This document shows positions 1 to 64,000 of a DNA stretch of 64,000 nt, piece after piece. This DNA comes from Candidatus Thorarchaeota archaeon. GTDB taxonomy: Archaea > Asgardarchaeota > Thorarchaeia > Thorarchaeales > Thorarchaeaceae. The notes below the pieces were generated by a model. The model did not search any database. It saw nothing but the letters and a program-made list of their open reading frames with translations, and was not told the origin of the DNA. The stretch spans positions 64,001 to 128,000 of the forward strand of contig RDNZ01000001.1 in assembly GCA_011364905.1 (NCBI GenBank). The letters are read 5' to 3'. The position numbers and the translations under genes are program-made. How positions within the stretch are numbered: position 1 is the stretch's first letter; each line of letters begins with the position of its first letter.

Positions 1-3000
1 ATGGTATATTCACCAAAGTTTCCTAAGGCAAGTGTTGAAATCCTGATGCGATAGTCGCCACCTGTTAGTGAATCAACCCAGTAGTTGACTCCGAGCTGAA
101 GTGTAGCGTTGGAACAGGTCGCAGTAATGGTTGCGCCATCTATACCCGCGAGTGTGCTATCGTCAAAATAGGACACAAACACTTCAGCTTCCTCCAAGTA
201 GACTGCAAGAGAGGGGACTTCGCTAGTTAGTTGAGTCCTTCTTTGGATAAGCGTTAGATAGAAGAAGTCAGTGGCATCAAAACAGAAGTTTGTGCCTGTG
301 TAAGACATCGATGCATTGACCGTATAGGTTGCCAGTGATGGAAATGCGCTTGTATCAAGAGTCACTGTGAAAGTGCCATCTCCATTGTTTACAACGTTAT
401 AGTATCCTAGTAGAGACGCATCTAGTGTCAAGCTTCCAGTGTTCAACAAGGACTGATCGTCAAGGTCTCTGTAAGTAAAGACGATAACCAAATCATTACC
501 ATATTGAATTGAGGTGTATGGTCCATGTTCAAGATTCGTGTATCTACTCCGCACGGTCAGTGATATCGGAATGCTGGTTCGGTTCTGGTAGAATGGGGTA
601 CCAGTCCACATCACATCGAGATGAAGTGTGAAGGTTCCAACGTTGCTCCACCATGTTGTATCAAGCTCCAATACATACTCTTGACTACCCGGTAGATAGA
701 TAGCGCTAAGAACAAGTCCGGTCTCCTGAACCTGATAATTCAATTGAGGATCATCGGAAATCGGCAGGCCTGTTAGAACATCGATGTAGGAGAAAGTCAG
801 ATTGACATTATCTCCATATGGAGTGGTTGGGAGAGGTTCCCATAGAATGCTTGTTTGCCTGTATCTGGTATTCACTGCTACGGTCAGTGATCTGTTTTCG
901 TAGAGCGGAAGCTGTCCAGATGTCCAATTTGCAGAGATTCGAATCTCACATGTAATGATACCGCTAAGATAATTTGTATCGAAGGTTATTTGATATTCTC
1001 CATTACCTAGTTCGGAGATCACCATCAGGTCTTGGGTTAATGTCTGACCTGGTGTAAGGACTTCAATATAGAAGTGCACATTCAAGGGATAGTCTCCAGT
1101 ACTATTGGTTATCCCAGTACTGTTACTAATGTCCCAATATACAACCGAGAAGGTGACATTTTCCCCATAAGGAGTGGCAACTGGATTCGTTCCTATGTAC
1201 AAATCAGATGGACTTCCAGCGATTCTTGCGCTTACCTGCAGCACTTTGTTATCGTGCGCTGGTTGTGGACCAGTCCAATTTGCATAGAGTGTTATATCCT
1301 TCCTGCCAATCGACCCCCATTGATCAGCTCTTATTCTAACTATGTACTGACCAGCTATTGAACCATTTACAACTGTATACTCAAGTGACGGTACACCCAC
1401 GGCTTCAGCATAAATCAAGACATTGCTGCTGACAATTCCTTGTGATGTTGTAATGTCATAATACATCACGTAAATCGTAATTTGACCAGTGTAAGGCGTT
1501 GGTTCGATGGGATTATCTAAGGAGAAAGAAGTCAAATGAGTGATTATATCAATACCAATGCTGAAGGTATGGTTCTGGTAGGCAAAGCGGTTAACATCGA
1601 AGACCACGGAGTAGTCCTGAATAGGATCAGATTCAGCTGAGTAAAACGTTATGCTGTATTCACCTGGTGCACTGGCTGCCACAATGTAACTTGACCAGTT
1701 GCATGAGATGGAACTCTCTGCACCCGATATCGGAAGATCGTGATCAGTATCCCAGTATGTCAGTGTAATGGTTTCTTCATAACCAACTGGGAGAGATATG
1801 CCGCTCTGGGAAACTGAAACTGAAGTGAAGATCTGTCGCACTTCAACAAATAGAAGAACCTGAGAAGTAGTGTAGTAATTCTGCTCTGCTGTGACGACAA
1901 CCGCATAGGTGCCCAAGTTGGAATTTCCTGTAGTAATCGTAAGAGTGTAGTTACCAGGTGCTCCAGCTACTGGATTGACGGTGTAGGATGAATCTGTCCA
2001 ATTACATGTTAGAACTGCACCACCAATACCCGCGTCTTCCGAGTCTGCGTAGAAGAGTTCGAGAACTGCATTGTCTCCTCGGGGCACTTGTACCCCAGGA
2101 GCACTACTGGATTGTAATGTTGTTTCTTCAACGACATTTATCACAAAATACGTTTGGAGTGAATCGTAGTACTGCTTACTCCATGAAATGCCTATCACAT
2201 ATCGACCAGGGAGTCCCAAATCTGCTGTGTTGACAACAACACTGTACTCACCAGTACCCATATCATTCAGGATGCGTGTTCCAGTAGTCCAGTTGTATGT
2301 TGCAGAACCTCCTGGAAGGAGAAGACCATTATTGGAGTCATTTACACCAATCTGAAGAAGCATATCTTGACCATAGGTGAGATTTCGTTCCCAGGAAGTA
2401 ACAGATTGCCTGGGATAGGCAATATACATGTCAGATCCATGTTCAATTGTAAACGACCGTGAATACAAACCGATGTTCTCAACGGGACTACCTGAAACAG
2501 AATCATTCACGAATGCTTGTACCGACCATTGCCCTACTTCAGCTGTGAAGGCATCAAGATTCAAGTCGGTCGTTTCAGCAATCCCTGAAGACACCGTTGC
2601 TGCCACTGTGTCCCATAGGTTGCCCATTGTGTCATAGACGTTGAATGTAACAGTCGCACCGTTGTAAACGGTATCAAGATAGGCTTGGAAGCGAACATTG
2701 TCATTAGCCCGATACGTGTTTGTAGTGACCCAACTGGCACCACTTGACATTCTCAAGTCTTGAATTATGTTCGCTGAATGCCCTGTTATTTTCCAGAATC
2801 CATTCTGATAGGTCCCGACAACTCCATCATAAACTGAAATGTTCAAGCTTGTTGCAGTGGTGGACCAATATGGGAAATTGACGGATGGGAATCGAGGTTC
2901 TGATACAGTATCAATAACCAGAGTATCAGATTTACTTGCATTGAAGTAGAATAACTGGGAATAACCGTTTGGGACAGCAACGTAATAATATGTAATCCAG

Positions 3001-4211
3001 TTTACTTGGCTGGCATTACTGGTCGTGAAGTGAGTGCCCAGACTCTGAACATCAGCTTCATAGAGTGAGGACTGGTCAACTTTTCTTGCATATACCGTCA
3101 TGTCGACAGAAAAAGTGACACGAATATCATCATTAGGGTTGGGATTTACTGGAGTCGGAGTCCAGCTGAATGTTGCATTCACTGCACTTCCACTCCATGG
3201 GATAGCTGCAGATTCCTGAACTGTGCCTAAACTCCATGTAGCGCCATTGGACACGGGAATGCCATTCATTTCCAAGTTTACTTGACTTGGTTGCACTCGA
3301 GTCTTTATGAAGATTCTAACATTGTCCATCCTCACCTCTGGGTAGAGCTGAGGATTGCTTCCGAATGATCTTGTAGTCCTCATTCCAATTTGCAGAATGA
3401 AGTTGGATGATGTGATGAGTGAAGGGTCAGCCTCGATTAAGCCTGTGGAGTACCAAGTTGTTTGTGCAAGAACATCACTGAACTGCATGTCCCACAGATG
3501 GTTTGATACATTATCATTGTGGCCAATTTGAGCGTATAGCTCCCAAAAACCAATGGGCAGACCGCCCCAATTATCATCAACCCAGTAATCAAGTGAAACG
3601 CCAACCCATGTGACTTCACCACGATTGGTATTGATTGTTTGCTCCGCATACTGTCTATCGCCAAGGTCATGGCGGTAGTAGCCTCCATCCAACACACCGT
3701 CCATCTGAAAGCTGACATACCCACCAGTTATTGTAGAAGACATAGGATTTGTGTGAGTTGGCAAATCATCATAGCCAGTTGTCCAGTCCGCTGCTGAACC
3801 AAAACCGGGGTTGGTAAGATAGGTTCGATTCTCCTGAAGGTCACTCACACTGATGGATGTGTCAGTACCTTCCCAAAGAGGACCGAGAGGAACAGAAACA
3901 GTCTGAGTTGTGGTAGTATTTGTAGGATAATAAGCAAGGTCCAGGTTTGAGTGGTGATCCGTCCTTTGCCCATATTCCGACACTACCATAGGAGACCCTT
4001 CGCCTGAAACTGTTGTTGGGACCTCAGAAAGAGAATAAGAATTCAGGACCTCATCTGGCCCAACTTCAACGGTCTGACCATTGCCTAGATCTACCTGTTT
4101 TGCTCCAGGCGCAGAGGAAGTTGGGGTGGCATTATGAGTCATAGGGGCTCCAAGACTCACAAGTAGAGACGCCATCACGAGAAATAGAAACAGGGTCCTT
4201 TTGACTTTCAT
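1..4211 (-). CDS. Giant secreted/surface protein with tandem Ig-like repeats (3' end runs off the window start; absent from the ORF track)
   Basis: ATG at 4211 with GTGAGGAGG RBS. Starts MKVKRTLFLFLVMASLLVSLGA (signal peptide). Frame translated by hand at both ends and in sampled internal segments (...NFGEYT at position 3). Repeats such as PYGxNVxhxhxYxD and GxGxYxhxhxT; Thr/Ser/Val-rich. Confidence 0.85.
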   Translation of the reverse strand, partial: MKVKRTLFLFLVMASLLVSLGAPMTHNATPTSSAPGAKQVDLGNGQTVEVGPDEVLNSYSLSEVPTTVSGEGSPMVVSEYGQRTDHHSNLDLAYYPTNTTTTQTVSVPLGPLWEGTDTSISVSDLQENRTYLTNPGFGSAADWTTGYDDLPTHTNPMSSTITGGYVSFQMDGVLDGGYYRHDLGDRQYAEQTINTNRGEVTWVGVSLDYWVDDNWGGLPIGFWELYAQIGHNDNVSNHLWDMQFSDVLAQTTWYSTGLIEADPSLITSSNFILQIGMRTTRSFGSNPQLYPEVRMDNVRIFIKTRVQPSQVNLEMNGIPVSNGATWSLGTVQESAAIPWSGSAVNATFSWTPTPVNPNPNDDIRVTFSVDMTVYARKVDQSSLYEADVQSLGTHFTTSNASQVNWITYYYVAVPNGYSQLFYFNASKSDTLVIDTVSEPRFPSVNFPYWSTTATSLNISVYDGVVGTYQNGFWKITGHSANIIQDLRMSSGASWVTTNTYRANDNVRFQAYLDTVYNGATVTFNVYDTMGNLWDTVAATVSSGIAETTDLNLDAFTAEVGQWSVQAFVNDSVSGSPVENIGLYSRSFTIEHGSDMYIAYPRQSVTSWERNLTYGQDMLLQIGVNDSNNGLLLPGGSATYNWTTGTRILNDMGTGEYSVVVNTADLGLPGRYVIGISWSKQYYDSLQTYFVINVVEETTLQSSSAPGVQVPRGDNAVLELFYADSEDAGIGGAVLTCNWTDSSYTVNPVAGAPGNYTLTITTGNSNLGTYAVVVTAEQNYYTTSQVLLFVEVRQIFTSVSVSQSGISLPVGYEETITLTYWDTDHDLPISGAESSISCNWSSYIVAASAPGEYSITFYSAESDPIQDYSVVFDVNRFAYQNHTFSIGIDIITHLTSFSLDNPIEPTPYTGQITIYVMYYDITTSQGIVSSNVLIYAEAVGVPSLEYTVVNGSIAGQYIVRIRADQWGSIGRKDITLYANWTGPQPAHDNKVLQVSARIAGSPSDLYIGTNPVATPYGENVTFSVVYWDISNSTGITNSTGDYPLNVHFYIEVLTPGQTLTQDLMVISELGNGEYQITFDTNYLSGIITCEIRISANWTSGQLPLYENRSLTVAVNTRYRQTSILWEPLPTTPYGDNVNLTFSYIDVLTGLPISDDPQLNYQVQETGLVLSAIYLPGSQEYVLELDTTWWSNVGTFTLHLDVMWTGTPFYQNRTSIPISLTVRSRYTNLEHGPYTSIQYGNDLVIVFTYRDLDDQSLLNTGSLTLDASLLGYYNVVNNGDGTFTVTLDTSAFPSLATYTVNASMSYTGTNFCFDATDFFYLTLIQRRTQLTSEVPSLAVYLEEAEVFVSYFDDSTLAGIDGATITATCSNATLQLGVNYWVDSLTGGDYRIRISTLALGNFGEYT

Positions 4212-4449
4212 ATTGAGGCCTCCTCACTAGGCACGAATACTACCAAATCGACTGGCTGATTGACTAATGATTTACCTCTATATGAATAGATGCGTTATAG
4301 TGTGAGTCATAGAAATCGAAAGGATTGTCGATTTTTCGAAAACAAGTAAGATATGCCTATGACTTGTTTCAGATTCTCAATATTCAATAAGAATTCATGT
4401 CAAGGCAACAACTTCAGCCAAATGAGCCATTTTCTGAAACTAAATACGA

Positions 4450-6630
4450 TTATTCTCTCTTTCGAATTACAATGACACCGACTATTACAATAACGGCTGC
4501 AATACTTCCTGCAACGATTATCGGTGTCAGAATATACGGAGGTGTATTTGTGGTAGTGCTAGTTGGTGTTGATGAAGCCGCACTAAGATGTGTCAAAACT
4601 CCTCCTTCTGCTCTATTCATCCCCCAATCCCAAGCAACCACCCATATAGTAAGATTTGAGGTGTGCTCCAAGAAGGGAACTGACACTGACCAATTATATC
4701 CGTTATAAGCCATTGGAAAGCTACGAACAACACCATCATCTACCTGAACATAGAGTGTGACATTCTCCAATCCTGCAAGATTTTCGCTAATCATCGCCCA
4801 GTAGGTGAAAGGGCCAGTCCAAAAGTCGCTTGGATTAGTACCTCGACCATATATCGACGGAGGTATGTCATCAATTGACGAAAACATCATTCTTCGAGTC
4901 CAATCTCGAGCTTTTACCAAAGCACTGTATGCTGAATGCCAGTCCATTTCATTGTAGGAATTTCTTGCAGATTCAAATGAAGCAAGAGCAGCAGATTCCG
5001 CGGCATAGGTTACGCCTCTCTCATCGGATCGAAGATTGGATTGCTCCTCAAGAAAGTTTGACCATAGAAGAGCTTCCATCTGGTCCAAATAGGTCCCCTG
5101 AACCCAGTTCTTCTCAAAAGTGGAGGTACCGTTGTGTTCAGCAAAGTATCCCATAGGTCCGTAATAGAAGTCACTTGAATAGTGCTCATGTTGCCAAGAG
5201 TGCGCAAATCCGATTGCATGCATGGTCTCATGAAGTTGAGTGGCTGATATTCCATCCTTGGGAGTCACACCATCCGGGCGATAATAACGTTCCCAAGATT
5301 TCCAGATGACTGTCTGTCCTCCTCCACCCAGTCCGGTGTACGCTCTTCCATAGACATGCATTTCCATTTGCTTCTTTATGAAGACAACTCCAAACACATT
5401 GATGTTGTCGTCATTAACCACATATGCGGGTCTCATTCCACTGTAGATAGCATTAAACATGGACCCACCATCAACAATTGTTGTTCCATCTAAGTTATCT
5501 GCGGCGTATGTCCAGAACAGGCTGTTCCAAGAAGGTTCTTCATCGATGTCTAGATATTGGACATCAACCTCCCATTGAATGAAGGGATAGAGTTCCTCAA
5601 GATGCGCCTTTTGCATCTCAGCGTTGGTCACCCATTCGAGGCTATTGACAGAGGTCCCATCAGCTACATCCATGCAAAACACCAGCACCTTCAGTCTACC
5701 AACATCAACATACTTTGCAGGCTGATGCTGATATGGGAAAAGTAGTTGGCTGATAGGGTCCCAGATGCACTCTCTCAAGTAAACATTGAGTGCATCTACA
5801 TCTGCAGGTATGTCTAAGTTGAGAGATCCCACTTTGTCCTCTAAATCTTGAGTCCAGAAATCGTAAGACGTATTGATTTCTTCGCTCCACCAAACCTTGC
5901 ACCATTTCAAGTACCACTGATGAGCACTAGGGTCCACTACATACAGATTATAGCGTCCACCGAAGAACGGATAGTCCATCGTGACATTCGGATTCAGAGC
6001 GTTGTCCCACTCCAATCTAAACCAGTCTTGATTCTGTCCCGTATCAGGATCAAGGGGGTGGTAGTTGTACCAATGTTCCAGACTGTGATCCGCGCTGTCA
6101 AACTCCGAGAAATTAACAAGATAAAGAGTGTACCCAAGATCAGGCGGACTCGTGTATGGATTCTCTTCTAGCCAATCCTCCACTGCATAGCCATCAATGG
6201 CACGACCTGCTCGAGGATAGAATATTCGTTGTGGTTCGTCGAGGTTGTCCTTCTGATATAGTAGTGCGCTCTCATCAAGGCCTGTCCCTGTTTCGCTTCC
6301 ATTTATGGAATTGTCAAGCATGACTTGGCGAAGTTCGTCGTTGTATGCAGCATCTGCATAGACGATTTGATACTCGATATTATAGGTGATTTGAGCTGCT
6401 TCTGTAGAAAAGTTCCTGATTGTTGGTAAATCCTGTAATAGTAACGGTTCATCAATTAGAGAAGGATCATAACCCACTACGATGATATTAGCTGTCCAGT
6501 TTCTCTCAATTGGTTGAGGCCCCTGACTAAGAGTAGCTTGCTTTACTGGCTGTCTGTGATTATCTTGCACACCAAAAGGAGTGGCAATCACAAGCACTAA
6601 AGCAATACCTAGGACAAGAGCACGACGCAT
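4450..6630 (-). CDS. Membrane-anchored extracellular zinc metalloprotease (metzincin-like)
   Basis: HETMHAIGFAH matches HExxHxxGxxH, with downstream GPMGY Met-turn candidate. Signal peptide MRRALVLG, S/T linker, C-terminal TM plus RKRE. Start moved from 6693 to 6630. Confidence 0.8.
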   Translation of the reverse strand: MRRALVLGIALVLVIATPFGVQDNHRQPVKQATLSQGPQPIERNWTANIIVVGYDPSLIDEPLLLQDLPTIRNFSTEAAQITYNIEYQIVYADAAYNDELRQVMLDNSINGSETGTGLDESALLYQKDNLDEPQRIFYPRAGRAIDGYAVEDWLEENPYTSPPDLGYTLYLVNFSEFDSADHSLEHWYNYHPLDPDTGQNQDWFRLEWDNALNPNVTMDYPFFGGRYNLYVVDPSAHQWYLKWCKVWWSEEINTSYDFWTQDLEDKVGSLNLDIPADVDALNVYLRECIWDPISQLLFPYQHQPAKYVDVGRLKVLVFCMDVADGTSVNSLEWVTNAEMQKAHLEELYPFIQWEVDVQYLDIDEEPSWNSLFWTYAADNLDGTTIVDGGSMFNAIYSGMRPAYVVNDDNINVFGVVFIKKQMEMHVYGRAYTGLGGGGQTVIWKSWERYYRPDGVTPKDGISATQLHETMHAIGFAHSWQHEHYSSDFYYGPMGYFAEHNGTSTFEKNWVQGTYLDQMEALLWSNFLEEQSNLRSDERGVTYAAESAALASFESARNSYNEMDWHSAYSALVKARDWTRRMMFSSIDDIPPSIYGRGTNPSDFWTGPFTYWAMISENLAGLENVTLYVQVDDGVVRSFPMAYNGYNWSVSVPFLEHTSNLTIWVVAWDWGMNRAEGGVLTHLSAASSTPTSTTTNTPPYILTPIIVAGSIAAVIVIVGVIVIRKRE

Positions 6631-6754
6631 AGTGTTCCCTGCCTTCTTCACCATATTAACAAACTGGTTCATGTAACCGCAACCAAACCACATTTGGCGC
6701 TTAATGAATATATACGCACATATTATATTAGGAAATATGATACTATTATCCTCG

Positions 6755-6867
6755 TGCGCCGGTATCGTAATACTACATCGGTTATCCTCGATATACCCAC
6801 TCGGGTAGTCGCGCTCGTTTCCGCAGGCTAGCGCAAAGATGCATCGATCCCCAAATCGGCCGGCGCA
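6755..6867. ncRNA. Candidate structured non-coding RNA (unknown family)
   Basis: 57% GC island (64/113, hand count) in an AT-rich intergenic region. 9-bp terminal stem plus four internal hairpins. TATA-like sequence at 6721-6729 and T7 tract at 6888-6894 on the + strand. Confidence 0.45.
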
Positions 6868-6954
6868 TTCTCCTCACCCATCTCTGCTTTTTTTGTCTTT
6901 CAGGTACTCTTAAATCGAAGATAAAATCCCTCGACTTTGCCTGGAGATACCTAG

Positions 6955-8391
6955 ATGACACTCCCGAAAAAGCCCTCAATAGCAGAGATACTGAATATCA
7001 AGTCTATAGCTGCAATCGGTGTGTCTGCGAATTTTGGATATTACTGGGTGCACTCATTGGCTGAGTGGAAGCATAATCTCAAAGTATGGTTCGTTTCAAG
7101 AAGCGGAGGAGAGGTCTTAGGACATAAGATTCTCACAAGTATTGACGACATTCCTGGGAAAATCGATTATGCGATAATTCGAGTCCCTTACAAGATAGTT
7201 CCCAAAACACTGAGAGAATGTTACGAGAAGGGAGCCAAAGGGGTCACCATTTTTACAAGTGGTTTTTCAGAACTCGGTACTGAAGAAGGTCGCCAGCGAG
7301 AAATAGAAATTCGAAAAATACTAGATGATACCGGTATGAGGGCTCTTGGACCTAATTGCATGGGACTTATGTATCCAAAACTTGGTATTTCTTTTCTCCC
7401 CACCGTCAAACAACTCTCAGGAAATGTTGGATTTCTCTCTCAATCTGGAGGGATTGCAATCACTACATATACTGCTGGTGTGGAGTCAGGCGTAGGTTTC
7501 AGCAAAGTCTTCAGTTTTGGAAACCAGGTCGATATTACGCCTCAAGAGATACTAAACTATCTTGCAGATGATGTTGAAACCTCAGTTATCGGAGCCTATA
7601 TCGAGGGAGCGAAGAATGGAAGGCAGATTTTGGAATCCTTGAAATACGCTGCCACCAAAAAGCCCGTTGTTGCTCTGAAAGGTGGTCGCTCATCTGAGGG
7701 GTCTCGTGCCGCTGCCACCCATACTGGCGCGCTAGCTGGAAATAGAGATGTCTGGAGTGCTGTCTTTCGCCAGGCGAATGTTCTATCTGTTGAAACAATT
7801 GAAGACATGGTCGCAACTCTGAGCATTTTCTCACTGAGTCCGATGCCAAGATCAAAGAACGTTGGTCTGATTGCAATCAGCGGTGGAACAAGCGTAGTGT
7901 ATACTGATATTTGCATCGAGAAGGGTCTCAACGTCCCTAGAACCTCAGAAGAAACCAGAGAAAAGCTTGATCCATTAATATTCGATGTGGGAACGGGATT
8001 AGGGAATCCTATTGACCTTGCAGCTGATTATTATCAAGACCAGACTGTAGAGGAAGTGATCCGTATAGCTGGAGAGGAACCGAGTTTCGACTCTCTCATT
8101 ATAGACGCAGATGTCCATAACATGTATCAGGTCGCCAATATTATGGATGCCCATGATGTGCTCGCGGACTACTGGAAGGTAATGGCGCGAGCAGGAAGAA
8201 AAGTGGTGGAGAACAAAAAGAAACCTGTTCTTGTGACAATTCCTGATGTCGCTTATCCCGAGCAGAGAAAGGTGGCATGGGATGCTTTTGTAGACCAACA
8301 CCTTCCCGTCTTCCGAAACATCAATGAAACAGTTGGCGCTCTAGATAGGGTGTACGACTACTATGAAACCAGGTATAGAAGGAAGGTTTGA
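6955..8391 (+). CDS. ADP-forming acyl/acetate-CoA ligase, alpha-subunit-like (CoA-binding) protein
   Basis: SIAAIGVS, GAKGVTIFTSGFSE, LGPNCMG, SQSGG, phospho-His motif ATHTGALAG, NPIDL. Confidence 0.88.
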   Translation: MTLPKKPSIAEILNIKSIAAIGVSANFGYYWVHSLAEWKHNLKVWFVSRSGGEVLGHKILTSIDDIPGKIDYAIIRVPYKIVPKTLRECYEKGAKGVTIFTSGFSELGTEEGRQREIEIRKILDDTGMRALGPNCMGLMYPKLGISFLPTVKQLSGNVGFLSQSGGIAITTYTAGVESGVGFSKVFSFGNQVDITPQEILNYLADDVETSVIGAYIEGAKNGRQILESLKYAATKKPVVALKGGRSSEGSRAAATHTGALAGNRDVWSAVFRQANVLSVETIEDMVATLSIFSLSPMPRSKNVGLIAISGGTSVVYTDICIEKGLNVPRTSEETREKLDPLIFDVGTGLGNPIDLAADYYQDQTVEEVIRIAGEEPSFDSLIIDADVHNMYQVANIMDAHDVLADYWKVMARAGRKVVENKKKPVLVTIPDVAYPEQRKVAWDAFVDQHLPVFRNINETVGALDRVYDYYETRYRRKV

Positions 8392-8392
8392 A

Positions 8393-9001
8393 CTAGACCT
8401 TCACGACCCAATTCACTAGTTCAGAAGAAAGAGGATTTTCCTCCACAAATAGTTCGCGATATGAAGAATTACTTAACATAATCCATACATTTTGCAATTC
8501 AAAATCAAAACCAATGATTTTGAATGCTGTTTCGAATGCAGAAGGACGAAACGATATGTAGGCCAAAAACAATGAGCCCAAAAAAATCGCCGCATATGAG
8601 TAGATCCAAGGACTGATTGGCCTTCCAGCCCAGACATCCGCGCCAGCATAGATTAACGCGAATATGGATATGCAAACCATGAGAGATGCAACGAGAATGG
8701 ATAGAGTCCGTGCCCTCATTTCAGCGTTATCTGAAATTGTATGGTCTGCACAAACATCAACTAGAAAACTCTTGGTTTCTGCGTTTGCCAGCTGCTGTTC
8801 TTTTGTTGCAAGAAACTTTGCATCGGAGGCTGGATGTAGCCAAATCTTCTTCCTTGGATGCGTCGATATACGTGTGCATGTAGTAGCGGGAGCGCCACAG
8901 ACAGGACAGGTTTTGGGGAATCGTATTCTACTGATTTTCGCTCTCACAATTGGTTCATCAAAATAAACCCTATGTCTTATTGTGCTCAAAAGCTGCATCA
9001 C
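8393..9001 (-). CDS. Hypothetical membrane protein with putative CxxC...CxxH zinc site and 2 TM helices
   Basis: TCPVCG ... VCADH, followed by two hydrophobic helices. Confidence 0.7.
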   Translation of the reverse strand: MMQLLSTIRHRVYFDEPIVRAKISRIRFPKTCPVCGAPATTCTRISTHPRKKIWLHPASDAKFLATKEQQLANAETKSFLVDVCADHTISDNAEMRARTLSILVASLMVCISIFALIYAGADVWAGRPISPWIYSYAAIFLGSLFLAYISFRPSAFETAFKIIGFDFELQNVWIMLSNSSYRELFVEENPLSSELVNWVVKV

Positions 9002-9059
9002 CAGACCAGAGAACTAGATGTAGTAGAGTAATTGAGTGTATCGAAGCAGGTAAGTCCTT

Positions 9060-10205
9060 TCATAAGTAGGCTTTCTCAACTTGGTTGTAGAGATAGTGCT
9101 TCATGCTATTTGATGCCACTACAGGTAGGTGTTCGTGTACGCTATCCAACGAGGCTACTTCCTGCGTTTTTAGTGAAAATCCCAACTTTTCGAAACTACC
9201 CTTGACCTGCTCTATAGCGTTTCCGAAATGTCTTATGCCTATCCCTAATGCTTCTAGGATTTTGTAGCCATAGTGCGTGAGCCAGAGAGAGTTCATTAGC
9301 GACGTGCTACCCTTTGTAGGGACAATTGCATTTTCGATCTCTCTTTTCCGCGCTTCTGCAATTCGTGCAATTAGCCTTGATGCCCTAGTGTTCCTCATCA
9401 ACTCTGTATCGAGGAAAAGAGTTGGTCCTCCATGCTCAATCTGTGCATCAAGTAGATCTATCGCTTTGTCAAAAATGGCTCGCTTTGCGGTTCTGTAGTC
9501 CATTGACTCCGTTGTGCTTTCAAGGAGGTTTTTTGGATTGCCATCAAATCCAGCCAATTCTTCCATACCAAAACCCAACATGAGACCTCTTTGAATGGCA
9601 TACCAATCATTGTTCGATACCTGACTCAAGACGGAGAGAATCCTCTGACGGAGGGGTGCCCAATCCATTTTATTTGCGAGGGCATCACAGGATTTCCACA
9701 TCAGAACTGGTTGCGCAGTCCATGGAGCTCCATCAGGCCTGACAAGTAAGAGACGCTCTGCCAGTTGGCTTGTTGTGAAGAGGAATCTCAAGATGCTGTC
9801 AGAGTAGATCACAACAGATGAGTCGAGCAATATGTGCGAACGAACAAGTATCGGAGTTATATCCAACTCCTTGAGCCTGTTCTGCGTGAGGTTAAGTCTC
9901 TTCAATGCATCACAATCTCCCAGTGGCCAGAGATTCAGTGACTCTAAATGGTTGTTCTCGACACGCAAATCTATCAGTGTCTTTTGATTCCGTAGTGGCG
10001 TTAAATCAAGTTCCTCAAGCATGTTATTAGATAGGTTGAGGGTCATTAGTTGGCTGCATTCTCTAAGATTCGAGAGATCAACTTTTATGGCCGCTCTCGT
10101 CGTCAAATCTACAATCTTGTCATCTTGCCTATACTTGGTTTCTTCTTGACGTCCGTGTGGACTCCAGTACTTTATTGCGACCTCTTCCATGCAGAACTCA
10201 ACCAT
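9060..10205 (-). CDS. Leucine-rich repeat protein
   Basis: LxxLxLxxNxLxxLDL repeats (LMTLNLSNNMLEELDL, LIDLRVENNHLESLNL, LKRLNLTQNRLKELDI) plus a helical C-terminal domain. Confidence 0.85.
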   Translation of the reverse strand: MVEFCMEEVAIKYWSPHGRQEETKYRQDDKIVDLTTRAAIKVDLSNLRECSQLMTLNLSNNMLEELDLTPLRNQKTLIDLRVENNHLESLNLWPLGDCDALKRLNLTQNRLKELDITPILVRSHILLDSSVVIYSDSILRFLFTTSQLAERLLLVRPDGAPWTAQPVLMWKSCDALANKMDWAPLRQRILSVLSQVSNNDWYAIQRGLMLGFGMEELAGFDGNPKNLLESTTESMDYRTAKRAIFDKAIDLLDAQIEHGGPTLFLDTELMRNTRASRLIARIAEARKREIENAIVPTKGSTSLMNSLWLTHYGYKILEALGIGIRHFGNAIEQVKGSFEKLGFSLKTQEVASLDSVHEHLPVVASNSMKHYLYNQVEKAYL

Positions 10206-10251
10206 TGATTGATTTTAGCGTCTACAGATAAAACTGAGTCCCTAGATGAAC

Positions 10252-13200
10252 TTACTCTTCTGGTGGTAAGGGCGAAGGTAGCTTTGTTTCAGCAGCTATC
10301 AGAAAGTCTCCGTCAACTGCTTCAAGCACCATTTGATGCGCTCTTCTTTCAGTGTATCCAAGAACGCTCGTTGCCTTGATAATTGCGTCAACGGAAACTC
10401 CATGGTGAATGTCCATACTATCGAGCGCAGAAGATACTGGACTAAGATCTTTGGGGAGGTTCCTCTTTACTCCAACGTATCTCTTCATCAACCGCCCATC
10501 GAAGTAACTTACGAAGATTGAATCAAAAGTGTCAGAGAGTGTTGGAGATCGGACCATCTGACGGATTGCATCATCCTGGTGGTCATAAAGTCCGCCGACC
10601 TCTCTACTGAATGTTTCAAGTTGTACCTTTTGTCTACTAGAGGCAGGTTCTACAGTGATAATGGCGCAAATGAGTGACTCAGTTTGCACTGCTGTGACCA
10701 CTTCTGTGATAGGAATTGCTGTCCACATGGGCTCATCAATTGAGAATTCTGATCGGAATTGAGAAATTGCTGTTATTAGTGAGCTAAGTATGGATTCTTG
10801 AAATGCTCCCTTGAGGATATTTGAGTACACAGGCAGTCCAATTGCACGATGAATGACAAGCAGACCAATTAGATTCTTTGCATCATCAATGCGTCCCTCA
10901 AGAGCCAGAAGTTCGAGGTTACGTCTTGTCATGGTAGTCATATAGAAACGACGGCTGAATGCTATTGCGACTACGGAAATCACGACAATAAACGCCCCAA
11001 TGAAACCTGCTCTTAGTGTAACCACGTAAAGCGACTCCGTCCCCGGGATTCGAATGGTGACATTTACACTATTGCTTTCAAAATAAGGCATGGCAACTTC
11101 AATAACGACCAAATATTCTCCAGAGCCAAAGCCCGTAGAGTTGAAGTCCGCCTCCCACCAGTTTCTAGCATAGTTAGGACTAAACTGAACAATTCCCGAA
11201 GTCCAATTACCAGTTACTTGTGCGTCGCTAAGGATTGAATTGCCGTTATCTTGGTCATAGAGAGAGATGGCAAGCGTGAATTCATCACCAGATTTGATCT
11301 CGCGGATTGGCGTCTGAGCTATAACGGTGAATTTGTGCAACAAACTAAATTCCGCTTTACCATATCCCACTTCAGTGCCATTGTGCCAGAAGGCACCGAC
11401 AATCCATTCTCCAACAGTTGAATTCACAGGGCCAAAAACATCTCCCTGTGTGACTACCGTTGAGTCATTGAAATTATGCAGAACCTCGCTCGCCCATAGG
11501 TCACTAGTGGGGAGATACCAACTCACCTCAACATTCGTGGCATTTCCAAGTGAATCGTTAGTTGCACCAAGACTAGCAAGACACCTAATTCTGTCTTCAT
11601 TGTGAAAGATGGATTCGTCAGCCCATGTGAGGTCCGACTTGTTTTGAACTTGAGTTGTTAGTTTGTTTACGTAATTTGGTCCGTGCAGAATTATTGTCCA
11701 CCAACCTGCGGAATTCGCTAAACCGGAGGCGATGGTTAGTTTCGAATCCTCTACAGACACACTAGGTGTGACATCCTGGCCGAGAGGATTCAAGACCTGC
11801 GGATCATTCCAGTCAGATGGGATATGCGCGATTATTCCTTTGTCAGCTGCTTCAGGATATGATTGGATATACGTGTATAGAGAAAACTCTGCGTGCTCAC
11901 CCATTTCAATGACATATGACACTCCATCATCTTCCAGGTTCATGGAACTCATTGAGTAACTGAAACGGGTCATAATACTGACTTTTGATGAAAATTCAAA
12001 GGAAACTGTCGTGTTCGATGAAAAGGTGAATGGGATAGATGCTTTCTCCCAGAAGGAATAATTCAACAGAATCTCCCCTTGACTAACTGTTCCATATACA
12101 GGTAGTGTGCCTAAAGGTGAACAGCTTACTGTCAGGTCTACTTGTTGCGGACTCGGAGCATTCAGAGCCGTTAGGGAGATATCATCAACAAGAAATGTAA
12201 GGAATTGACCATTAGCTGAATCGCCATCCAAATCAGCGTCGTTTTCATCAATCTGAATGTACGATGAAGGTGTGTCCACTTTCAAGACAACGCGAATTTC
12301 AAATTGCGGCGGAGCTTCAGGAATTTCCACTTCTAGCGGGCCAGTGGAAAACCAAACTCCTCTCTGTGTCATATTCGTGGGATCTATTGTCCAGTTCCAT
12401 AGCATTGATGTTCCATTGAGAATCTCAAAGCCAAATTCAAAAATGTCAGAGTAGTTCAAACCAATTGGTCCTCGCTGATATAGATAGTCCATTGAGAACT
12501 CGAATTCTTCTTCCCCCTGACTATTGTTGACCATCTGGTACCAATAAATCCGAGTTCCGTCGTAGTGTCGATATCCAACGCCCACTACTTCATAACCCTC
12601 GTTCTCAATGGATAGGTATTTGCTACCAGTGTCGACATAGGAGGTTCGCTGTCTTCCAGGTGTGTAGAGAATTTCTCGCTGGGCCAACCATCCATCAGCG
12701 TAAAATGCTCCATTCCCGGTCCAATCAATATTCGCACCAGGATTTCCAGTTTCAAAGGTCCCGTTCAACGCGTAGAGACAATTGAGGTCTCTAATGTCAA
12801 CCTCGACCTGTTCTGCACTCCAGGAGTCGTCCCCTGCACAAACGTCATAGCTGAAGGACACTGCTCCAACTGGAACAAGATCTGCACCTCCTGACGAATC
12901 GGACAGAGATCCTTCAAACTTGTAATAGTGAGAAAGACCTGGTTCATTCCCAGCTAGAGTTTCCAAGTAATCACTCCTAATATCCTCTAAGGGCCTTTCA
13001 ACTGTATAGTATCTAAAATCATCCACATGGCCATCGACCATTGTATCAGGTCGAGCAGCAGAATTCATCAGGTCATTTTCAGACAGAAAACCTACGACTG
13101 ATCCGACCCATGAAGTTGTAAAGGCATCCTCCAAAGGTTGAGTGTCTTCATCACCCCAATAGATTGCAATCTGGTTTGATGTGTCATCCCAGGTGATGGC

Positions 13201-13752
13201 TAAGAAATACCATCGACCAAGTACCCAGTCATTCTTATTCCCCACGATGGTTGTGTCCCCGCCCCAGTCTAATGTAAGGCGATTGTCAACAGACCAACGA
13301 GTTTCAAAGTCATAATCCTGCCCCCAGAACCGTCCAGTGGCTAGGGAACCATCCCATTTTATCCAAAGAGAAATAGTTCCTTGCGGTGATCCGAAGTCGG
13401 TTTGGCCACTAACACCGACTAAGAAGTAACCTCCTGAACAATCGGCAGAGTACCTGTTACCTTGTGAGCCTACAGGAGAGAATGCTTCAGAGCTTGGTTG
13501 AGGTGCCGTGTCAGTACGAGCGATAGTGTATGGTTGAATCCCAGCAGCTGAACCGAAATGTTCGATAGGAACAGGGTTGAGTATACCAGTTCTTGGTTCC
13601 GGGCTTTCAGAAAGGCCATGATATATTCCCTTGGAAAGTCGTATAGGATCTGAGAAGTTGGTTCTTGAAGTCGTTGTGCTTGGAGCTGCTAACGGTGCCC
13701 ACCCTAACATGCTACAGAGAAATAGTATCATGACTAGATGGGTCCTTTTCAA
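10252..13752 (-). CDS. Receptor-like single-pass membrane protein: LamG/ConA-like and Ig-like ectodomain, TM, cytoplasmic longin/roadblock-like domain
   Basis: Signal peptide after TTG at 13752 (GGAGG RBS). LamG motifs GTISLWIKW, GRWYFLAITWD, GHVDDFRYY, YYKFEG. TM GFIGAFIVVISVVAIAF. Cytoplasmic GLLVIHRAIGLPVYS...ILSSLITAISQF. Confidence 0.78.
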   Translation of the reverse strand: MKRTHLVMILFLCSMLGWAPLAAPSTTTSRTNFSDPIRLSKGIYHGLSESPEPRTGILNPVPIEHFGSAAGIQPYTIARTDTAPQPSSEAFSPVGSQGNRYSADCSGGYFLVGVSGQTDFGSPQGTISLWIKWDGSLATGRFWGQDYDFETRWSVDNRLTLDWGGDTTIVGNKNDWVLGRWYFLAITWDDTSNQIAIYWGDEDTQPLEDAFTTSWVGSVVGFLSENDLMNSAARPDTMVDGHVDDFRYYTVERPLEDIRSDYLETLAGNEPGLSHYYKFEGSLSDSSGGADLVPVGAVSFSYDVCAGDDSWSAEQVEVDIRDLNCLYALNGTFETGNPGANIDWTGNGAFYADGWLAQREILYTPGRQRTSYVDTGSKYLSIENEGYEVVGVGYRHYDGTRIYWYQMVNNSQGEEEFEFSMDYLYQRGPIGLNYSDIFEFGFEILNGTSMLWNWTIDPTNMTQRGVWFSTGPLEVEIPEAPPQFEIRVVLKVDTPSSYIQIDENDADLDGDSANGQFLTFLVDDISLTALNAPSPQQVDLTVSCSPLGTLPVYGTVSQGEILLNYSFWEKASIPFTFSSNTTVSFEFSSKVSIMTRFSYSMSSMNLEDDGVSYVIEMGEHAEFSLYTYIQSYPEAADKGIIAHIPSDWNDPQVLNPLGQDVTPSVSVEDSKLTIASGLANSAGWWTIILHGPNYVNKLTTQVQNKSDLTWADESIFHNEDRIRCLASLGATNDSLGNATNVEVSWYLPTSDLWASEVLHNFNDSTVVTQGDVFGPVNSTVGEWIVGAFWHNGTEVGYGKAEFSLLHKFTVIAQTPIREIKSGDEFTLAISLYDQDNGNSILSDAQVTGNWTSGIVQFSPNYARNWWEADFNSTGFGSGEYLVVIEVAMPYFESNSVNVTIRIPGTESLYVVTLRAGFIGAFIVVISVVAIAFSRRFYMTTMTRRNLELLALEGRIDDAKNLIGLLVIHRAIGLPVYSNILKGAFQESILSSLITAISQFRSEFSIDEPMWTAIPITEVVTAVQTESLICAIITVEPASSRQKVQLETFSREVGGLYDHQDDAIRQMVRSPTLSDTFDSIFVSYFDGRLMKRYVGVKRNLPKDLSPVSSALDSMDIHHGVSVDAIIKATSVLGYTERRAHQMVLEAVDGDFLIAAETKLPSPLPPEE

Positions 13753-13919
13753 CCACTGGCCTCCGATGAGAAGCTGGTAACTAGGCCGGAGTTTATGCCA
13801 CAAAACGCAACTTCCCAACTTTGCTGTCTTCTCATACGTAGTATTATCTATTTCAGGAAATGGTGTTCGAACTGGAACGCCAACAGGTGCATGAATTTAC
13901 CAGTCATAGGGTGATGTTT

Positions 13920-15386
13920 CTATAACAATCCAACTCTCTCATTGAAACTGTTGATCAGTTCATCAATTTTTGGAGTTGTCTGCTGAATCTGCTTCCAGTA
14001 CTGTGGATAATCATACCACTGACTGTTTAGCTCATCAAGATCGAAACCCTGTTGTTCAATCCATGTGTAGTACTTCAAATGATGAATCCGCTTTTTGTCG
14101 TAATGATTCAGCTCTATCATTGCATCAGTCTTTTGCGCAAGGAGATGTCTATTGTAATCTTTGACGCCGTCTAATATTGAATAGGAACCATGTTTGACTT
14201 TAGCCTCTCTCAAGCGAGATTGATACATATCCATAGAATCTGTAAAGACAGTAAGAACAACATCATTCTTTGTGAGTTCATAGTACTTAGCAAACTTGAT
14301 ACTCATCAGAAGGTTTGCTATGCTTGAGATACCCAAGAGGTCGAGCTTGGAGACAATACTCTCAGGGGCACCTATGTCATTAATGAGATATTTGCGACCT
14401 TCAGGTTCGTTAAAGAGCCTAATGAGATTCATTGGGTCCGCATCATCAATTGCAATAATCATATCGGTGTTATGAACGTTCATTATCCATGGTACATGCT
14501 TATCGCCGATACCCTCAATCCTATGTGCACCATATCCGTTCAACCAGAGTGTTGGACACTGCACAGCCTCTCCAGCTGCAATTTTAGAGGTCGGATAAGT
14601 CTGTTTCATGAAGTCTCCAGACCCAATGGTTCCAGCAGATCCTGTAGTCAGACAAACGCCTCTGTATGTATCGTTGCCTAACTCTTCCTCGAGGACATCT
14701 TTCATCGCATTACCAGTTATTTCATAGTGCCAGAGATAGTTCCCGAATTCGCTGAACTGATTGAAGACGAAGACATTGTCCCTTGTGGCCTTGAGTTCTG
14801 CCACTTTGTCGTAAATTTCTTTGACATTACTCTCGCTGCCGGGAGTCTTGATGATCTCCCCGGCAACAGTCTTTAACCAGTCAAACCGCTCTTGACTCAT
14901 TTCTTCAGGGAGGATTGCAACGCTTTCACAAGCGAGGAGTGTCGCATCGTACGCACCACCTCGGCAGTAGTTGCCAGTAGATGGCCAAACTGCTTTGTGA
15001 ATGGTGGGATCAAATTGACCAGTCACTAGGGGAGGAACAAGACAGCCAAATGCAGCTCCGACTTTGTGAGCTCCTGTCGGGAACCACTTACCTACAAGAG
15101 CGATAATCCTTGCTTCCACACCAGTAATCTCAGGTGGGATCTCCATGTAGTTTGGGAGGGGTTGAAAGAGACCTCCCTTTTCGCGAGGTTGGTTCTTCCA
15201 AGTGATTCTGAACAGGTTTTGCGGAACGACATCCCAGAGCCTGATGCTAACAAGCTCTTTCTTGATCTGATCAGGAATCTTTCGTGGGTCCTTCATCTGT
15301 TCGAAGGTGGGAATCACAATGTTTCGTTCTTTACAACGTTGAACAGTTCGCTTGAGTTGCTCTTCATTCTTTTTTAGGTCAATCAT
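13920..15386 (-). CDS. PLP-dependent enzyme, fold type II (cysteine synthase/TrpB-like family)
   Basis: FPTGAHKVGA (PLP Lys), STGNY, GSAGTIG, HRIEGIGD. Start MIDLKK with GTGAGG RBS. Confidence 0.85.
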   Translation of the reverse strand: MIDLKKNEEQLKRTVQRCKERNIVIPTFEQMKDPRKIPDQIKKELVSIRLWDVVPQNLFRITWKNQPREKGGLFQPLPNYMEIPPEITGVEARIIALVGKWFPTGAHKVGAAFGCLVPPLVTGQFDPTIHKAVWPSTGNYCRGGAYDATLLACESVAILPEEMSQERFDWLKTVAGEIIKTPGSESNVKEIYDKVAELKATRDNVFVFNQFSEFGNYLWHYEITGNAMKDVLEEELGNDTYRGVCLTTGSAGTIGSGDFMKQTYPTSKIAAGEAVQCPTLWLNGYGAHRIEGIGDKHVPWIMNVHNTDMIIAIDDADPMNLIRLFNEPEGRKYLINDIGAPESIVSKLDLLGISSIANLLMSIKFAKYYELTKNDVVLTVFTDSMDMYQSRLREAKVKHGSYSILDGVKDYNRHLLAQKTDAMIELNHYDKKRIHHLKYYTWIEQQGFDLDELNSQWYDYPQYWKQIQQTTPKIDELINSFNERVGLL

Positions 15387-15620
15387 GCTGCAGTCCTCAC
15401 GTGAAGTCACACAGGACCAAACCCACTCAGGCAAAAGGGTTTCGGCGCGGCTCAAGACGCCTCTATAGAATGCTTAATAATGAAACATGCCCCCAAGCGA
15501 GTCAATTAAGAGGAATACGCTTCTCTAATTGACGATTAGCATTCATGGTGCATTGAATCTAACCCTGCAATTAGGTTAGTAGCCTACCTTGAATCATTTA
15601 GTGCAGGTGGGTATAACAAG

Positions 15621-18362
15621 ATGAGTAAAGAAAAACATGTGTACATTTTTGGCGCTGGAAAAGCTGATGGCGATGGGACAATGAAAAACCTGTTGGGCGG
15701 AAAAGGAGCGTCCCTTGCGGGAGGCACTCTTCTTGGTCTCCCAGTCCCTCCAGGATTCACCATTTCAACTGATGTTTGTAATCTCTATCTAGCTTCTGGA
15801 GGACTCAGTGATGATGTCAAGGAGCAAGTAAAAGCAGCAATGGCTCAAACAGAGGAAAATATGGGGATGAAGTTTGGAGACCCCAAGAATCCATTGCTTG
15901 TGTCTTGCAGGTCTGGTGCGAGGTCCTCGATGCCGGGTATGATGGAAACGGTCCTAAACGTTGGCCTAACGACCTCTACGATACCCGGGCTTATTGAAAC
16001 CACACAGAACGAGAGATTCGTCTATGACTCATACAGACGTCTCATCATGATGTTCTCGGATGTGGTTATGGAAAAGGCAGCTGGAATCGAACCTGAAGAG
16101 GGCTTAGGGATTCGTCAGCGACTTGACAGGATTATGGAGAGAAAGAAGAAAGAAGTCGGATGCCTGACTGATACGGGTTTGGGTGTCGTGCATCTGAAGG
16201 AGATTGTTGAAGAATTCAAGGAAACCATCAAGAAGACACTGGGAGTTGAATTCCCTGACGATCCATATGAACAGCTATGGGCTGCAATTGGTGCAGTCTT
16301 CAAGAGCTGGGGAGGGACACGAGCTGTTGCCTATCGGCGAATTGAGAACATCCCTGATGAATGGGGGACAGCATGTACGGTACAGAGCATGGTGTTTGGA
16401 AATATGGGTGACAGTTCTGCAACAGGAGTAGCGTTCTCAAGAAATCCTGCCACAGGAGAGGACAAGTTCTATGGTGAGTTTCTCATAAATGCACAGGGAG
16501 AGGATGTCGTAGCAGGTACCCGAACACCAAATGCGATGAACGAAGAAAGCAAGAACGAGCAGAGTAAGGACCTGCCGACTCTTGAGGAATCAATGCCAGA
16601 AATTTACAAGCAGCTTGTAGACATCAAGAACACGTTGGAAGATGACACTAAGGACATGGTGGACATTGAATTCACAATCCAAGAAGGAAAGCTGTTCCTT
16701 GTACAGTATAGAGTTGGTAAAAGAACAGCAACTGCCGCTCTGAACATTGCAATGGACATGTTGCATACAAAATTCATTGATGAGCCATCAGCAATACTGA
16801 GGGTTGCCCCTGAACAACTTGGTCAGTTGCTCTATCCAATATTGGACCCGGAAGCAGAGGCAGAAGCCAAACCGATTACACGTGGGCTACCTGCAGGTCC
16901 AGGAGGAGCTTCTGGACAGATCGTCTTTACTTCAGAAGCTGCGATTGATTGGGTCAAACAAGGAAAGAAGGTGGTTCTTGTCCGTGAAGAGACTAGCCCC
17001 GAGGATATCGAGGGTATGCGCGTCGCGAACGCTATACTCACTTGTAGAGGAGGAATGACAAGCCATGCGGCTCTTGTGACCCGTGGGTGGGGCAAATGCT
17101 GCATTGTTGGTGCTACGGGTCTCGACATTAATACATTCGAAAAGACGTTGACCATCAATGGCAAAGTATACAAAGAGGGTGATGTTCTTACCCTAAATGG
17201 GACCATGGGCTTGGTGTATGATGGCGAGTTGCCAATGATTGAGGCAACTGAGAATCCCAAGTTGAAAGAGTTCATGGGGCTTATTGACAAATATAGAAAG
17301 ATAGGAGTGAGGGCAAACGCAGACAATCCTGACGATGCGGAGGTTGCTCTCAAATTCGGAGCAGAGGGAATTGGACTCCTCCGAACTGAACACATGTTTT
17401 ATGGAGAGGGAAGCGACGAACCTTTGTTCCTCCTTCGCAAAATGATTTTGAGCAACACAAAAAGCGAAAGGCAACATGCTCTTCAAGAGCTTGCTCCATT
17501 TGTCAGGGAAGACATCAAGGCGACACTAGCAGTAATGAATGGACTGCCGGTCACTATACGATTACTTGATCCGCCTTTACACGAGTTTGTGCCTCAATCA
17601 AGAATTGGACAGGAAAAACTTGCTCATTCATTAGGTATTACAATTGATGATGTTCGCAAACGTGGCGAACAGATTCATGAACAGAATCCAATGATGGGAT
17701 TAAGAGGCGTACGCCTAGGTATCGTCTATCCAGAGATCTATGAAATGCAAGTAAGGGCTATTCTTGAGGCTGGTGCCGAGCTCATAAAGGACGGAAAGAA
17801 AGTCGATCTTGAAATCATGATTCCAGTCACAATTGGTTCAGCTGAGCTCAAGACAATGGAATTAATCGTTGATAGAGTCTATAAAGAGGTCAGGGATGAG
17901 GTCGGATTCGATATTCCGTACATGTACGGTACAATGATTGAGATTCCTCGAGCCTGTATGCGTGCAGGAGATATGGCGCAGAGCGCTCAATTCTTCAGTT
18001 TTGGCACAAATGATCTCTCGCAAATGGGATTTGGCTTCAGCAGAGATGACATCGAATCGTTTCTGCCCGAGTATCTTGACAAACACATACTCAGGAATGA
18101 TCCTTTCGCAAGCATAGATATGCGAGGCATAGGCCAGCTTATGGAAATCGCAATCGAACGGGGTCGCAAGACAAGACCAGACATCAAGCTCGGTGTCTGC
18201 GGAGAGCATGGTGGAGATCCGAGATCAGTTGAGTTCTTCCATAAGATAGGACTCGACTACGTATCATGCTCGCCGTATCGGCTTCCCATCGCGCGACTTG
18301 CTGCTGCACAAGCAGCCATTAAAGAAGTTCATTGGCTTTTGCTGAAGAACAAAACAAAGTAG
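15621..18362 (+). CDS. ppdK: Pyruvate, phosphate dikinase
   Basis: LGGKGA, PLLVSCRSGARSSMPGMM, GEDVVAG, GGMTSHAA (phospho-His), GIGLLRTEHMF, FSFGTNDL, GVCGEHGGDP. Confidence 0.97.
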   Translation: MSKEKHVYIFGAGKADGDGTMKNLLGGKGASLAGGTLLGLPVPPGFTISTDVCNLYLASGGLSDDVKEQVKAAMAQTEENMGMKFGDPKNPLLVSCRSGARSSMPGMMETVLNVGLTTSTIPGLIETTQNERFVYDSYRRLIMMFSDVVMEKAAGIEPEEGLGIRQRLDRIMERKKKEVGCLTDTGLGVVHLKEIVEEFKETIKKTLGVEFPDDPYEQLWAAIGAVFKSWGGTRAVAYRRIENIPDEWGTACTVQSMVFGNMGDSSATGVAFSRNPATGEDKFYGEFLINAQGEDVVAGTRTPNAMNEESKNEQSKDLPTLEESMPEIYKQLVDIKNTLEDDTKDMVDIEFTIQEGKLFLVQYRVGKRTATAALNIAMDMLHTKFIDEPSAILRVAPEQLGQLLYPILDPEAEAEAKPITRGLPAGPGGASGQIVFTSEAAIDWVKQGKKVVLVREETSPEDIEGMRVANAILTCRGGMTSHAALVTRGWGKCCIVGATGLDINTFEKTLTINGKVYKEGDVLTLNGTMGLVYDGELPMIEATENPKLKEFMGLIDKYRKIGVRANADNPDDAEVALKFGAEGIGLLRTEHMFYGEGSDEPLFLLRKMILSNTKSERQHALQELAPFVREDIKATLAVMNGLPVTIRLLDPPLHEFVPQSRIGQEKLAHSLGITIDDVRKRGEQIHEQNPMMGLRGVRLGIVYPEIYEMQVRAILEAGAELIKDGKKVDLEIMIPVTIGSAELKTMELIVDRVYKEVRDEVGFDIPYMYGTMIEIPRACMRAGDMAQSAQFFSFGTNDLSQMGFGFSRDDIESFLPEYLDKHILRNDPFASIDMRGIGQLMEIAIERGRKTRPDIKLGVCGEHGGDPRSVEFFHKIGLDYVSCSPYRLPIARLAAAQAAIKEVHWLLLKNKTK

Positions 18363-18411
18363 TTACATTGGTGCTTCTATGAACACTAGAAGCACTTCAT
18401 TCCTCTTTTTA

Positions 18412-19977
18412 TCAAGTCTTTTTCACATGGTAACGTACTCTAGTCAGGATTAAAAGAATCATAAATCCCACCCCTATTCCAATTGAACCACCTAATATTA
18501 TCATAGATGGAATTTGATAGCGTTCTCTGACTGTAACAAATACTGTGTCTGATTTTATCTTATTATCCCAAGGATTCCAAATGGAGAGAGTATAGTTGTA
18601 TATACCCGCATCAAGGTCATCAACACTGACTACAATGTGATCTGTGCCATCCCAAGAAGCGCTGAATATGACCTCACTATTACGAAGAATTTTGTAGTAG
18701 AAGTTTTCAGGAGTAGTGGCTAGGAGAAAACCGTGGAACAGTATCTGAACATCAAGGGTCCAGGTAATTGCGTGTCCTTCATTGCCGTATGTATATACAA
18801 TGTCGGCAGGCGCATCTACATTGACATTGTAGACAGGGACGTTATGATGAGGATTAACATGATGAAATGAAGGGGACAGTCCATCTGAGAAATCACCTGG
18901 CCAATAGTTAGCTTCGCTATCAACTGATCCGAGTCTAGTTTTGAGATCAACACTGAAAGCCCGAATCCGAACCATGCAGTCTCCCAAGAGGAAGCCTGCG
19001 GCATTCCAAACATAGAATGTATCAGTCAGATTTCTTGCTAGGATCTGAAAGGTTGCACCTCCATCCAAGCTGAGCCAAACTGAGAAGAAGTTTGTATCGT
19101 TAGCATTCTTATCAGTACACGTCCATGTTATATTATAGACCTCGTTTTCTACTTCTGTTGGTTCAGGTACAGTGACATCAGGTGAGAAGAAATTGCCAAG
19201 TGTAACATCAGTGTAGTCATAGATCAAAGTGTAATTTGACTCTGTTTTTCCTTCTATTCGAACATCAACAGTTTGGTTCCTTCTATCCAACGTGTAGGTG
19301 TCATAGATCACGATATTTCCTTCGACGCTGATTTGCTTGTAAACGCCTACTTGGAGGTACAGAGTCCAATTTCCGGGTGAAAGATCATAATCCAGACAAC
19401 CAACATACATCGTATCGTTGTCTGACTCCCAACGAAATTCATCAGTTTCAGGCTTAGCACTAGAAGCCATGCTGACAAGATTGTTGGCGTACGTGAGTTG
19501 TGAATATTCCTGTTCTCCACTCCAAGCCATGAAATCAGTATCACCGTTGGTGAAATTTCCGATGATGTTCACCATCCAGCCTCTCTCGATACCTTTTACA
19601 ATTACCCAGTCAAACTCAGTAGGATTTATGACTCCGCTAAATTGACTGTCGGGGTCGGAAGGGACTACAAGTTCTCTACTAGTATTCAATCGGAATCCAT
19701 TCTCTACGGTCATCGTACAATGAGTGACGTTCAAAGACTCAGAAAAGGTTGCGTTCAGAACGACATGATCTCCAACCAAGTCAGCATCATCCATCACTGC
19801 CAGTCGTGAAGGCTGCCACTTTGAAGTCCATGTCAGTTCGAATTCATTGTTTGCCAATGAATCAACGATTATGTATTCTGGTCCTAAGATTATGTTAGTT
19901 TGAAGCGGAGAAACCATGAGATAAATGACGATAGGTAGAAAGAGGCCTGTTTGTTGAAACCAGTTTCTTGCTCTCAT
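18412..19977 (-). CDS. Membrane-anchored surface protein with Ig-like beta-sandwich domains
   Basis: N-terminal hydrophobic segment, YNITW...SLDGGATF, DDLDAGIYNYTL, C-terminal TM plus basic tail, many NxT/S sequons. Confidence 0.75.
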   Translation of the reverse strand: MRARNWFQQTGLFLPIVIYLMVSPLQTNIILGPEYIIVDSLANNEFELTWTSKWQPSRLAVMDDADLVGDHVVLNATFSESLNVTHCTMTVENGFRLNTSRELVVPSDPDSQFSGVINPTEFDWVIVKGIERGWMVNIIGNFTNGDTDFMAWSGEQEYSQLTYANNLVSMASSAKPETDEFRWESDNDTMYVGCLDYDLSPGNWTLYLQVGVYKQISVEGNIVIYDTYTLDRRNQTVDVRIEGKTESNYTLIYDYTDVTLGNFFSPDVTVPEPTEVENEVYNITWTCTDKNANDTNFFSVWLSLDGGATFQILARNLTDTFYVWNAAGFLLGDCMVRIRAFSVDLKTRLGSVDSEANYWPGDFSDGLSPSFHHVNPHHNVPVYNVNVDAPADIVYTYGNEGHAITWTLDVQILFHGFLLATTPENFYYKILRNSEVIFSASWDGTDHIVVSVDDLDAGIYNYTLSIWNPWDNKIKSDTVFVTVRERYQIPSMIILGGSIGIGVGFMILLILTRVRYHVKKT

Positions 19978-20155
19978 ATCACGGGCTCCCCTCAACAACC
20001 TCCACTAGTAATAATGAGTAGGTTCGATATCAATCTAATTCTAGAACATCTAATGAGTCTTGATGAAGCTTTATTCTGGCAACAAAAAGTCAACACTTAA
20101 AACTAGGTCTTTTCGGGCTGACATCCAATATACACAGTATCTCGAGGAGTACGTT

Positions 20156-21112
20156 ATGAAGAGAATTTTGGTGACAGGTAGTTATGGGCAAATTGGTACA
20201 GAGCTCGTAGGTGCCTTACGCAGCAAGTATGGTGGCCAAAATGTGGTTGCGACAGGAAGAAAAGATCCGCCTGAGATTCTTACTAAAGATGGACCATATT
20301 TACACCTCGATGTACTTGATGTAGACCAGCTGCATGCAATACTGAAAGACAATGAAATTGATATCGTGATTCATAATGCCTCTGTACTATCCGGGAAAGG
20401 TGAGAAAAATCCTCAGCTCGCGTACAGAACCAATATACAGGGCTCTTACAATGTTCTTGAAGCCGTCAGAATTCTCGGACTTGATCAAGTCTTTATCCCG
20501 AGTTCAATCGCAGCATTCGGCCCAAGTACTCCAAAAGAAAATACCCCCAATGAAGTGATAATGCGACCCACGACAGCTTACGGCGTTTCTAAGGTCTTTA
20601 TCGAACTGTGGGGAGAGTACTATGCCAAACGCTATGGTGTAGACTTCCGTTCTCTGAGATATCCAGGAATCATAAGTTCGGAAGCACCCCCCGGTGGAGG
20701 AACGACGGACTATGCAGTAGAGATATTCTATGAAGCGCTCAAGACTCAGAAGTATACATCCTTCCTCGAAAAGGGGACCTATCTTCCTATGATGTTTATG
20801 GACGATTGTATTAAGTGTACAATGGATTTGATTCACGCCGATGTCAGCAAACTGAAGCACCGGAGTTTCAACATCACAGCAATGAGTTTTGCACCAGAGG
20901 AAATAGCTGCTGAGATAAAGAAATACATCCCCCAGTTCGAAATGAGCTATAAACCAGACTTTAGGCAGCAAATCGCAGAATCGTGGCCAGCGACCATCGA
21001 TGATAGTGCAGCTCGTGAAGAATGGGGCTGGAAACCGGATTATGACTTAGCGGCGATGACTAAGGCTATGATAGAAAGGCTCTCGAAGAAGCTCGATATA
21101 GCGTATCAGTGA
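20156..21112 (+). CDS. tdh: L-threonine 3-dehydrogenase (SDR / NAD-dependent epimerase type)
   Basis: ILVTGSYGQIG, PSSIAAFG, YGVSK, RYPGIIS, PGGGTTDYA, RQQIAESWP. Start at 20156 after GAGGAG. Confidence 0.88.
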   Translation: MKRILVTGSYGQIGTELVGALRSKYGGQNVVATGRKDPPEILTKDGPYLHLDVLDVDQLHAILKDNEIDIVIHNASVLSGKGEKNPQLAYRTNIQGSYNVLEAVRILGLDQVFIPSSIAAFGPSTPKENTPNEVIMRPTTAYGVSKVFIELWGEYYAKRYGVDFRSLRYPGIISSEAPPGGGTTDYAVEIFYEALKTQKYTSFLEKGTYLPMMFMDDCIKCTMDLIHADVSKLKHRSFNITAMSFAPEEIAAEIKKYIPQFEMSYKPDFRQQIAESWPATIDDSAAREEWGWKPDYDLAAMTKAMIERLSKKLDIAYQ

Positions 21113-21179
21113 GTGATGAGAACATTTCCCAAGTGTATCGTCATCTTTATGTCGGAGAGGAAGCAGGGATAACATCGAA

Positions 21180-22931
21180 TTGGTGGACTCCATGGATAGA
21201 CAGCCACTCTACTACACTGTCTTTATTTCATTCATCCTGATAGCATCTTCGTTTTACCTGTCATGGTCAGTGGACAGAGGTATGGGAGAGGTTTCTGTCG
21301 AAAAAATGTCAATTGAAAGAACACCTGGCCGCTCAATCGATTTTCTAGTCTATTCACCGAGAACCGCAAATCATTACGAGCCTATGCCTATTGTGCTCAC
21401 TATTCATGGTCTTACAGGCTCCAAAGAAAACTTGTATGCATTCAATGTGGAGCTTGCCAGACGAAATTTCACGGTTGTTTCTATTGATCTTCCTGGTCAT
21501 GGTGATTCTACTGTCGCTTTCAACATCACTGATTTTGATGGAATGGCGCAGGATGCCTATGCAGCCCTTCGTTATGTACAGACAACGCTTCCAGGTGTAG
21601 ATAATGAAACCTATGGCGTTCTTTCCCACTCGTTAGGTTTTCGCGTAGCGATTGAGCTGAAGGACTTTCCAGTGGCGCCCAGAGCATATGTTGCTGTTGG
21701 GAATGCTGGTAACCAACCTCAAGATGGATTTGTCGACTTCCCGGACAACCTCTTGTTCGCAATTGGTTCATTCGATGAGATTGTTTCTAGAAGAGATGCG
21801 CTTCAGGCGATTCGATTTGCAACTGGCAATGAAACGGCTGTTGATGGAATCACTTACGGTTCATTGGATAATCAAACAGCGTACCGTCTAGCTTTCGGTT
21901 TTTCGGATCATGCCTCCGAGGTGGTTGACCGTTACCTAATCACCGAAGCGGTTACATGGCTGGTTCAAGGAGTACAAGGACAAGACCAATTAATGCAAAC
22001 TCGAAACCCAGCGGACCAAGTTTCATATCGCAAGAATATAGCAACGATATTGAGTACAATCTTTATCTTTGTTTCAATTTTTCCCGTTATGTGGCTGACT
22101 TACAGCCTGATGCCAGTAAGCCTGAAACCACGGAAGTTTCAGCATGACACCAAATCATATTCTCTTCGTAGGAGCTTTGAAATCAGCTCCGTCTTAGGAG
22201 GGTTGGCTATCGTCATTTTTGTTGCTTCATCGATTCTTGGAATCAACCTTGAGGATGTAGGAATCAAAGGACTGAGTTTAATGTCAGGAACAGGCATTAT
22301 TCTGTTTCTCATTATTGGCGCATCAGGTCTATTCATCACCATGTGGTTGGCACTGGGAAAAGAAGACACTCAAAAAGCATTGACATCTGTCGGTGTTGAG
22401 AAATTGAGAACTAGAGAGCATCTTTCGGATATCCTGAAAAGCCTCGTCGTTGCTGGTGTAGGTATCGCTTGGTTAGACTTCTGGTTGAGAATTGCTCAAG
22501 CTGATGGTGTCCTTCTCCTCCTAGTAAGATTACCAATAGGGGTGCGTTTAGTGGATACCATGGTTCTCACAATCTTAGCAATTCCAATCTTTTTGGTGGA
22601 GGCTGCTTTGGTCCGAGGTGTATTATTAGCTGAACGAGATTGGACGACCCACTATCCAAAATCAGCTTCTGCGATTTTCGCGCTTTTTTTCAGATTTGTA
22701 TTTGTGGCGCTGCTTACTATTGCTGTAGTTTTTCTGACAACGGCGGCTGGTGTTACTGCAGGAAGAATTGTCCTTATCGGTGTCATTTGGGTACGCATAT
22801 TGATTGTGCAAATCCTGGCAGCTGTTTTGATAATTTGGACCTCATTGGAGTTCAATAACACATGGTCCGCTGTTTTTATCAGTTCGTTCATTCTATCATT
22901 GGTGATTGTTACAGCTTTGCCTCTTGTTTAG
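21180..22931 (+). CDS. Alpha/beta-hydrolase fused to a polytopic membrane domain
   Basis: N-terminal TM, IHGLTG, IDLPGHGDS, SHSLG nucleophile elbow, candidate Asp (SFDE) and His (SDHA), about 8 C-terminal TM helices. Confidence 0.82.
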   Translation: MVDSMDRQPLYYTVFISFILIASSFYLSWSVDRGMGEVSVEKMSIERTPGRSIDFLVYSPRTANHYEPMPIVLTIHGLTGSKENLYAFNVELARRNFTVVSIDLPGHGDSTVAFNITDFDGMAQDAYAALRYVQTTLPGVDNETYGVLSHSLGFRVAIELKDFPVAPRAYVAVGNAGNQPQDGFVDFPDNLLFAIGSFDEIVSRRDALQAIRFATGNETAVDGITYGSLDNQTAYRLAFGFSDHASEVVDRYLITEAVTWLVQGVQGQDQLMQTRNPADQVSYRKNIATILSTIFIFVSIFPVMWLTYSLMPVSLKPRKFQHDTKSYSLRRSFEISSVLGGLAIVIFVASSILGINLEDVGIKGLSLMSGTGIILFLIIGASGLFITMWLALGKEDTQKALTSVGVEKLRTREHLSDILKSLVVAGVGIAWLDFWLRIAQADGVLLLLVRLPIGVRLVDTMVLTILAIPIFLVEAALVRGVLLAERDWTTHYPKSASAIFALFFRFVFVALLTIAVVFLTTAAGVTAGRIVLIGVIWVRILIVQILAAVLIIWTSLEFNNTWSAVFISSFILSLVIVTALPLV

Positions 22932-22976
22932 TATCACAAAACCTCGCTACTGTGACATTTGAAGGAAGAATTGCTC

Positions 22977-24200
22977 CTAGTCTTCTACAACTTCAAAATC
23001 AAGCCCTTGGTCTGCGAGCATCTTCAACATGCGATTCAATGCTTTCTCGTCAGGCACCTCTAGAATCATCTCTAACTCAGCTCTATTGGGAGGAATATCG
23101 GGATCAAACCGGTCTTGATTGAGTTCGATAACGCTGACTCCAGAAGATGCTACAGATTTGAGAACTTTGTTCATGCTACCTACTCGGTCAAGAATTGTTC
23201 CTTTGACTCTTACAGACCTACCAAGACGGAAGAGTTCCTTCTCAACCACCCGTGAAAGGAGGGACATGTCAATATTGCCTCCTGACAGCACAGCCACGGC
23301 AGTCTTGCCTTTGACATCTATCTTGTTGTGTTGATATGCTGCGAGACCTACGCAACCAGCTGGCTCAACCACTATCTTGGCGCGTTCCAGTAGCATGAAT
23401 AGTGTTCGGGTGACCTCGAGCTCCTCCACTGTAACAACACCTGAGAGTAGGTCTTTAGCAATCCTGTAGGTCAGCTTTCCTGGTCTTTTTACTGCAATGC
23501 CATCACATATGGTGTCCAAGTTCTTAACATTGACAATTCTACCTGCTTCAATGGATGCTTTCATTGCTGCCGCGGAAGCCGCCTCAACTCCATAGACCTC
23601 AACCTCGGGGCGTTGTTCCTTGACAGCTATGCTGATTCCTGAAGCTAGTCCGCCGCCTCCAATTGGAACCGAAATCACATCAACATCAGGACACTCGTCC
23701 AGGATTTCAAGTCCGATGGTTCCCTGACCAGCAATAACATTCTCATTGTTGAAAGGATGAAGAAATGTTGCACCTGTCTTTTCTGCCAACTCTCTAGCAT
23801 GAGCCAAAGCATCATCAAATGCTGCGCCATGAAGAACAACATTTGCGCCATATCCTTCGGTTGCTTGAATCTTTGCCACGGGTGAAAACACTGGCATAAC
23901 AATGGTCGATTTTATCCCCAATCTTGTTGCCGCATAAGCTGTACCCTGGGCATGATTACCTGCTGAGGCAGCAATCACACCTGCTCTCTTTTCCTCATCA
24001 GAAAGCTTTGACATTGCATATGCAGCGCCTCTCACCTTGAACGATCCTGTTTTTTGAAGATTCTCAAGTTTGAGATAGATATCTCCACCAGTTATTCTAC
24101 TAAATGTGGAAGTATGATCGAGTCTAGTCACGTGTTTGATGTCTTTGAGAACATCTCTGGCATCTAGAATCTTAGAAAAGACCTTGTTGTATTTCCCCAT
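22977..24200 (-). CDS. ilvA: Threonine ammonia-lyase (dehydratase) with C-terminal ACT domain
   Basis: KLENLQKTGSFKVRGA, ASAGNHAQG, PIGGGGL, LSGGNID, single ACT domain. Confidence 0.93.
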   Translation of the reverse strand: MGKYNKVFSKILDARDVLKDIKHVTRLDHTSTFSRITGGDIYLKLENLQKTGSFKVRGAAYAMSKLSDEEKRAGVIAASAGNHAQGTAYAATRLGIKSTIVMPVFSPVAKIQATEGYGANVVLHGAAFDDALAHARELAEKTGATFLHPFNNENVIAGQGTIGLEILDECPDVDVISVPIGGGGLASGISIAVKEQRPEVEVYGVEAASAAAMKASIEAGRIVNVKNLDTICDGIAVKRPGKLTYRIAKDLLSGVVTVEELEVTRTLFMLLERAKIVVEPAGCVGLAAYQHNKIDVKGKTAVAVLSGGNIDMSLLSRVVEKELFRLGRSVRVKGTILDRVGSMNKVLKSVASSGVSVIELNQDRFDPDIPPNRAELEMILEVPDEKALNRMLKMLADQGLDFEVVED

Positions 24201-24250
24201 GGCAATCACATGAGTCACAACTGCACTCTACTAGATTAATGATTCCACTC

Positions 24251-24778
24251 TTAGAGAATAATCATTATGCCAAGAAAGCAGTTTGCCAGTATTGGAAACA
24301 GCAACCAAGTGATATAATTTCCTGGAGGTGCTGTGAATCGGTTCATCCTGGGAGGTATGAATCTAAAATAGCCTCCCTCCACTGGCGTCCAGAGCCATAA
24401 ACCGAGTACTCTACTCAAGAGAGGTTCTAGTAAAATGAGATCACCTATCGAAGCTAACAATCCTGATATTATGCAGGCATAAACACCTTGTGCACCAAAG
24501 GCAATAGCAATCAGAAGACTGGACTGAATTGAGAAAACCCAAAGGAATACTATCCACACTGGAACATTGCGAACAAATGGTCCATTAGTATCTTGTTTTG
24601 TATAGTAATAGTAGCCTTGGGATGAAACTAGATGTTCTCCAGCTAATGCGATAGAAATTATTACCAGACTGTGTGGGATAGTCAACCAACCGAAGTAGGT
24701 CCACATTAGGTTTGAAGTCATGCTGGAAAGAGCAACAAATACAACTAAGAGAAAGAAGTTTTTGACTCTGAGATTCAT
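24251..24778 (-). CDS. DUF422/CruF-like (carotenoid hydratase family) membrane protein
   Basis: NVPVWIVFLW, DLILLEP, LWLW and PPGNYITW match the family pattern VP..I...W / D..LDP / W.W / P..N..GW. Confidence 0.62.
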   Translation of the reverse strand: MNLRVKNFFLLVVFVALSSMTSNLMWTYFGWLTIPHSLVIISIALAGEHLVSSQGYYYYTKQDTNGPFVRNVPVWIVFLWVFSIQSSLLIAIAFGAQGVYACIISGLLASIGDLILLEPLLSRVLGLWLWTPVEGGYFRFIPPRMNRFTAPPGNYITWLLFPILANCFLGIMIIL

Positions 24779-24787
24779 TTGAAGATA

Positions 24788-25072
24788 TCACCGTTTGATC
24801 TTTTCCTTTGCAGATTCAAGCAGATTCGATGTTCTCATTCTAAGAGAGATGACCCATGCCTTCCCAACCTTCTCTTTCTCCATCTTCTGTGCGACCAGGC
24901 TCTTCTGCACTTTCAAAATAAGATCGACTGCCTTGCCAACTGTCCTGCGATCAATTCCTGTGGCTTTGGAGATACCTGAAATTGACATTGATGGTCTGTC
25001 TTTCAAAACCTCGAGGACTGCAGTCATTGCCTTGGGAAGGTCAACACGTGGTGTTGTGAGTGGAAGCTTCAT
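24788..25072 (-). CDS. Small winged helix-turn-helix protein
   Basis: MSISGISKATGIDRRTVGKAVDLI HTH. Start MKLPL at 25072. Confidence 0.75.
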   Translation of the reverse strand: MKLPLTTPRVDLPKAMTAVLEVLKDRPSMSISGISKATGIDRRTVGKAVDLILKVQKSLVAQKMEKEKVGKAWVISLRMRTSNLLESAKEKIKR

Positions 25073-25107
25073 CTCTTTTCGAGTTAATTCTATAAAAAAG
25101 AGGCATA

Positions 25108-25135
25108 TATACATTATTATGTATACATTATTATG
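25108..25135. promoter_or_regulatory. Exact tandem 14-bp repeat (TATACATTATTATG x2); candidate operator
   Basis: Copies at 25108-25121 and 25122-25135, containing the palindrome ATACAT-N4-ATGTAT. Lies just upstream of the minus-strand TATA of the wHTH-DUF422 pair. Confidence 0.6.
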
Positions 25136-25332
25136 ACCATATCATGGATATTAATTCTCGCAAACTAGTGGGGACATATCTTTTACTCTCTTAAACTAAT
25201 TTGATTCATATAGATATCTCATGGGAGAGATGTATTATTGAATTAAAAGGTCGAATCAATCAAGGTCCTCCATGTTAAGTACGCGAACCATGTATCATCT
25301 TAGGTTCCCGAAACACCCTTTTGATTCCAGAG

Positions 25333-26247
25333 TTACTCTTTCAGTGTGTACGTCGAATATGTTTCAACAGTTTTGAATCCAAGAAGCTCGTAAAGATATC
25401 GAGCTTTGTTACTGAGTGTTACATCAAGCTCAATCTTACTGATGCTCGATTCAGACTCCAATAGCTGCTTCATAGAATGAATAAGCAGGGCTCGCCCCAA
25501 ACCTTTGCCGCGACTACCAGGGTCAATCACAATGTCTGAAATGTATCCAGCATCCTCACTCCTAGTTGTAATAAAACAAGCGCCTATTGACACACTGCCA
25601 TCGCGAAGAATCCAAGAAGTCCCTTCTTTGTATTCTCCATATCGGCCTTTTTCTATATTCTCTACAAGCCTAACGCAATTGTCTGGTGAACCAAAGAAAT
25701 CAGGGAAAACCTCTTGGTCAACGTTTCCGTAATTTCCTCGAAAAATCAGATCCGATATCTCATCACGCTTTGAAGATTTGTAAGGTTCAAAACTCATGCC
25801 ACTTGAAACAACAGGTACAGCCAACGATTCAATTTGACTTCGAGGTATTGCCATGGAAGCGCGGTCGTATTTAGCAAACCCAATATCTAGCAGATGCTGA
25901 GAAATAGATGCGGAAATCCAATGTATCCAAGAGCCTCCAGTAGCAATGTAGGAATATTGTCCAAGAAATTTATTGCATATTTCATTGATAAGCTGCTTCT
26001 CTATCTCTATGTCACCATTGGCATAGATAAGCAAAATTCTGCCGCTCGCCTTTCCGAAAAGCCCAATTCCCTTAAGGTTCTGTTCCTTGTCATATGCCCC
26101 GAATAAACCATTCTTCCCATTGGAAACAGAGGTCTTGAGTTGTTCGAGAAAGGTCTCAGATATTGACATCTCACGAAACGCCTCTTTAAAGCGTTCAATA
26201 AGTGGGCCCATATCAACTGTCTTCTCAAATTCGACTACCTTGATCAT
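25333..26247 (-). CDS. GNAT family N-acetyltransferase (tandem GNAT-like)
   Basis: IVIDPGSRGKGLGRALL (motif A), LDVTLSNKARYLYELLGF. Confidence 0.88.
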   Translation of the reverse strand: MIKVVEFEKTVDMGPLIERFKEAFREMSISETFLEQLKTSVSNGKNGLFGAYDKEQNLKGIGLFGKASGRILLIYANGDIEIEKQLINEICNKFLGQYSYIATGGSWIHWISASISQHLLDIGFAKYDRASMAIPRSQIESLAVPVVSSGMSFEPYKSSKRDEISDLIFRGNYGNVDQEVFPDFFGSPDNCVRLVENIEKGRYGEYKEGTSWILRDGSVSIGACFITTRSEDAGYISDIVIDPGSRGKGLGRALLIHSMKQLLESESSISKIELDVTLSNKARYLYELLGFKTVETYSTYTLKE

Positions 26248-26298
26248 ATTGAGTAGAAAGTTTATGTAATGAATATCGATTTCCTTTTGCGCAAAAAA

Positions 26299-27003
26299 CT
26301 ACTTCTCGCCATAATTTTGTTGCATCAATTTGACTACCTCATCTCGAGGTAGGATTTCAGCAGCGATAGTTGTCAAAGTCGCTTCTTCCATCTTGCCATT
26401 GGAAATCAATTGATAACCTGCTTGTTTTGTTGCTTCATAAATATGGTCCAGTTGAGCGCCTTGCTTCAATGCGGGTTCAATTATCCAAGCATATGGTCGC
26501 AATAAAGCTCCAACATATTCTCGATTCATGTTCTTGCTGATAGCTTTCACATGGGCAATAAGTGGATCGAAGTTATCCATCTCAGTAAAGCCAGAAACAG
26601 ACAGTAATGCTATCTTACCTGCTTTAACCCCCTCACGAAGAGCGTGTCTACAATGGTCATCCCGAAGCTCAAAGGCACCATGAAGGAGAGGTATCGATCT
26701 GTCAAGGAGTGTCTTGAGAGAACCTGTCATTCCATCGACATAGACAGGTGTGGCGAGAATGACAAGGTCCGCATCAGCAATACGTGAAAGAACAGCAGCC
26801 ATTTCATCATCCTGGATGCATTTCCCCGGTGTGCTTGTCCAACAATTGAAACATCCACGACAGTCGCCAAGTTCAAGACCTTTTGAGTAGAGAAGGTCCA
26901 CCTCAGCCCCTGCTTCTTCCATTCCTTTGATAAAATGCTTGAGTAAGCCCCCTGTTGCGCCGCGGTCCTTCCTAGGGCTACCATTCATCACTAGTACTTT
27001 CAT
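26299..27003 (-). CDS. Iron-sulfur flavoprotein / flavodoxin family (NADPH-dependent FMN reductase-like)
   Basis: NGSPRKDRGAT, CRGCFNCW...GKC, LATPVY, LKTLLDR. Confidence 0.88.
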   Translation of the reverse strand: MKVLVMNGSPRKDRGATGGLLKHFIKGMEEAGAEVDLLYSKGLELGDCRGCFNCWTSTPGKCIQDDEMAAVLSRIADADLVILATPVYVDGMTGSLKTLLDRSIPLLHGAFELRDDHCRHALREGVKAGKIALLSVSGFTEMDNFDPLIAHVKAISKNMNREYVGALLRPYAWIIEPALKQGAQLDHIYEATKQAGYQLISNGKMEEATLTTIAAEILPRDEVVKLMQQNYGEK

Positions 27004-27125
27004 GTTGGTTACCTCTTCGCTTTTCTTAATTCATTACACATAAGCTTTGTACTTCGTTCTAACATGCTATTGGCAAAATCATATTCCTCTACTTCTGATG
27101 GTTGTACCATTTAGGGGAACTCTCT

Positions 27126-28268
27126 CTAGAATACTCGGTGTTTAATGTCAAGCCCTCTATCCCGGAGTTCCTTGATGAATGAATCAGGAGGAATGCATCG
27201 TTCAGGGGTAAGGACACCTCGCTTGGAGATTCGACCATCAGCCATCATCATTGCTGTTACTGCTGCAGGATATGATGTAGTTCTCATCATTGATGTGAGT
27301 CCAGTTTCATCATCAAAGTAATCGATTAGTTCGTACTCAATGTTCCGCGACTCAGTGCCCTTCCAGCCATCAATCATGATCCGCAGAAGGGTCACATCCT
27401 TTCCTGTGGGAGGTAGATTCTTCTCAAGAAGTTTTTCGAGGACCTTACGTGGAGCGATTTTGGAACCCTCAACTTCCAGCTCCGTACTATCCATGAGCCC
27501 TAACTTCATTAAACACCACATTTTGTGACCATGTCCTGGATATCGTATGGTCTTGTAGTCGAGTTCGTTAACCTTTCCTTCGTAGGTATTAGGCAACGTT
27601 GAGGTGCCTCCACTCGTATTGAATGCCTCAAGTTTTCCAAATGGCTCAGGAAACGTGATTTCCTCAAAGCCCACCAAAGGCTCTTCTATTGTGATTTTTC
27701 CATCTCTCAAAGCTACACAAGGTTCAATGTACTCGTTGATCAATCCTTCAACAGAAAAGATGAGAGCATAGTTAAGGGGAGGTCTGGGTTCTTGTTGCAG
27801 ACCGCCGACACGAATTTTCACACTCTCTACTCTATCAAGATATTCAATGCCTTCTCTTGCTAGTACATTGACCATTCCAGGTGCAAGTCCACAGTCTGGA
27901 ACCACTGTAACCCCGGCGTCTTTAGCCTTGTCATTCAACTCAAGCTGTTTCTGAACTATTGTCCATCCGCCGCCAAGGTCACACATGTGTGTACCAGTTT
28001 CAATCGCAACCTCGGTATGAAGGACATTGACAGTATAGCTTACTGCACTCACAACTGAGTCGACTTTCGAAAACGCTTTCATGAGCTGATCCCGATTCTT
28101 TGCATCAACTCTTTGTGGTGTGGCCTTGTCGCCTACTTCCTTAGCAAGAGATTCAGCGCATTTCGAGTCAATGTCTGCAACTATGATCTCATCAACACTG
28201 TCCTGTTTAACTAAATCATAAGCGGCACCTTTTCCCATCTGTCCAGAACCAAGAACAAGAACCTTCAT
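27126..28268 (-). CDS. Saccharopine dehydrogenase / lysine 6-dehydrogenase family protein
   Basis: VLGSGQMG, DCGLAPG, VGGL, FSVEGLINEY, YKTIRYPGH, TSMMRTT. Confidence 0.9.
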   Translation of the reverse strand: MKVLVLGSGQMGKGAAYDLVKQDSVDEIIVADIDSKCAESLAKEVGDKATPQRVDAKNRDQLMKAFSKVDSVVSAVSYTVNVLHTEVAIETGTHMCDLGGGWTIVQKQLELNDKAKDAGVTVVPDCGLAPGMVNVLAREGIEYLDRVESVKIRVGGLQQEPRPPLNYALIFSVEGLINEYIEPCVALRDGKITIEEPLVGFEEITFPEPFGKLEAFNTSGGTSTLPNTYEGKVNELDYKTIRYPGHGHKMWCLMKLGLMDSTELEVEGSKIAPRKVLEKLLEKNLPPTGKDVTLLRIMIDGWKGTESRNIEYELIDYFDDETGLTSMMRTTSYPAAVTAMMMADGRISKRGVLTPERCIPPDSFIKELRDRGLDIKHRVF

Positions 28269-28461
28269 TTCAGAATCCTCTCAAATTGCACTATTACACA
28301 TTTAGAAACGGCATGTAAAAACAGTTCCGTACCACGCTTCATATAGCTGGTTTATGCAGCGGGCTCATTTTCTCAAAGAACCATCGAAATAGTTTGACAA
28401 AGAATAAAATCGCCGCACAACTAAAAACACGGTCTGTTCACTCCTTGTCAGTGCGGCATGT

Positions 28462-30354
28462 TTATACTTCTCGTGAGAAAATTGGCTGGAGGGAGATCAT
28501 CTTTGGCAGGAGTAACCTCTGTTTAGGCGCAAAGGATGTCTTGTTGTTTATCTCCTTAACAAGCTCTTTTTCACTCATTACGACCTGGTCCTTTAACTCA
28601 CGCCTTCGAACAGCCAGTTTTCCGCTTTCCTTCTCTTTCTCACCTACGACACAAATGTACGGAATCCAAAGCTTTTCAGCGGACCTGATTTTCTTACCTA
28701 AGGTCTGTTGACGATCGTCTATCTCATAACGAATACCAGCTTTGTCTAGTGACTTGCCTAATGATACACAGTAGTCGATAAAGCTCTCATTAACTGGTAC
28801 CAATCGCACTTGCACAGGAGTCATCCAAAGTGGAAGATGAGGTACTTTACCGGTCTTCAAATCCTTGTATGCCTGCTCGAGCACTCCGTAGAGAATTCGC
28901 TCTATAGAACCCGATGGGGAGGTATGAAGGATCAGAGGATGTTGTTCTTTGCCTTCAGCATCAACATAGGTGATATTGAATCGTTCTCCATTCTCAACAT
29001 CGATTTGTATCGTGCCAAGACAAGCCGCTTTCTTTTGCTCATCGACAACGTTCCACTCGCCCTTGAAGATAAAATAGGCATACCGTTCATCGAAGAGTTC
29101 CAACATGACAGGCTTACCAACTTTCGCTACGACTCCTTCAACGAACTCTTTGTTTTCGTCGAAGAACGAGCGTAGAATCCTGAAGGAAACTTCGTAGGTT
29201 ACCTCTAGTTCGTTCATCAACTTAGTGACGAATACAAGCTGGTTGTTAACAGCGGTTTTTGCCATCTCTACATCTGCAACTATTTCATGGATATCCGGCA
29301 TTGTGAAGGCACGGGGTCTCCTCATGCCAGCCAACTCGCCGCTTTGCTCGCGCCTGTATGATGGAGCTATCTCAAACAGCTTCAGTGGTAGCTGCTTGTA
29401 AGTCACCAGAGCCTGAGATATTAATAGGAATTGCCCAAAGCAGGCCGAGAATCTGGCAAAATAGTCCTTGTCTCCAGACCGCACTACATACTGTCTTGAT
29501 GGGAACCTTTGAAGGTATGACTTCAACGACGGATGTTGATAATCATATATCAGCGGAGTTTGAACAACGTGCGCGCCGTAGTCCACCATCTCCGCAGTGA
29601 CGCGCTCCTCCACTGCTTTCTTCAAAGTCAGACCACGCGGAGGCCACCTGAAATTGCCCGCGTCGGAACCCGGTTCATAATCAACCAGCTCTAGCTGACG
29701 CATTAGCTCTATATGCGGAGGAGGTTCCTGGGCAGTTCTATCCTTTGCAGTTTCGTAGTTGACATAGAGCTCTAGTTCTTTGTGTTTGGCATATTTGAAC
29801 TCCTTCACGGGAGTCATCTTACCACTAGGATCCATGATGAAGAACTCAGACGTGGACTTCTCTTCAGCAACAAGAGCCGTTAGGTCCTCTCCTTCAGTGA
29901 CATCAACATCTGCAGTTTTCGCTATCTCCTTGGATATGTCTAGGACTTTCGAGCGTTCTGCAAGAGGGTGGCCTTTGCAATGAAGTCTAAAAGCTTTGTA
30001 CCAACCGAAGGGAACGCGGACTACTTTGAATCCTCTCTCTTTGAGGTCTTTCTCAACGCCCTTGAGCAGTTTCAGAGCAACCGACGGTTTCGATGGGCTT
30101 TCAGTCAGGTGAACCCATGGGTACACAATGATGTTTTTCTCTTTGACCTCGTCAGCGGCATTTGCTATCATTTCAGAAGTCGCTTTGATTGCCGCGTTTA
30201 CATTCTTGGCATCGGTTGTTTCAGCAGCGATGAAATTGACTAAGCAGGAATCCTCAGTATTATAGGACTTTTCTTTCACTTCTTCTGCGTTCTTGAGCGC
30301 TTTTCTCTTGGCTTCATAGGAAAAGCCATCGCTGTGAATCTGTAGCATCCTCAT
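28462..30354 (-). CDS. thrS: Threonine--tRNA ligase, archaeal type with N-terminal editing domain
   Basis: YPWVHL and PFGWYKAF...CKGHPLAE (editing domain); FSACFGQF, YRREQSGEL, FTMPDIH, ILHTSPSGSIER. Confidence 0.97.
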   Translation of the reverse strand: MRMLQIHSDGFSYEAKRKALKNAEEVKEKSYNTEDSCLVNFIAAETTDAKNVNAAIKATSEMIANAADEVKEKNIIVYPWVHLTESPSKPSVALKLLKGVEKDLKERGFKVVRVPFGWYKAFRLHCKGHPLAERSKVLDISKEIAKTADVDVTEGEDLTALVAEEKSTSEFFIMDPSGKMTPVKEFKYAKHKELELYVNYETAKDRTAQEPPPHIELMRQLELVDYEPGSDAGNFRWPPRGLTLKKAVEERVTAEMVDYGAHVVQTPLIYDYQHPSLKSYLQRFPSRQYVVRSGDKDYFARFSACFGQFLLISQALVTYKQLPLKLFEIAPSYRREQSGELAGMRRPRAFTMPDIHEIVADVEMAKTAVNNQLVFVTKLMNELEVTYEVSFRILRSFFDENKEFVEGVVAKVGKPVMLELFDERYAYFIFKGEWNVVDEQKKAACLGTIQIDVENGERFNITYVDAEGKEQHPLILHTSPSGSIERILYGVLEQAYKDLKTGKVPHLPLWMTPVQVRLVPVNESFIDYCVSLGKSLDKAGIRYEIDDRQQTLGKKIRSAEKLWIPYICVVGEKEKESGKLAVRRRELKDQVVMSEKELVKEINNKTSFAPKQRLLLPKMISLQPIFSREV

Positions 30355-30400
30355 GTAAAGACCTCAACTGATTCTGTGAGGTTTCATTTCTCACTTAAGC

Positions 30401-30997
30401 TTGGCGCAAGGGAGTAATGGAGAATATATAGTTCATTTTCTGAGTGAGAAGTTAAAAGGTGAAAAGGATGATACATTAATCGAAGGGTTTGTTTTGAAGA
30501 CCGAATTGTTGCTGCAATTCTTCAATTTTCTCCAAAATAATGTTGAACCTCTTCCAGAACCATTGAGAACAATTTTCTTCGATTCCCTGTTGCTATGCGC
30601 AATAATAATCCCCATACTTGCTTGTGCGATCTCGATGATACAATATAGAAGAACCAAGAAACGTGTGCAGGACTTGGGATCTTCTTGGGAGGAGGTTGAT
30701 GGTCAAATTCCCAAGACAGAAGATGTATGGCTTGATAACTTGCAAGGCTGTGGTCTTATACTACTAATTGTCTCTGCCGTCATATTTGTTATACTCTTTG
30801 TCATTTTTGGTGAAATAGTTCGTGATGTCACTGTAGTTATTCTGTTTAGTTTCGCGATTTTGTTTATAATGGTGATATGTCCAATAATGATGATTTGGGC
30901 TGTAAGAGTAGAATCTAGAAGGAATGCCGAGAGAATCAAACTGGCAGAGGAAAAGAGAACAAAACAAGAAACCGGAGACAACACGGAGTTCATGTAA
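30401..30997 (+). CDS. Hypothetical membrane protein (3 TM); start uncertain
   Basis: Three hydrophobic segments; fills the gap between thrS and the thiolase. Confidence 0.6.
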   Translation: MAQGSNGEYIVHFLSEKLKGEKDDTLIEGFVLKTELLLQFFNFLQNNVEPLPEPLRTIFFDSLLLCAIIIPILACAISMIQYRRTKKRVQDLGSSWEEVDGQIPKTEDVWLDNLQGCGLILLIVSAVIFVILFVIFGEIVRDVTVVILFSFAILFIMVICPIMMIWAVRVESRRNAERIKLAEEKRTKQETGDNTEFM

Positions 30998-31042
30998 ATT
31001 CTCACCAAGCTCAATATAAGGCACAGATACAGATATGCAAAC

Positions 31043-32257
31043 ATGAAAGACATAGTTGTCGTATCAGCGTGCCGAAGTTCAATTGGTGCATTCGGAGGGT
31101 CATTGAAAGATCTACAGGCTCCAGAGCTTGGAGGACAAGTTATCAGAGCAGCCGTCGAACGGGCGGCAATCGATCCCGCAATCATTGGAGACCTTCGATT
31201 TGGAAACTGCTTCGAACCGCCAAAGGCATTGAATGTTGCTAGAATCTCAGCATTACTTGGAGGTATTCCATGGACTGTGCCTGCAGTCACAATCAATAGA
31301 GTGTGTACTTCAGCAATGGAAGCAATCATCAGTGGTGCACTCCAAATCCAGACGGGATTCACCGATGTTGTTCTTGCTGGCGGCGTCGAATCAATGTCAA
31401 ATGTACCATATTGCGTGGAGAACGCACGTTGGGGCATGAGACTCTTCGATGGTGTCTTTATGGATGCGTTGACCACGGGACTTCATGCTGGAAGTCACTT
31501 CTATCCTCATCCAGAAACAGGAAAAAACTACATCATGGGTGAAACAGCCGAGTTTCTCAACGACAAGTATGGATTCTCCAGAGAGGACCAAGACATCGTC
31601 GCATTAAACTCACAGAACAATGCAGAGAGGGCAACTAATGAAGGGGAGTTCAAGGAGGAGATTGTCCCCATTGAGGTCAAAGGTCGAAAAGAAACGAAAC
31701 TGGTTGAGAAAGATGAGCATTTCAGACCCGGGCTCACAATGGAAGATCTTGCGAAACTGCGACCAGCTTTCAGAAAAGACGGAACAGTGACAGCTGGTAA
31801 CTCCAGCGGAATCAACGATGGTGCGGCTGCGTTGGTCATCTTGTCACAAGGGAAAGCAGATGAGTTGGGAATTAAACCACTAGCAAGACTTACAGGCTAT
31901 GGTATGGGATGTAGTGAACCTCATCTGATGGGAGAGTCTCCAATAGCGGCTGTCAAGAACTTGATTGAAAGGACTGGTCAGGGATTCGAAGATTGGGAAT
32001 TGGTTGAACTGAATGAGGCCTTTGCGAGTCAATTCTTGGCAGTCGAGAAAGGACTAAAGCCTCTTGGTTTTGATCGAGAGAAAGTCAATGTGAATGGTTC
32101 AGGAATAGGTTTAGGCCACCCAGTAGGTTGTACTGGAGCTCGGATAGTTGTTACACTACTTCACGCGCTTAGGAAACGCGGTCTCAAATCAGGAATGGCC
32201 ACGTTATGTGGTGGCGGTGGAGTCAGTACTGCAACTACATGGGAACTGATCCAATAG
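31043..32257 (+). CDS. Acetyl-CoA C-acetyltransferase (thiolase)
   Basis: INRVCTSAM, GGVESMS, VTAGNSSGINDGAAA, ELNEAFA, GHPVGCTG, TLCGGGG. Confidence 0.95.
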   Translation: MKDIVVVSACRSSIGAFGGSLKDLQAPELGGQVIRAAVERAAIDPAIIGDLRFGNCFEPPKALNVARISALLGGIPWTVPAVTINRVCTSAMEAIISGALQIQTGFTDVVLAGGVESMSNVPYCVENARWGMRLFDGVFMDALTTGLHAGSHFYPHPETGKNYIMGETAEFLNDKYGFSREDQDIVALNSQNNAERATNEGEFKEEIVPIEVKGRKETKLVEKDEHFRPGLTMEDLAKLRPAFRKDGTVTAGNSSGINDGAAALVILSQGKADELGIKPLARLTGYGMGCSEPHLMGESPIAAVKNLIERTGQGFEDWELVELNEAFASQFLAVEKGLKPLGFDREKVNVNGSGIGLGHPVGCTGARIVVTLLHALRKRGLKSGMATLCGGGGVSTATTWELIQ

Positions 32258-32263
32258 ATTAGA

Positions 32264-33061
32264 CTACCTTACTCGACGTTTGGCGAGTATAGCGACCAGT
32301 ACAACTACTCCGAGAGTAATTCCTATACCGATGATTATGACAGTCTCAAAAAAGAAAGGTGGAGGAGTTGGCGTGAGAGTTGATGGTAGTACATATGCTA
32401 TCACTGTGTCAGATGCGGTATTCCCAATATCATCTTCGAGAACAATTGTAATGTTATAAACGCCAAACTGAAGTGATGACAGGGGTACAATAATTGGAAT
32501 ACCTGAGGTCCATGAACCTGAAACCATCTCTGTACCATTTCGATAGACTGTATATGTGTCAGGGTCTGAATCACTCGCAATCCAAGTGCAGTTAGCAGTC
32601 GGATCACCTGCGAAAAAGATCACAAACAATGGGTGGTTGACTATTGGTGGAGAATAAGCATCAACAACAACTGTAACAAATACTGTTGATGTGGAGTGTT
32701 GAGAAAACATGTCATCAAGTAACAAAGTGTAGTTGTAAGCCCCAACACTTAAACCATCTATATTCCAAGTGAGGCTTGTAGGATTGTCTACCATATTGTC
32801 AATGAAAATCATCGTACCATCCAAGTACAGTTCTACAGCAGCTAAATTCTCATCAGAATATTCCCAATAGAGAGTATTTCCAGTTGTCCCCTCTACATAA
32901 CTCAGATCTGCAGGTTCGGTTGAGATGACTGGAGGACCACTGTCTTGATAGGTTTCATCTAACAATCCAGTTTCAGCAAACCCAATTTCAATCCGAGAAC
33001 AGGCTAGTGTAATCACTAAGAATATGCTTAGAATTATCGGGATATACGATGTTTTTTGCAT
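32264..33061 (-). CDS. Small membrane-anchored surface protein with two Ig-like repeats
   Basis: Signal peptide; repeats W..SD....(L/Y)...GT...GxYNxTh...DD...S.TV; C-terminal TM plus KRRVR. Confidence 0.75.
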   Translation of the reverse strand: MQKTSYIPIILSIFLVITLACSRIEIGFAETGLLDETYQDSGPPVISTEPADLSYVEGTTGNTLYWEYSDENLAAVELYLDGTMIFIDNMVDNPTSLTWNIDGLSVGAYNYTLLLDDMFSQHSTSTVFVTVVVDAYSPPIVNHPLFVIFFAGDPTANCTWIASDSDPDTYTVYRNGTEMVSGSWTSGIPIIVPLSSLQFGVYNITIVLEDDIGNTASDTVIAYVLPSTLTPTPPPFFFETVIIIGIGITLGVVVLVAILAKRRVR

Positions 33062-33186
33062 GAAACTCCAATCTCCTGACGTAAACGCATACCTACCACC
33101 ATTTAGATTTAATGGTGGCTTTCCGCCAAATCTGGGGTTTTGCTCCACCTACATCTTTATTAACAAATGCACTATTGTTAATAATT

Positions 33187-34614
33187 ATGAAGGAGTACGA
33201 TCTCATTGTTATTGGCTCAGGTGCGGGTATGAACATAGCTTCGGACGCATATCAACAGGGACTTAGAGTAGCAGTTATTGAGCATGGACCGATGGGAGGC
33301 ACCTGTCTAAATCGTGGTTGCATCCCTACTAAGATTCTAACATATGTAGCGGATATCATTACACAAGCAAGACATCTGAAGGAACTTGGTGTTGAAATCG
33401 ACATCAGGAAGATAGACTATCCATGGATAATGAGGAGGATGCGAGATGAAGTTGATGGCGACAGTAGGATACAAGGCGAGTCTGTCGATGAAGCAGAGGG
33501 CATTGACTGGTATAAGCAAACCGGAGCTTTCGTAGATGACTACACTCTTGAAATCGAAGGCGAGCAAATCAAGGCGCCTAACATCATCATCGCAGCAGGT
33601 TCAAGGCCACTGGTTCCAAATATCAAAGGGATTGACAAAGTAGCATATCTCACCAATAATGAAGCTCTTCACCTCATGAAACAGCCAAAGTCAATGTTGA
33701 TTATAGGCGGAGGATACATCGCAACGGAATTTGGTCACTTCTTTTCAGCTGTTGGGACCGAAGTCACAATCATTGGAAGAAACAAGTATCTTGTAAAGAA
33801 AGAAGACTCTGATATTTCGGATATTCTCAAGCGAGAACTCTCGAAAAGGATGAAGGTCTACACAAATCACGAAGTTGTTGAGGTCAAGGAAGAAAATGGA
33901 GAGAAGATAATTATTGCAGAGGACAGAGAATCCGGTTTAAAGAGAGAGTTCCGTGGTGAGACCATCCTACTTGCAGCGGGGAGGCAATCTAATGCTGATC
34001 TATTCAAACCCGAGAAGACAGGTGTGAAGGTTGACAAGAATGGCTGGATAATCGTTGATGAACATTTCGGGACAAGCAAGAAGGGCATCTGGTCATTTGG
34101 CGATGCCATTGGCAGATATCAGTTCAGACATGTGGCAAATGATGAGTCACAAATCGTGTGGTACAACTTTGTTCAGACGCTCAATGCTCAGCATCAAGGT
34201 TCAAAACCTGAGCTTCTGACAATGGATTATCATGCCATCCCTCATGCCGTCTTCTCATACCCTCCAATAGCAACTGTCGGAATGACCCTCAAGGAGGCAA
34301 AAGAGTCCAAGAGAAGACTATTGGTCGGTAGTGCAGACTACTCAATTGCTGCCAAAGGATTTGCCATGGGCAATCCCCCCTCATTGGTTCGGGTCATTGT
34401 TGATGCTGATACTCAAAAGATACTTGGTGCGTCAATAATTGGACCTTATGCGCCCATTCTGATTCAGGAGATCATTAATCTCATGTATACGCAAGATGGG
34501 AGCTATCGTCCCATGTTTCAAGCAATTCATATCCATCCTGCGCTGCCAGAGGTAGTTCAACGTGCATTTGGCAGACTGGCACCGATTGATGGAATTCATG
34601 AGCATCACCACTGA
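33187..34614 (+). CDS. Pyridine nucleotide-disulfide oxidoreductase class I (dihydrolipoamide dehydrogenase / mycothione reductase-like)
   Basis: IGSGAG, GGTCLNRGCIPTK, GGGYIATE, HIHPALPE. Start MKEYDL at 33187. Confidence 0.9.
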   Translation: MKEYDLIVIGSGAGMNIASDAYQQGLRVAVIEHGPMGGTCLNRGCIPTKILTYVADIITQARHLKELGVEIDIRKIDYPWIMRRMRDEVDGDSRIQGESVDEAEGIDWYKQTGAFVDDYTLEIEGEQIKAPNIIIAAGSRPLVPNIKGIDKVAYLTNNEALHLMKQPKSMLIIGGGYIATEFGHFFSAVGTEVTIIGRNKYLVKKEDSDISDILKRELSKRMKVYTNHEVVEVKEENGEKIIIAEDRESGLKREFRGETILLAAGRQSNADLFKPEKTGVKVDKNGWIIVDEHFGTSKKGIWSFGDAIGRYQFRHVANDESQIVWYNFVQTLNAQHQGSKPELLTMDYHAIPHAVFSYPPIATVGMTLKEAKESKRRLLVGSADYSIAAKGFAMGNPPSLVRVIVDADTQKILGASIIGPYAPILIQEIINLMYTQDGSYRPMFQAIHIHPALPEVVQRAFGRLAPIDGIHEHHH

Positions 34615-34743
34615 ATGTGCTTCACATATTATTAGACAGGTGTAAAGAAACCGTTTTCAAAACCTGTGTGGAACAAAAGGGTAGAGTTAGTTACGAAGGA
34701 CTTTTCTTAATGATTGCATAGTAGCAATTTCAGGTGATTCAGG

Positions 34744-34998
34744 ATGGGAGAAAAGAAAAAAATTGGAGTCATCACAAGGTACTTTCACAAAATCGGGGTT
34801 GCTGCAATCATGCTGGAAGATCAACTAAATGTTGGTAGCAAAATCAGTATCGAAGGAGCAACGACCAACTTCGAGATGACTATTAACTCAATGCAGATTG
34901 ATCGAGCTAATATTGAATCCGGTTCAAAAGGACAGGAGATTGCCATCAAGGTTCCGGACAGAGTACGAGAGCACGATGAAGTTTTTCTAGTAGAGTAG
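34744..34998 (+). CDS. Small 'translation elongation factor-like' beta-barrel protein (EF-Tu domain II / U32 C-terminal-like)
   Basis: IGVITRYFHKIGVA, L.VG..I.I.G.TT, SMQID, GQEIAIKV..RVR..D.V. AGGTGA RBS. Confidence 0.8.
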   Translation: MGEKKKIGVITRYFHKIGVAAIMLEDQLNVGSKISIEGATTNFEMTINSMQIDRANIESGSKGQEIAIKVPDRVREHDEVFLVE

Positions 34999-35089
34999 GT
35001 AGAACTCCTCATGTGCGCGTCACTCTATTATTAGCCAAGCAATCATCTGCATTTTTGAAATCGATTAGTATCAATAAGCGATTCTTCAA

Positions 35090-35677
35090 CTAAGGTTTCT
35101 TCATCATTCGTGTGCCATCGCGAGAAATAAGCTCGTCACCCTCGCCTTCCGCCAAATTCTCATATCTGGCCATGACGAATATCAGATCGGAAAGGCGGTT
35201 GATGTATTTGATGAGATCTTGGTTTACTGGCTGTATCTTGGCAAATTGAACAATTCTTCGCTCTGCCCTTCTACAGACTGTTCGAGCAACATGAAGAAAA
35301 GCTGCGCCCTTGGTACCTCCGGGGACAACAAAATTGGTGAGTAGCGGGAGTTCCTCTGATAGTTCATCAGCAACCTGCTCCAAGAAGTCAACATCTTGTT
35401 TGGTAATCCTCTTGAGATCCTTTATTGGGTCGTCAGCATCTAGCGAGTCTAGATTTGTAGCCAATTCAGCATTCACGAGGAAAAGTTTCTGCTGAATTCC
35501 GTGAATATAGTCCGCAATTCGTTTTGATGCATGGACCTTTGCAACGCCTAAGGTTGTACCTAGTTCATCTACGGTCCCATACGCTTCAACACGAGAGTCT
35601 GTCTTATCGATTCGCTCGCCAGATAAAAGACCAGTTTCTCCTTTGTCTCCAGCTCTAGTGTAGATACGTTTTGACAA
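35090..35677 (-). CDS. pduO: Cob(I)alamin adenosyltransferase, PduO type
   Basis: IYTRAGDKGET, RVEAYGTVDEL, FVVPGG, ARTVCRRAER, YINRLSDLIF. Start probably TTG at 35677. Confidence 0.92.
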   Translation of the reverse strand: MSKRIYTRAGDKGETGLLSGERIDKTDSRVEAYGTVDELGTTLGVAKVHASKRIADYIHGIQQKLFLVNAELATNLDSLDADDPIKDLKRITKQDVDFLEQVADELSEELPLLTNFVVPGGTKGAAFLHVARTVCRRAERRIVQFAKIQPVNQDLIKYINRLSDLIFVMARYENLAEGEGDELISRDGTRMMKKP

Positions 35678-35808
35678 GATACCACCAAGTTGAGGTTTAT
35701 CCAAGTCCAAATGATTAGCTTTTCTCTCTATACCTAATATGGAATAAACTGACTTACATGCCCCTTAAATACAACCTCAGTACAAAGTGTTGATTTATCG
35801 GGGTTATT

Positions 35809-37656
35809 GTGATGTCGTCAAAAAGGAAGAAACTTGAACTTGAAGAACTATTAGCTCTGCCTACCAGTTTTTGGGGAGCTTTAGGCAAGATCAGTGACAA
35901 GATTGTCTATATTTCAAATAAGACCGGACCTCCGGAGCTGCATCTGCTTGACTTGGACACTATGAAGTTCTCTCAATTGACTGATGGTAATTTTCCCAAG
36001 AGCCCTGGGGGCTATCATAAATGGGCTCCAGATGACTCTTATGTACTCTTCACTAAAGATCCAATTGAGGGTAATGAAAAATACGATATTTACAGCATCT
36101 CAATTCAAGATGGGAAAATCACTCAACTAACAAATACCCCTGAAAATCGGGATGATTTAGGCGAGGTGAGCCATGATGGTAAATGGATTGTTTTCTCCTC
36201 CGACCGTTCAGGAGGTGTTGCCCAGCTATTCAGAATGAAGGTGGATGGCACTGATGTCATTCAATTGACTGATCATACCCGGCCAGTCGCTTCCTGGTAT
36301 GAATTTTGGATATCGCCGGATGATGAATGGATTGCCTATACAGCAAATGATAGTGAGAATTTAAGGAATCTAGATGTCTGGATTGTGAGAAGTGATGGAT
36401 CTGAGAAGAGGAAAATCTACTCAGCAAAGGATGGCTCACAGGAAATTGCTGCAGATTGGTCAAAAAATGGTTCAAAGCTACTGATTATGTCGGATCATTC
36501 AGGAATTGAACGTGCGGGAATATGCGACTTAGAATCTGGTGAAGTAAAATGGTTTGGCAAAGGAATCAATCCAGAAACCCCGATTGTATTCACACCAAAT
36601 TCTGAACAAATACTAGTTCAACGCGATGCCGATGCAGAAATGAAGCTCATTCTATATGATGTGAAATCAGGAAACGAGATCCCACTTAAGATTCCACCAG
36701 GCTCCGCAGGAGGTCGACATTTTACAGTCGATGGATCTCGGCTTTTAATTGGCCATCAGGATTCCATTCATCGGATGCGCTACTTACTTTATGACATAAC
36801 TAACCATAATTACAAAGAGATTATTCCTGCTGATTATGGACGTTACACACCCGATGACTTTCATCCGGATGAATATATTAGCTACAAATCCAATGGTGTG
36901 ACAATTCATGCTATTCTCTACAAACCAAAGGAATTGCTTCCCAACAAAAAACTACCAGCAATTATAATGCCTCATGGAGGTCCTACGGGGCATTATCCAA
37001 GATTGTTTGATGTATATTCTCAAGTCTTAGTAGACAGGGGGTATGTTATCTTGCTGCCCAATGTTAGAGGATCAACCGGATATGGTGTCGAGTTTAGAGA
37101 TGCTTGTCTAAACGACTGGGGAGGAAAAGACTTGGATGACATTGAAGCAGGTGTAAAGTATCTAAGAAGTCTCAAATATGTCGATCACACGCGAATAGGG
37201 ATAACTGGTGGGAGTTATGGAGGGTATATGACCTTCATGGCTGTAACAAAGAAACCTGACCTCTGGAAGGCAGCATCTGCATATATGGGAATTACTTCTT
37301 TGAAACACCTCTATGATAAGTGCCTTGAAACATATCCTGCGCTCTCGTATTATCTTGAGGAGCAAATGGGAAAACCTGATTCAAAAGAAACACTGGATTT
37401 GTGGGAGGATCGTAGTGCAATCAATTTCGTTGAGAAGATGACAACGAAACTGCAAATCATTCATGGAGAGAATGATCCGAGATGTCCACTTGAGCAAGCT
37501 GAGATGTTTAAGGACAGGTTATTGGAGTTGGGCAAGAAGGAAGTTAAAGACTTCGAGTACATTGTTCTTTCTGACGAAGGTCACGGCTCATTTGACACTG
37601 CCCAACGAATAAGAATGTTCAAGCATCTCGTTGATTATTTCTACAGAGAACTGTAA
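35809..37656 (+). CDS. S9 family peptidase (acylaminoacyl-peptidase-like) with TolB/PD40-like propeller
   Basis: HGGP, NVRGSTGYG, GGSYGG, HGENDPRC, DEGHG. Confidence 0.93.
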   Translation: MMSSKRKKLELEELLALPTSFWGALGKISDKIVYISNKTGPPELHLLDLDTMKFSQLTDGNFPKSPGGYHKWAPDDSYVLFTKDPIEGNEKYDIYSISIQDGKITQLTNTPENRDDLGEVSHDGKWIVFSSDRSGGVAQLFRMKVDGTDVIQLTDHTRPVASWYEFWISPDDEWIAYTANDSENLRNLDVWIVRSDGSEKRKIYSAKDGSQEIAADWSKNGSKLLIMSDHSGIERAGICDLESGEVKWFGKGINPETPIVFTPNSEQILVQRDADAEMKLILYDVKSGNEIPLKIPPGSAGGRHFTVDGSRLLIGHQDSIHRMRYLLYDITNHNYKEIIPADYGRYTPDDFHPDEYISYKSNGVTIHAILYKPKELLPNKKLPAIIMPHGGPTGHYPRLFDVYSQVLVDRGYVILLPNVRGSTGYGVEFRDACLNDWGGKDLDDIEAGVKYLRSLKYVDHTRIGITGGSYGGYMTFMAVTKKPDLWKAASAYMGITSLKHLYDKCLETYPALSYYLEEQMGKPDSKETLDLWEDRSAINFVEKMTTKLQIIHGENDPRCPLEQAEMFKDRLLELGKKEVKDFEYIVLSDEGHGSFDTAQRIRMFKHLVDYFYREL

Positions 37657-37756
37657 TCAGCAATCAATGACTAGTCCACAAGTACATCATTCAGTTGGTT
37701 TTCTTTCAGATCAGTTGCAGAAATGTTAATCTTTTGGAGTTCTGACTGGTCAACTA

Positions 37757-40138
37757 ATGGCGATTGAAAAGCATCGTTCAGCTTGCGCGTTGAACTGCCC
37801 CGACATTTGTGCTTATGTAGTCCATGTTGAGGATGGCAAGATTGTAAGACTGGATGGAGACCCCGAGCATCCATATACACTTGGACGATGCTGCCCAAAG
37901 GGCTACGCACACGTTCTCAGAATGTATTATGATGACAGGTTGCTTTATCCTCAAAAGAAGCAGCCTGACGGGTCATTCAAGCGTATATCTTGGTACGAAG
38001 CCTTAGATGAGATCGCACATAAGATGAAGACCGCCAGAGATGACTTTGGACCACAGAGTGTGGGGATATATTCAGGGTCAGGTAATGATGGAATGGCTCC
38101 CCGATACGCAGCGAGGTTCGCCAATGCATTTGGCTGCAGATTGATACCAGGCATAGTCGAGATTTGTTTTGAGGGAGCATATGAAGGCGCGCGATTCAAT
38201 GTAGGTCCATTCCCTCCACATGAGCTATCAGATTGGGCTAACTCAAAATGCATTGTGATATGGGGAACCAACAAATTCGAATCGAGTATCCACTGCAAAC
38301 GAATCATCCAAGAAGCCATCGATAGTGGTGCGAAATTAATTGTCATTGATCCAAGAAGGACACCCTATGCAAAGGTTGCAGATGTTTATACAACTATAAG
38401 ACCTGGAACTGATGGTGCTTTGGCTTTGGGGATAGCTAATGAAATAATTAGGAGAGACCTCTACGACCATGAGTTCGTTAAAAGACATGTTCATGGTTTT
38501 GAGGAATTCCGAAGCCGCGTATCCGAATATGATACCAGACAGGTGAGTAAAATCACCTGGGTTGAGGAGAGTACAATTCGGGAGATAGCTAGGATATTTG
38601 CTACACATGGACCAGCCCTCATCACAACTGCTCCTGCAGGCATGAATCATTACACTAATGGTACCTGGGCTGCAAGAGCAGTTCATAGTCTCTTGGCAGT
38701 CTGCGGATATCTTGGAGTTTCAGGAGGAGGATTTCAATATCTTTCGTCAGATAACAGTCCCTTTAACGGCGCTGCAGTTGCCTTGCCTGAGCTTCTGGAT
38801 TCTTCGGTGAAACCTGTCGTTCCATCAGGCACATATGTACCAGATTACGTTTTGCGACAGGAGGAAAGCCCGCTTAAGGTGTTTGTAATTCAAGCCGCGA
38901 GTCCGATGACGCAGTGGCCTAACACAAACAAGACAAAGAAGGCATTAGATAAGATACCATTCAAAGTGTGCATTGATCTCGAGATGACTGATACTGCTAG
39001 GCTCTGTGACATTGTTCTTCCAGCGACATTCATTTTCGAGCATCACAACCTTGTACATTCCGAGTTGCATAGAATTGTACAATATGCACCAAAGCTTGTT
39101 GAGCCATTGGGGGAAGCAAAGAGCGAATTGGATATTTGGAGGGGTATCGCTGAGCGAATTGGTATTGGAGATCACTTCCAGCTGAGTGAATTGAATGCGA
39201 TAAGACTAGCCCTTCAGAGTGAGGATTGTCGAGATATAACATTAGAGAAACTAATCGAAAAGCCAGAAGGGATAAGGACACGAAGTGAGGCCATTCCTTT
39301 TTCGGATGGAAAATTCGGAACGCGAACTGGATGGATTCATCTATATTCCTCTGAACTTGAAGAACAAGGATTGGACCCCTTGCCTTTTCATCAGGAACCA
39401 CTGGAAAGTCCAATCTCAACTCCTTGGCTAGTTGAGGAGTATCCACTTATGATGATAACCGGCAGGTTGAGGGAGCGACTTCACTCACAGTATACTACTG
39501 TTGAGATTGGCGGCACTGTAAAGAGCTATGCTCACTGTACGACATGCAAGAAATGTGTTGAAGGATGCCCCGATGAAGCTATCACTTTGACTGAACCCAG
39601 CGTTGATACAATCCAACGGAACGCAGAGTCTGCACCGCAAGAACCTGCAAGACTCAGAAAGAAGCTTGGCGAATTGGTGGGAGAATTAGCTGTACGTGTT
39701 TCTGACGAGCAGCTCCATATTCCGAAGGAAATCACAGGTCTTCTTGTTCCTGTGTGGGACTCCGAAAAATGTATTGGTTGCAGAGAGTGTGCCCTCGATA
39801 TTTGTCCGTACGAGGTAGTGACAGAGCCAATAAGAATACTAACAAGAGAGGATGTTGGTGTACACAGAGCCTTCCTGCGCATGCACCCTGAAACAGCAGA
39901 TACCTTGGGTCTTAGAGAAGGAGATCGTGTTGATGTTGAGTCCAAGCGTGGGACTGTGAAGAGCATGAAACTCGTTTTGACTCCAGATATTGATCCGAGA
40001 GTGGTTTGGTCATCAGACGGGTGGTGGCAGGATGATGGCAATATTAACCTCTTGACCGATGACATGCATACGGCTTTTGGACATACTCCGGGATTCAACT
40101 CAGTCCTTGTCAATGTTAAGAAAGCGCTCCACCAATAA
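37757..40138 (+). CDS. Molybdopterin (DMSO-reductase family) oxidoreductase with inserted 2x[4Fe-4S] ferredoxin
   Basis: CALNCPDIC...C cluster, RLLYP, IDPRRT, RPGTDGAL, DTARLCDIVLPA, CTTCKKCVEGCP and CIGCRECALDICP, MHPETA..LG..GD.V.V.S.RG. No Tat signal. Confidence 0.9.
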   Translation: MAIEKHRSACALNCPDICAYVVHVEDGKIVRLDGDPEHPYTLGRCCPKGYAHVLRMYYDDRLLYPQKKQPDGSFKRISWYEALDEIAHKMKTARDDFGPQSVGIYSGSGNDGMAPRYAARFANAFGCRLIPGIVEICFEGAYEGARFNVGPFPPHELSDWANSKCIVIWGTNKFESSIHCKRIIQEAIDSGAKLIVIDPRRTPYAKVADVYTTIRPGTDGALALGIANEIIRRDLYDHEFVKRHVHGFEEFRSRVSEYDTRQVSKITWVEESTIREIARIFATHGPALITTAPAGMNHYTNGTWAARAVHSLLAVCGYLGVSGGGFQYLSSDNSPFNGAAVALPELLDSSVKPVVPSGTYVPDYVLRQEESPLKVFVIQAASPMTQWPNTNKTKKALDKIPFKVCIDLEMTDTARLCDIVLPATFIFEHHNLVHSELHRIVQYAPKLVEPLGEAKSELDIWRGIAERIGIGDHFQLSELNAIRLALQSEDCRDITLEKLIEKPEGIRTRSEAIPFSDGKFGTRTGWIHLYSSELEEQGLDPLPFHQEPLESPISTPWLVEEYPLMMITGRLRERLHSQYTTVEIGGTVKSYAHCTTCKKCVEGCPDEAITLTEPSVDTIQRNAESAPQEPARLRKKLGELVGELAVRVSDEQLHIPKEITGLLVPVWDSEKCIGCRECALDICPYEVVTEPIRILTREDVGVHRAFLRMHPETADTLGLREGDRVDVESKRGTVKSMKLVLTPDIDPRVVWSSDGWWQDDGNINLLTDDMHTAFGHTPGFNSVLVNVKKALHQ

Positions 40139-40335
40139 AAGCGACGATTAAGTGTTTTGGAGATAGAGGGAAGTTCAGTCGACTGCGAGAACTATTATCA
40201 GAAAAACAGAACAGCGGCAATAAAAGAGTAGATTGTTCTGCAGAAATATGGGTATTAAGGCACTCGTGATTGATTAAGCCGGAACATCATGGAGAAGTAG
40301 AAAGATTGACTTCTTCTCAAAAATCGAGTCGATTC

Positions 40336-40941
40336 TCATTGGTGCTTTCTCAGTCTTATTGAGTTCCAAGCTAGCAGTCCAACGAAAACCAGTGATCCAA
40401 AAACGGTATACCATTCAATCAGCGGGCCCCTTAGTGTCAGTGCAAATCCAAGACTAGAGAGGGTGACAGCAAGTCCATATATTCCAACGAGTCGGTTGAA
40501 CTTGGAATTCAAAAAGAGCGCAATAGTGATGATGATGAGCACAAAAAAGTTGAGCAAGAAGAAATCGCCAGAAGCGGTCATATGTGGCTCTCCCGTGTTT
40601 TCAGAAAAAACCCCAATAGCCATTAGAGCAAATCCTGAAGCTACACCTAGCACTTGGCCAATCACCATGATTGCTTTCTGAATGTTACTTTCAGTATACC
40701 AGTCCTTCAGACTGAGAAAGAAAGGTACAAGGGTAATGCCTGTTAAGATACAGCCAATATTGTAGAAGTAGCCTCCGAAGGGACTGTGATTGAGGTTCCC
40801 CAAACGACTCAGGTAGTTGGTAATAGGACCATAAGGCTCTGGGTAGAAAGCCCATGAAACAAGAGTGAACACACAATAGAATAGAATGACCAAGAATCCA
40901 CTGATTGTGGTCAATGGATAGTTTCGAATATTAAAACCCAT
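40336..40941 (-). CDS. DUF998-like membrane protein
   Basis: NYLSRLG, IGVFSE, conserved His, E-W motif; 5-6 TM. Confidence 0.7.
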   Translation of the reverse strand: MGFNIRNYPLTTISGFLVILFYCVFTLVSWAFYPEPYGPITNYLSRLGNLNHSPFGGYFYNIGCILTGITLVPFFLSLKDWYTESNIQKAIMVIGQVLGVASGFALMAIGVFSENTGEPHMTASGDFFLLNFFVLIIITIALFLNSKFNRLVGIYGLAVTLSSLGFALTLRGPLIEWYTVFGSLVFVGLLAWNSIRLRKHQ

Positions 40942-40981
40942 GGTATTCTAGGTGCAATTCGTCCTAATTAAACTACATTAC

Positions 40982-42241
40982 TCAGAGAACAGGAACAGAT
41001 ATGAGAAATGCCGCGCCTTTTCGCTCCTTCTCATCAAGAAGCTCAATAGTTCCGCCATATGACTCAACAATTCTTTTCGAGAGATAGAGACCAAGTCCTT
41101 TTCCTTCGCCTTTTGTAGTAACGCCTTTCTGGAAAATCTTTGGCCGAATGCTTGGTTCGATACCAGGACCATTATCTCGATATGTGATTATCAGCTGTTT
41201 CTCAACAAGTCCCAACCGAATTGTTACCACTGCGTTCGAGCCAACATAGTCAGCTGTGTTCCGAAGAAGGTTTTCTAACACAAGCGGCAGCAGAATCCCT
41301 GGACGTATATCAGCTGAACGAATGTCAGGTTCAATCACGATGCTGACCTTAGCGGCACTACTAGCCTGCTTAGCCCTGTCAGCCAAAGTCTGAACGGTTT
41401 CGAGAAAGTCGTATTCACTCGCTCGACCAACAACAGAAAATAGCTTGATGACGCGGGACATTCTTTCACTAACAGCAATCGACGTTGAGAGATATGATTC
41501 TTGATCCGGTGGAAGATTCAACTTCTGATGCAATAACTCGACAAGACCTCTCACAATCTGCATATCATTCCCTAAATCATGTGTGAGAACTGATGTGTAT
41601 ACTTCTAGCTCCCGTTGACGCTGCTCAAGGAACTGCTTATGTTCTTCAAGCTCCGATACATAATAATTTACAGACCAATTCAAAATGAGCACAACGAGAG
41701 ACAGAGCCGCCTGGTCAATTATTGGTTCTAACGCTATCATAAAATCGATACTAGGATGAACATTGCAGTAGATGACGAGTCCCAGAGTTTGTCCTGTAAT
41801 GAATACCCCTTCGATCTTAGCACTAAGCCATTGACTACCAAATAAGGCAGCGATAACTGGCCAAATGATTAAGTTCAACGACATCCTCATTGGTGATCTA
41901 TTGAACATCACCAGAAGGAAGAGATAAGGCATGGTTGCCATACTTAAAGTCGTAATCACACCTGCTGCTACGACATACTTGGTGCGGCTTAGGAGATAAA
42001 TAGCAAGGAAAATGCCTGTCGCACTTAAGAAAAGGAGAAGATTACTGAACAGAATACCAAGCCCAATTTGGACAATTGGCAGAACAATCACTATCAACAG
42101 CAGTGCAAATGAAAGAAGACGGGCCTTCATTCTCAATATATCAGAATGGACTAATTCTGATGGCTCAACCAGGATTTGGCGAACTCTCTGAGATATTGTG
42201 ACAGTATTCGAATGAGGTTCGTCATCTGCCATTCTCAACAT
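40982..42241 (-). CDS. Membrane sensor histidine kinase
   Basis: About 6 TM; H-box THDLGN, N-box ENLLRN, G1 DNGPGI, F-box IFQKG, G2 GKGLGL all intact. Confidence 0.92.
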   Translation of the reverse strand: MLRMADDEPHSNTVTISQRVRQILVEPSELVHSDILRMKARLLSFALLLIVIVLPIVQIGLGILFSNLLLFLSATGIFLAIYLLSRTKYVVAAGVITTLSMATMPYLFLLVMFNRSPMRMSLNLIIWPVIAALFGSQWLSAKIEGVFITGQTLGLVIYCNVHPSIDFMIALEPIIDQAALSLVVLILNWSVNYYVSELEEHKQFLEQRQRELEVYTSVLTHDLGNDMQIVRGLVELLHQKLNLPPDQESYLSTSIAVSERMSRVIKLFSVVGRASEYDFLETVQTLADRAKQASSAAKVSIVIEPDIRSADIRPGILLPLVLENLLRNTADYVGSNAVVTIRLGLVEKQLIITYRDNGPGIEPSIRPKIFQKGVTTKGEGKGLGLYLSKRIVESYGGTIELLDEKERKGAAFLISVPVL

Positions 42242-42393
42242 ATCCGAATTTTTCAGCGTGAATTCTCACTTAAATAAGACATGTAAGGTTTGGTGGGTTG
42301 TGTTAATGTGTATTTGACTAATCAATACGAAGAGAAAGACGAATAGAGAATGCGTCGTAGATTAGTTGCTATTTTTGGTTTCCATACTCCTCC

Positions 42394-44034
42394 TTAATCC
42401 TTGAGAAGTTTCGGTACATACTTCCAAACAACTGCAACCAAGATAGCCACAATGATTGCTTGGCTCAAGAGGCTAGCAATTTGCATCCCTGTGAAGAGCA
42501 TCACTGCCCCATAACCTACAAGGGGAGCAATTCCAACAATCGCCCCCACAGCGGCAGAAACAAGACCCATAGCTTGATCTGATGCCACATTGACAGCGAC
42601 AGCTCGGCCACCACCTCGCATACGAAAGACAGTTCCACCTACTGCCATACCAACTATGTATCCGCAGGGTATCTGAATAATAGGTATCAATAGGATGAGT
42701 GGAGTTATTGGGTTGTTGATTAGAACAATGAGGTCAATTGCGACCATGCTCAAAACATAAGGCACGAGTACGATTGAAGTCTTGCTTTGAAGGACGAGCC
42801 TTGAGCTTATCGGAAGTCCTTCATGTATGGACGCTCCTTGTGTGTCGAACATAAGAATTGATACAAGAGAGATTCCTCCGAATAGATTGGCATATTCAAC
42901 CGCAGCGAGCGTTGTTATGCTGCGTAGAAATCCTGCATCATCTTTCCAATTTTGGATCATTGGAAACAGCATTATGACAAGGAAAATTGGAATAGCAAAA
43001 ACAAATGCGGATCCGATGTTCCTGGTTGCCAATTTTAGGTCTTTTCGAATCATAGCTCTAAGTGGTGTAGTGGAATCGATTGCTATCTCCCGCTCTGAGA
43101 TGATTTGACTTGTAGAAACTCCGCTAATCGTTACTTCTCTAAGTGATTTTCCACTCCTACGATATGCCACGATCGCAATGAGGGTATAGAATCCTGTACC
43201 TATTGTTGAAGTAAGAAGAACACTTGAGGATGTGGGAAAGGCAATTGATGCTGCAAGAAAACCATATGAAAATGGAAAAATCAAAGATAGAATAGAGAAG
43301 GCGGTCTCACCCCAAACAGATGAGAGCTGAGTTATGAATAATATCATGCCAGGAAGATAACTGCTGAGACCATAGACACTGATCATACCGATGACAATAC
43401 CAAGAGAAGCAGCAATCCTAACAAAAGCGGAGCTTCTCGATTCATCTGATGAATGAGATTTCTTGTGGAACCATTTTGATATCCCAATCAATGCCCCTAT
43501 GGCAATCGAAACAGTGCTTGCGCATGCAACAAGAGCAATTAGTGAAACCAAGGGTCCGAATATAATGAGGCTGCCAATTGGAAAAATGGTCAGAGATAGA
43601 ATCACAGGCGCAAAGAAGACCCGAGCGAAAGTCATGAATGAAAGTTGTTCGAGGTCAGCCTTGCTAAGAGGCAAGGTGGCAGGTAGACTCATTACGCCTG
43701 ATGAGATCAATCCAGTTGTTGAGGTGAGATTAAGAAAGAATACAACTACAAAACTGAGTGCCAAATACACAGCAAAACCTACAGCTAAGCGAGGTCCCGG
43801 ATTTCCAAGAGAAACATCGAATGCAGACGCGGCAAGAGCAATTATAGCTATCATCGAAAGTATCATCGATGTCATGATATAGCTAATACGGCTCGATGAC
43901 TTGATTGACCGGGAAATCTTTTCAGGATTCTCCTTAATACGAGCAAGGTTAGATGGATTCATCTCTAAAAAAGCTTGAAATCGGGACTCTCGTGCAACCA
44001 CCCCAGCAAGTTTCCAACACTCTGAGAATTTCAT
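42394..44034 (-). CDS. ABC-2 type exporter permease
   Basis: About 12 TM in two halves; MIRKDLKL..R; ATGA overlap with the upstream ATPase gene. Confidence 0.8.
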   Translation of the reverse strand: MKFSECWKLAGVVARESRFQAFLEMNPSNLARIKENPEKISRSIKSSSRISYIMTSMILSMIAIIALAASAFDVSLGNPGPRLAVGFAVYLALSFVVVFFLNLTSTTGLISSGVMSLPATLPLSKADLEQLSFMTFARVFFAPVILSLTIFPIGSLIIFGPLVSLIALVACASTVSIAIGALIGISKWFHKKSHSSDESRSSAFVRIAASLGIVIGMISVYGLSSYLPGMILFITQLSSVWGETAFSILSLIFPFSYGFLAASIAFPTSSSVLLTSTIGTGFYTLIAIVAYRRSGKSLREVTISGVSTSQIISEREIAIDSTTPLRAMIRKDLKLATRNIGSAFVFAIPIFLVIMLFPMIQNWKDDAGFLRSITTLAAVEYANLFGGISLVSILMFDTQGASIHEGLPISSRLVLQSKTSIVLVPYVLSMVAIDLIVLINNPITPLILLIPIIQIPCGYIVGMAVGGTVFRMRGGGRAVAVNVASDQAMGLVSAAVGAIVGIAPLVGYGAVMLFTGMQIASLLSQAIIVAILVAVVWKYVPKLLKD

Positions 44035-44822
44035 TCAGCGAGTGCCTCCCTAATGACAGACACTCCTTCTTCAACTTCTTCCTCTTGTTCTGTTAGTTTT
44101 AGGAAAAGACTCTCAAGTGTTGCACCATCTTTGTGAGCTCTTGAACGAAGCTCGTCTAAAGTTCCTTCTGCAATCAAAAGACCCTCATCAATTATTCCAA
44201 CACGGTCACAGAGACCTTGGGCCACCTCCATAACATGCGTGCTGAGTAAGACTGATCCCCCATTTTCCGCATGAATCCTGACGATATCCTTCATGATTTT
44301 GGCTGAACGAACGTCCAATCCCGAGAAGGGTTCATCGAGTATCAGTAGTTTAGGTGCATGCAGTAAGGCGGCAATAAGCATCGTTTTCTGCTTGTTTCCC
44401 TGTGAAAGCGTCACAATCATCTTGTCATAGTGCTGGCTAAAATCAAGGGCCTTGGCGAACTCCTTTGCTCTCTTACTGGCTTTATCCGAAGGTAGTTGCC
44501 GTATTGAGGCAACAAAATCAAAAAGCTCACGAGGTGTTAATGAGTCGTACAACTGCTGCTCCTCAGGTACATATCCAACCATGCGTTTTACCTCTACAGG
44601 ATTATCCGTAGAGTCGATTCCAAACACGGTAGCAAGGCCAGAATCGGGATCCAGGAGACCCATGATCATTTTGATCGTTGTAGACTTTCCAGCCCCATTA
44701 GGTCCAAGCAGACCATAAATCTCGCCCTCGCGAACATCAAGTGAGAGCTCACTGACTGCAATCAGATCCCCAAAGGTCTTCACTAGATGCTCCAATTTAA
44801 CCGCAGACATTTTTTTCTTCAA
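44031..44822 (-). CDS. ABC transporter ATP-binding protein
   Basis: GPNGAGKST, LSQGNKQK, LILDEP, STH. Confidence 0.95.
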   Translation of the reverse strand: MKKKMSAVKLEHLVKTFGDLIAVSELSLDVREGEIYGLLGPNGAGKSTTIKMIMGLLDPDSGLATVFGIDSTDNPVEVKRMVGYVPEEQQLYDSLTPRELFDFVASIRQLPSDKASKRAKEFAKALDFSQHYDKMIVTLSQGNKQKTMLIAALLHAPKLLILDEPFSGLDVRSAKIMKDIVRIHAENGGSVLLSTHVMEVAQGLCDRVGIIDEGLLIAEGTLDELRSRAHKDGATLESLFLKLTEQEEEVEEGVSVIREALAE

Positions 44823-44909
44823 ACTCCATTCTTATGCTAAAGAGACTCTCAGATGCGTATTCTCTTCGGGAGAATATATAATGTTTAATAACTACGCGAG
44901 AAATCATAA

Positions 44910-45362
44910 TCAAAGGCCCTCCAATTCGTCTTGCTCGTAGCTATCGCCTCTTAGTTTCACTCTCCTTTTGACAAAGGTCCAGTAGCTGTAGAATACAATC
45001 CATCCAATTGACGGGATTGCTGCAAGGAGAAAGAACGCAGGCGCAGCAAAAAAGAAGTAGATGGTAATCAAACTCAGCATAAGTACATTGATCACCCAAG
45101 CTCTTCGTTGCCAACCGTAATTTGATACGACAGCCACTGCACGAAGAGCAGCAAAGCCTCTCGCATTCAAAGTGTAAAGCCCGTCCTTGTCGGTGGTCAC
45201 AACGGCTTGCATCTTCTTGAGATGAAAATCTAGGAGACCGTTACTTTTGATTCTCAAGGTCCGTTTCAGATCTGCAAACCTGAGAGGCTTATTTGCTAGT
45301 TCTTTCAAGATAGCGATTCTCATTGGATGCGAGATTGCTTCGAATACTTCATCCGAGGTCAT
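44910..45362 (-). CDS. ArsR-like winged-helix regulator with two C-terminal TM helices
   Basis: FEAISHPMRIAIL...LRFADLKR...LDFHLKKM...GLYTL, then two hydrophobic helices. Confidence 0.82.
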   Translation of the reverse strand: MTSDEVFEAISHPMRIAILKELANKPLRFADLKRTLRIKSNGLLDFHLKKMQAVVTTDKDGLYTLNARGFAALRAVAVVSNYGWQRRAWVINVLMLSLITIYFFFAAPAFFLLAAIPSIGWIVFYSYWTFVKRRVKLRGDSYEQDELEGL

Positions 45363-45406
45363 TTTTCTTCACTCAAAACATGGGCATGATTTGATATAAT
45401 CCTACG

Positions 45407-45430
45407 GTCATTGACTGCCCAGTCAATGAC
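45407..45430. promoter_or_regulatory. Perfect 11-2-11 palindrome GTCATTGACTG-CC-CAGTCAATGAC; candidate operator
   Basis: Directly upstream of the minus-strand TATA (about 45394-45400) of the wHTH-TM gene. Confidence 0.65.
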
Positions 45431-45678
45431 TGTTGACTATCTATTTGAGGACAATTATCTCATTTTCACAGGTTTTTAGATAATAGTGTGTTTGTCAGGA
45501 TGTTTCTATTGAAACCTGATGATGTATGTACCCTTCACTCACGGGTCGGGACCACTTTCTTATATCGCGAGAAACCTCAAGCTGACATCAGGCCGTACTT
45601 TCCCTTAATGCTGACCGACGGCATCTGGTTATCAGAAATGTTGACATACAAATTAAATACTGGAGGAGATTCCGAGCA

Positions 45679-46028
45679 TTGGGAGATGTGTTGGCAATAC
45701 GTTCTGCTGTACTCATGCTTGTCTTAATGTCGGTCGTGATTGTACCTTCCATTCATACTGCTGAAACTTTTGACTTCAGTGATTCTGAGTGGGGGTTTGA
45801 GGAGGGGAGCAAGTTCAATTACACTCTAAGAATGAGGATGCCACTCTTTGACATTGACATTTTGGAAAAAGTCACAGTAATAATAGAGTACGCGCCATCG
45901 CCACTCACAACAATTTCTTCTACCAGCTGCGAGCTGTAGGAGAAACCATCCTTACCATTACTGGCATAGCATACTTCGCACTTGCATTGCGAACAGGACA
46001 GGTAACTTGGTCCAAGGCGTCAGAGTAG
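45679..46028 (+). pseudogene. Probable internally deleted surface-protein remnant
   Basis: Signal-peptide-like start and short ectodomain stop at 45939. The -1 frame (45918-46028) encodes a TM-anchor-like segment, AVGETILTITGIAYFALALRTG. Confidence 0.45.
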
Positions 46029-46076
46029 TTCGAGGGAGATTGACTCGTCAAAATGTGACGAGAGATGGAAAATAAG

Positions 46077-46103
46077 AAGAGAAGAGAATGATTCTCTTCT
46101 CTT
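46077..46103. terminator. 13-bp inverted repeat, probable terminator between convergent genes
   Basis: AAGAGAAGAGAAT-G-ATTCTCTTCTCTT, followed by a pyrimidine/T run on the minus strand, just past the stop at 46120. Confidence 0.65.
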
Positions 46104-46119
46104 TCAGTTATTCTGAAAA

Positions 46120-47178
46120 CTACCTTCGCTTTACGACGAAGGCGATGCCAATAACGACGACAGCTCCACCAATGGCAACGGGCAGAAGATTGTCAGCTAG
46201 GAATGTAGGAAGTTGGAATCCTCCAGTAAGAAGAAGGTTCTCAAAACCAATCTTGGGATCATGGATGATTTCGTTGCCCTGTGGATAGTTCAAGTAAATG
46301 TCCTGTTCAGTAGCTGATATCTCATGAATGCTGGAGTTAACTTGATGAGATACACCGTCAATCATAGCTGTGTCTTTCCAAGAGAAGAATCCATTCACAT
46401 CAGTCACAGAAACGTCGACTGCAGACTCACCAACCGCTCGACCATCCTCTTCATCTTCTGTTACGCCATCATAGGAGGCTTCCGATTCTGAACTGAATTC
46501 GACTTTCAAAGCCAGCTGAGATGCGCTCTCAGTGAAGTTGAAACCACGAATCGCGACATCAATCTTCACTTGAGTAGGTGCGATTAATGATCCGTTGATA
46601 TCAGTGAATGCTCCGGCTGCGTAGATCTTGGCTTCAAACACACCATCAGTTGTCACTACATCGAAAACGTGAACTGGTCCATCAGCTGTGTTCTCCACCG
46701 TGTAGGCGATAGGATTGAAGCTGTTGAGCAGCAAGGTTTGGACTCCTGTATCAACATTGTCATCGTAGACACCATTGCCGTTCACATCGAGATATTCAAT
46801 GAGCTCTTTGAAATTCACCTCGAACTCGCGTCCGGTTTCATTGACGCCAGTTTCTGTTTCGAAGCCCACTTTGAATTGAACGCCATCGGATCCTACAACG
46901 ACTTCGATCTTGAAGGAATCTTCAGTGCCTCCGGATTCGAGTTGGGACTCTATCTCCGCGGAGAATGCCATGACATTGACATTGACCTCTCGATTGTTGG
47001 AATCATCCCCACTGCCATCATCACCTGCAGTGTGGGTGTTATCATCAGTAGTTGTGTTGTCATCCACCTGAGTGTTTTCATCTTCTGTGGTGGTCTGAGC
47101 TTTGACCCTCACAGCTGTTGTTAGCACTAAAATGAGCAACATCACAAGGATAGCTTTGTTGCGAGTAGGGTGTTTCAT
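46120..47178 (-). CDS. Acidic membrane-anchored secreted protein
   Basis: Signal peptide, D/T-rich N-terminal repeats, DVNGNGVYD Ca-loop-like motif, C-terminal TM plus KRR. Confidence 0.8.
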   Translation of the reverse strand: MKHPTRNKAILVMLLILVLTTAVRVKAQTTTEDENTQVDDNTTTDDNTHTAGDDGSGDDSNNREVNVNVMAFSAEIESQLESGGTEDSFKIEVVVGSDGVQFKVGFETETGVNETGREFEVNFKELIEYLDVNGNGVYDDNVDTGVQTLLLNSFNPIAYTVENTADGPVHVFDVVTTDGVFEAKIYAAGAFTDINGSLIAPTQVKIDVAIRGFNFTESASQLALKVEFSSESEASYDGVTEDEEDGRAVGESAVDVSVTDVNGFFSWKDTAMIDGVSHQVNSSIHEISATEQDIYLNYPQGNEIIHDPKIGFENLLLTGGFQLPTFLADNLLPVAIGGAVVVIGIAFVVKRR

Positions 47179-47353
47179 TGTTTAATCACTGAAACAACAG
47201 CCAAGAGTTTGTATATAACCAATGTTAAGGAACTTTCAATACTGGAAGAAAAAAAGAGGCCTCATAACCCTTATTTTCCTCTTTAAACCTTCACAACGCT
47301 TCGAAACCATTCTTTGCAAGTTCTTTCACAGGACCAAAGAAAGGCAAAGAGAA

Positions 47354-48547
47354 TCATCCAATGATGAGACTCTCTAGGTCTCGCGGATACTTTGTCAACA
47401 CCTCAATGCCATCATTAGTCACTACGAAACTATCGCTATGTCTGAACCCTCCGAGACCCTTTTCATAAACGCCTGGTTCGCACGAGAATATCATTCCTGG
47501 TCTAAGAACATCCTCATACCCCCTGTCCAAGAAAGGCCGTTCATGGCCTTCCATTCCAAGTCCGTGTCCAGAATGATGCCTTACAAGATGAATGACGCCA
47601 TGGTTCTTGAAAGCTTGTCTTGCAGCCTGATCTACATCTGAACAGTATACACCAGGACCTGCAGCCTCAAGAGCAGCATCCTGTGCGGCTAACATCGCTT
47701 CGAATAGTTCTTTCTGCCTTTCATTGGGCGAGCCCATGAACATAGTACGCTCCAATTCCGCTTGGATGCCATACACATCTGAAGATGCACCTGTGACTAG
47801 TGTATCACCTTTCTTGAAGACAAGTCCTCGAGAGAGTGCATGTGGGAAGTACGAGTTAGGTCCGACTTGCCCACGATACAGTGCAATGGCTGGAAACATA
47901 GTGAATCCTGTTGGATGATACTCATCTCCAAGCTCTGTCACCATGTCCTTAGAACCTTGCATACTGGCTCTAATTGTCACATCAATCTCGTTAACCCCAA
48001 CCTCTGTATATTCTTGGAGATACTTATGTGCTCTATCAGCCCATTTGGCAGACTCGCGCATCAGCTGTATTTCCTCAGGCTCTTTGATTACACGCATGTC
48101 CATTATGATATCAGGCAGTAGTTTGAACCTGAGACCTGTCACCTCTTCAAGTGACGGCCCTTTGTACCCCCACATTCCTGGGGCTCCAGGAGCTTCGGAA
48201 GCAACTCGATTGGGAGATAATTCGAGTTCATTCTTCAGAATTGCCGCTAGATGGTACATTGGATGTTTTTCATCAGGATATTCGAAGTATGAAAACACTT
48301 GAGAAACAAAGGGAACCTGATGCTGAACATTGTCTATCTCAAGTGAGGGGACAAAGAAATTCACATCTCCCTTATGAAGAATCAAGATAATTGGTCTCTC
48401 AGTAGGGATAAACGATAGTCCAGTGAGGTAAAAGATGTTCTTTGAGTTGAAAATCATGAAAGTCTCGACATCTTGTTTTTCAAGTTCTATGCACAACTTC
48501 TCGGTTCGCTTTTTGTGATGAGCTGGAGGTAGATGTGTAAGTGCCAT
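47354..48547 (-). CDS. Xaa-Pro aminopeptidase (M24B family)
   Basis: NIFYLTG, RVIKEPEEI, ELERT, HHSGHGLG, SCEPGVY, FRHSD. Start trimmed to 48547 to remove overlap with the kinase gene. Confidence 0.92.
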   Translation of the reverse strand: MALTHLPPAHHKKRTEKLCIELEKQDVETFMIFNSKNIFYLTGLSFIPTERPIILILHKGDVNFFVPSLEIDNVQHQVPFVSQVFSYFEYPDEKHPMYHLAAILKNELELSPNRVASEAPGAPGMWGYKGPSLEEVTGLRFKLLPDIIMDMRVIKEPEEIQLMRESAKWADRAHKYLQEYTEVGVNEIDVTIRASMQGSKDMVTELGDEYHPTGFTMFPAIALYRGQVGPNSYFPHALSRGLVFKKGDTLVTGASSDVYGIQAELERTMFMGSPNERQKELFEAMLAAQDAALEAAGPGVYCSDVDQAARQAFKNHGVIHLVRHHSGHGLGMEGHERPFLDRGYEDVLRPGMIFSCEPGVYEKGLGGFRHSDSFVVTNDGIEVLTKYPRDLESLIIG

Positions 48548-48629
48548 CTTTTGCGCACACTCTAGTGTATTATCAGTAAGTTCAACGCAATAAGGATTCC
48601 CAAAGAGTGGAGATTCTGCAATCCCAGAA

Positions 48630-50870
48630 TCAGTTGCTTTTAGAAAGCAATCTAATGGTGAACAGACGCCCCTCACAGACGTCCGTGCGTGCGTAAGTTT
48701 CCTTACTGAATTGTCCATTCAACGATTCAGTCATCAATTCTGCAGCAAGCAGGCCTAGTGTTCCGCTACTGTAGCCATCCTGTTCATCTGCCCTTCGACC
48801 AGGAGCTTTGATGTCGATTTCCCAGTAACTCTGACCAGAGTATTCAGCTTCATGAATAGCTATCCTAACGGTTTCGCCCCTCTTTCTGCACTCCAGTGCA
48901 CTATAGAGAATGTTAAGAAAGATATGCACAAGGAGATCATTTGCCATCACATAAGCATCGTATTCCTCTGATTGGAATTCCACAATGAGCTCGCCAGAGC
49001 CTATTCGCCTAGTGAAGATATCTAGCGCGCTCACTATTGTATCCACTAGGTTTGTTGGTTGCAGTTCGCTGAGTTTCAGATTATCAGCTTCACTAAGAAG
49101 TCGTACATTACTAATTAATTGCTCAGAGAATGAGATGACCTGACGTCCGTCTTCAGCAAGACGTTTCCGCTTTTCATTTGTCAAATCATTGGACCCAAGG
49201 AGTTCCAAAGACATCATCATCATCTGATTGTAATTTGACACATCGTGCATGAGGAGGTCTGCATACATGTTAGCGCGTCTGTGCGAATCCTCAACCTGAT
49301 GCATGGATCTGACATATAGCCAAATCAATAGAGGCGGCCCAGCAAGAAGCCCGACAAATAGGAGCACCTCTGAGATCCACCATCCGGGTGTCCATGCAAC
49401 ATAATACCCTTTGAGGGTGTTCGGGAGAATCCACATGTTCAAGAAGAATAGCACATACAGCTCCACCGGCGGTTTGCCTTTCGACCCTTCAGCAAGCATG
49501 AAGATGATGTATGCAAAAGCGAACATGATGAACAAGTTTGACCCAACTATTACTATGCTGCTCAATGGGCTCGTGCCTATTGAGGGCCATATCCCTATGG
49601 CAACTTGATTCACTATTTCTCCGAGTTCAATTGCTCCAACAAGACCAAGAATAACGAGAAGCAGCTGGATTGCTGAAGGAACCTTTTCTAGCTTGATTGG
49701 AGGTGTCCTTGTCCACCGGATAGTCAAGTAAAGAAGACCAATTGTGAGCAGACTTCCGACTGTGATTGGAGTGACGGGTTCTCCTTGCAAGGATTCGGAA
49801 AGGAGAAAACGGACCACAAGTGCTATTGCCACACCAGCCCACATGCCGAATAGAAGTATCAATGGATAATGATTCCAGTTTTCCTTTCTCTTCGGATAGA
49901 CATAGAGAAGAATTGCCATCATTATTGATAATGATGCAGCGCCAAGGTGAATGATGGAGTACGCCAGAAGATTCTCAAGCGGAGGGGGAGAAGTGAGAGA
50001 CATCTTTTCGATTGTGATGGTCAAAAGAAACGGGAGGTATGCAATCAGAATTAAGCCTATGACAATACCATAAGCGAATTTCCGGTTGTAACCTTGCTGG
50101 CGCAAGAAGGGTACACCCATAGCCAATGCTAGAAGCACATATGCAGCCATTTGCAATGTTTCTGGATATTCCCAGTTTGCTGTGGGATCGGGAAGAGTTG
50201 ATAGGAGCAAAGCTGCAGCGATGGAGAACAACAAGACAGAACTGATAAGATAGCCGGAGTCAAGTTGAAAACCATACTTCTTGATTTTGGGGATCATGAG
50301 TGCTATCAACAAAAAGCAGACGACGCTAATGCTGCAAAGTACCCAGCTCATGTCATTCAATAGCGTTGGAGTTATGAAATCCACAACGAGTAACGAAATC
50401 AAACCATAGACAATCAATGGTAGTAAGACGATTATGATTATGATTAGGCGGTTTGGAATTGCTTGCCTCCTTTGAGGGTCATCTTTAATGATGAATACGC
50501 AAGCAGCCATTAGAAGAACTGCCAGCATGGACAACTCCAAGAGGTCGGTGATCAATAGCGATGGTTCTCGCTGAACAGTTTCACCCGGTTCAAGGAGTAA
50601 ATGCCTCAGTGCGCTGCCTATATGAACAATCATTGGAAAAAGCAACGCTGTCATCAGGAGCATGTTTGGTCGATTCAGTTTCTCTTGATAGGCAAGTACG
50701 CTTAACGCTGCAGGTATCGCAATCCAGAATGCAATCATAGCATGGACACCAATTCTTGTGGCAGGTGTGTACGAAACGAAATTGCCCGGCCCAATAACAA
50801 ACGCGGCAGCTAAAGTCGCGAGAGGGACTAAGACTATGACTTTGACCAATGCTCGTCTTAATCCTCTCAC
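48630..50870 (-). CDS. Polytopic membrane sensor with HisKA domain and degenerate HATPase domain
   Basis: About 14 TM; H-box MHDVSNYNQ present; N-box NILYSA, G1 IKAPG, no F-box, G2 GTLGL. Confidence 0.8.
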   Translation of the reverse strand: MRGLRRALVKVIVLVPLATLAAAFVIGPGNFVSYTPATRIGVHAMIAFWIAIPAALSVLAYQEKLNRPNMLLMTALLFPMIVHIGSALRHLLLEPGETVQREPSLLITDLLELSMLAVLLMAACVFIIKDDPQRRQAIPNRLIIIIIVLLPLIVYGLISLLVVDFITPTLLNDMSWVLCSISVVCFLLIALMIPKIKKYGFQLDSGYLISSVLLFSIAAALLLSTLPDPTANWEYPETLQMAAYVLLALAMGVPFLRQQGYNRKFAYGIVIGLILIAYLPFLLTITIEKMSLTSPPPLENLLAYSIIHLGAASLSIMMAILLYVYPKRKENWNHYPLILLFGMWAGVAIALVVRFLLSESLQGEPVTPITVGSLLTIGLLYLTIRWTRTPPIKLEKVPSAIQLLLVILGLVGAIELGEIVNQVAIGIWPSIGTSPLSSIVIVGSNLFIMFAFAYIIFMLAEGSKGKPPVELYVLFFLNMWILPNTLKGYYVAWTPGWWISEVLLFVGLLAGPPLLIWLYVRSMHQVEDSHRRANMYADLLMHDVSNYNQMMMMSLELLGSNDLTNEKRKRLAEDGRQVISFSEQLISNVRLLSEADNLKLSELQPTNLVDTIVSALDIFTRRIGSGELIVEFQSEEYDAYVMANDLLVHIFLNILYSALECRKRGETVRIAIHEAEYSGQSYWEIDIKAPGRRADEQDGYSSGTLGLLAAELMTESLNGQFSKETYARTDVCEGRLFTIRLLSKSN

Positions 50871-51005
50871 TTTCTAATCTCCTGAAGATGCAAACGATAT
50901 CTTTGAACGTGAAAAGCCTTTCTTGCGCAAAGCCGAGGAAAAAAAGTCGAATTCTTGCGCTGAACAAAGAGCTATATAATCAATTCATCGAAGATATCAT
51001 ATCGT

Positions 51006-51374
51006 GTGGTGAAATTATCGATGGAAAAGTTTCAGCGAACGGAAGCGATTCCGGAGCAATTGCGGTATGCTATGGTGCCAAAGCCGCTCCTGAAACGCTT
51101 CATCATTGGAAGGTCAATCCGGTGTGCTATATGCATAGCACTGGCGGGTTTAATGTTAGTGCCCCTCACTGTTTTACCTGGACTGATTCTCTTTGTGCTG
51201 CCAGCAGAGGTCACAGTAGTCTCCAAGATCCGCGATGAAACGGAGCTTATTCGATGGGTGAGATGCAATATGGTCTCTGGGGAATGTAACTGGGATGATG
51301 CAGAGTCTGAAACCGAATTGGCTCGAATCAGAGCTCATGACAGACCCAGTGTAACGCAGGGTTTTGCTCGATAA
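51006..51374 (+). CDS. Small hairpin-membrane protein, paralog A (start could be 51021 or 51072)
   Basis: Aligns by eye with 52549-52902 (ALAGL...PG...LP...KIxDET...W..AE...E.ARI.A...FxR). TATA at about 50973-50979. Confidence 0.75.
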   Translation: MVKLSMEKFQRTEAIPEQLRYAMVPKPLLKRFIIGRSIRCAICIALAGLMLVPLTVLPGLILFVLPAEVTVVSKIRDETELIRWVRCNMVSGECNWDDAESETELARIRAHDRPSVTQGFAR

Positions 51375-51391
51375 ACACGGTTGGTTGTTAG

Positions 51392-51419
51392 GGCACGGGG
51401 GTCCAGCTACTCTCGTGCC
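51392..51419 (+). terminator. GC-rich hairpin after paralog A
   Basis: GGCACGGGGG / CTCTCGTGCC stem between convergent genes. Confidence 0.5.
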
Positions 51420-51467
51420 GCCTTTGTCTAGGGGTTCGTCTTGGCTTACCTGTAATTTGATTGGCCG

Positions 51468-52358
51468 CTAAGAAAGGTAATCAATAAAGTCGAAAATTCG
51501 AAGAGCAATTTGACACTCATCACTTCCGGCTTGTGCGGCATCGGCAACGGTAATTTTACTATCGGATGAGAAGGCATTCTTCACAACTGGATGATTAGCA
51601 AAATCGCGAATCTTCTCTCCTCTCAAGTTCCGTTTCAAGCATTTCATCAGAGCTTTTTGGGAATAAGAGTCCCACGGATTCACTGTCAATGCCCACGAGA
51701 ATGAGTCGATTGCGGATTCGTAATTATCGTTCATCTCAAAAGCTATACCGTAACTACTCCAAGCATCGACTTCTTTCTCTTTGCGGAAACGTGGTTTCTT
51801 CCTCTGCTGAACATCAGTTTCATAATAATAGACTTGAAGTTCAAATTGATCTCCAAGTGCTTTCTGAAGCAACGCCTTAAGAGGACCCAAATAGGGATGA
51901 ATTGGTGCGATAAGAGCCTGAAGACTTTCAGTACGATTGACTTTGATATCGAGTTCATTTGGGATTTGCAGTCTAATTCTGTTTCGACCGAGGTTGATCC
52001 ATCCAACTTGTCCTGTAGGAGATTCGAATGTGATGCCCATTGCTGGATTGTACCTAAGTCTTGTAACATGCCCGGTTCTAAATGACATAGTCCATTTTGC
52101 TTCACCTTGCTCTACGGCAACATGGACTTCTGGATAGGAACATCGCTCATCTAGGGACATCGCCTCTTTGTGAGCCTTGGAAGCTTTCTTAGCATCATCA
52201 TTAAGCAAGTAAATGTCACCCATGAACATCATAGGGAGAGGATTGTTCGGTTCACGGTCTGAGAGTTCTTCGAATACCTCGAATGCATCATAGATGTCAC
52301 CGCGTCCCAGAAAAGCAAATCCATCATCTAAGGTTGGCTTCCCCAAATCATAACGCAC
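51468..52358 (-). CDS. TPR-repeat protein with central beta-rich insert
   Basis: N-terminal TPR pair (GFAFLGRGDIYDAFEVFEEL..P.NP...MGDIY) and C-terminal TPR (DAWSSYGIAFE...YESAIDSFSWALTVNP). Confidence 0.8.
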   Translation of the reverse strand: MRYDLGKPTLDDGFAFLGRGDIYDAFEVFEELSDREPNNPLPMMFMGDIYLLNDDAKKASKAHKEAMSLDERCSYPEVHVAVEQGEAKWTMSFRTGHVTRLRYNPAMGITFESPTGQVGWINLGRNRIRLQIPNELDIKVNRTESLQALIAPIHPYLGPLKALLQKALGDQFELQVYYYETDVQQRKKPRFRKEKEVDAWSSYGIAFEMNDNYESAIDSFSWALTVNPWDSYSQKALMKCLKRNLRGEKIRDFANHPVVKNAFSSDSKITVADAAQAGSDECQIALRIFDFIDYLS

Positions 52359-52548
52359 CCCAGTAAGGACTGGCGACTCTTGTGATATAAATTATAGGAA
52401 TCTCTTTTTCTGTCTCATGCCGTTTCCGTCTAACGTTTGGCGCTGGTCAAAGAATTTATATATGTTTGTGGCACTGGAACGATAGGTAAAAACGCATCGT
52501 TCCGGAATAACGGAACGATAAGTTCGGTATTCGCGTGGTGCTTACAAA

Positions 52549-52902
52549 ATGTATAATGCAAGAATCAAAACAAAAGACACAGATGACGTGACTCACATCG
52601 AGAGTCTGAGTTTCTCACTCAATCGGGTCATTGCGAATCGAGTAGCACACATGCTTGCTGCTCTTGCAGGTTTGGTAATTCTTGTTTACATGGTTGTACT
52701 TGTCCCAGGTGCAGTCGTGATTGCCTTACCAGGAGGAGTTTATGCAGCCGGCAAGATCTATGATGAAACTCGAATCATTCAGTATCTCCGATATGGAGAC
52801 CCAGTTGATCCCGGCGTATGGGAAAACGCAGAACTTTCCTCTGAGATGGCTAGAATAAAAGCATCGGAGAACAGAGATGCTTCTAGGCAGTTTTCACGAT
52901 GA
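52549..52902 (+). CDS. Small hairpin-membrane protein, paralog B
   Basis: Same motif series as paralog A; own TATA (TTTATATA, about 52455-52462). Confidence 0.78.
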   Translation: MYNARIKTKDTDDVTHIESLSFSLNRVIANRVAHMLAALAGLVILVYMVVLVPGAVVIALPGGVYAAGKIYDETRIIQYLRYGDPVDPGVWENAELSSEMARIKASENRDASRQFSR

Positions 52903-52956
52903 GCTGATGTCATGAGCGTTCTCTCTATCTTGACAAATGAATCATCTATCTCCACC

Positions 52957-52985
52957 GTGACCCCATCAACCTCTGGTGGGGTCAC
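52957..52985 (+). terminator. GC-rich hairpin after paralog B
   Basis: GTGACCCCATCA-ACCTC-TGGTGGGGTCAC (9 Watson-Crick pairs plus extension). Confidence 0.5.
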
Positions 52986-53014
52986 ACTCCTATTTAGAAA
53001 GAAGAGGTGTCGTA

Positions 53015-53968
53015 ATGAGCTGGCCAAGTAATTATCCGGACCCCGAAGACAATGATAGGAAACCCGCAGAAACAAGTGCTGCTGCGCCATCACCAAGTGG
53101 AATTTTAAAAGATTTCAAAGTAGGTTTTACGCTTGCTGTAAAGAACTTCCTGTCATTTGGACTTGCGATGCTAGGAATTATTCTGATAACAATACTACTC
53201 TTGCTACTAATCGTACTCTTCATACTGATCCCAATCCTCTTCACGTTGGGACTCCCATTCCTCATCCAACTTGTAGAAACAATTGCAACTGGATTTCAAA
53301 CTACAACAGGACTCACTCTCGTCATGCTAATCATGTTCCTGGTCCTACCAATTCTGGGACCCTTCTTCGTTGCACTTGGAGCGATATTTGGCATGGCACG
53401 GGAGCTTGTTGAAAGCGATGGAACTCAAGCAGAGAGTGCATTCTCATGGTACGGCAAAAGAGGGCTATCGCTTCTAGGAGGGGGCGCCATACACTTCCTA
53501 ATTACGCTTGCGCCGCTTGTAATTGCATTTCTGGCGATTTCCTATCCAACTTGGAATCCCCCTTCAGATGAGGAACTGCGAGTCATAATTCCGCTTATTG
53601 TTGTCTGGATCATTCTGGTCAATGGAATGTTATCTCTAACTTATCCTGGAATCATAGATGGACTGTCAGCAGTCAAAGCCGCTGGACGCTCTGTAAGGTT
53701 AGCCTGCCAATTCCCAGTGCGCGTATTAGGTGCGTGGTTGATCATTACTGTACTTGTGACTATTCCACTTATACCTGTCATCAACGAAGTTGCATTCCTC
53801 TGGGCCCCAATCATACCTTCGGATTTATTGGAGCCGTATGGTGCGTTGGCGATTCTTACACTACTCTTTGTTATCGTACCAGCTGTGTCCATCGTTCTGA
53901 CAAGAATCTACATGATTCTAACGGCAAAAGTCGATGCAACCTACACCCAAGGAGCTGATTCAACATGA
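53015..53968 (+). CDS. Polytopic membrane protein (about 6 TM)
   Basis: GAGGTG RBS before MSWPSN; SAVKAAGRSVRL resembles the A...S..L motif of glycerophosphodiesterase membrane-domain-like proteins; ATGA overlap with the next gene. Confidence 0.72.
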   Translation: MSWPSNYPDPEDNDRKPAETSAAAPSPSGILKDFKVGFTLAVKNFLSFGLAMLGIILITILLLLLIVLFILIPILFTLGLPFLIQLVETIATGFQTTTGLTLVMLIMFLVLPILGPFFVALGAIFGMARELVESDGTQAESAFSWYGKRGLSLLGGGAIHFLITLAPLVIAFLAISYPTWNPPSDEELRVIIPLIVVWIILVNGMLSLTYPGIIDGLSAVKAAGRSVRLACQFPVRVLGAWLIITVLVTIPLIPVINEVAFLWAPIIPSDLLEPYGALAILTLLFVIVPAVSIVLTRIYMILTAKVDATYTQGADST

Positions 53969-54612
53969 ATCCAAAAGTATCCCACCCACGAATCAAGGAG
54001 TTCGAGGTCGTGACAAATCCAAAGATTATCAAACTCCTATTAGATGGAACCCGGAAGGATATCGTTTTCAACTACCTCGTGAACGAGCCCATGACAGTCA
54101 AGCAGCTTTCTGATGCCATGAAAAAGAAACCAGGTACAGTGCTGCATCATGTCCAGAAGTTGAAAAACGCAGGGATCATCCAACTCGTTGAAACCCGTGA
54201 AACACCGAGGGGGATTGTCGAAAGGTATTATCGAGCAGTGGCAAGAGAATTTCGCCTTGGAATCAGCGAGAGAATGAGTGCATACGACGATGACACAGTG
54301 GCATCAAAGGATAGGGTACGAGCAGCGCTTCTGGGTCTATCAACACTTGGTATACATATCTCAGAATCAGACTTCGAACACGCGCATGATCTCCTTCAGA
54401 GACTAATAGACAGAGAGGCCGAGGTAGCGAAAGTTTACGACTCCCCGAGCAATCATGCTTTTCAGAGTCTGCCCCCATCCACACGCTATGATGTGTCCTA
54501 TAGAATGTCACAATTCTTGCTCTCTCAAGATGCGCTATATAGGAAGACGCTCTCAGATTGGCATGACCTAATATCGCATTACTTGAGGAAAATCGAATCG
54601 GAGATGGTGTGA
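53965..54612 (+). CDS. ArsR-like winged-helix transcriptional regulator
   Basis: PMTVKQLSDAM...GTVLHHVQKLKNAGIIQLVETRE..GIVERYYRA. Confidence 0.88.
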   Translation: MNPKVSHPRIKEFEVVTNPKIIKLLLDGTRKDIVFNYLVNEPMTVKQLSDAMKKKPGTVLHHVQKLKNAGIIQLVETRETPRGIVERYYRAVAREFRLGISERMSAYDDDTVASKDRVRAALLGLSTLGIHISESDFEHAHDLLQRLIDREAEVAKVYDSPSNHAFQSLPPSTRYDVSYRMSQFLLSQDALYRKTLSDWHDLISHYLRKIESEMV

Positions 54613-55503
54613 GTGGCAATCGACTTCATTCTTGGTATAGGATTGGCACGAATCATTGCAGTTGTATTGCCAATTGTCGCGGTGGGCATATTCTATGTGT
54701 TTAACACCAGGTTCAGAGATAGGTCTGAAGGCAAGGCAAGGAAGTATCTCTCATATCTTGTGGTTCCGCCCCGATTGCACATTGATGGCCCCAATAAGTC
54801 ATGGAGAAGAGATAAGGTTAGACTGTATTTCTACTATCTTGCAGTTGTTTTGTTCTTGGCCAGCTTCTTGATTGGAGAGTTCTACCAGGTCATGTTTGAC
54901 TTGCTCCTTCCTGTTACCCAAGGCAGTACAGGAGACGCAAGAATTGTAACTGATGTGCTTTTCACAAGTCTATTCAGTGCTGGCTGGATTGGGTCCCTTC
55001 CCTGGATGGGACTTGTAACCTATCATGAAACCTGGAGTTGGATACTCTTTACCGCAGCTTTCACAGACAACCCTGGTTTTTTGATCTCAGTGATTCCAAC
55101 TTTGGTGGGAACATCCATCGTGGGTGGACTTGCTTTCTTAGTACCTCTTGTAATCAGAAAGATAAGGCAATCATTTCTCTCCTCAATGTTCTTCTTCACA
55201 ACAGGCATGGCTGTTTTTTCGAAAGCAACAATTAGTTGTCTTGCCTATGCTTGTGCTCTCCAGTTCGGAAAAGTAGAATTGGTGTATTTTGGAATAACAG
55301 CCACAGGAGATATGATCCCCGGTTTAGTCAGTGTCATAGCTGCCACATTTACACTCGCTCTTGCGATGTTCACACTATTCGTCTTGCTGGGACGAAAATT
55401 GTGGATGGTCTACTATACTGACTCCAAATCTAAGACTTGGTTCACTGTTTTCATCACTTTGAGTTACTGGTTAGGCTTTGTAATTACAATGATGGTGGTG
55501 TAA
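54613..55503 (+). CDS. Hypothetical polytopic membrane protein
   Basis: GTG start immediately after the upstream TGA, in frame; 6-7 hydrophobic segments. Confidence 0.72.
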   Translation: MAIDFILGIGLARIIAVVLPIVAVGIFYVFNTRFRDRSEGKARKYLSYLVVPPRLHIDGPNKSWRRDKVRLYFYYLAVVLFLASFLIGEFYQVMFDLLLPVTQGSTGDARIVTDVLFTSLFSAGWIGSLPWMGLVTYHETWSWILFTAAFTDNPGFLISVIPTLVGTSIVGGLAFLVPLVIRKIRQSFLSSMFFFTTGMAVFSKATISCLAYACALQFGKVELVYFGITATGDMIPGLVSVIAATFTLALAMFTLFVLLGRKLWMVYYTDSKSKTWFTVFITLSYWLGFVITMMVV

Positions 55504-55508
55504 TCAAT

Positions 55509-56702
55509 ATGGATACTAGACAGAACTTGTTGTTCGCTATGTGCATCGTAATTCTCATGATTCAGTTCGTTCCGGTCAGCGGTGTCTCATTAGCACAAAC
55601 AGATACGGATAGGGACTATTGGCCAACTGATGAGTGGCTCGTATCGACACCAAGTGCCCACGGATTAGACAATGACATCCTAAATCAGATTGATAATTCG
55701 ATTTCTGAAAACAATATTCACCTAGATTCTGTCATTATCGTAAGCGAGGGATACATTGTCTATGAGAAGTACTACAATACATGGACTCAATACATGGCAC
55801 ATACAATTCAATCCTGCACAAAGAGCTTCATGTCTGCCCTTATCGGGATTGCAATTGACAAAGGGTATATTGACAACGTGAGTCAGCGCGTTCTCGATTT
55901 CTTCCCCAATTACACTATTGACAATTGGGATCCCAGGAAAGAAAACATCACAATTGAAAACCTTCTTACAATGTCTTCAGGCCTCGAATTTCACGAGGTT
56001 GACATCCCGTATTCGGACCCGTTAAACGATTTGTTCGCTATGTATCGTAGCAATAACATGTGGCAGTATGTATTGAATAGACCCATGGAAAACGATCCAG
56101 GCGTTCAGTGGTCATATAACTCAGGAGGCATAGAACTCCTAGCAGGAATTATAGAGCAAGCAACAGGATATAGTATTGTGGACTTTGCAGAAGAATTCTT
56201 ATTCGACCCAATAGGTATTGATTACTTCACATGGTGGAATGTTCCAGCGAGCGGTCAATATGGATGCAGTGGGGGATTGTATCTCAAACCAAGAGATATG
56301 GCTCGTTTCGGGTATCTCTACCTGAATGAAGGAAGATGGAACGGTACACAGGTTATTTCCTCAGAATGGGTTAATGTTTCAACCCAGATGTATTATGACA
56401 CCGGGTCTTGGTATCACTATGGATATACATGGTGGGGTGTTCCAGGTTTTAACTTCTATGAAGCAACAGGGCATTACGAGCAGAAAATCTATGTCTTACC
56501 CGCTGAGGATATCGTAGTGGTTTTCACTGGCGATATAGCTGATGAAGACTGGCATCCGACTGACTACTTTGTCATGCAATATGTACTCACTGCAAGTGAG
56601 GAAAGCGGGCATCTGGACAGTCTGTTCGTCATCAATCTTTCTCTTCTAGTGGTTGTTGTTCTACCAGTTCCACTACTTGTGATACGACGAAGATATCACT
56701 GA
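55509..56702 (+). CDS. Membrane-anchored serine hydrolase (beta-lactamase class C / AmpC-like)
   Basis: Signal peptide, SCTK (SxxK), LLTMSSG, YNS, RDMARFG, C-terminal TM plus RRRYH. Confidence 0.9.
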   Translation: MDTRQNLLFAMCIVILMIQFVPVSGVSLAQTDTDRDYWPTDEWLVSTPSAHGLDNDILNQIDNSISENNIHLDSVIIVSEGYIVYEKYYNTWTQYMAHTIQSCTKSFMSALIGIAIDKGYIDNVSQRVLDFFPNYTIDNWDPRKENITIENLLTMSSGLEFHEVDIPYSDPLNDLFAMYRSNNMWQYVLNRPMENDPGVQWSYNSGGIELLAGIIEQATGYSIVDFAEEFLFDPIGIDYFTWWNVPASGQYGCSGGLYLKPRDMARFGYLYLNEGRWNGTQVISSEWVNVSTQMYYDTGSWYHYGYTWWGVPGFNFYEATGHYEQKIYVLPAEDIVVVFTGDIADEDWHPTDYFVMQYVLTASEESGHLDSLFVINLSLLVVVVLPVPLLVIRRRYH

Positions 56703-56855
56703 CAGCGCAATCTGATGCAATGACAGTAGCCTTAATGAAAACTATTGACAGGAGTCGAGTCAAAAGGCTCACTTGCCTTCTAAGAACAAGGTCATGAGTT
56801 TCATATGAATGCAATTCACTTGAAACGTTTTTCTGGAATCGTAAAAGAACAGGAG

Positions 56856-56883
56856 TCGGGCCCCTCCAAGAGAAGGAACCCGA
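56856..56883 (-). terminator. Hairpin terminator after ssb
   Basis: Minus strand TCGGGTTCCTTC-TCTT-GGAGGGGCCCGA followed by TGTTCTTTT. Confidence 0.6.
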
Positions 56884-56908
56884 AAAGCGATTTTTTGATG
56901 AATCTTAT

Positions 56909-57448
56909 TCAATATCTACGACGTCTGTCGCGGCCACCGTAGCTGCCACCACGGCGATCTCTTCTATCACGGTATCCACCGCCACCATAGCCGCCGCCGC
57001 CGCCGCCGCCACCGTAGCCACCATAACCGCCACCGCCACCACGGCCGCCACCATAGCTTCGACGACGGGTGTCTTCGTGCTCTTCAGCACTCATGTCAAC
57101 TTCTTCGTTGATCTCTTCAATGGCTTCCTCAGCCTCAGCAACCTCACCGTACTTTCCGATATTGAGTCGGAGGTTTCCGCGGAACAGACCTGTGTAACCG
57201 TTTTTCAGTGTGTAGGTAGTTCCTGCCTTCATATCATCAATAGAGGCGTCCCACAAAGGCACTTGGACAGTACCCGTTGAATCACCAACTGTTGCGTCAG
57301 CCACGCGGTGGCTCTCTCCATCTCTTCGAGATGTGACTTCACGCGCTTCTCCAGTAGCAATCACTTTGAAAGTGATTGTTACATTTTTCATTCGTGGCTT
57401 TAACTCAGCCACTGTAGCCTCAATAGGCTCGCTTTCTGCGTAACTCAT
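56909..57448 (-). CDS. ssb: Single OB-fold single-stranded nucleic-acid-binding protein (crenarchaeal SSB / hSSB1-like) with Gly/Arg/Tyr tail
   Basis: VAELKP...VTITFKV...VADATVGDSTGTV..PLW...NGYTGLFRGNLRLNIGKYG, followed by an RGG/YGG tail. Confidence 0.88.
   Translation of the reverse strand: MSYAESEPIEATVAELKPRMKNVTITFKVIATGEAREVTSRRDGESHRVADATVGDSTGTVQVPLWDASIDDMKAGTTYTLKNGYTGLFRGNLRLNIGKYGEVAEAEEAIEEINEEVDMSAEEHEDTRRRSYGGGRGGGGGYGGYGGGGGGGGYGGGGYRDRRDRRGGSYGGRDRRRRY
56990..57010. repeat. (GCC)7 trinucleotide run encoding poly-Gly in the SSB tail
   Basis: Seen directly in the sequence. Confidence 0.9.
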
Positions 57449-57674
57449 CGTATATTCTCTCGCTTTTGCGAATAACAGGTCAAACAAAAACAGGGTGTTC
57501 TTCAGTGGGCATGTGTGTAATCGTAATAGACCCCTCACGGGCCACGTTTCGAAATCGCCTAGTACTTGGTATACCTGTGTGTTCTTGTGATAGATGTACC
57601 CTTAAGAACTTGTGCACAGGGGTCTTTTATTGCTTTTAAAAACATTCAAAAAGTATGAAGCAATTTAATTAGCA

Positions 57675-58661
57675 ATGAATGGAAATCGAAAGATCCTTGC
57701 AGGAATTGTCGCAACGATAGTAGTTGTGGTTCTTGTCGTTGTTAGTATGAATCAAATACCTCCGCCACAGAATGCGAACCTTACGGACTTCCCCGACTTC
57801 TACACAAAGAATGAAGACTATTACATTACGAGAATCGATGGTGTGCCAAATGTCAATCGGGACACGTATCGACTTGAAATAACTGGCCTTGTTGATAATC
57901 CTCGTTCTTTCACTCTCGAAGAGTTGCAGGCTTTGAATCTAACCGATTTACCTCTCACCATAGAGTGTATTGGTAACACCAAAAATGGAAAACTGGTGTC
58001 CACTGCTATTTGGAGGGGATTTAATGTCTATGATCTGTTGGATTCATTAGGAATTTCAGGAAGCGCAACGGGAGTCAAGTACACTGCTGCTGATGGGTAT
58101 TATGCATCACATACTATGAACCAGCTGCAAAACAACGGTGTTCTTGGAGCACTGTATATGAACGGTGTAGAGCTACCTCCAGTTCAGGGATTTCCATTGC
58201 GAATTCTTAACCCGGGGTACTATGGGATTAAACAGCCGGCATGGGTTATTGGGATAGAGGTAATTGATACGCCTCTGGAAGACTATTGGCAAGATCGCGG
58301 ATGGGACACGTCCCCACCCATAGATATTGATTCTAAGATTTTCTTTCCTACTAGCTACGTAAGAATCAATGTGAGCGAATCCCTCAGAATCGGTGGTTGT
58401 GCGTTTGGCGGGACTCGCGTTAAGCTAGTGGAATACACAACAGACGATGGAGCAACGTGGCATAATGCGCCTATAATTCAGCAAATCGACGCAGATAACG
58501 TGTGGGTATTTTGGGAGGTTTACGTGAGTTTTTCAACAGCGGGAAGCTACTCCTTTCAGACCAGAGCAACAGACATCAATGATAATCAACAGATTCAAGT
58601 AGACCCTGACCCGCTCGACGGAACCAGTAGCTGGCCACTTCTCATCATTGATGTGACTTAG
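57675..58661 (+). CDS. Sulfite-oxidase-family molybdopterin oxidoreductase with N-terminal membrane anchor
   Basis: TIECIGN (Mo-ligating Cys), AADGY, MNGVELP..QGFPLR, GYYGIKQPAW, C-terminal Ig-like dimerization domain. Confidence 0.9.
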   Translation: MNGNRKILAGIVATIVVVVLVVVSMNQIPPPQNANLTDFPDFYTKNEDYYITRIDGVPNVNRDTYRLEITGLVDNPRSFTLEELQALNLTDLPLTIECIGNTKNGKLVSTAIWRGFNVYDLLDSLGISGSATGVKYTAADGYYASHTMNQLQNNGVLGALYMNGVELPPVQGFPLRILNPGYYGIKQPAWVIGIEVIDTPLEDYWQDRGWDTSPPIDIDSKIFFPTSYVRINVSESLRIGGCAFGGTRVKLVEYTTDDGATWHNAPIIQQIDADNVWVFWEVYVSFSTAGSYSFQTRATDINDNQQIQVDPDPLDGTSSWPLLIIDVT

Positions 58662-58712
58662 CAAGAAGAACAGTAGTAGGAAGCAACTTGCAGGTGTTGT
58701 AACTTGAAGAGC

Positions 58713-59087
58713 ATGAAGATCTATGTTGCTGGACCCTACACAGGACAGACCAAGGAAGAGATTGAAGAGAATGTCCGAAAGGCTATGGAAGCAGGTCTCA
58801 GAATATGGAAAAAGGGACATTTCCCCTACATCCCCCATCTCACTCATTGGCCGGATATTCTCGCAAAGGAACTCGGAATTGATATGGATTGGCCTGATTA
58901 TATGAACTGGCACGCACCATGGGTCGACCACTGTGATGCATTGTTCCTGCTCGCTGAGTCGAAGGGAGCTCTATTGGAACTGAATCGAGTAAAGGAACAA
59001 GGTAAAACAGTCTTCCATACACTGGAGGAAATTCCAACTGTAGACAGATCCTTGACTTGGGCTCACGAATATGTAAATGAAAAATAA
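58713..59087 (+). CDS. DUF4406/DUF1937 nucleoside-deoxyribosyltransferase-like protein
   Basis: MKIYVAGPYTG, GH.PY.PH, CDAL, SKGA..E. Confidence 0.78.
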   Translation: MKIYVAGPYTGQTKEEIEENVRKAMEAGLRIWKKGHFPYIPHLTHWPDILAKELGIDMDWPDYMNWHAPWVDHCDALFLLAESKGALLELNRVKEQGKTVFHTLEEIPTVDRSLTWAHEYVNEK

Positions 59088-59132
59088 TGGGATGAGAGGG
59101 TGTAGATTATCTCTTTCCCTCTCTTGGATTCT

Positions 59133-59309
59133 TCAATCTGCTACTTGGCTCAGTCCTGCAAGACCAAGACAGAAGACTGCAATTCCGACCAATATGATAT
59201 CAACAGGCTGGCCAAGAATTGGCAATATTACAGTCGCTACGCCCATGGCTAGAGCCACTGCGTATAGAATGAATAGAATGATTTTGGTAGGTGACATGTT
59301 TTCTGACAT
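59133..59309 (-). CDS. 58-aa two-TM microprotein (below the ORF-track cutoff)
   Basis: MSENMSPTKIILFILYAVALAMGVATVILPILGQPVDIILVGIAVFCLGLAGLSQVAD*; AGGAG RBS upstream. Confidence 0.72.
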   Translation of the reverse strand: MSENMSPTKIILFILYAVALAMGVATVILPILGQPVDIILVGIAVFCLGLAGLSQVAD

Positions 59310-59437
59310 TAATCAAGTTCTCTCCTATTCTGGTTGTCAGTAGCACTGACGTAGTGAGGGTGACATCTCCTATTTATTAGTCTTCCATTCAAAATGCCTC
59401 GATAAGTTATTGTATTGGAGTTTATTATATTCCTGAA

Positions 59438-59899
59438 ATGGAGATTCTAACTTTGTCTGAGAGGAGTCGTGAACAAAGATTCGATGAAGTATATCAGGTG
59501 ATTCTGATTGTTGTTGCCCTTTCATTCGACATTCTATGGACATCTGGACATTTCCCGTTAGCTGAGATAGCTGTCTTCATGTGGATCCTTGCTTTCTGGG
59601 CCTTCGGGAACCTCAAGGGAGGCATTTGGGAGTATCCTCTAAAGGTGGGCAGTTTCAATCTGTCGATTACATTGTTGACTTATTTCTACATGGTTGGAGT
59701 TTTCGGAGATATTGCAGCGCTAGGTCTATTGGAGAATCTCCTAATCATCATTTTACTCCCAGGTCTGTGTTTGATTATATCGCTAGTCTTAATGTCCTAT
59801 CTGCGAGAAGCAGTGGACCGTGTTATTGCTTTGCCTGTCTTGATTGGTGGGACTTTGGGTTATGTTTTTTCGATATGGGCCGTGCTTTTTCTCGGATAA
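59438..59899 (+). CDS. Hypothetical membrane protein (5 TM)
   Basis: Hydrophobic throughout; fills the gap. Confidence 0.7.
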   Translation: MEILTLSERSREQRFDEVYQVILIVVALSFDILWTSGHFPLAEIAVFMWILAFWAFGNLKGGIWEYPLKVGSFNLSITLLTYFYMVGVFGDIAALGLLENLLIIILLPGLCLIISLVLMSYLREAVDRVIALPVLIGGTLGYVFSIWAVLFLG

Positions 59900-59909
59900 T
59901 CAGCGATGA

Positions 59910-59946
59910 CTAACATACGTTAGCTTAATAACTAACAGGTGTTAGT
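59910..59946. promoter_or_regulatory. Two CTAAC-N4-GTTAG palindromes flanking the TATA box; probable TetR operators
   Basis: 59910-59923 and 59932-59945, 22 bp apart, with CTTAATA between them, directly upstream of the TetR gene. Confidence 0.8.
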
Positions 59947-59964
59947 AGATGCACGGGTTGTGCT

Positions 59965-60543
59965 TTGATGTCCAATGAGGATCCCACTAAGAAACTAGTT
60001 CGAGATTCTGCGTACACTCTCTTTGTTGAGCGAGGATTCCATGGAAGCTCAATGAGGGATATCGCTGAAGGAGCGGGAATCAAGGCTGCTTCCATCTACA
60101 ACCATTTTGACAATAAAGAACAGATCTTCGAAGCTGTTTTCATCGAGCGGCATCCAATGTTTAGAATTCTTGAGATTCTTGATGGTATCAGTGGAGCGAC
60201 AGCCGAAGAACTACTGACAAATGCGGTTAATCAGCTCGACAAAGAACTTCGGAGTGATCCGACACTGCTCAACCTGTTTTTTGTAGAACTTGTTGAGATG
60301 AATGGAAAACATATTGAGAGAGCCATCAAACTCAATTTCCCCACAGACTCTGGGTTCATAAAGCAGATCTACGAGAAGAAGTCAGAAATTCGAAACATAT
60401 CCATACCTGTTCTTATTCGTTCGCTTATCGGAACAATATTTGCTAACATTGTATTCAACTGGTTTGTTGGGAAGAGTAATTCTCGACGATGGGGGACTAC
60501 TTCTGAAATGACCAATGTTTTGCTTCGAGGGATACTCAAATAG
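59965..60543 (+). CDS. TetR/AcrR family transcriptional regulator
   Basis: AYTLFVERGFHGSSMRDIAEGAGIKAASIYNHFDNKEQI. Confidence 0.95.
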   Translation: MMSNEDPTKKLVRDSAYTLFVERGFHGSSMRDIAEGAGIKAASIYNHFDNKEQIFEAVFIERHPMFRILEILDGISGATAEELLTNAVNQLDKELRSDPTLLNLFFVELVEMNGKHIERAIKLNFPTDSGFIKQIYEKKSEIRNISIPVLIRSLIGTIFANIVFNWFVGKSNSRRWGTTSEMTNVLLRGILK

Positions 60544-61999
60544 CAGTCTGTTCAACGCTTTTGAGGACTCGTTCAAACCGTACGAGTGCATCTTCCACAA
60601 CTGCATCATCGTCTGCCATACTTGTATACATTCGAGAGCCTGCAAGTGTGACGATTCCCTCAGCCATGTAAGCCGCACCCACTCTCTCCATGAAGTGCTG
60701 CCTGATCTGAATCTCCTTCAAAATGGTCTTGATCTTGAAAGGATTTTTGATGACTTTCACAAACATGGTCCCAGAGGTTTCCAGATGACAGATGGCGCCC
60801 TGATTGTATGCCACAAAAGGCAGGTTCAGGTCATCAATGATATCTTCGAGACCCTTGGTCATCTTATCTGCAGCGTGTCCTGCTTTCTCGCAGGCATTGG
60901 TTCGGTCAATCTCCTGAATTGTGTAGTAACCTGCTGCAGAACTCAAAGGATTTGCAGCCAGAGTGCCACCAACATAAGCTCTCTTCTTACCACCTTCTAT
61001 GCCTGCTGAAACATGTTCCATAAGATCGCGTCTTCCACCAAGGCCTCCAGCTGCAGGATAGCCGCCAGCAACGACCTTACCAAAAGTCGTTAGGTCAGGG
61101 GTGATGCCGAAATAGCCCTGAGCTCCAGCAAGGCCGATCCTACCGAATGTGACGACTTCATCAAAGATGAGAAGGGCATCATATTGGTCACATAGCTCTC
61201 GTATCTGTTTGTTGTGGTCCTTATCAACAGGTCTGGTTCCGGACTCAGGACCAACTGGCTCAACTATAACAGCAGCAGTACCCCCCCGAATTCGGTTTGT
61301 GGACATTTTCCTGCGTAGAGCATCTATATCATTTGGAAATACCTCATGAGTGTGCTTTCTGCACCCGCCAGGAATACCATGCGCTTCGAAGCTACCAGTG
61401 CCTGGGATATGTAGTCCATACACCATCTGGTCGCTCCAGCCATGATACGCTCCTCCCATTTTGATGATCTTCTTTTTTCCAGTCGCGAGACGTGCAACTC
61501 GAATTGCAGCCATGGCTGATTCTGTTCCGCTCCCAAGCATTCGGAACATCTCAATGGACGGCATGTGTTTGCTGATTTCCTTAGCAAGTTTTAATTCGAA
61601 TTTAGAGAAAAGACCAGTTAACGGTGCTTTCTCATTAATCAGTTGAATTATCTTGTCTCTGACAGGTTTGTAGTTATTCCCCAGCATGATAGGGCCGCCT
61701 GATTGAAGGAAGTCAATATACTGATTGCCATCAGTGTCCCAAAGGTAAGCTCCATCTGCTCGATCAATTACAATAGGAAATGGATAGTTAAATGCAAGAT
61801 TGTGCTGGACACCTCCAGGAATGAAATTCTTGGCTTCAGTAATCATGTCCTTTGATTTCTTGCACTTCTCCTCGAAATATCGCAGGTATTCACTCATGGC
61901 TTTTTCTTCAATCCTGTACACAGGGAGGCTCATCAGATGGTCGAGCTTATCATAGATATCAGCAGTGTTGTGATATTCAGAGATACTAAAACCAGACAT
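60536..61999 (-). CDS. Class III aminotransferase (glutamate-1-semialdehyde aminomutase-like)
   Basis: FIPGGV, GAYLWDTDGNQYID, SGTESAMAAIR, GAYHG, LIFDEVVT, DLTTFGK, GTLAANP. Confidence 0.9.
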   Translation of the reverse strand: MSGFSISEYHNTADIYDKLDHLMSLPVYRIEEKAMSEYLRYFEEKCKKSKDMITEAKNFIPGGVQHNLAFNYPFPIVIDRADGAYLWDTDGNQYIDFLQSGGPIMLGNNYKPVRDKIIQLINEKAPLTGLFSKFELKLAKEISKHMPSIEMFRMLGSGTESAMAAIRVARLATGKKKIIKMGGAYHGWSDQMVYGLHIPGTGSFEAHGIPGGCRKHTHEVFPNDIDALRRKMSTNRIRGGTAAVIVEPVGPESGTRPVDKDHNKQIRELCDQYDALLIFDEVVTFGRIGLAGAQGYFGITPDLTTFGKVVAGGYPAAGGLGGRRDLMEHVSAGIEGGKKRAYVGGTLAANPLSSAAGYYTIQEIDRTNACEKAGHAADKMTKGLEDIIDDLNLPFVAYNQGAICHLETSGTMFVKVIKNPFKIKTILKEIQIRQHFMERVGAAYMAEGIVTLAGSRMYTSMADDDAVVEDALVRFERVLKSVEQTAI

Positions 62000-62098
62000 T
62001 TCACTCACACTGAGAGCAGATATCTCTCTCAATGAAAAGAGTTGTGGAGTTCAAGGGCACACCGATTCTTCCTGTCTTTCCTGAATCGGAGTAGTGAA

Positions 62099-62644
62099 TC
62101 ACTTTGTCGGTACGATTCCGCCAAATCCTATATGTGAGAATCTATCCGTAGATTCCCCCAAGTCTTTACATCGTTCTTCGAAGCGTGTCTGAAAAACAGC
62201 ATATTCCTCGTTCCACACATCAGCCTCCGTCTTAGACAAGAAAGTGAATGTGAATGATACCTTCGAACCTTTTTTTGATCTAGTTTGTTTTTCCAACGCT
62301 GACTTAGCCCGCTCCAACAATAGAGTGGAGATGATTTGTAGATGAGCAGAAGCTGACTCCAAAAACATTAGTCTTTTTCTAAGCGCCCCATCATCAGTAC
62401 CCTCAATGATTACTTCCTCATTGAAGTCAGGATTATGACTGTAGTACTTCACGGACCTACCCGTCTCTTGTACACGAACACTGAAGACATGAGCCTCTAC
62501 GAATTTTGAAAGGTGATGGGACATGGTGCTACGACTGATCTTTATCGTATCCATGAGCTCTTGCGCAGTTACCTCTCCTCTCAATAAGACCTCGAGGTAG
62601 ATCCTAGCCCTGACTGGATCGGAAAGAAGTTCAGGTAGTGTCAT
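62099..62644 (-). CDS. ArsR-like winged-helix regulator
   Basis: LSDPVRARIY...TAQEL...SRSTMSHHLSKF...VKYY. Confidence 0.85.
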   Translation of the reverse strand: MTLPELLSDPVRARIYLEVLLRGEVTAQELMDTIKISRSTMSHHLSKFVEAHVFSVRVQETGRSVKYYSHNPDFNEEVIIEGTDDGALRKRLMFLESASAHLQIISTLLLERAKSALEKQTRSKKGSKVSFTFTFLSKTEADVWNEEYAVFQTRFEERCKDLGESTDRFSHIGFGGIVPTK

Positions 62645-62715
62645 ATTGCTATCCCCAATAGAGATGAACTAGTACCTGCTACGAGAAGAGACCTTATAAG
62701 TTCGACGTTGTCAAT

Positions 62716-62738
62716 ATATTTCGATATTATCGAAATAT
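62716..62738. promoter_or_regulatory. Perfect 11-1-11 palindrome ATATTTCGATA-T-TATCGAAATAT; candidate operator
   Basis: In the divergent promoter between the wHTH gene and the serine hydrolase; degenerate second copy TTCGA-N5-TCAAT at 62701-62715. Confidence 0.72.
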
Positions 62739-62762
62739 TTTCATATATTCGGAGGCAGCGCG

Positions 62763-63788
62763 ATGTCAGAGTTTGATATTGATGAGTTCAGGAAACTGAT
62801 TGAGAATCAAGTGGAGAACGACAAATTCTCAGGGACAGTGTTGGTTGCCAAGGATGACAAAATCATGTTCAAAGAAGCATATGGAATGGCATCAAAGACT
62901 TTTGATGTCCCAAATGAGATTGATACAAAGTACAATATTGGTTCTCTGAACAAACTAATAACAAAGATTGCCATTCTGCAACTGGTTCAAGCTGGCAAGG
63001 TGGTTCTTGATGATTTTGTGGGCAAGCATTTGCCGGAGTTTCGAGAAGACATTGCCTCAAGTGTGAGAATCAGACATCTCATCACATTTACATCGGGATT
63101 GGGAGACTATTTTGGCCAGAAGTTTGACGCGGCATTGGGTAGACTTCGAAAGGTTTCCGATTTTGTGCCATTCTTCATTGATGACCCCCTTCTATCAAAA
63201 CCTGGAGAGAAGCGGAACTACAGCAATGCAGGATATGTTGTACTTGGTTTGATCATAGAGGCGGCAACTGGGATGGATTACTATGACTATGTGAGAGAGA
63301 ATATCTATGCTCCTGCTGGAATGATGAACACTGATCACTATGAAGTGGACTCTGCCACACCAAAGATGGCTACGGGATACACTCGCATGATGCCAGGTGG
63401 CTCTGAGCATCCCAATAAGCGGAGATGCAATTACTTTATCATAGGAAGCCGTGGCAGTCCAGCAGGAGGAGGATACTCAACAGTTGAGGACTTTCTCTTA
63501 TTAGATAATGCAATAGCGAATAATGATCTTTTGAACTCGGCTTATTCCAATATGGTACTAAGACCTCTAGAGGTAGACCCAGGTACGCCTCTAAGGGTTA
63601 TTGCGATGGCAGGAGGAGCCCCTGGACTTACGGCGCTCTACATCAAGTTCTTTGAATTCGGCCTCACATTCATTGTGATGTCAAACTACGACCCTGAGGA
63701 TGTCGAACCCTTAGCAGAACAGATCAGAGACCTTGTCATTCCTAAATTCTCGCAAAGCAAGGTTGTCAGGCAGCATGACAATTGCTAG
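62763..63788 (+). CDS. Cytoplasmic serine hydrolase (beta-lactamase class C family)
   Basis: FSGTVLV, IGSLNK (SxxK), HLITFTSG, YSNAGY, PAGGGYST; GGAGG RBS. Confidence 0.9.
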   Translation: MSEFDIDEFRKLIENQVENDKFSGTVLVAKDDKIMFKEAYGMASKTFDVPNEIDTKYNIGSLNKLITKIAILQLVQAGKVVLDDFVGKHLPEFREDIASSVRIRHLITFTSGLGDYFGQKFDAALGRLRKVSDFVPFFIDDPLLSKPGEKRNYSNAGYVVLGLIIEAATGMDYYDYVRENIYAPAGMMNTDHYEVDSATPKMATGYTRMMPGGSEHPNKRRCNYFIIGSRGSPAGGGYSTVEDFLLLDNAIANNDLLNSAYSNMVLRPLEVDPGTPLRVIAMAGGAPGLTALYIKFFEFGLTFIVMSNYDPEDVEPLAEQIRDLVIPKFSQSKVVRQHDNC

Positions 63789-63803
63789 TGGGCAAAAAAG
63801 AGT

Positions 63804-63835
63804 CACGGGAAGGAGTCCTCAGACCTCCTTCCGTG
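63804..63835 (-). terminator. Hairpin plus T-tract overlapping the stop of the last gene
   Basis: Minus strand CACGGAAGGAG...CTCCTTCCCGTG followed by ACTCTTTTTT. Confidence 0.6.
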
Positions 63836-64000
63836 CGTATATGTACTCTCTTTTATCCTCCCCAACAATCTCAACCATGTTCCACTTCATAAGAGCGAGG
63901 AGATTCTCAAGAATGTAGTCCTTCTCCATCATCGTTGCTTTTGCAATCTCTGTGATTGTCGCAGGTCCATCCTTTAACTCTCCAAGAATATAGCTTCGGT
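63819..64000 (-). CDS. C-terminal fragment of a winged-helix-containing protein (5' end outside the window)
   Basis: RSYILGELKDGPATITEIAKATMMEKDYILENLLALMKWNMVEIVGEDKREYIYARKEV*. Confidence 0.75.
   Translation of the reverse strand, partial: RSYILGELKDGPATITEIAKATMMEKDYILENLLALMKWNMVEIVGEDKREYIYARKEV

Follow-up and report, generated by a model that had tools for sequence, protein, structure and literature searches.

A gene in the 64,000-nucleotide stretch of Thorarchaeota DNA that was analysed (the window) encodes a predicted cytoplasmic Mo/W-bisPGD enzyme of the DMSO-reductase (MopB) family, and its domain IV is interrupted by a dicluster ferredoxin module of about 113 aa. We consider it probable, at roughly 60%, that this module is the built-in electron relay of a Cys-ligated Mo/W-bisPGD oxidoreductase working as a single polypeptide.

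Architecture of the gene product

The layout of the gene is given in Table 1. The N-terminal Molybdop_Fe4S4 domain (PF04879) was recognised above the Pfam cut-off over residues 5-57, followed by Molybdopterin (PF00384) over residues 61-467 (165 bits). The FS0 ligands Cys10, Cys14, Cys18 and Cys46, with Cx3Cx3C...C spacing, vary little or not at all among 30 orthologs; in 150 relatives they are conserved to at least 90%. The Molydop_binding domain (PF01568) matches at residues 702-783 and with profile positions 26-109 only (71 bits); the first strand of domain IV was found 120 residues upstream of this match. Between the two parts lies a Fer4_9 match (residues 593-686), whose 28.3 bits exceed the cut-off of 27. 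The split Molydop_binding, the Fer4_9 match and two complete four-cysteine motifs bear out the initial annotation, which had placed a dicluster ferredoxin inside domain IV; the coordinates given there (39482-39888) are accurate and correspond to residues 576-710.

Table 1 Features of the gene, in positions of the window
Feature	Position	Strand	Evidence
Whole gene, predicted 793-aa Mo/W-bisPGD enzyme with internal ferredoxin	37757..40138	+	ORF list, translation, Pfam, AF2, Foldseek
Domain I, FS0 [4Fe-4S] site	37769..37927	+	Pfam PF04879, E 3e-11
Molybdopterin-binding domains II and III	37937..39157	+	Pfam PF00384, E 3e-48
Domain IV, first strand and HSQ motif (residues 562-580)	39440..39496	+	Alignment with insert-less relatives
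Inserted long-linker dicluster ferredoxin module (residues 581-700)	39497..39856	+	Comparison, hhalign, contigs
Cluster motif 1, CxxCxxCxxxCP	39536..39571	+	Translation; invariant in 30 orthologs
Linker, 66 residues between the motifs	39572..39769	+	DSSP of the model, alignment
Cluster motif 2, CxxCxxCxxxxCP	39770..39808	+	Translation; invariant in 30 orthologs
Domain IV beta-barrel, remainder (residues 702-783)	39860..40105	+	Pfam PF01568, E 8e-20; pLDDT >90

The first cluster motif, CTTCKKCVEGCP, contributes Cys594, Cys597, Cys600 and Cys604 at canonical spacing; the second, CIGCRECALDICP, contributes Cys672, Cys675, Cys678 and Cys683 and has one extra residue before its last Cys as compared with the canonical pattern. 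The insert most likely carries two [4Fe-4S] clusters. The last Cys of the first motif and the first Cys of the second are separated by 67 residues, close to the 65 or so estimated initially, and the inter-motif connection of an ordinary 2x[4Fe-4S] ferredoxin (about 20-40 aa) was not found here. DSSP of the structure model predicts helices at 616-625 and 632-644 in the linker, which also contains a hairpin, IP-E-TG, that is conserved. The second of these helices, moderately amphipathic (muH 0.56), corresponds to the amphipathic helix proposed earlier between the motifs.

The AF2 model of the protein reached a pLDDT of 90.4 and a pTM of 0.87 with an alignment of 150 sequences, an earlier run with 30 close orthologs having given a pLDDT of 66.8. 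The body of the model has the MopB fold at pLDDT >90, and the insert is the sole low-confidence part (pLDDT 45-77, and <50 at residues 672-684). Foldseek matched the model to AH, FdhF, NapA and DMSOR (E 1e-45, TM 0.7-0.8), with acetylene hydratase 2e7z as the best match (TM 0.72/0.79, 24% identity).

Cys137 (nt 38165-38167), located within the invariant motif EICFEG, is the putative metal ligand. It is aligned to Cys141 of acetylene hydratase and to the selenocysteine of the F420-dependent FDH, and the same column holds Cys in 119 of 120 relatives and in all orthologs. The N-terminus supports the cytoplasmic location suggested earlier: a twin-arginine is absent, in agreement with the reported lack of a Tat signal, and the first cluster Cys is already residue 10. 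The gene appears to be monocistronic, with divergent and convergent neighbours in orthologous loci. For the supply of the cofactor, the genome encodes MoaC, MoeA and a MobA-like protein; the MopB enzymes found in it (81% complete) are this gene product and Fwd only.

Conservation and origin of the insert

The insert was compared across 30 insert-bearing proteins with 68-92% identity. In every one of them it measures 113-117 aa, and none of its eight cysteines varies; conservation in this set extends to Cys137 and the FS0 cysteines. The motifs are 73-74% identical among orthologs, comparable to the flanks (66-68%); the linker is identical to 49% and fixed in length. From Ser577 (HSQ) to His710 (MHP), the insert-bearing proteins count 129-133 aa, and in 120 relatives without the insert (28-38% identity) the same loop spans 13-20 aa, with a median of 19, just as the initial annotation had assumed a short loop at this position.

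Strong matches (E <1e-35), with frames of about 790-860 aa, are confined to one Asgard family (f1), where about 49 of the 86 genomes have them; the matching protein clusters number 144, almost all of them labelled Thorarchaeota. Among the best 150 relatives listed from 1.84 billion representatives, the insert was carried by two fragments and otherwise by the 50%-identity cluster of the query alone. With the insert as a query, the ESM Atlas gave no usable match and a word-based search returned ortholog fragments only (74-237 aa).

That the insert might be a chimera produced by assembly, or a selfish insertion in decay and devoid of function, has a negligible probability in our view, and nothing was found in its favour. 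All orthologs examined have the insert in-frame, its length is fixed and its cysteines do not vary; both junctions are spanned by contigs of independent sediment and mangrove runs, free of joints or indels, and base composition is unremarkable.

In a tree calculated without the insert columns, the insert-bearing proteins group as a single clade with a support of 100, and the insert is thus placed as a single gain by the phylogeny. A sister-group position of the insert-less Asgard relatives is unsupported; the nearest row of the tree is P0123, with a support of 73-86. The clusters of the nearest relatives carry generic names only ('bacterium', Bathyarchaeota).

The architecture, confined to one clade among the relatives compared, is not a common one, and no description of it was found in the literature searched. 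A survey of Asgard MAGs lists seven homologs of an 'AH family' and does not mention the insert (PMC10100899).

As judged by profile comparison, the insert belongs to a small and distinct family of long-linker dicluster ferredoxins. It was aligned to them by hhalign over 98 columns (99.2%, E 1e-19), including both motifs and the linker, which corresponds to the helix and VPEG-G-G element of these ferredoxins, whereas in the control with Fer4_11 subunits 24 columns aligned only. The motif starts are 78 residues apart in the insert and about 76-79 in the long-linker family. The Fer4_11 subunit of the relatives was rejected as a homolog of the insert, since only one motif aligns. The PDB profile search with long-linker ferredoxins yielded generic matches to polyferredoxin/NuoI-type motifs, and none of them extended across the linker.

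Elsewhere in Asgard archaea the long-linker ferredoxins are either free-standing (158-241 aa) or fused to MvhD (266-318 aa), and are located in Hdr/Mvh gene clusters beside HdrA-like genes; the free-standing ones adjoin HdrA-MvhD fusions. The module also forms the C-terminus of 746-777-aa proteins, whose operons contain Fd-MvhD and HdrC-like genes as well. These ferredoxins share with the insert the motif spacing of about 78 residues and a homologous linker; unlike it, they are separate or MvhD-fused proteins and carry the helix a second time, ahead of motif 1; this N-terminal helix is missing from the Mo/W enzyme.

Partner genes and the nature of the reaction

All four insert-less Asgard relatives examined (L046, L047, L048 and L050) are accompanied by an overlapping, translationally coupled gene for a four-cluster Fer4_11 subunit. 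By contrast, no other Fe-S (CxxCxxCxxxC) ORF was found within 18-22 kb at 10 of 11 insert-bearing loci, and in the window no Fe-S or membrane-anchor gene adjoins the gene, in line with the lack of an adjacent partner subunit noted at the outset. The insert thus apparently replaces the separate Fe-S subunit of the relatives, as gene content would have it. The 'self-contained' enzyme of the initial annotation gains support from this comparison, but docking to an Hdr/Mvh-type complex stands against it as an alternative.

This alternative arises from the ties of the insert's family to Hdr/Mvh modules. The insert would then be chiefly a docking and relay adaptor to an HdrA/MvhD-type flavin-based electron-bifurcating complex, in the manner of methanogen FdhAB with MvhD-HdrABC, and the enzyme would be non-autonomous. 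The sole relatives of the insert are indeed long-linker ferredoxins fused to MvhD (318 aa) or encoded beside HdrA-MvhD fusions. The genome holds seven MvhD-domain genes along with five Fer4_11 genes, so that a partner encoded elsewhere may exist. However, hdr and mvh genes are absent within 18-22 kb at all 11 insert-bearing loci, and the association would consist only in the fusion and neighbourhood of paralogous modules. We regard this reading as rather unlikely. A related scenario, in which a two-subunit Mo/W enzyme became a single polypeptide by acquiring a module of the Hdr/Mvh bifurcation machinery that kept its docking specificity, would make the enzyme a substrate-specific input or output arm, unrecognised so far, of an Asgard HdrA/MvhD bifurcating complex; it is speculative and, to our mind, unlikely.

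The reaction itself deserves attention, since acetylene hydratase, to which the sequence is closest among solved structures, is non-redox and the redox role of the whole enzyme is therefore assumed. A hydratase or lyase of that kind, in which the extra clusters only keep W/Mo and FS0 reduced (reductive activation) or have a structural or sensing function, would account for acetylene hydratase being the best solved match in both sequence (E 9e-65) and fold, for the conserved Cys ligand and for an Asp near the second FS0 Cys (CPDIC) that is reminiscent of the catalytic Asp13 of acetylene hydratase. Asp13 directly follows the second FS0 Cys and the Asp of C14-P-D16-I-C18 is shifted by one, in a segment where the HMMER alignment is unreliable. 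The activity of acetylene hydratase requires a strong reductant. Yet Trp179 of the hydrophobic substrate ring aligns to a gap, Ile142 is replaced by Phe138, and identity to acetylene hydratase is 24% only. The four-cluster electron-transfer subunit of the close insert-less relatives points to redox catalysis as well, and we consider a non-redox enzyme improbable.

A formate dehydrogenase supplying the Wood-Ljungdahl pathway is a highly improbable identity, despite the automatic name 'anaerobic selenocysteine-containing dehydrogenase', the FDH chains at ranks 2-4 of the PDB sequence matches and TIGR01591 (Fdh-alpha) as the best NCBIfam match. The score of that match, 287 bits, is far under the cut-off of 666; Phe138 occupies the place of the catalytic His after the ligand and Ser330 that of the catalytic FdhF Arg333, both being invariant in the orthologs, and the archaeal pathway is served by FwdABD, which the genome encodes. 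Key residues of a formate dehydrogenase or of an acetylene hydratase proper are missing, and neither assignment was retained.

The built-in relay is the reading we prefer. The enzyme would represent an uncharacterised, 'acetylene-hydratase-like' branch of the MopB family, in which the ancestor of one Thorarchaeota family acquired a long-linker 2x[4Fe-4S] ferredoxin in the surface loop between strands 1 and 2 of domain IV. The insert would relay electrons between FS0 of the enzyme itself and a low-potential partner outside it (such as a ferredoxin or an Hdr/Mvh-type module), taking over the role of the four-cluster Fer4_11 subunit, and one polypeptide would thus carry both the catalyst and the electron wire. 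Counting against a relay are the low confidence of the insert model, the non-canonical motif 2 and the rejected homology to the Fer4_11 subunit. As the substrate we would guess at a small electron acceptor, inorganic or organic, on which the reduced ferredoxin arising in peptide fermentation could be discharged. Cluster binding, the relay itself and the direction in which electrons flow are what we infer.

Relation to known electron wiring and significance

Acetylene hydratase of Pelobacter acetylenicus (2e7z) is likewise cytoplasmic and single-subunit, with FS0 and a Cys-ligated bis-MGD site. It differs in being non-redox and in having no ferredoxin insert, with 22 residues where 133 are found here; the alignment of the query to it ends at residue 574. 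The catalytic fold is also that of the two-subunit enzymes PsrAB, ArrAB and PcrAB and of the insert-less Asgard relatives, as is a presumed outward link from FS0 via further [4Fe-4S] clusters, but there the four clusters reside on a separate polypeptide from a different ferredoxin family (PF13247), whereas here two are predicted within domain IV and a partner gene is not found nearby. Extra clusters on the catalytic polypeptide itself are known from terminal Fe-S fusions (NAD-dependent FDH of the FdsA and YjgC/ForC type; 6tga, 7vw6 and 8rqz; also the representatives P0155 and P0170). These are N- or C-terminal, in contrast to the interruption of the domain IV beta-barrel between strands 1 and 2. 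A precedent for a 2x[4Fe-4S] ferredoxin inserted within another domain, and extending the electron path, is HdrA of the Methanothermococcus HdrABC-MvhAGD complex, although its host fold is a thioredoxin-reductase-like flavoprotein, unlike the MopB host.

MopB enzymes drive much of the anaerobic chemistry of carbon, nitrogen, sulfur, arsenic and selenium. To our knowledge, their electron wiring as described so far relies on separate subunits or terminal fusions; an entire ferredoxin that sits inside the domain IV barrel and has become fixed in a single Asgard lineage would be a third solution and a natural experiment on the internalisation of subunit functions. It would also offer for study a Mo/W oxidoreductase that combines three clusters in the compact product of one gene. 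It is the only MopB enzyme found in this genome besides formylmethanofuran dehydrogenase, and more than half of the genomes in the family have conserved it; current metabolic reconstructions of Asgard archaea therefore have a gap at its substrate, and the tie to Hdr/Mvh-associated long-linker ferredoxins may show how low-potential electrons are routed in Asgard archaea.

Domain architecture and point of insertion

The 793-aa protein contains all three canonical parts of DMSO-reductase/MopB enzymes recognised by Pfam, with a long-linker dicluster ferredoxin module at residues 581-700 (Table). The initial annotation had described this module, at 39482-39888, as a dicluster ferredoxin inside domain IV; translation of the ORF, Pfam and the motif positions confirm both the motifs, which are spaced by 67 residues, and their coordinates. 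The N-terminus carries no twin-arginine signal, and the cluster cysteines start at residue 10.

Table. Features of the Mo/W enzyme, its gene surroundings and long-linker ferredoxin proteins
Feature	Position	Strand	Basis or context
Mo/W enzyme gene, 793 aa	37757-40138	+	Translated ORF
Molybdop_Fe4S4	residues 5-57		Pfam
Molybdopterin domain	residues 61-467		Pfam
Molydop_binding, profile positions 26-109 only	residues 702-783		Pfam
Fer4 dicluster models	residues 593-686		Pfam
Ferredoxin motif 1	nt 39536-39571	+	Motif quoted in the initial annotation
Ferredoxin motif 2	nt 39770-39808	+	Motif quoted in the initial annotation
PduO-type cobalamin adenosyltransferase	35090-35710	-	Window
S9 prolyl-oligopeptidase	35809-37656	+	Between adenosyltransferase and Mo/W genes
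FwdA, FwdB, FwdD (formylmethanofuran dehydrogenase)	L002, G000 contig C27:1-3902		Window's own genome
Long-linker type 1, 318 aa, ferredoxin fused to MvhD/FlpD domain			Adjoins HdrA-MvhD fusions
Long-linker type 2, 161-170 aa, stand-alone ferredoxin			Adjoins HdrA-MvhD fusions
Long-linker type 3, 746-777 aa, HTH region and C-terminal ferredoxin			Operons with Fd-MvhD and HdrC-like genes
Long-linker ferredoxin	L017:1519-2472	-	
Long-linker ferredoxin	L018:1994-2476	-	
Long-linker ferredoxin	L020:1907-2416	+	
746-777-aa protein	L015:2805-5063	-	
746-777-aa protein	L016:1163-3493	-	
746-777-aa protein	L019:928-3165	+	
Insert-less Mo/W enzyme with overlapping Fer4_11 subunit	L047:1-11000		With AMP-binding acyl-CoA synthetases
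Insert-less Mo/W enzyme with overlapping Fer4_11 subunit	L048:1-13001		With AMP-binding acyl-CoA synthetases

The best solved relative is acetylene hydratase (PDB 2e7z, E 9e-65), whose alignment ends at query residue 574 (chain residue 605) and restarts at 708 (chain 628), so that the hydratase has 22 residues where the query has 133. When 120 relatives without the insert were aligned with 30 proteins that carry it, the Ser of HSQ and the His of the next 'IHP' strand were separated by 13-20 residues (median 19) in the former and by 129-133 in the latter. The ferredoxin module thus interrupts the domain IV barrel between strands one and two, within the domain originally proposed.

Neither of two familiar identities fits the enzyme. 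Cys137, a putative metal ligand in the EICFEG motif, matches the selenocysteine of F420-dependent formate dehydrogenase, followed by Phe instead of the catalytic His; the catalytic Arg position is Ser330, this Phe and Ser330 are both invariant in orthologs, and the TIGR01591 score of 287 bits is far below the cut-off of 666. For acetylene hydratase proper, the substrate-ring Trp179 falls opposite a gap and Phe stands in place of Ile142; the query does have an Asp near the second cysteine of FS0 (CPDIC), the [4Fe-4S] site of domain I. The query falls short of the cut-off of every curated NCBIfam model.

The AlphaFold2 model (150-sequence alignment; pLDDT 90.4, pTM 0.87) exceeds pLDDT 90 throughout the body and is uncertain only in the insert (45-77), whose predicted strands and short helices are consistent with a ferredoxin core and two helices in the linker. 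Many MopB structures were matched by Foldseek, with acetylene hydratase at the top. A non-redox role resembling that of the hydratase, with the clusters serving reductive activation, is less likely than electron transfer through the insert. The genome, 81% complete, contains MoaC, MoeA and a MobA-like gene, and the only other MopB gene found in it is FwdB, clustered with FwdD and FwdA.

Conservation, rarity and single origin

Searching with residues 480-793 matched 144 protein clusters of about 790 aa (identity 58-89%, coverage of the searched region 96-100%); most of those with a named source are from Thorarchaeota and a few from Odin-, Loki- or Promethearchaeota. Across 30 full-length orthologs there is no or almost no variation at Cys137, at the FS0 cysteines or at the eight cysteines of the insert. 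Insert length is 113-117 aa in every ortholog, and identity is 73-74% in the insert cluster motifs versus 81% in the molybdopterin domain, with 49% in the linker. A search of 400 genomes from the phylum gave strong insert matches (E < 1e-35, open frames of about 790-860 aa) in the window's own Thorarchaeota family alone, in about 49 of its 86 genomes. Sediment and mangrove contigs, from sequencing runs of two further studies, span both junctions with no joints or indels. The fixed-length insert in orthologs, its occurrence across the family and these independently assembled junctions exclude the assembly chimera considered in the initial annotation; on the evidence of the sequences, the insert is real and under selection.

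Nor did the architecture prove common or already described, as had also been considered, in the sequences and literature examined. HMMER, run exhaustively against 1.84 billion representative proteins, identified 17,796 relatives; in the best 150 of these, the insert is confined to two fragments and the query's own cluster at 50% identity (P0092). The next matches (640-720 aa) share 28-38% identity over the alignment (at most 40% over matched stretches) and align in two stretches that skip the insert. Extra ferredoxin motifs occur in just two of the other 148 proteins in this best 150, both of the same MopB branch, where a whole four-cluster protein is fused C-terminally (P0155, 877 aa) or N-terminally (P0170, 983 aa); these show that the electron-transfer subunit was internalised repeatedly, by different routes. 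In a tree built without the insert columns, insert-bearing proteins form one clade (support 100, stem 0.71 changes per column), which requires a single gain; MopB branches more distant than the best 150 relatives may carry insertions of independent origin. We found no description of a ferredoxin within domain IV in the literature searched; a superfamily survey (PMC10100899) assigns seven homologs from Asgard MAGs to the 'AH family' and describes unnamed lineages with a Cys ligand whose best hits are AH-like, but does not mention an inserted ferredoxin.

Affiliation of the insert with long-linker ferredoxins

Weaker matches in the phylum-wide search, with E 1e-6 to 1e-9 and roughly 30% identity over the linker and both motifs, fall in proteins of three types (Table); in all of them two CxxCxxCxxxC motifs lie about 76-79 residues apart, which is unusual. 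Their linker is homologous to that of the insert in alignment, a helix followed by a 'VPEG-G-G' hairpin, and in free-standing forms this element also precedes motif 1, which suggests that the long-linker module is an internal duplication. Profile-profile comparison of the insert with these ferredoxins gave a probability of 99.2% (E 1e-19, 98 columns), versus one motif only (24 columns, E 1e-5) with Fer4_11 proteins, the separate four-cluster beta subunits of alpha-beta MopB enzymes. The family is small: besides the Thorarchaeota enzyme, a 5.8-billion-cluster collection contains some eight stand-alone clusters and around a dozen MvhD fusions; no solved structure matching across the long linker was found.

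Long-linker dicluster ferredoxins (about 78 aa between motifs) are apparently restricted to Asgard archaea, and stand-alone or MvhD-fused members of the L017, L018 and L020 type always lie beside HdrA-MvhD fusions. The 746-777-aa proteins have a lone winged-helix match in mid-protein and a large N-terminal part belonging to no Pfam family; their operon partners are an Fd-MvhD protein and an HdrC-like Fer4_8 protein. The window's own genome has an unusually rich Hdr/Mvh repertoire, with seven MvhD/FlpD-domain genes (contigs C15, C7, C30, C6 and C16), several within very large fusions (721-1162 aa).

The main rival to electron transfer without a beta subunit is that the module still serves for docking, as in such Hdr/Mvh gene clusters, and would link the enzyme to a bifurcating complex.

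Gene neighbourhoods and proposed electron route

In the window, the S9 peptidase gene lies upstream of the Mo/W gene, and genes for a DUF998 protein, a histidine kinase and transporters lie downstream on the opposite strand. Conserved neighbours at ten orthologous loci comprise a convergent DinB-family gene, a CitMHS/ArsB-type transporter, an M29 peptidase, PEPCK, a large GNAT protein and a divergent PduO-type adenosyltransferase; there is no redox partner among them, and no clear lead to the substrate was found. The adenosyltransferase is divergent beside the Mo/W gene in 4 of 11 loci (the window and three of the ten). In 10 of the 11 loci (18-22 kb each) the Mo/W enzyme is the sole ORF with a CxxCxxCxxxC motif, and the lack of an adjacent partner subunit, reported initially, holds for the window.

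Insert-less relatives in other Asgard families (loci L046, L047, L048 and L050) are directly followed by an overlapping gene of 145-168 aa; those scanned, from L046 and L047, are Fer4_11 four-cluster proteins, and those of L048 and L050 align with them. The view that the insert functionally replaces the beta subunit draws its main support from this complementary distribution, with the Fer4_11 gene beside insert-less relatives and absent at 10 of the 11 insert loci. Domains I and IV together form the face on which the beta subunit is located in solved alpha-beta MopB complexes, which would make a domain IV loop a plausible site for a ferredoxin module.

Acyl-CoA synthetases are encoded at L046-L048. 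Companions at the L047 and L048 loci are EtfA fused to a ferredoxin domain and a zinc alcohol dehydrogenase, both present in L047, and L046 adds a double rhodanese protein; the L047/L048 module may have an organic-acid or aldehyde-linked redox function. Several insert-less Asgard relatives (G226:C4, G152:C391, G292:C74, G308:C6) have a single in-frame TGA and are possible selenocysteine-containing forms.

We infer that the insert cysteines bind two clusters and that, together with FS0, these would form a path for electrons linking the Mo/W centre to a low-potential carrier outside the enzyme, allowing the enzyme to work without a separate beta subunit. The insert-bearing enzyme is a conserved and unusual architecture, and it represents a variant within a known kind of enzyme, not a new kind of system.

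Follow-up and report, generated by a model that had tools for sequence, protein, structure and literature searches.

Two paralogous small membrane proteins at the head of a conserved gene cluster in Thorarchaeota

Two genes for small proteins, here called A and B, lie on the forward strand of the window, which is the whole stretch of 64,000 nucleotides of Candidatus Thorarchaeota DNA that was analysed, and an antisense open reading frame with TPR motifs lies between them. A preliminary description of this DNA saw in the three genes a candidate module, in which the TPR protein would read the common C-terminal tail of two membrane proteins. Does such a module exist, and, if it does not, with which genes do A and B belong?

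The relatedness of the two small proteins, which had been claimed from shared residues near their C-termini, is borne out by BLASTP (36% identity over 96 residues, E 2e-15), and A and B are paralogs. Both have 117 aa. B occupies positions 52549–52902 and A positions 51021–51374, where the position of its start codon is conserved. The start of A was moved to the ATG at 51021 from the GTG at 51006, because most orthologs have 117 aa, the orthologous genes keep an ATG or GTG there, and the Shine-Dalgarno sequence GGTGA lies ahead of it at 51008–51012 on the forward strand. Nearly all orthologous loci carry this sequence as GTGGTGA, 8–9 nt before the start codon.

In A, a basic N-terminal segment is followed by an uncharged segment of 28 residues (35–62), kinked by proline and glycine, and by a helical acidic tail ending in G-F-A-R; in B, the corresponding uncharged segment has 37 residues (32–68) and the helical tail ends in Q-F-S-R. 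Proline is conserved at three positions of these segments, which are flanked on both sides by basic residues, and the helix that comes after has a moderate hydrophobic moment (0.41–0.50). The motifs that had been listed as common to both proteins are kept in the A clade as well as in the B clade, namely PG, LP, K-x-x-DE, W-x-x-x-E, E-x-A-R and the aromatic-x-basic C-terminus. AF2 models B as all-helical, with one long helix and no hairpin, at low confidence (mean pLDDT 65.5, pTM 0.27).

Neither protein could be assigned to a described family, in agreement with the preliminary description. There was no match in Pfam at E 0.1 and none in NCBIfam, the best PADLOC match (E 0.039) is noise, and a profile search of PDB sequences gave nothing usable, with a 39-aa photosystem peptide as the best match (E 0.13). 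In the Atlas, B resembles unnamed clusters only, with a best score of 0.87. Homologs number 42 database clusters for B, nearly all of 117 aa and matched at full coverage, and 48 for A, most of them of 117 aa. A and B form sister clades in the family tree, and the best-conserved part of the wider family is a P-x4-PG-x6-P-x-E core. The family was found in Asgard archaea alone and is almost confined to one family of Thorarchaeota, with remote homologs from Hodarchaeota and from unbinned sequences; a metagenome scan for related loci returned two, one of which was already in the comparison set. A and B are members of an uncharacterised, lineage-restricted family of small membrane proteins.

Each gene seems to be provided with its own regulatory signals on the forward strand. 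Between A and its divergent neighbor, HK746, there is a conserved intergenic element, GTGAAAAGCCTTTCTTGCGC (50909–50928), which is nearly invariant in the loci of most relatives and may hold a divergent promoter or be bound by a regulator. The predicted promoter of A (50952–50984) consists of the upstream element TTCTTGCGCTGAA, a BRE-like CAAAGA (50965–50970) and a TATA box (50973–50978), near-invariant in 13 loci. The promoter predicted for B (52427–52463) is made up in the same manner of the upstream element CTAACGTTTGGCGCTGG, CAAAGA (52448–52453) and a TATA box (52455–52463), conserved in 17 loci. The pairing of CAAAGA with TATATA that had been noticed at both genes is indeed present, at 50965/50973 in A and 52448/52457 in B, and is kept in orthologous loci. 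Read by eye, the two promoters resemble each other in the pattern GCGCTG-nn-CAAAGA-n2-3-TATATA, and they have two 6-mers in common versus 0.37 expected (P 0.09), which is suggestive only. A search of the window's own genome with a promoter pattern that does not fit the spacing of A returned just B's own site. Matches to sigma-70 promoters were disregarded, as they have no bearing on an archaeon.

Three copies of GGAACGAT / ATCGTTCC lie over and after the likely transcription start of B (52476–52520). They are kept across 17 loci in the form GGAACG(A/T)T and are a candidate operator and/or leader hairpins. The first copy is 87% paired with the second, including one compensatory pair, and the second is 86% paired with the third, with one pair broken in 10 of the 17 loci; the leader as a whole folds with a z-score of −3.2. 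The repeats might work in the RNA instead of as an operator. AACGTT is found upstream of the TATA box of B as well. Of the 5' hairpins that had been ascribed to both genes, only the structure in the leader of B holds up; the local hairpin of A has a z-score of −0.34 and is absent from most orthologs. The supposed leader words TTCCGGA, CGGTAT and TGGTGC fare no better, as in A they fall within the coding sequence (51049–51078), and only in B within the leader, even if shared 6-mers are somewhat more numerous than expected (7 vs 1.4, P about 0.008).

The strong GC hairpins reported at the 3' ends are present after both genes and conserved. After A, a stem-loop (51392–51419; dG −22.5, z −2.5) with a T-rich tail, the whole reaching from 51392 to 51430, has a terminator-like match; its stem is kept in 13 loci with alternation of G-U and A-U pairs, and it is likely a terminator. 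After B, a stem-loop with a 12-bp stem (52957–52985; dG −22.2, z −4.8), preceded by the invariant TCTATCTCC, is also followed by a T-rich tail (52957–52999). Its stem is 98.9% paired over 17 loci, mostly by invariance, with one double change, and it is likely an attenuator or a terminator ahead of the next gene. The anatomy of an archaeal promoter, gene and terminator, that is, BRE and TATA box some 25 nt ahead of the start region, Shine-Dalgarno sequence and T-rich tract, can be predicted here from sequence over 13–17 loci. The unit of promoter, gene and hairpin looks to have been duplicated and kept as a whole, as had been proposed, since many Thorarchaeota retain both paralogs, each of 117 aa and with its own 3' hairpin, under similar promoters.

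The antisense TPR open reading frame does exist between A and B, at 51468–52358 on the reverse strand, with 296 aa, a TATA-like box on its own strand (52384–52393) and a GC content similar to that of its surroundings. TPR motifs are recognized at both of its ends (TPR_14 with 24.6 bits, above the cutoff of 23.5; TPR_1 with E 1.2e-5), and AF2 modeling from the single sequence gave an unusable model with a pLDDT of 36. None of the 13 orthologous loci of relatives has the gene, the protein was found in none of the other 86 genomes of the class, and a comparison with 5.8 billion protein clusters returned the self-match only. The gap between A and B measures 1174 nt here versus 158–275 nt, with nothing in between, in the 13 loci; across 14 genomes from the same genus, the distance from match to match is 168–285 nt, again with nothing in between. 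The spacer varies in length and is prone to indels among relatives, and comparison of the gaps places about 1 kb of lineage-specific DNA at 51420–52420. By eye, this insert is bracketed by an imperfect direct repeat (51410–51438 and 52412–52440, 19 of 29 positions identical), which is diverged and was not picked up by the repeat search. The insert is not an assembly error, because independent contigs from three sequencing runs (X2, X3 and X4) bridge both of its junctions without mismatch; the sample examined of a fourth run (X1) had no contig over the TPR part, which we do not take as absence. Among RNA runs, none was listed that contains this stretch. These comparisons indicate that the TPR gene is an orphan on DNA that entered the A–B spacer in this population only.

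That the TPR domain cooperates with A and B by reading their aromatic-x-basic tails is, in our opinion, scarcely credible. The open reading frame is real DNA in this population, it has its TPR motifs, and it sits between two genes with a common conserved C-terminal tail. Against this, it lies in an indel-prone spacer and is unlinked in relatives, with no homolog elsewhere; moreover, dozens of genomes without the TPR protein keep the tail, whose role must therefore be independent of that protein. On the genome comparison there is no three-gene A-TPR-B module, and this part of the preliminary description has to be abandoned.

In 13 loci, A and B are followed in conserved order by the genes for M330, for an ArsR-type regulator, for a 7-TM protein and for a beta-lactamase-fold hydrolase, and in at least 27 loci the two small proteins are encoded at the same syntenic site of the chromosome, vertically inherited. 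M330 (53015–53968, forward strand, 317 aa from the ATG at 53015) is a polytopic membrane protein without a match in Pfam at E 0.1 or in NCBIfam. It follows B in 13 of 13 loci, and its ortholog was found in 18 of 19 genomes of the same genus with a strong match to the A/B family versus 2 of 8 genomes without one. The winged-helix regulator (53965–54612, forward strand, 215 aa; HTH_5 with E 2.1e-9) begins 4 nt before the end of M330, and its NCBIfam matches to the Phr and SdpR models are weak and far below the curated cutoffs (E 1e-4 for SdpR). M330 and the regulator also adjoin divergent members of the A/B family in three loci (L053, L058, there with a 7-nt gap, and L060). Other family members (L049–L052 and L054–L057) have unrelated neighbors, with neither M330 nor the regulator among them. 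The co-directional cluster is completed by the uncharacterised 7-TM membrane protein (54613–55503), for which no family was found and which is not detectably related to M330, and by the hydrolase (55437–56702; PF00144 with E 1.5e-30), both on the forward strand; the two genes are also kept downstream in the loci of relatives, some of which have them in duplicate. On the other side of A, HK746 (48630–50870, reverse strand) encodes a polytopic membrane protein whose divergent C-terminus is histidine-kinase-like, with no Pfam match at E 0.1 and only weak, sub-threshold matches to NCBIfam kinases. HK746 is the neighbor of A in 12 of the 13 orthologous loci, it is not near the family genes in L017 and L018, and it was not recognised near them in L053, L058 and L060.

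We think it somewhat more probable than its opposite that A and B, the first genes of this conserved cluster, arose by an old tandem duplication and that their products would be small membrane partners in an envelope module that regulates itself. The duplication would have copied a whole promoter-gene-hairpin unit for a helical membrane protein of 117 aa. Both proteins would enter the membrane via the kinked hydrophobic segment and act with M330, probably as a pair and possibly in physical association. M330 would control the co-translated ArsR-type repressor in the way in which the polytopic membrane protein SdpI sequesters the ArsR-type autorepressor SdpR at the membrane (PMC2910880), and the repressor may bind the GGAACG(A/T)T repeats over the transcription start of B. 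The stem-loop after B might act by attenuation, so that the small protein would be made in excess over the products of the downstream genes. The envelope-related role is a proposal. Conserved gene order among closely related genomes is weak evidence for function.

This outcome removes a false lead and leaves a well-delimited conserved cluster of Thorarchaeota whose parts are open to direct test: the small paralogs, the DUF7847-like protein, the ArsR-type regulator with its candidate operator repeats and the surface hydrolase. Interest in the membrane biology of Asgard archaea is broad, and annotations of small membrane proteins are rare in this group. The clear anatomy of promoters, Shine-Dalgarno sequence and hairpins provides usable examples of archaeal regulatory signals, and the orphan TPR gene in its indel-prone spacer illustrates on a small scale how these genomes gain new genes.

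Other roles for A and B have to be weighed against the partnership with M330. MgrB, SafA and MzrA are small membrane proteins that modulate sensor kinases, and A and B resemble them in being small membrane proteins beside a gene for a large, sensor-kinase-like membrane protein. It is unlikely that they modulate HK746 in this manner, even though that gene adjoins them divergently in nearly all the orthologous loci and has in common with A a conserved intergenic region of 147–161 bp. There is no homology to the three known modulators, HK746 lacks a significant kinase-domain match and a recognisable ATP-binding domain (Pfam), and the linkage is lost in the divergent loci, in three of which M330 and the regulator persist. 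Type I toxins are short hydrophobic peptides, usually under 60 aa, that are paired with a cognate antisense RNA and whose distribution is patchy or mobile. The preliminary description had considered tightly controlled toxin-like proteins as well, and small hydrophobic proteins with their own promoters, strong flanking structures and, for B, a structured leader would be compatible with a type I or holin-like toxin. However, A and B are about twice the typical length, they are inherited vertically in one syntenic place, their PADLOC match is not meaningful, and no antisense gene is conserved, the sole antisense open reading frame being that of the orphan TPR gene. Thus, we regard a toxic function as highly improbable.

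The uncharged segments pose a different question, as they are too long for one membrane span and short for two, and their conserved prolines would kink them ahead of a helix, as in the reticulon-homology domain, REEP/Yop1 and the proline knot of oleosin. A and B might then be monotopic hairpin proteins that shape or sense membrane curvature independently of their neighbors, a reading which the basic flanks, the conserved P-x4-PG-x6-P-x-E core and the restriction to Asgard archaea would suit. We consider it distinctly unlikely. Reticulon-homology and REEP proteins have two long hydrophobic hairpins with signatures, whereas A and B have a single segment, no Pfam match and no sequence or profile similarity to any of these families; the continuous helix in the low-confidence model of B, to which a single-pass topology fits equally, and the moderate hydrophobic moment of the following helix do not favor it either. 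Furthermore, the recurrent linkage is with a regulator operon and not with cytoskeletal or trafficking genes. A bolder version, in which an Asgard-restricted class of single hairpins (a proline-kinked wedge with a helical tail) arose independently as a reticulon/REEP-like device for bending or sensing curved membranes, with the tandem paralogs forming hetero-oligomers, seems very unlikely to us.

For the preferred reading, in which A and B are partners of M330 and its regulator, two comparisons are instructive. M330 itself resembles DUF7847, GPDPase_memb (PF10110) and DUF975 in protein-language-model features of the Atlas (0.90–0.92), in length and in being polytopic, but without an hmmscan match at E 0.1, so the resemblance is a lead only and concerns M330 rather than A and B. 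To our knowledge, these families have no known function. The other comparison is with SdpR/SdpI of Bacillus subtilis (PMC2910880). The archaeal cluster differs from it in that M330 matches neither the SdpI family nor any Pfam family at E 0.1, the membrane protein gene comes first, two small membrane proteins and a hydrolase are added, and no secreted ligand is known. In both, a gene for an ArsR-family regulator is tightly coupled in one operon to that of a polytopic membrane protein, an arrangement found in 13 loci and beside divergent family members; operator-like repeats lie at the operon promoter, and the archaeal regulator matches, weakly and far below the curated cutoff, the model of the SdpR subfamily.

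The genes A (51021-51374) and B (52549-52902), both on the forward strand, encode small membrane proteins of 117 aa each. Both the pair of paralogs and the duplicated anatomy of their transcription units prove genuine and conserved. The paralogy put forward in the preliminary description holds, with 36% identity over 96 residues (E 2e-15). For A, the stop at 51374 stands and the start is moved from the GTG at 51006 to the ATG at 51021. In the nucleotide alignment, ATG or GTG is kept at 51021 in orthologs with GTGGTGA before it, and most A orthologs have 117 aa; thus A has the same length as B. The shared motif is also borne out, P53, G54, L60, P61, D72, E73, W91, E95, E99 and R102 (B numbering) being invariant in 24 sequences of both clades, as is the common C-terminus, which ends in aromatic-x-basic in both. 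In the wider A/B family, formed by these two proteins and their homologs, the best-kept core is P-x4-PG-x6-P-x-E-[IV]-x3-G-x2-Y-D. As had been supposed, neither A nor B matches any curated family.

Given the thorarchaeal source, the signals to be expected are archaeal ones: BRE/TATA promoters, a GGTGA-type Shine-Dalgarno sequence and T-rich terminators. The promoters described as CAAAGA/TATATA at 50965/50973 (A) and 52448/52457 (B) are supported by comparison with relatives, the A block TTGCGCTGAACAAAGAGCTATATAATCAAT being nearly invariant across 13 loci and the B block TTGGCGCTGAnCAAAnAnTTTATATA being kept across 17. The TATA box of A lies 49 nt upstream of the ATG, so that its leader is probably some 20 nt long and carries a Shine-Dalgarno sequence; in B the distance is about 90 nt. 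The leaders resemble each other less than had been described. The words TTCCGGA, CGGTAT and TGGTGC fall in A at 51049-51078, that is, in codons 10-20, and belong to a 5' leader only in B, and the 5' hairpin claimed for both genes is retained for B only: the A region folds no better than shuffles (z -0.34), its CGGAA..TTCCG pairing being absent in most orthologs, and the B leader folds better than shuffles (z -3.2). Shared 6-mers of A and B are enriched (7 vs 1.4 expected, P about 0.008).

Three GGAACG(A/T)T repeats (52476-52520; direct, inverted, direct) surround the point where transcription of B probably begins. All of them, and an AACGTT core (52430-52437) upstream of the TATA box, are kept across 17 loci, where A and T switch symmetrically. 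The first copy, GGAACGATA (52476-52484), would coincide with the transcription start or immediately precede it. These repeats might act as an RNA switch or as a DNA operator for a dimeric repressor. Between copies 1 and 2, one pair changes in a compensatory way (UA in 12 loci, AU in 3), and one pair between copies 2 and 3 is broken in 10 of 17 loci. With copy 1 probably at or close to the transcription start and the AACGTT core upstream of the TATA box, the layout of the sequence would favour the operator at least as much as the RNA switch. Taken together, the elements resemble a repressor operator more than a purely RNA-based switch. The obvious candidate for a repressor binding there would be the ArsR-type protein encoded downstream.

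The strong 3' GC hairpins are confirmed for both A (51392-51419, dG -22.5, z -2.5) and B (52957-52985, dG -22.2, z -4.8). Across 13 loci the A stem persists, with G-U and A-U pairs replacing each other, and that of B is 98.9% paired over 17 loci. The non-coding TCTATCTCC (52944-52952), directly before the B hairpin, is invariant in 17/17 loci. The conserved stem-loop with its T-rich tail, together with the lack of a TATA box before M330, the polytopic membrane protein gene 3' of B, suggests partial termination after B, by which the B product would outnumber those of the downstream genes.

An antisense ORF of 296 aa (51468-52358, reverse strand) between A and B does have TPR signatures, weak but real, at both ends: in Pfam, TPR_14 lies just above the cutoff and TPR_1 reaches E 1.2e-5, and NCBIfam TPR models match residues 15-71 and 179-240. 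A TATA-like box can be read about 27-35 nt before its start, and its GC content is like that of the surroundings. The proposed A-TPR-B module, by contrast, is abandoned, the TPR gene being an orphan insertion and not a conserved neighbour. Synteny in 13 loci of other Thorarchaeota gave no TPR match, with an A-B gap of 158-275 nt, and the match-to-match gap in 14 more genomes from this genus is 168-285 nt vs 1184 nt here. A six-frame search (E 1e-5 or better) found the protein in 0/86 other genomes of the class, and among 5.8 billion clusters only the window's own protein was recovered, in a search that needs shared 5-residue words and that very remote relatives could escape. An assembly chimera was considered and rejected: three runs of a single sediment study, which may include the MAG's own source sample, gave per-run contigs that cover the ORF without mismatch and bridge both junctions (X2 51384-51569, X3 52367-52627, X4 52286-52781). 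A recent gain of TPR-bearing DNA in this population would explain these findings most simply. The extra DNA sits between the A terminator and the B promoter, where relatives' spacers also vary in length. By eye, an imperfect direct repeat of the 3' arm and tail of the A terminator flanks the 1-kb insert (51410-51438 and 52412-52440); the automated repeat search did not report it. In the longer spacers of loci L006, L007, L009 and L018 the same motif is duplicated around unrelated filler, hence the spacer is prone to insertions and deletions.

What is conserved around the pair is an operon. The gene order in 13 loci is HK746 (reverse strand), A, B, M330, ArsR, membrane protein and beta-lactamase-fold hydrolase, with M330 directly after B in every locus. 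HK746 (48630-50870, reverse strand) is a polytopic protein of 746 aa with a histidine-kinase-like C-terminus, without Pfam match at E 0.1 and with only weak NCBIfam kinase matches; in 12/13 loci it is conserved and transcribed away from A, its linkage is lost in L017 and L018, and it was not recognised in L053, L058 and L060. M330 has no Pfam or NCBIfam match, and its likeness to DUF7847, GPDPase_memb and DUF975 is one of Atlas features only. Its stop is overlapped by the start of the ArsR-type wHTH regulator (53965-54612, 215 aa), which extends about 130 residues beyond the wHTH. The cluster goes on with a membrane protein that is uncharacterised and with the hydrolase (PF00144). In L005, L011, L017 and L018 these last two genes are duplicated 3' of the ArsR gene, in partly mirrored order.

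The family is narrowly distributed. 'Candidatus Thorarchaeota' MAGs supply nearly all named homologs of A and B; one entry each carries the label Promethearchaeota or Sifarchaeia. A profile search of 400 genomes of the phylum found members in 40/85 other genomes of the window's own family and essentially nothing elsewhere, apart from one weak match inside a 696-aa frame; the window's assembly itself has 3.08 Mb in 95 contigs and is 81% complete. When 1.84 billion representatives were searched exhaustively with the profile, no more than 20 proteins reached E 1e-3, one of them from a Hodarchaeota MAG. In L053, L058 (7-nt gap) and L060, an M330 paralog and an ArsR-type gene again come immediately after divergent members; other members are found in unrelated contexts. 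In four genomes of another genus (L049-L052, e.g. L049:6232-6932, reverse strand), a tandem pair of divergent members, duplicated independently, has on one side an EamA transporter gene, next to the rpoA''-L30e-S12-S7 cluster, and on the other the genes of an SH3-domain protein and of an HxlR regulator. One strong family match in a relative (G062:C14:27776-28117, L039) has an in-frame TGA, which may point to a pseudogene or to an error in sequencing. M330 orthologs occur in 18/19 window-genus genomes with a strong family match vs 2/8 without one, which is weak evidence for the link since the genomes are kin and the genes syntenic.

What is left is a pair of uncharacterised, lineage-restricted small membrane proteins linked to an operon of membrane-protein and ArsR genes, and we think that pair and operon are of modest interest until topology and partners are measured. 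In both proteins the N-terminal segment is basic. It leads into a stretch free of charged residues (in A 28 residues, 35-62, with a conserved Glu after it; in B 37 residues, 32-68), in which three prolines are conserved and a PG pair occurs, and a helical, slightly acidic tail of about 50 residues comes last. The AF2 model (24 sequences, pLDDT 65.5) gives helices at 17-82 and 88-116. With this hydrophobic stretch, these helices and basic residues on both flanks, each protein could equally form a wedge-like hairpin or cross the membrane in one kinked pass, and the hairpin-wedge idea recalls reticulon, REEP and oleosin in general build only. The regulator's matches to the models of Phr, the archaeal heat-shock regulator, and SdpR are weak and sub-threshold, and this likeness is only a lead. 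The operon logic is like that of the SdpR/SdpI system, where the ArsR-type autorepressor is sequestered by a polytopic membrane protein (PMC2910880), but M330 does not belong to the SdpI family.
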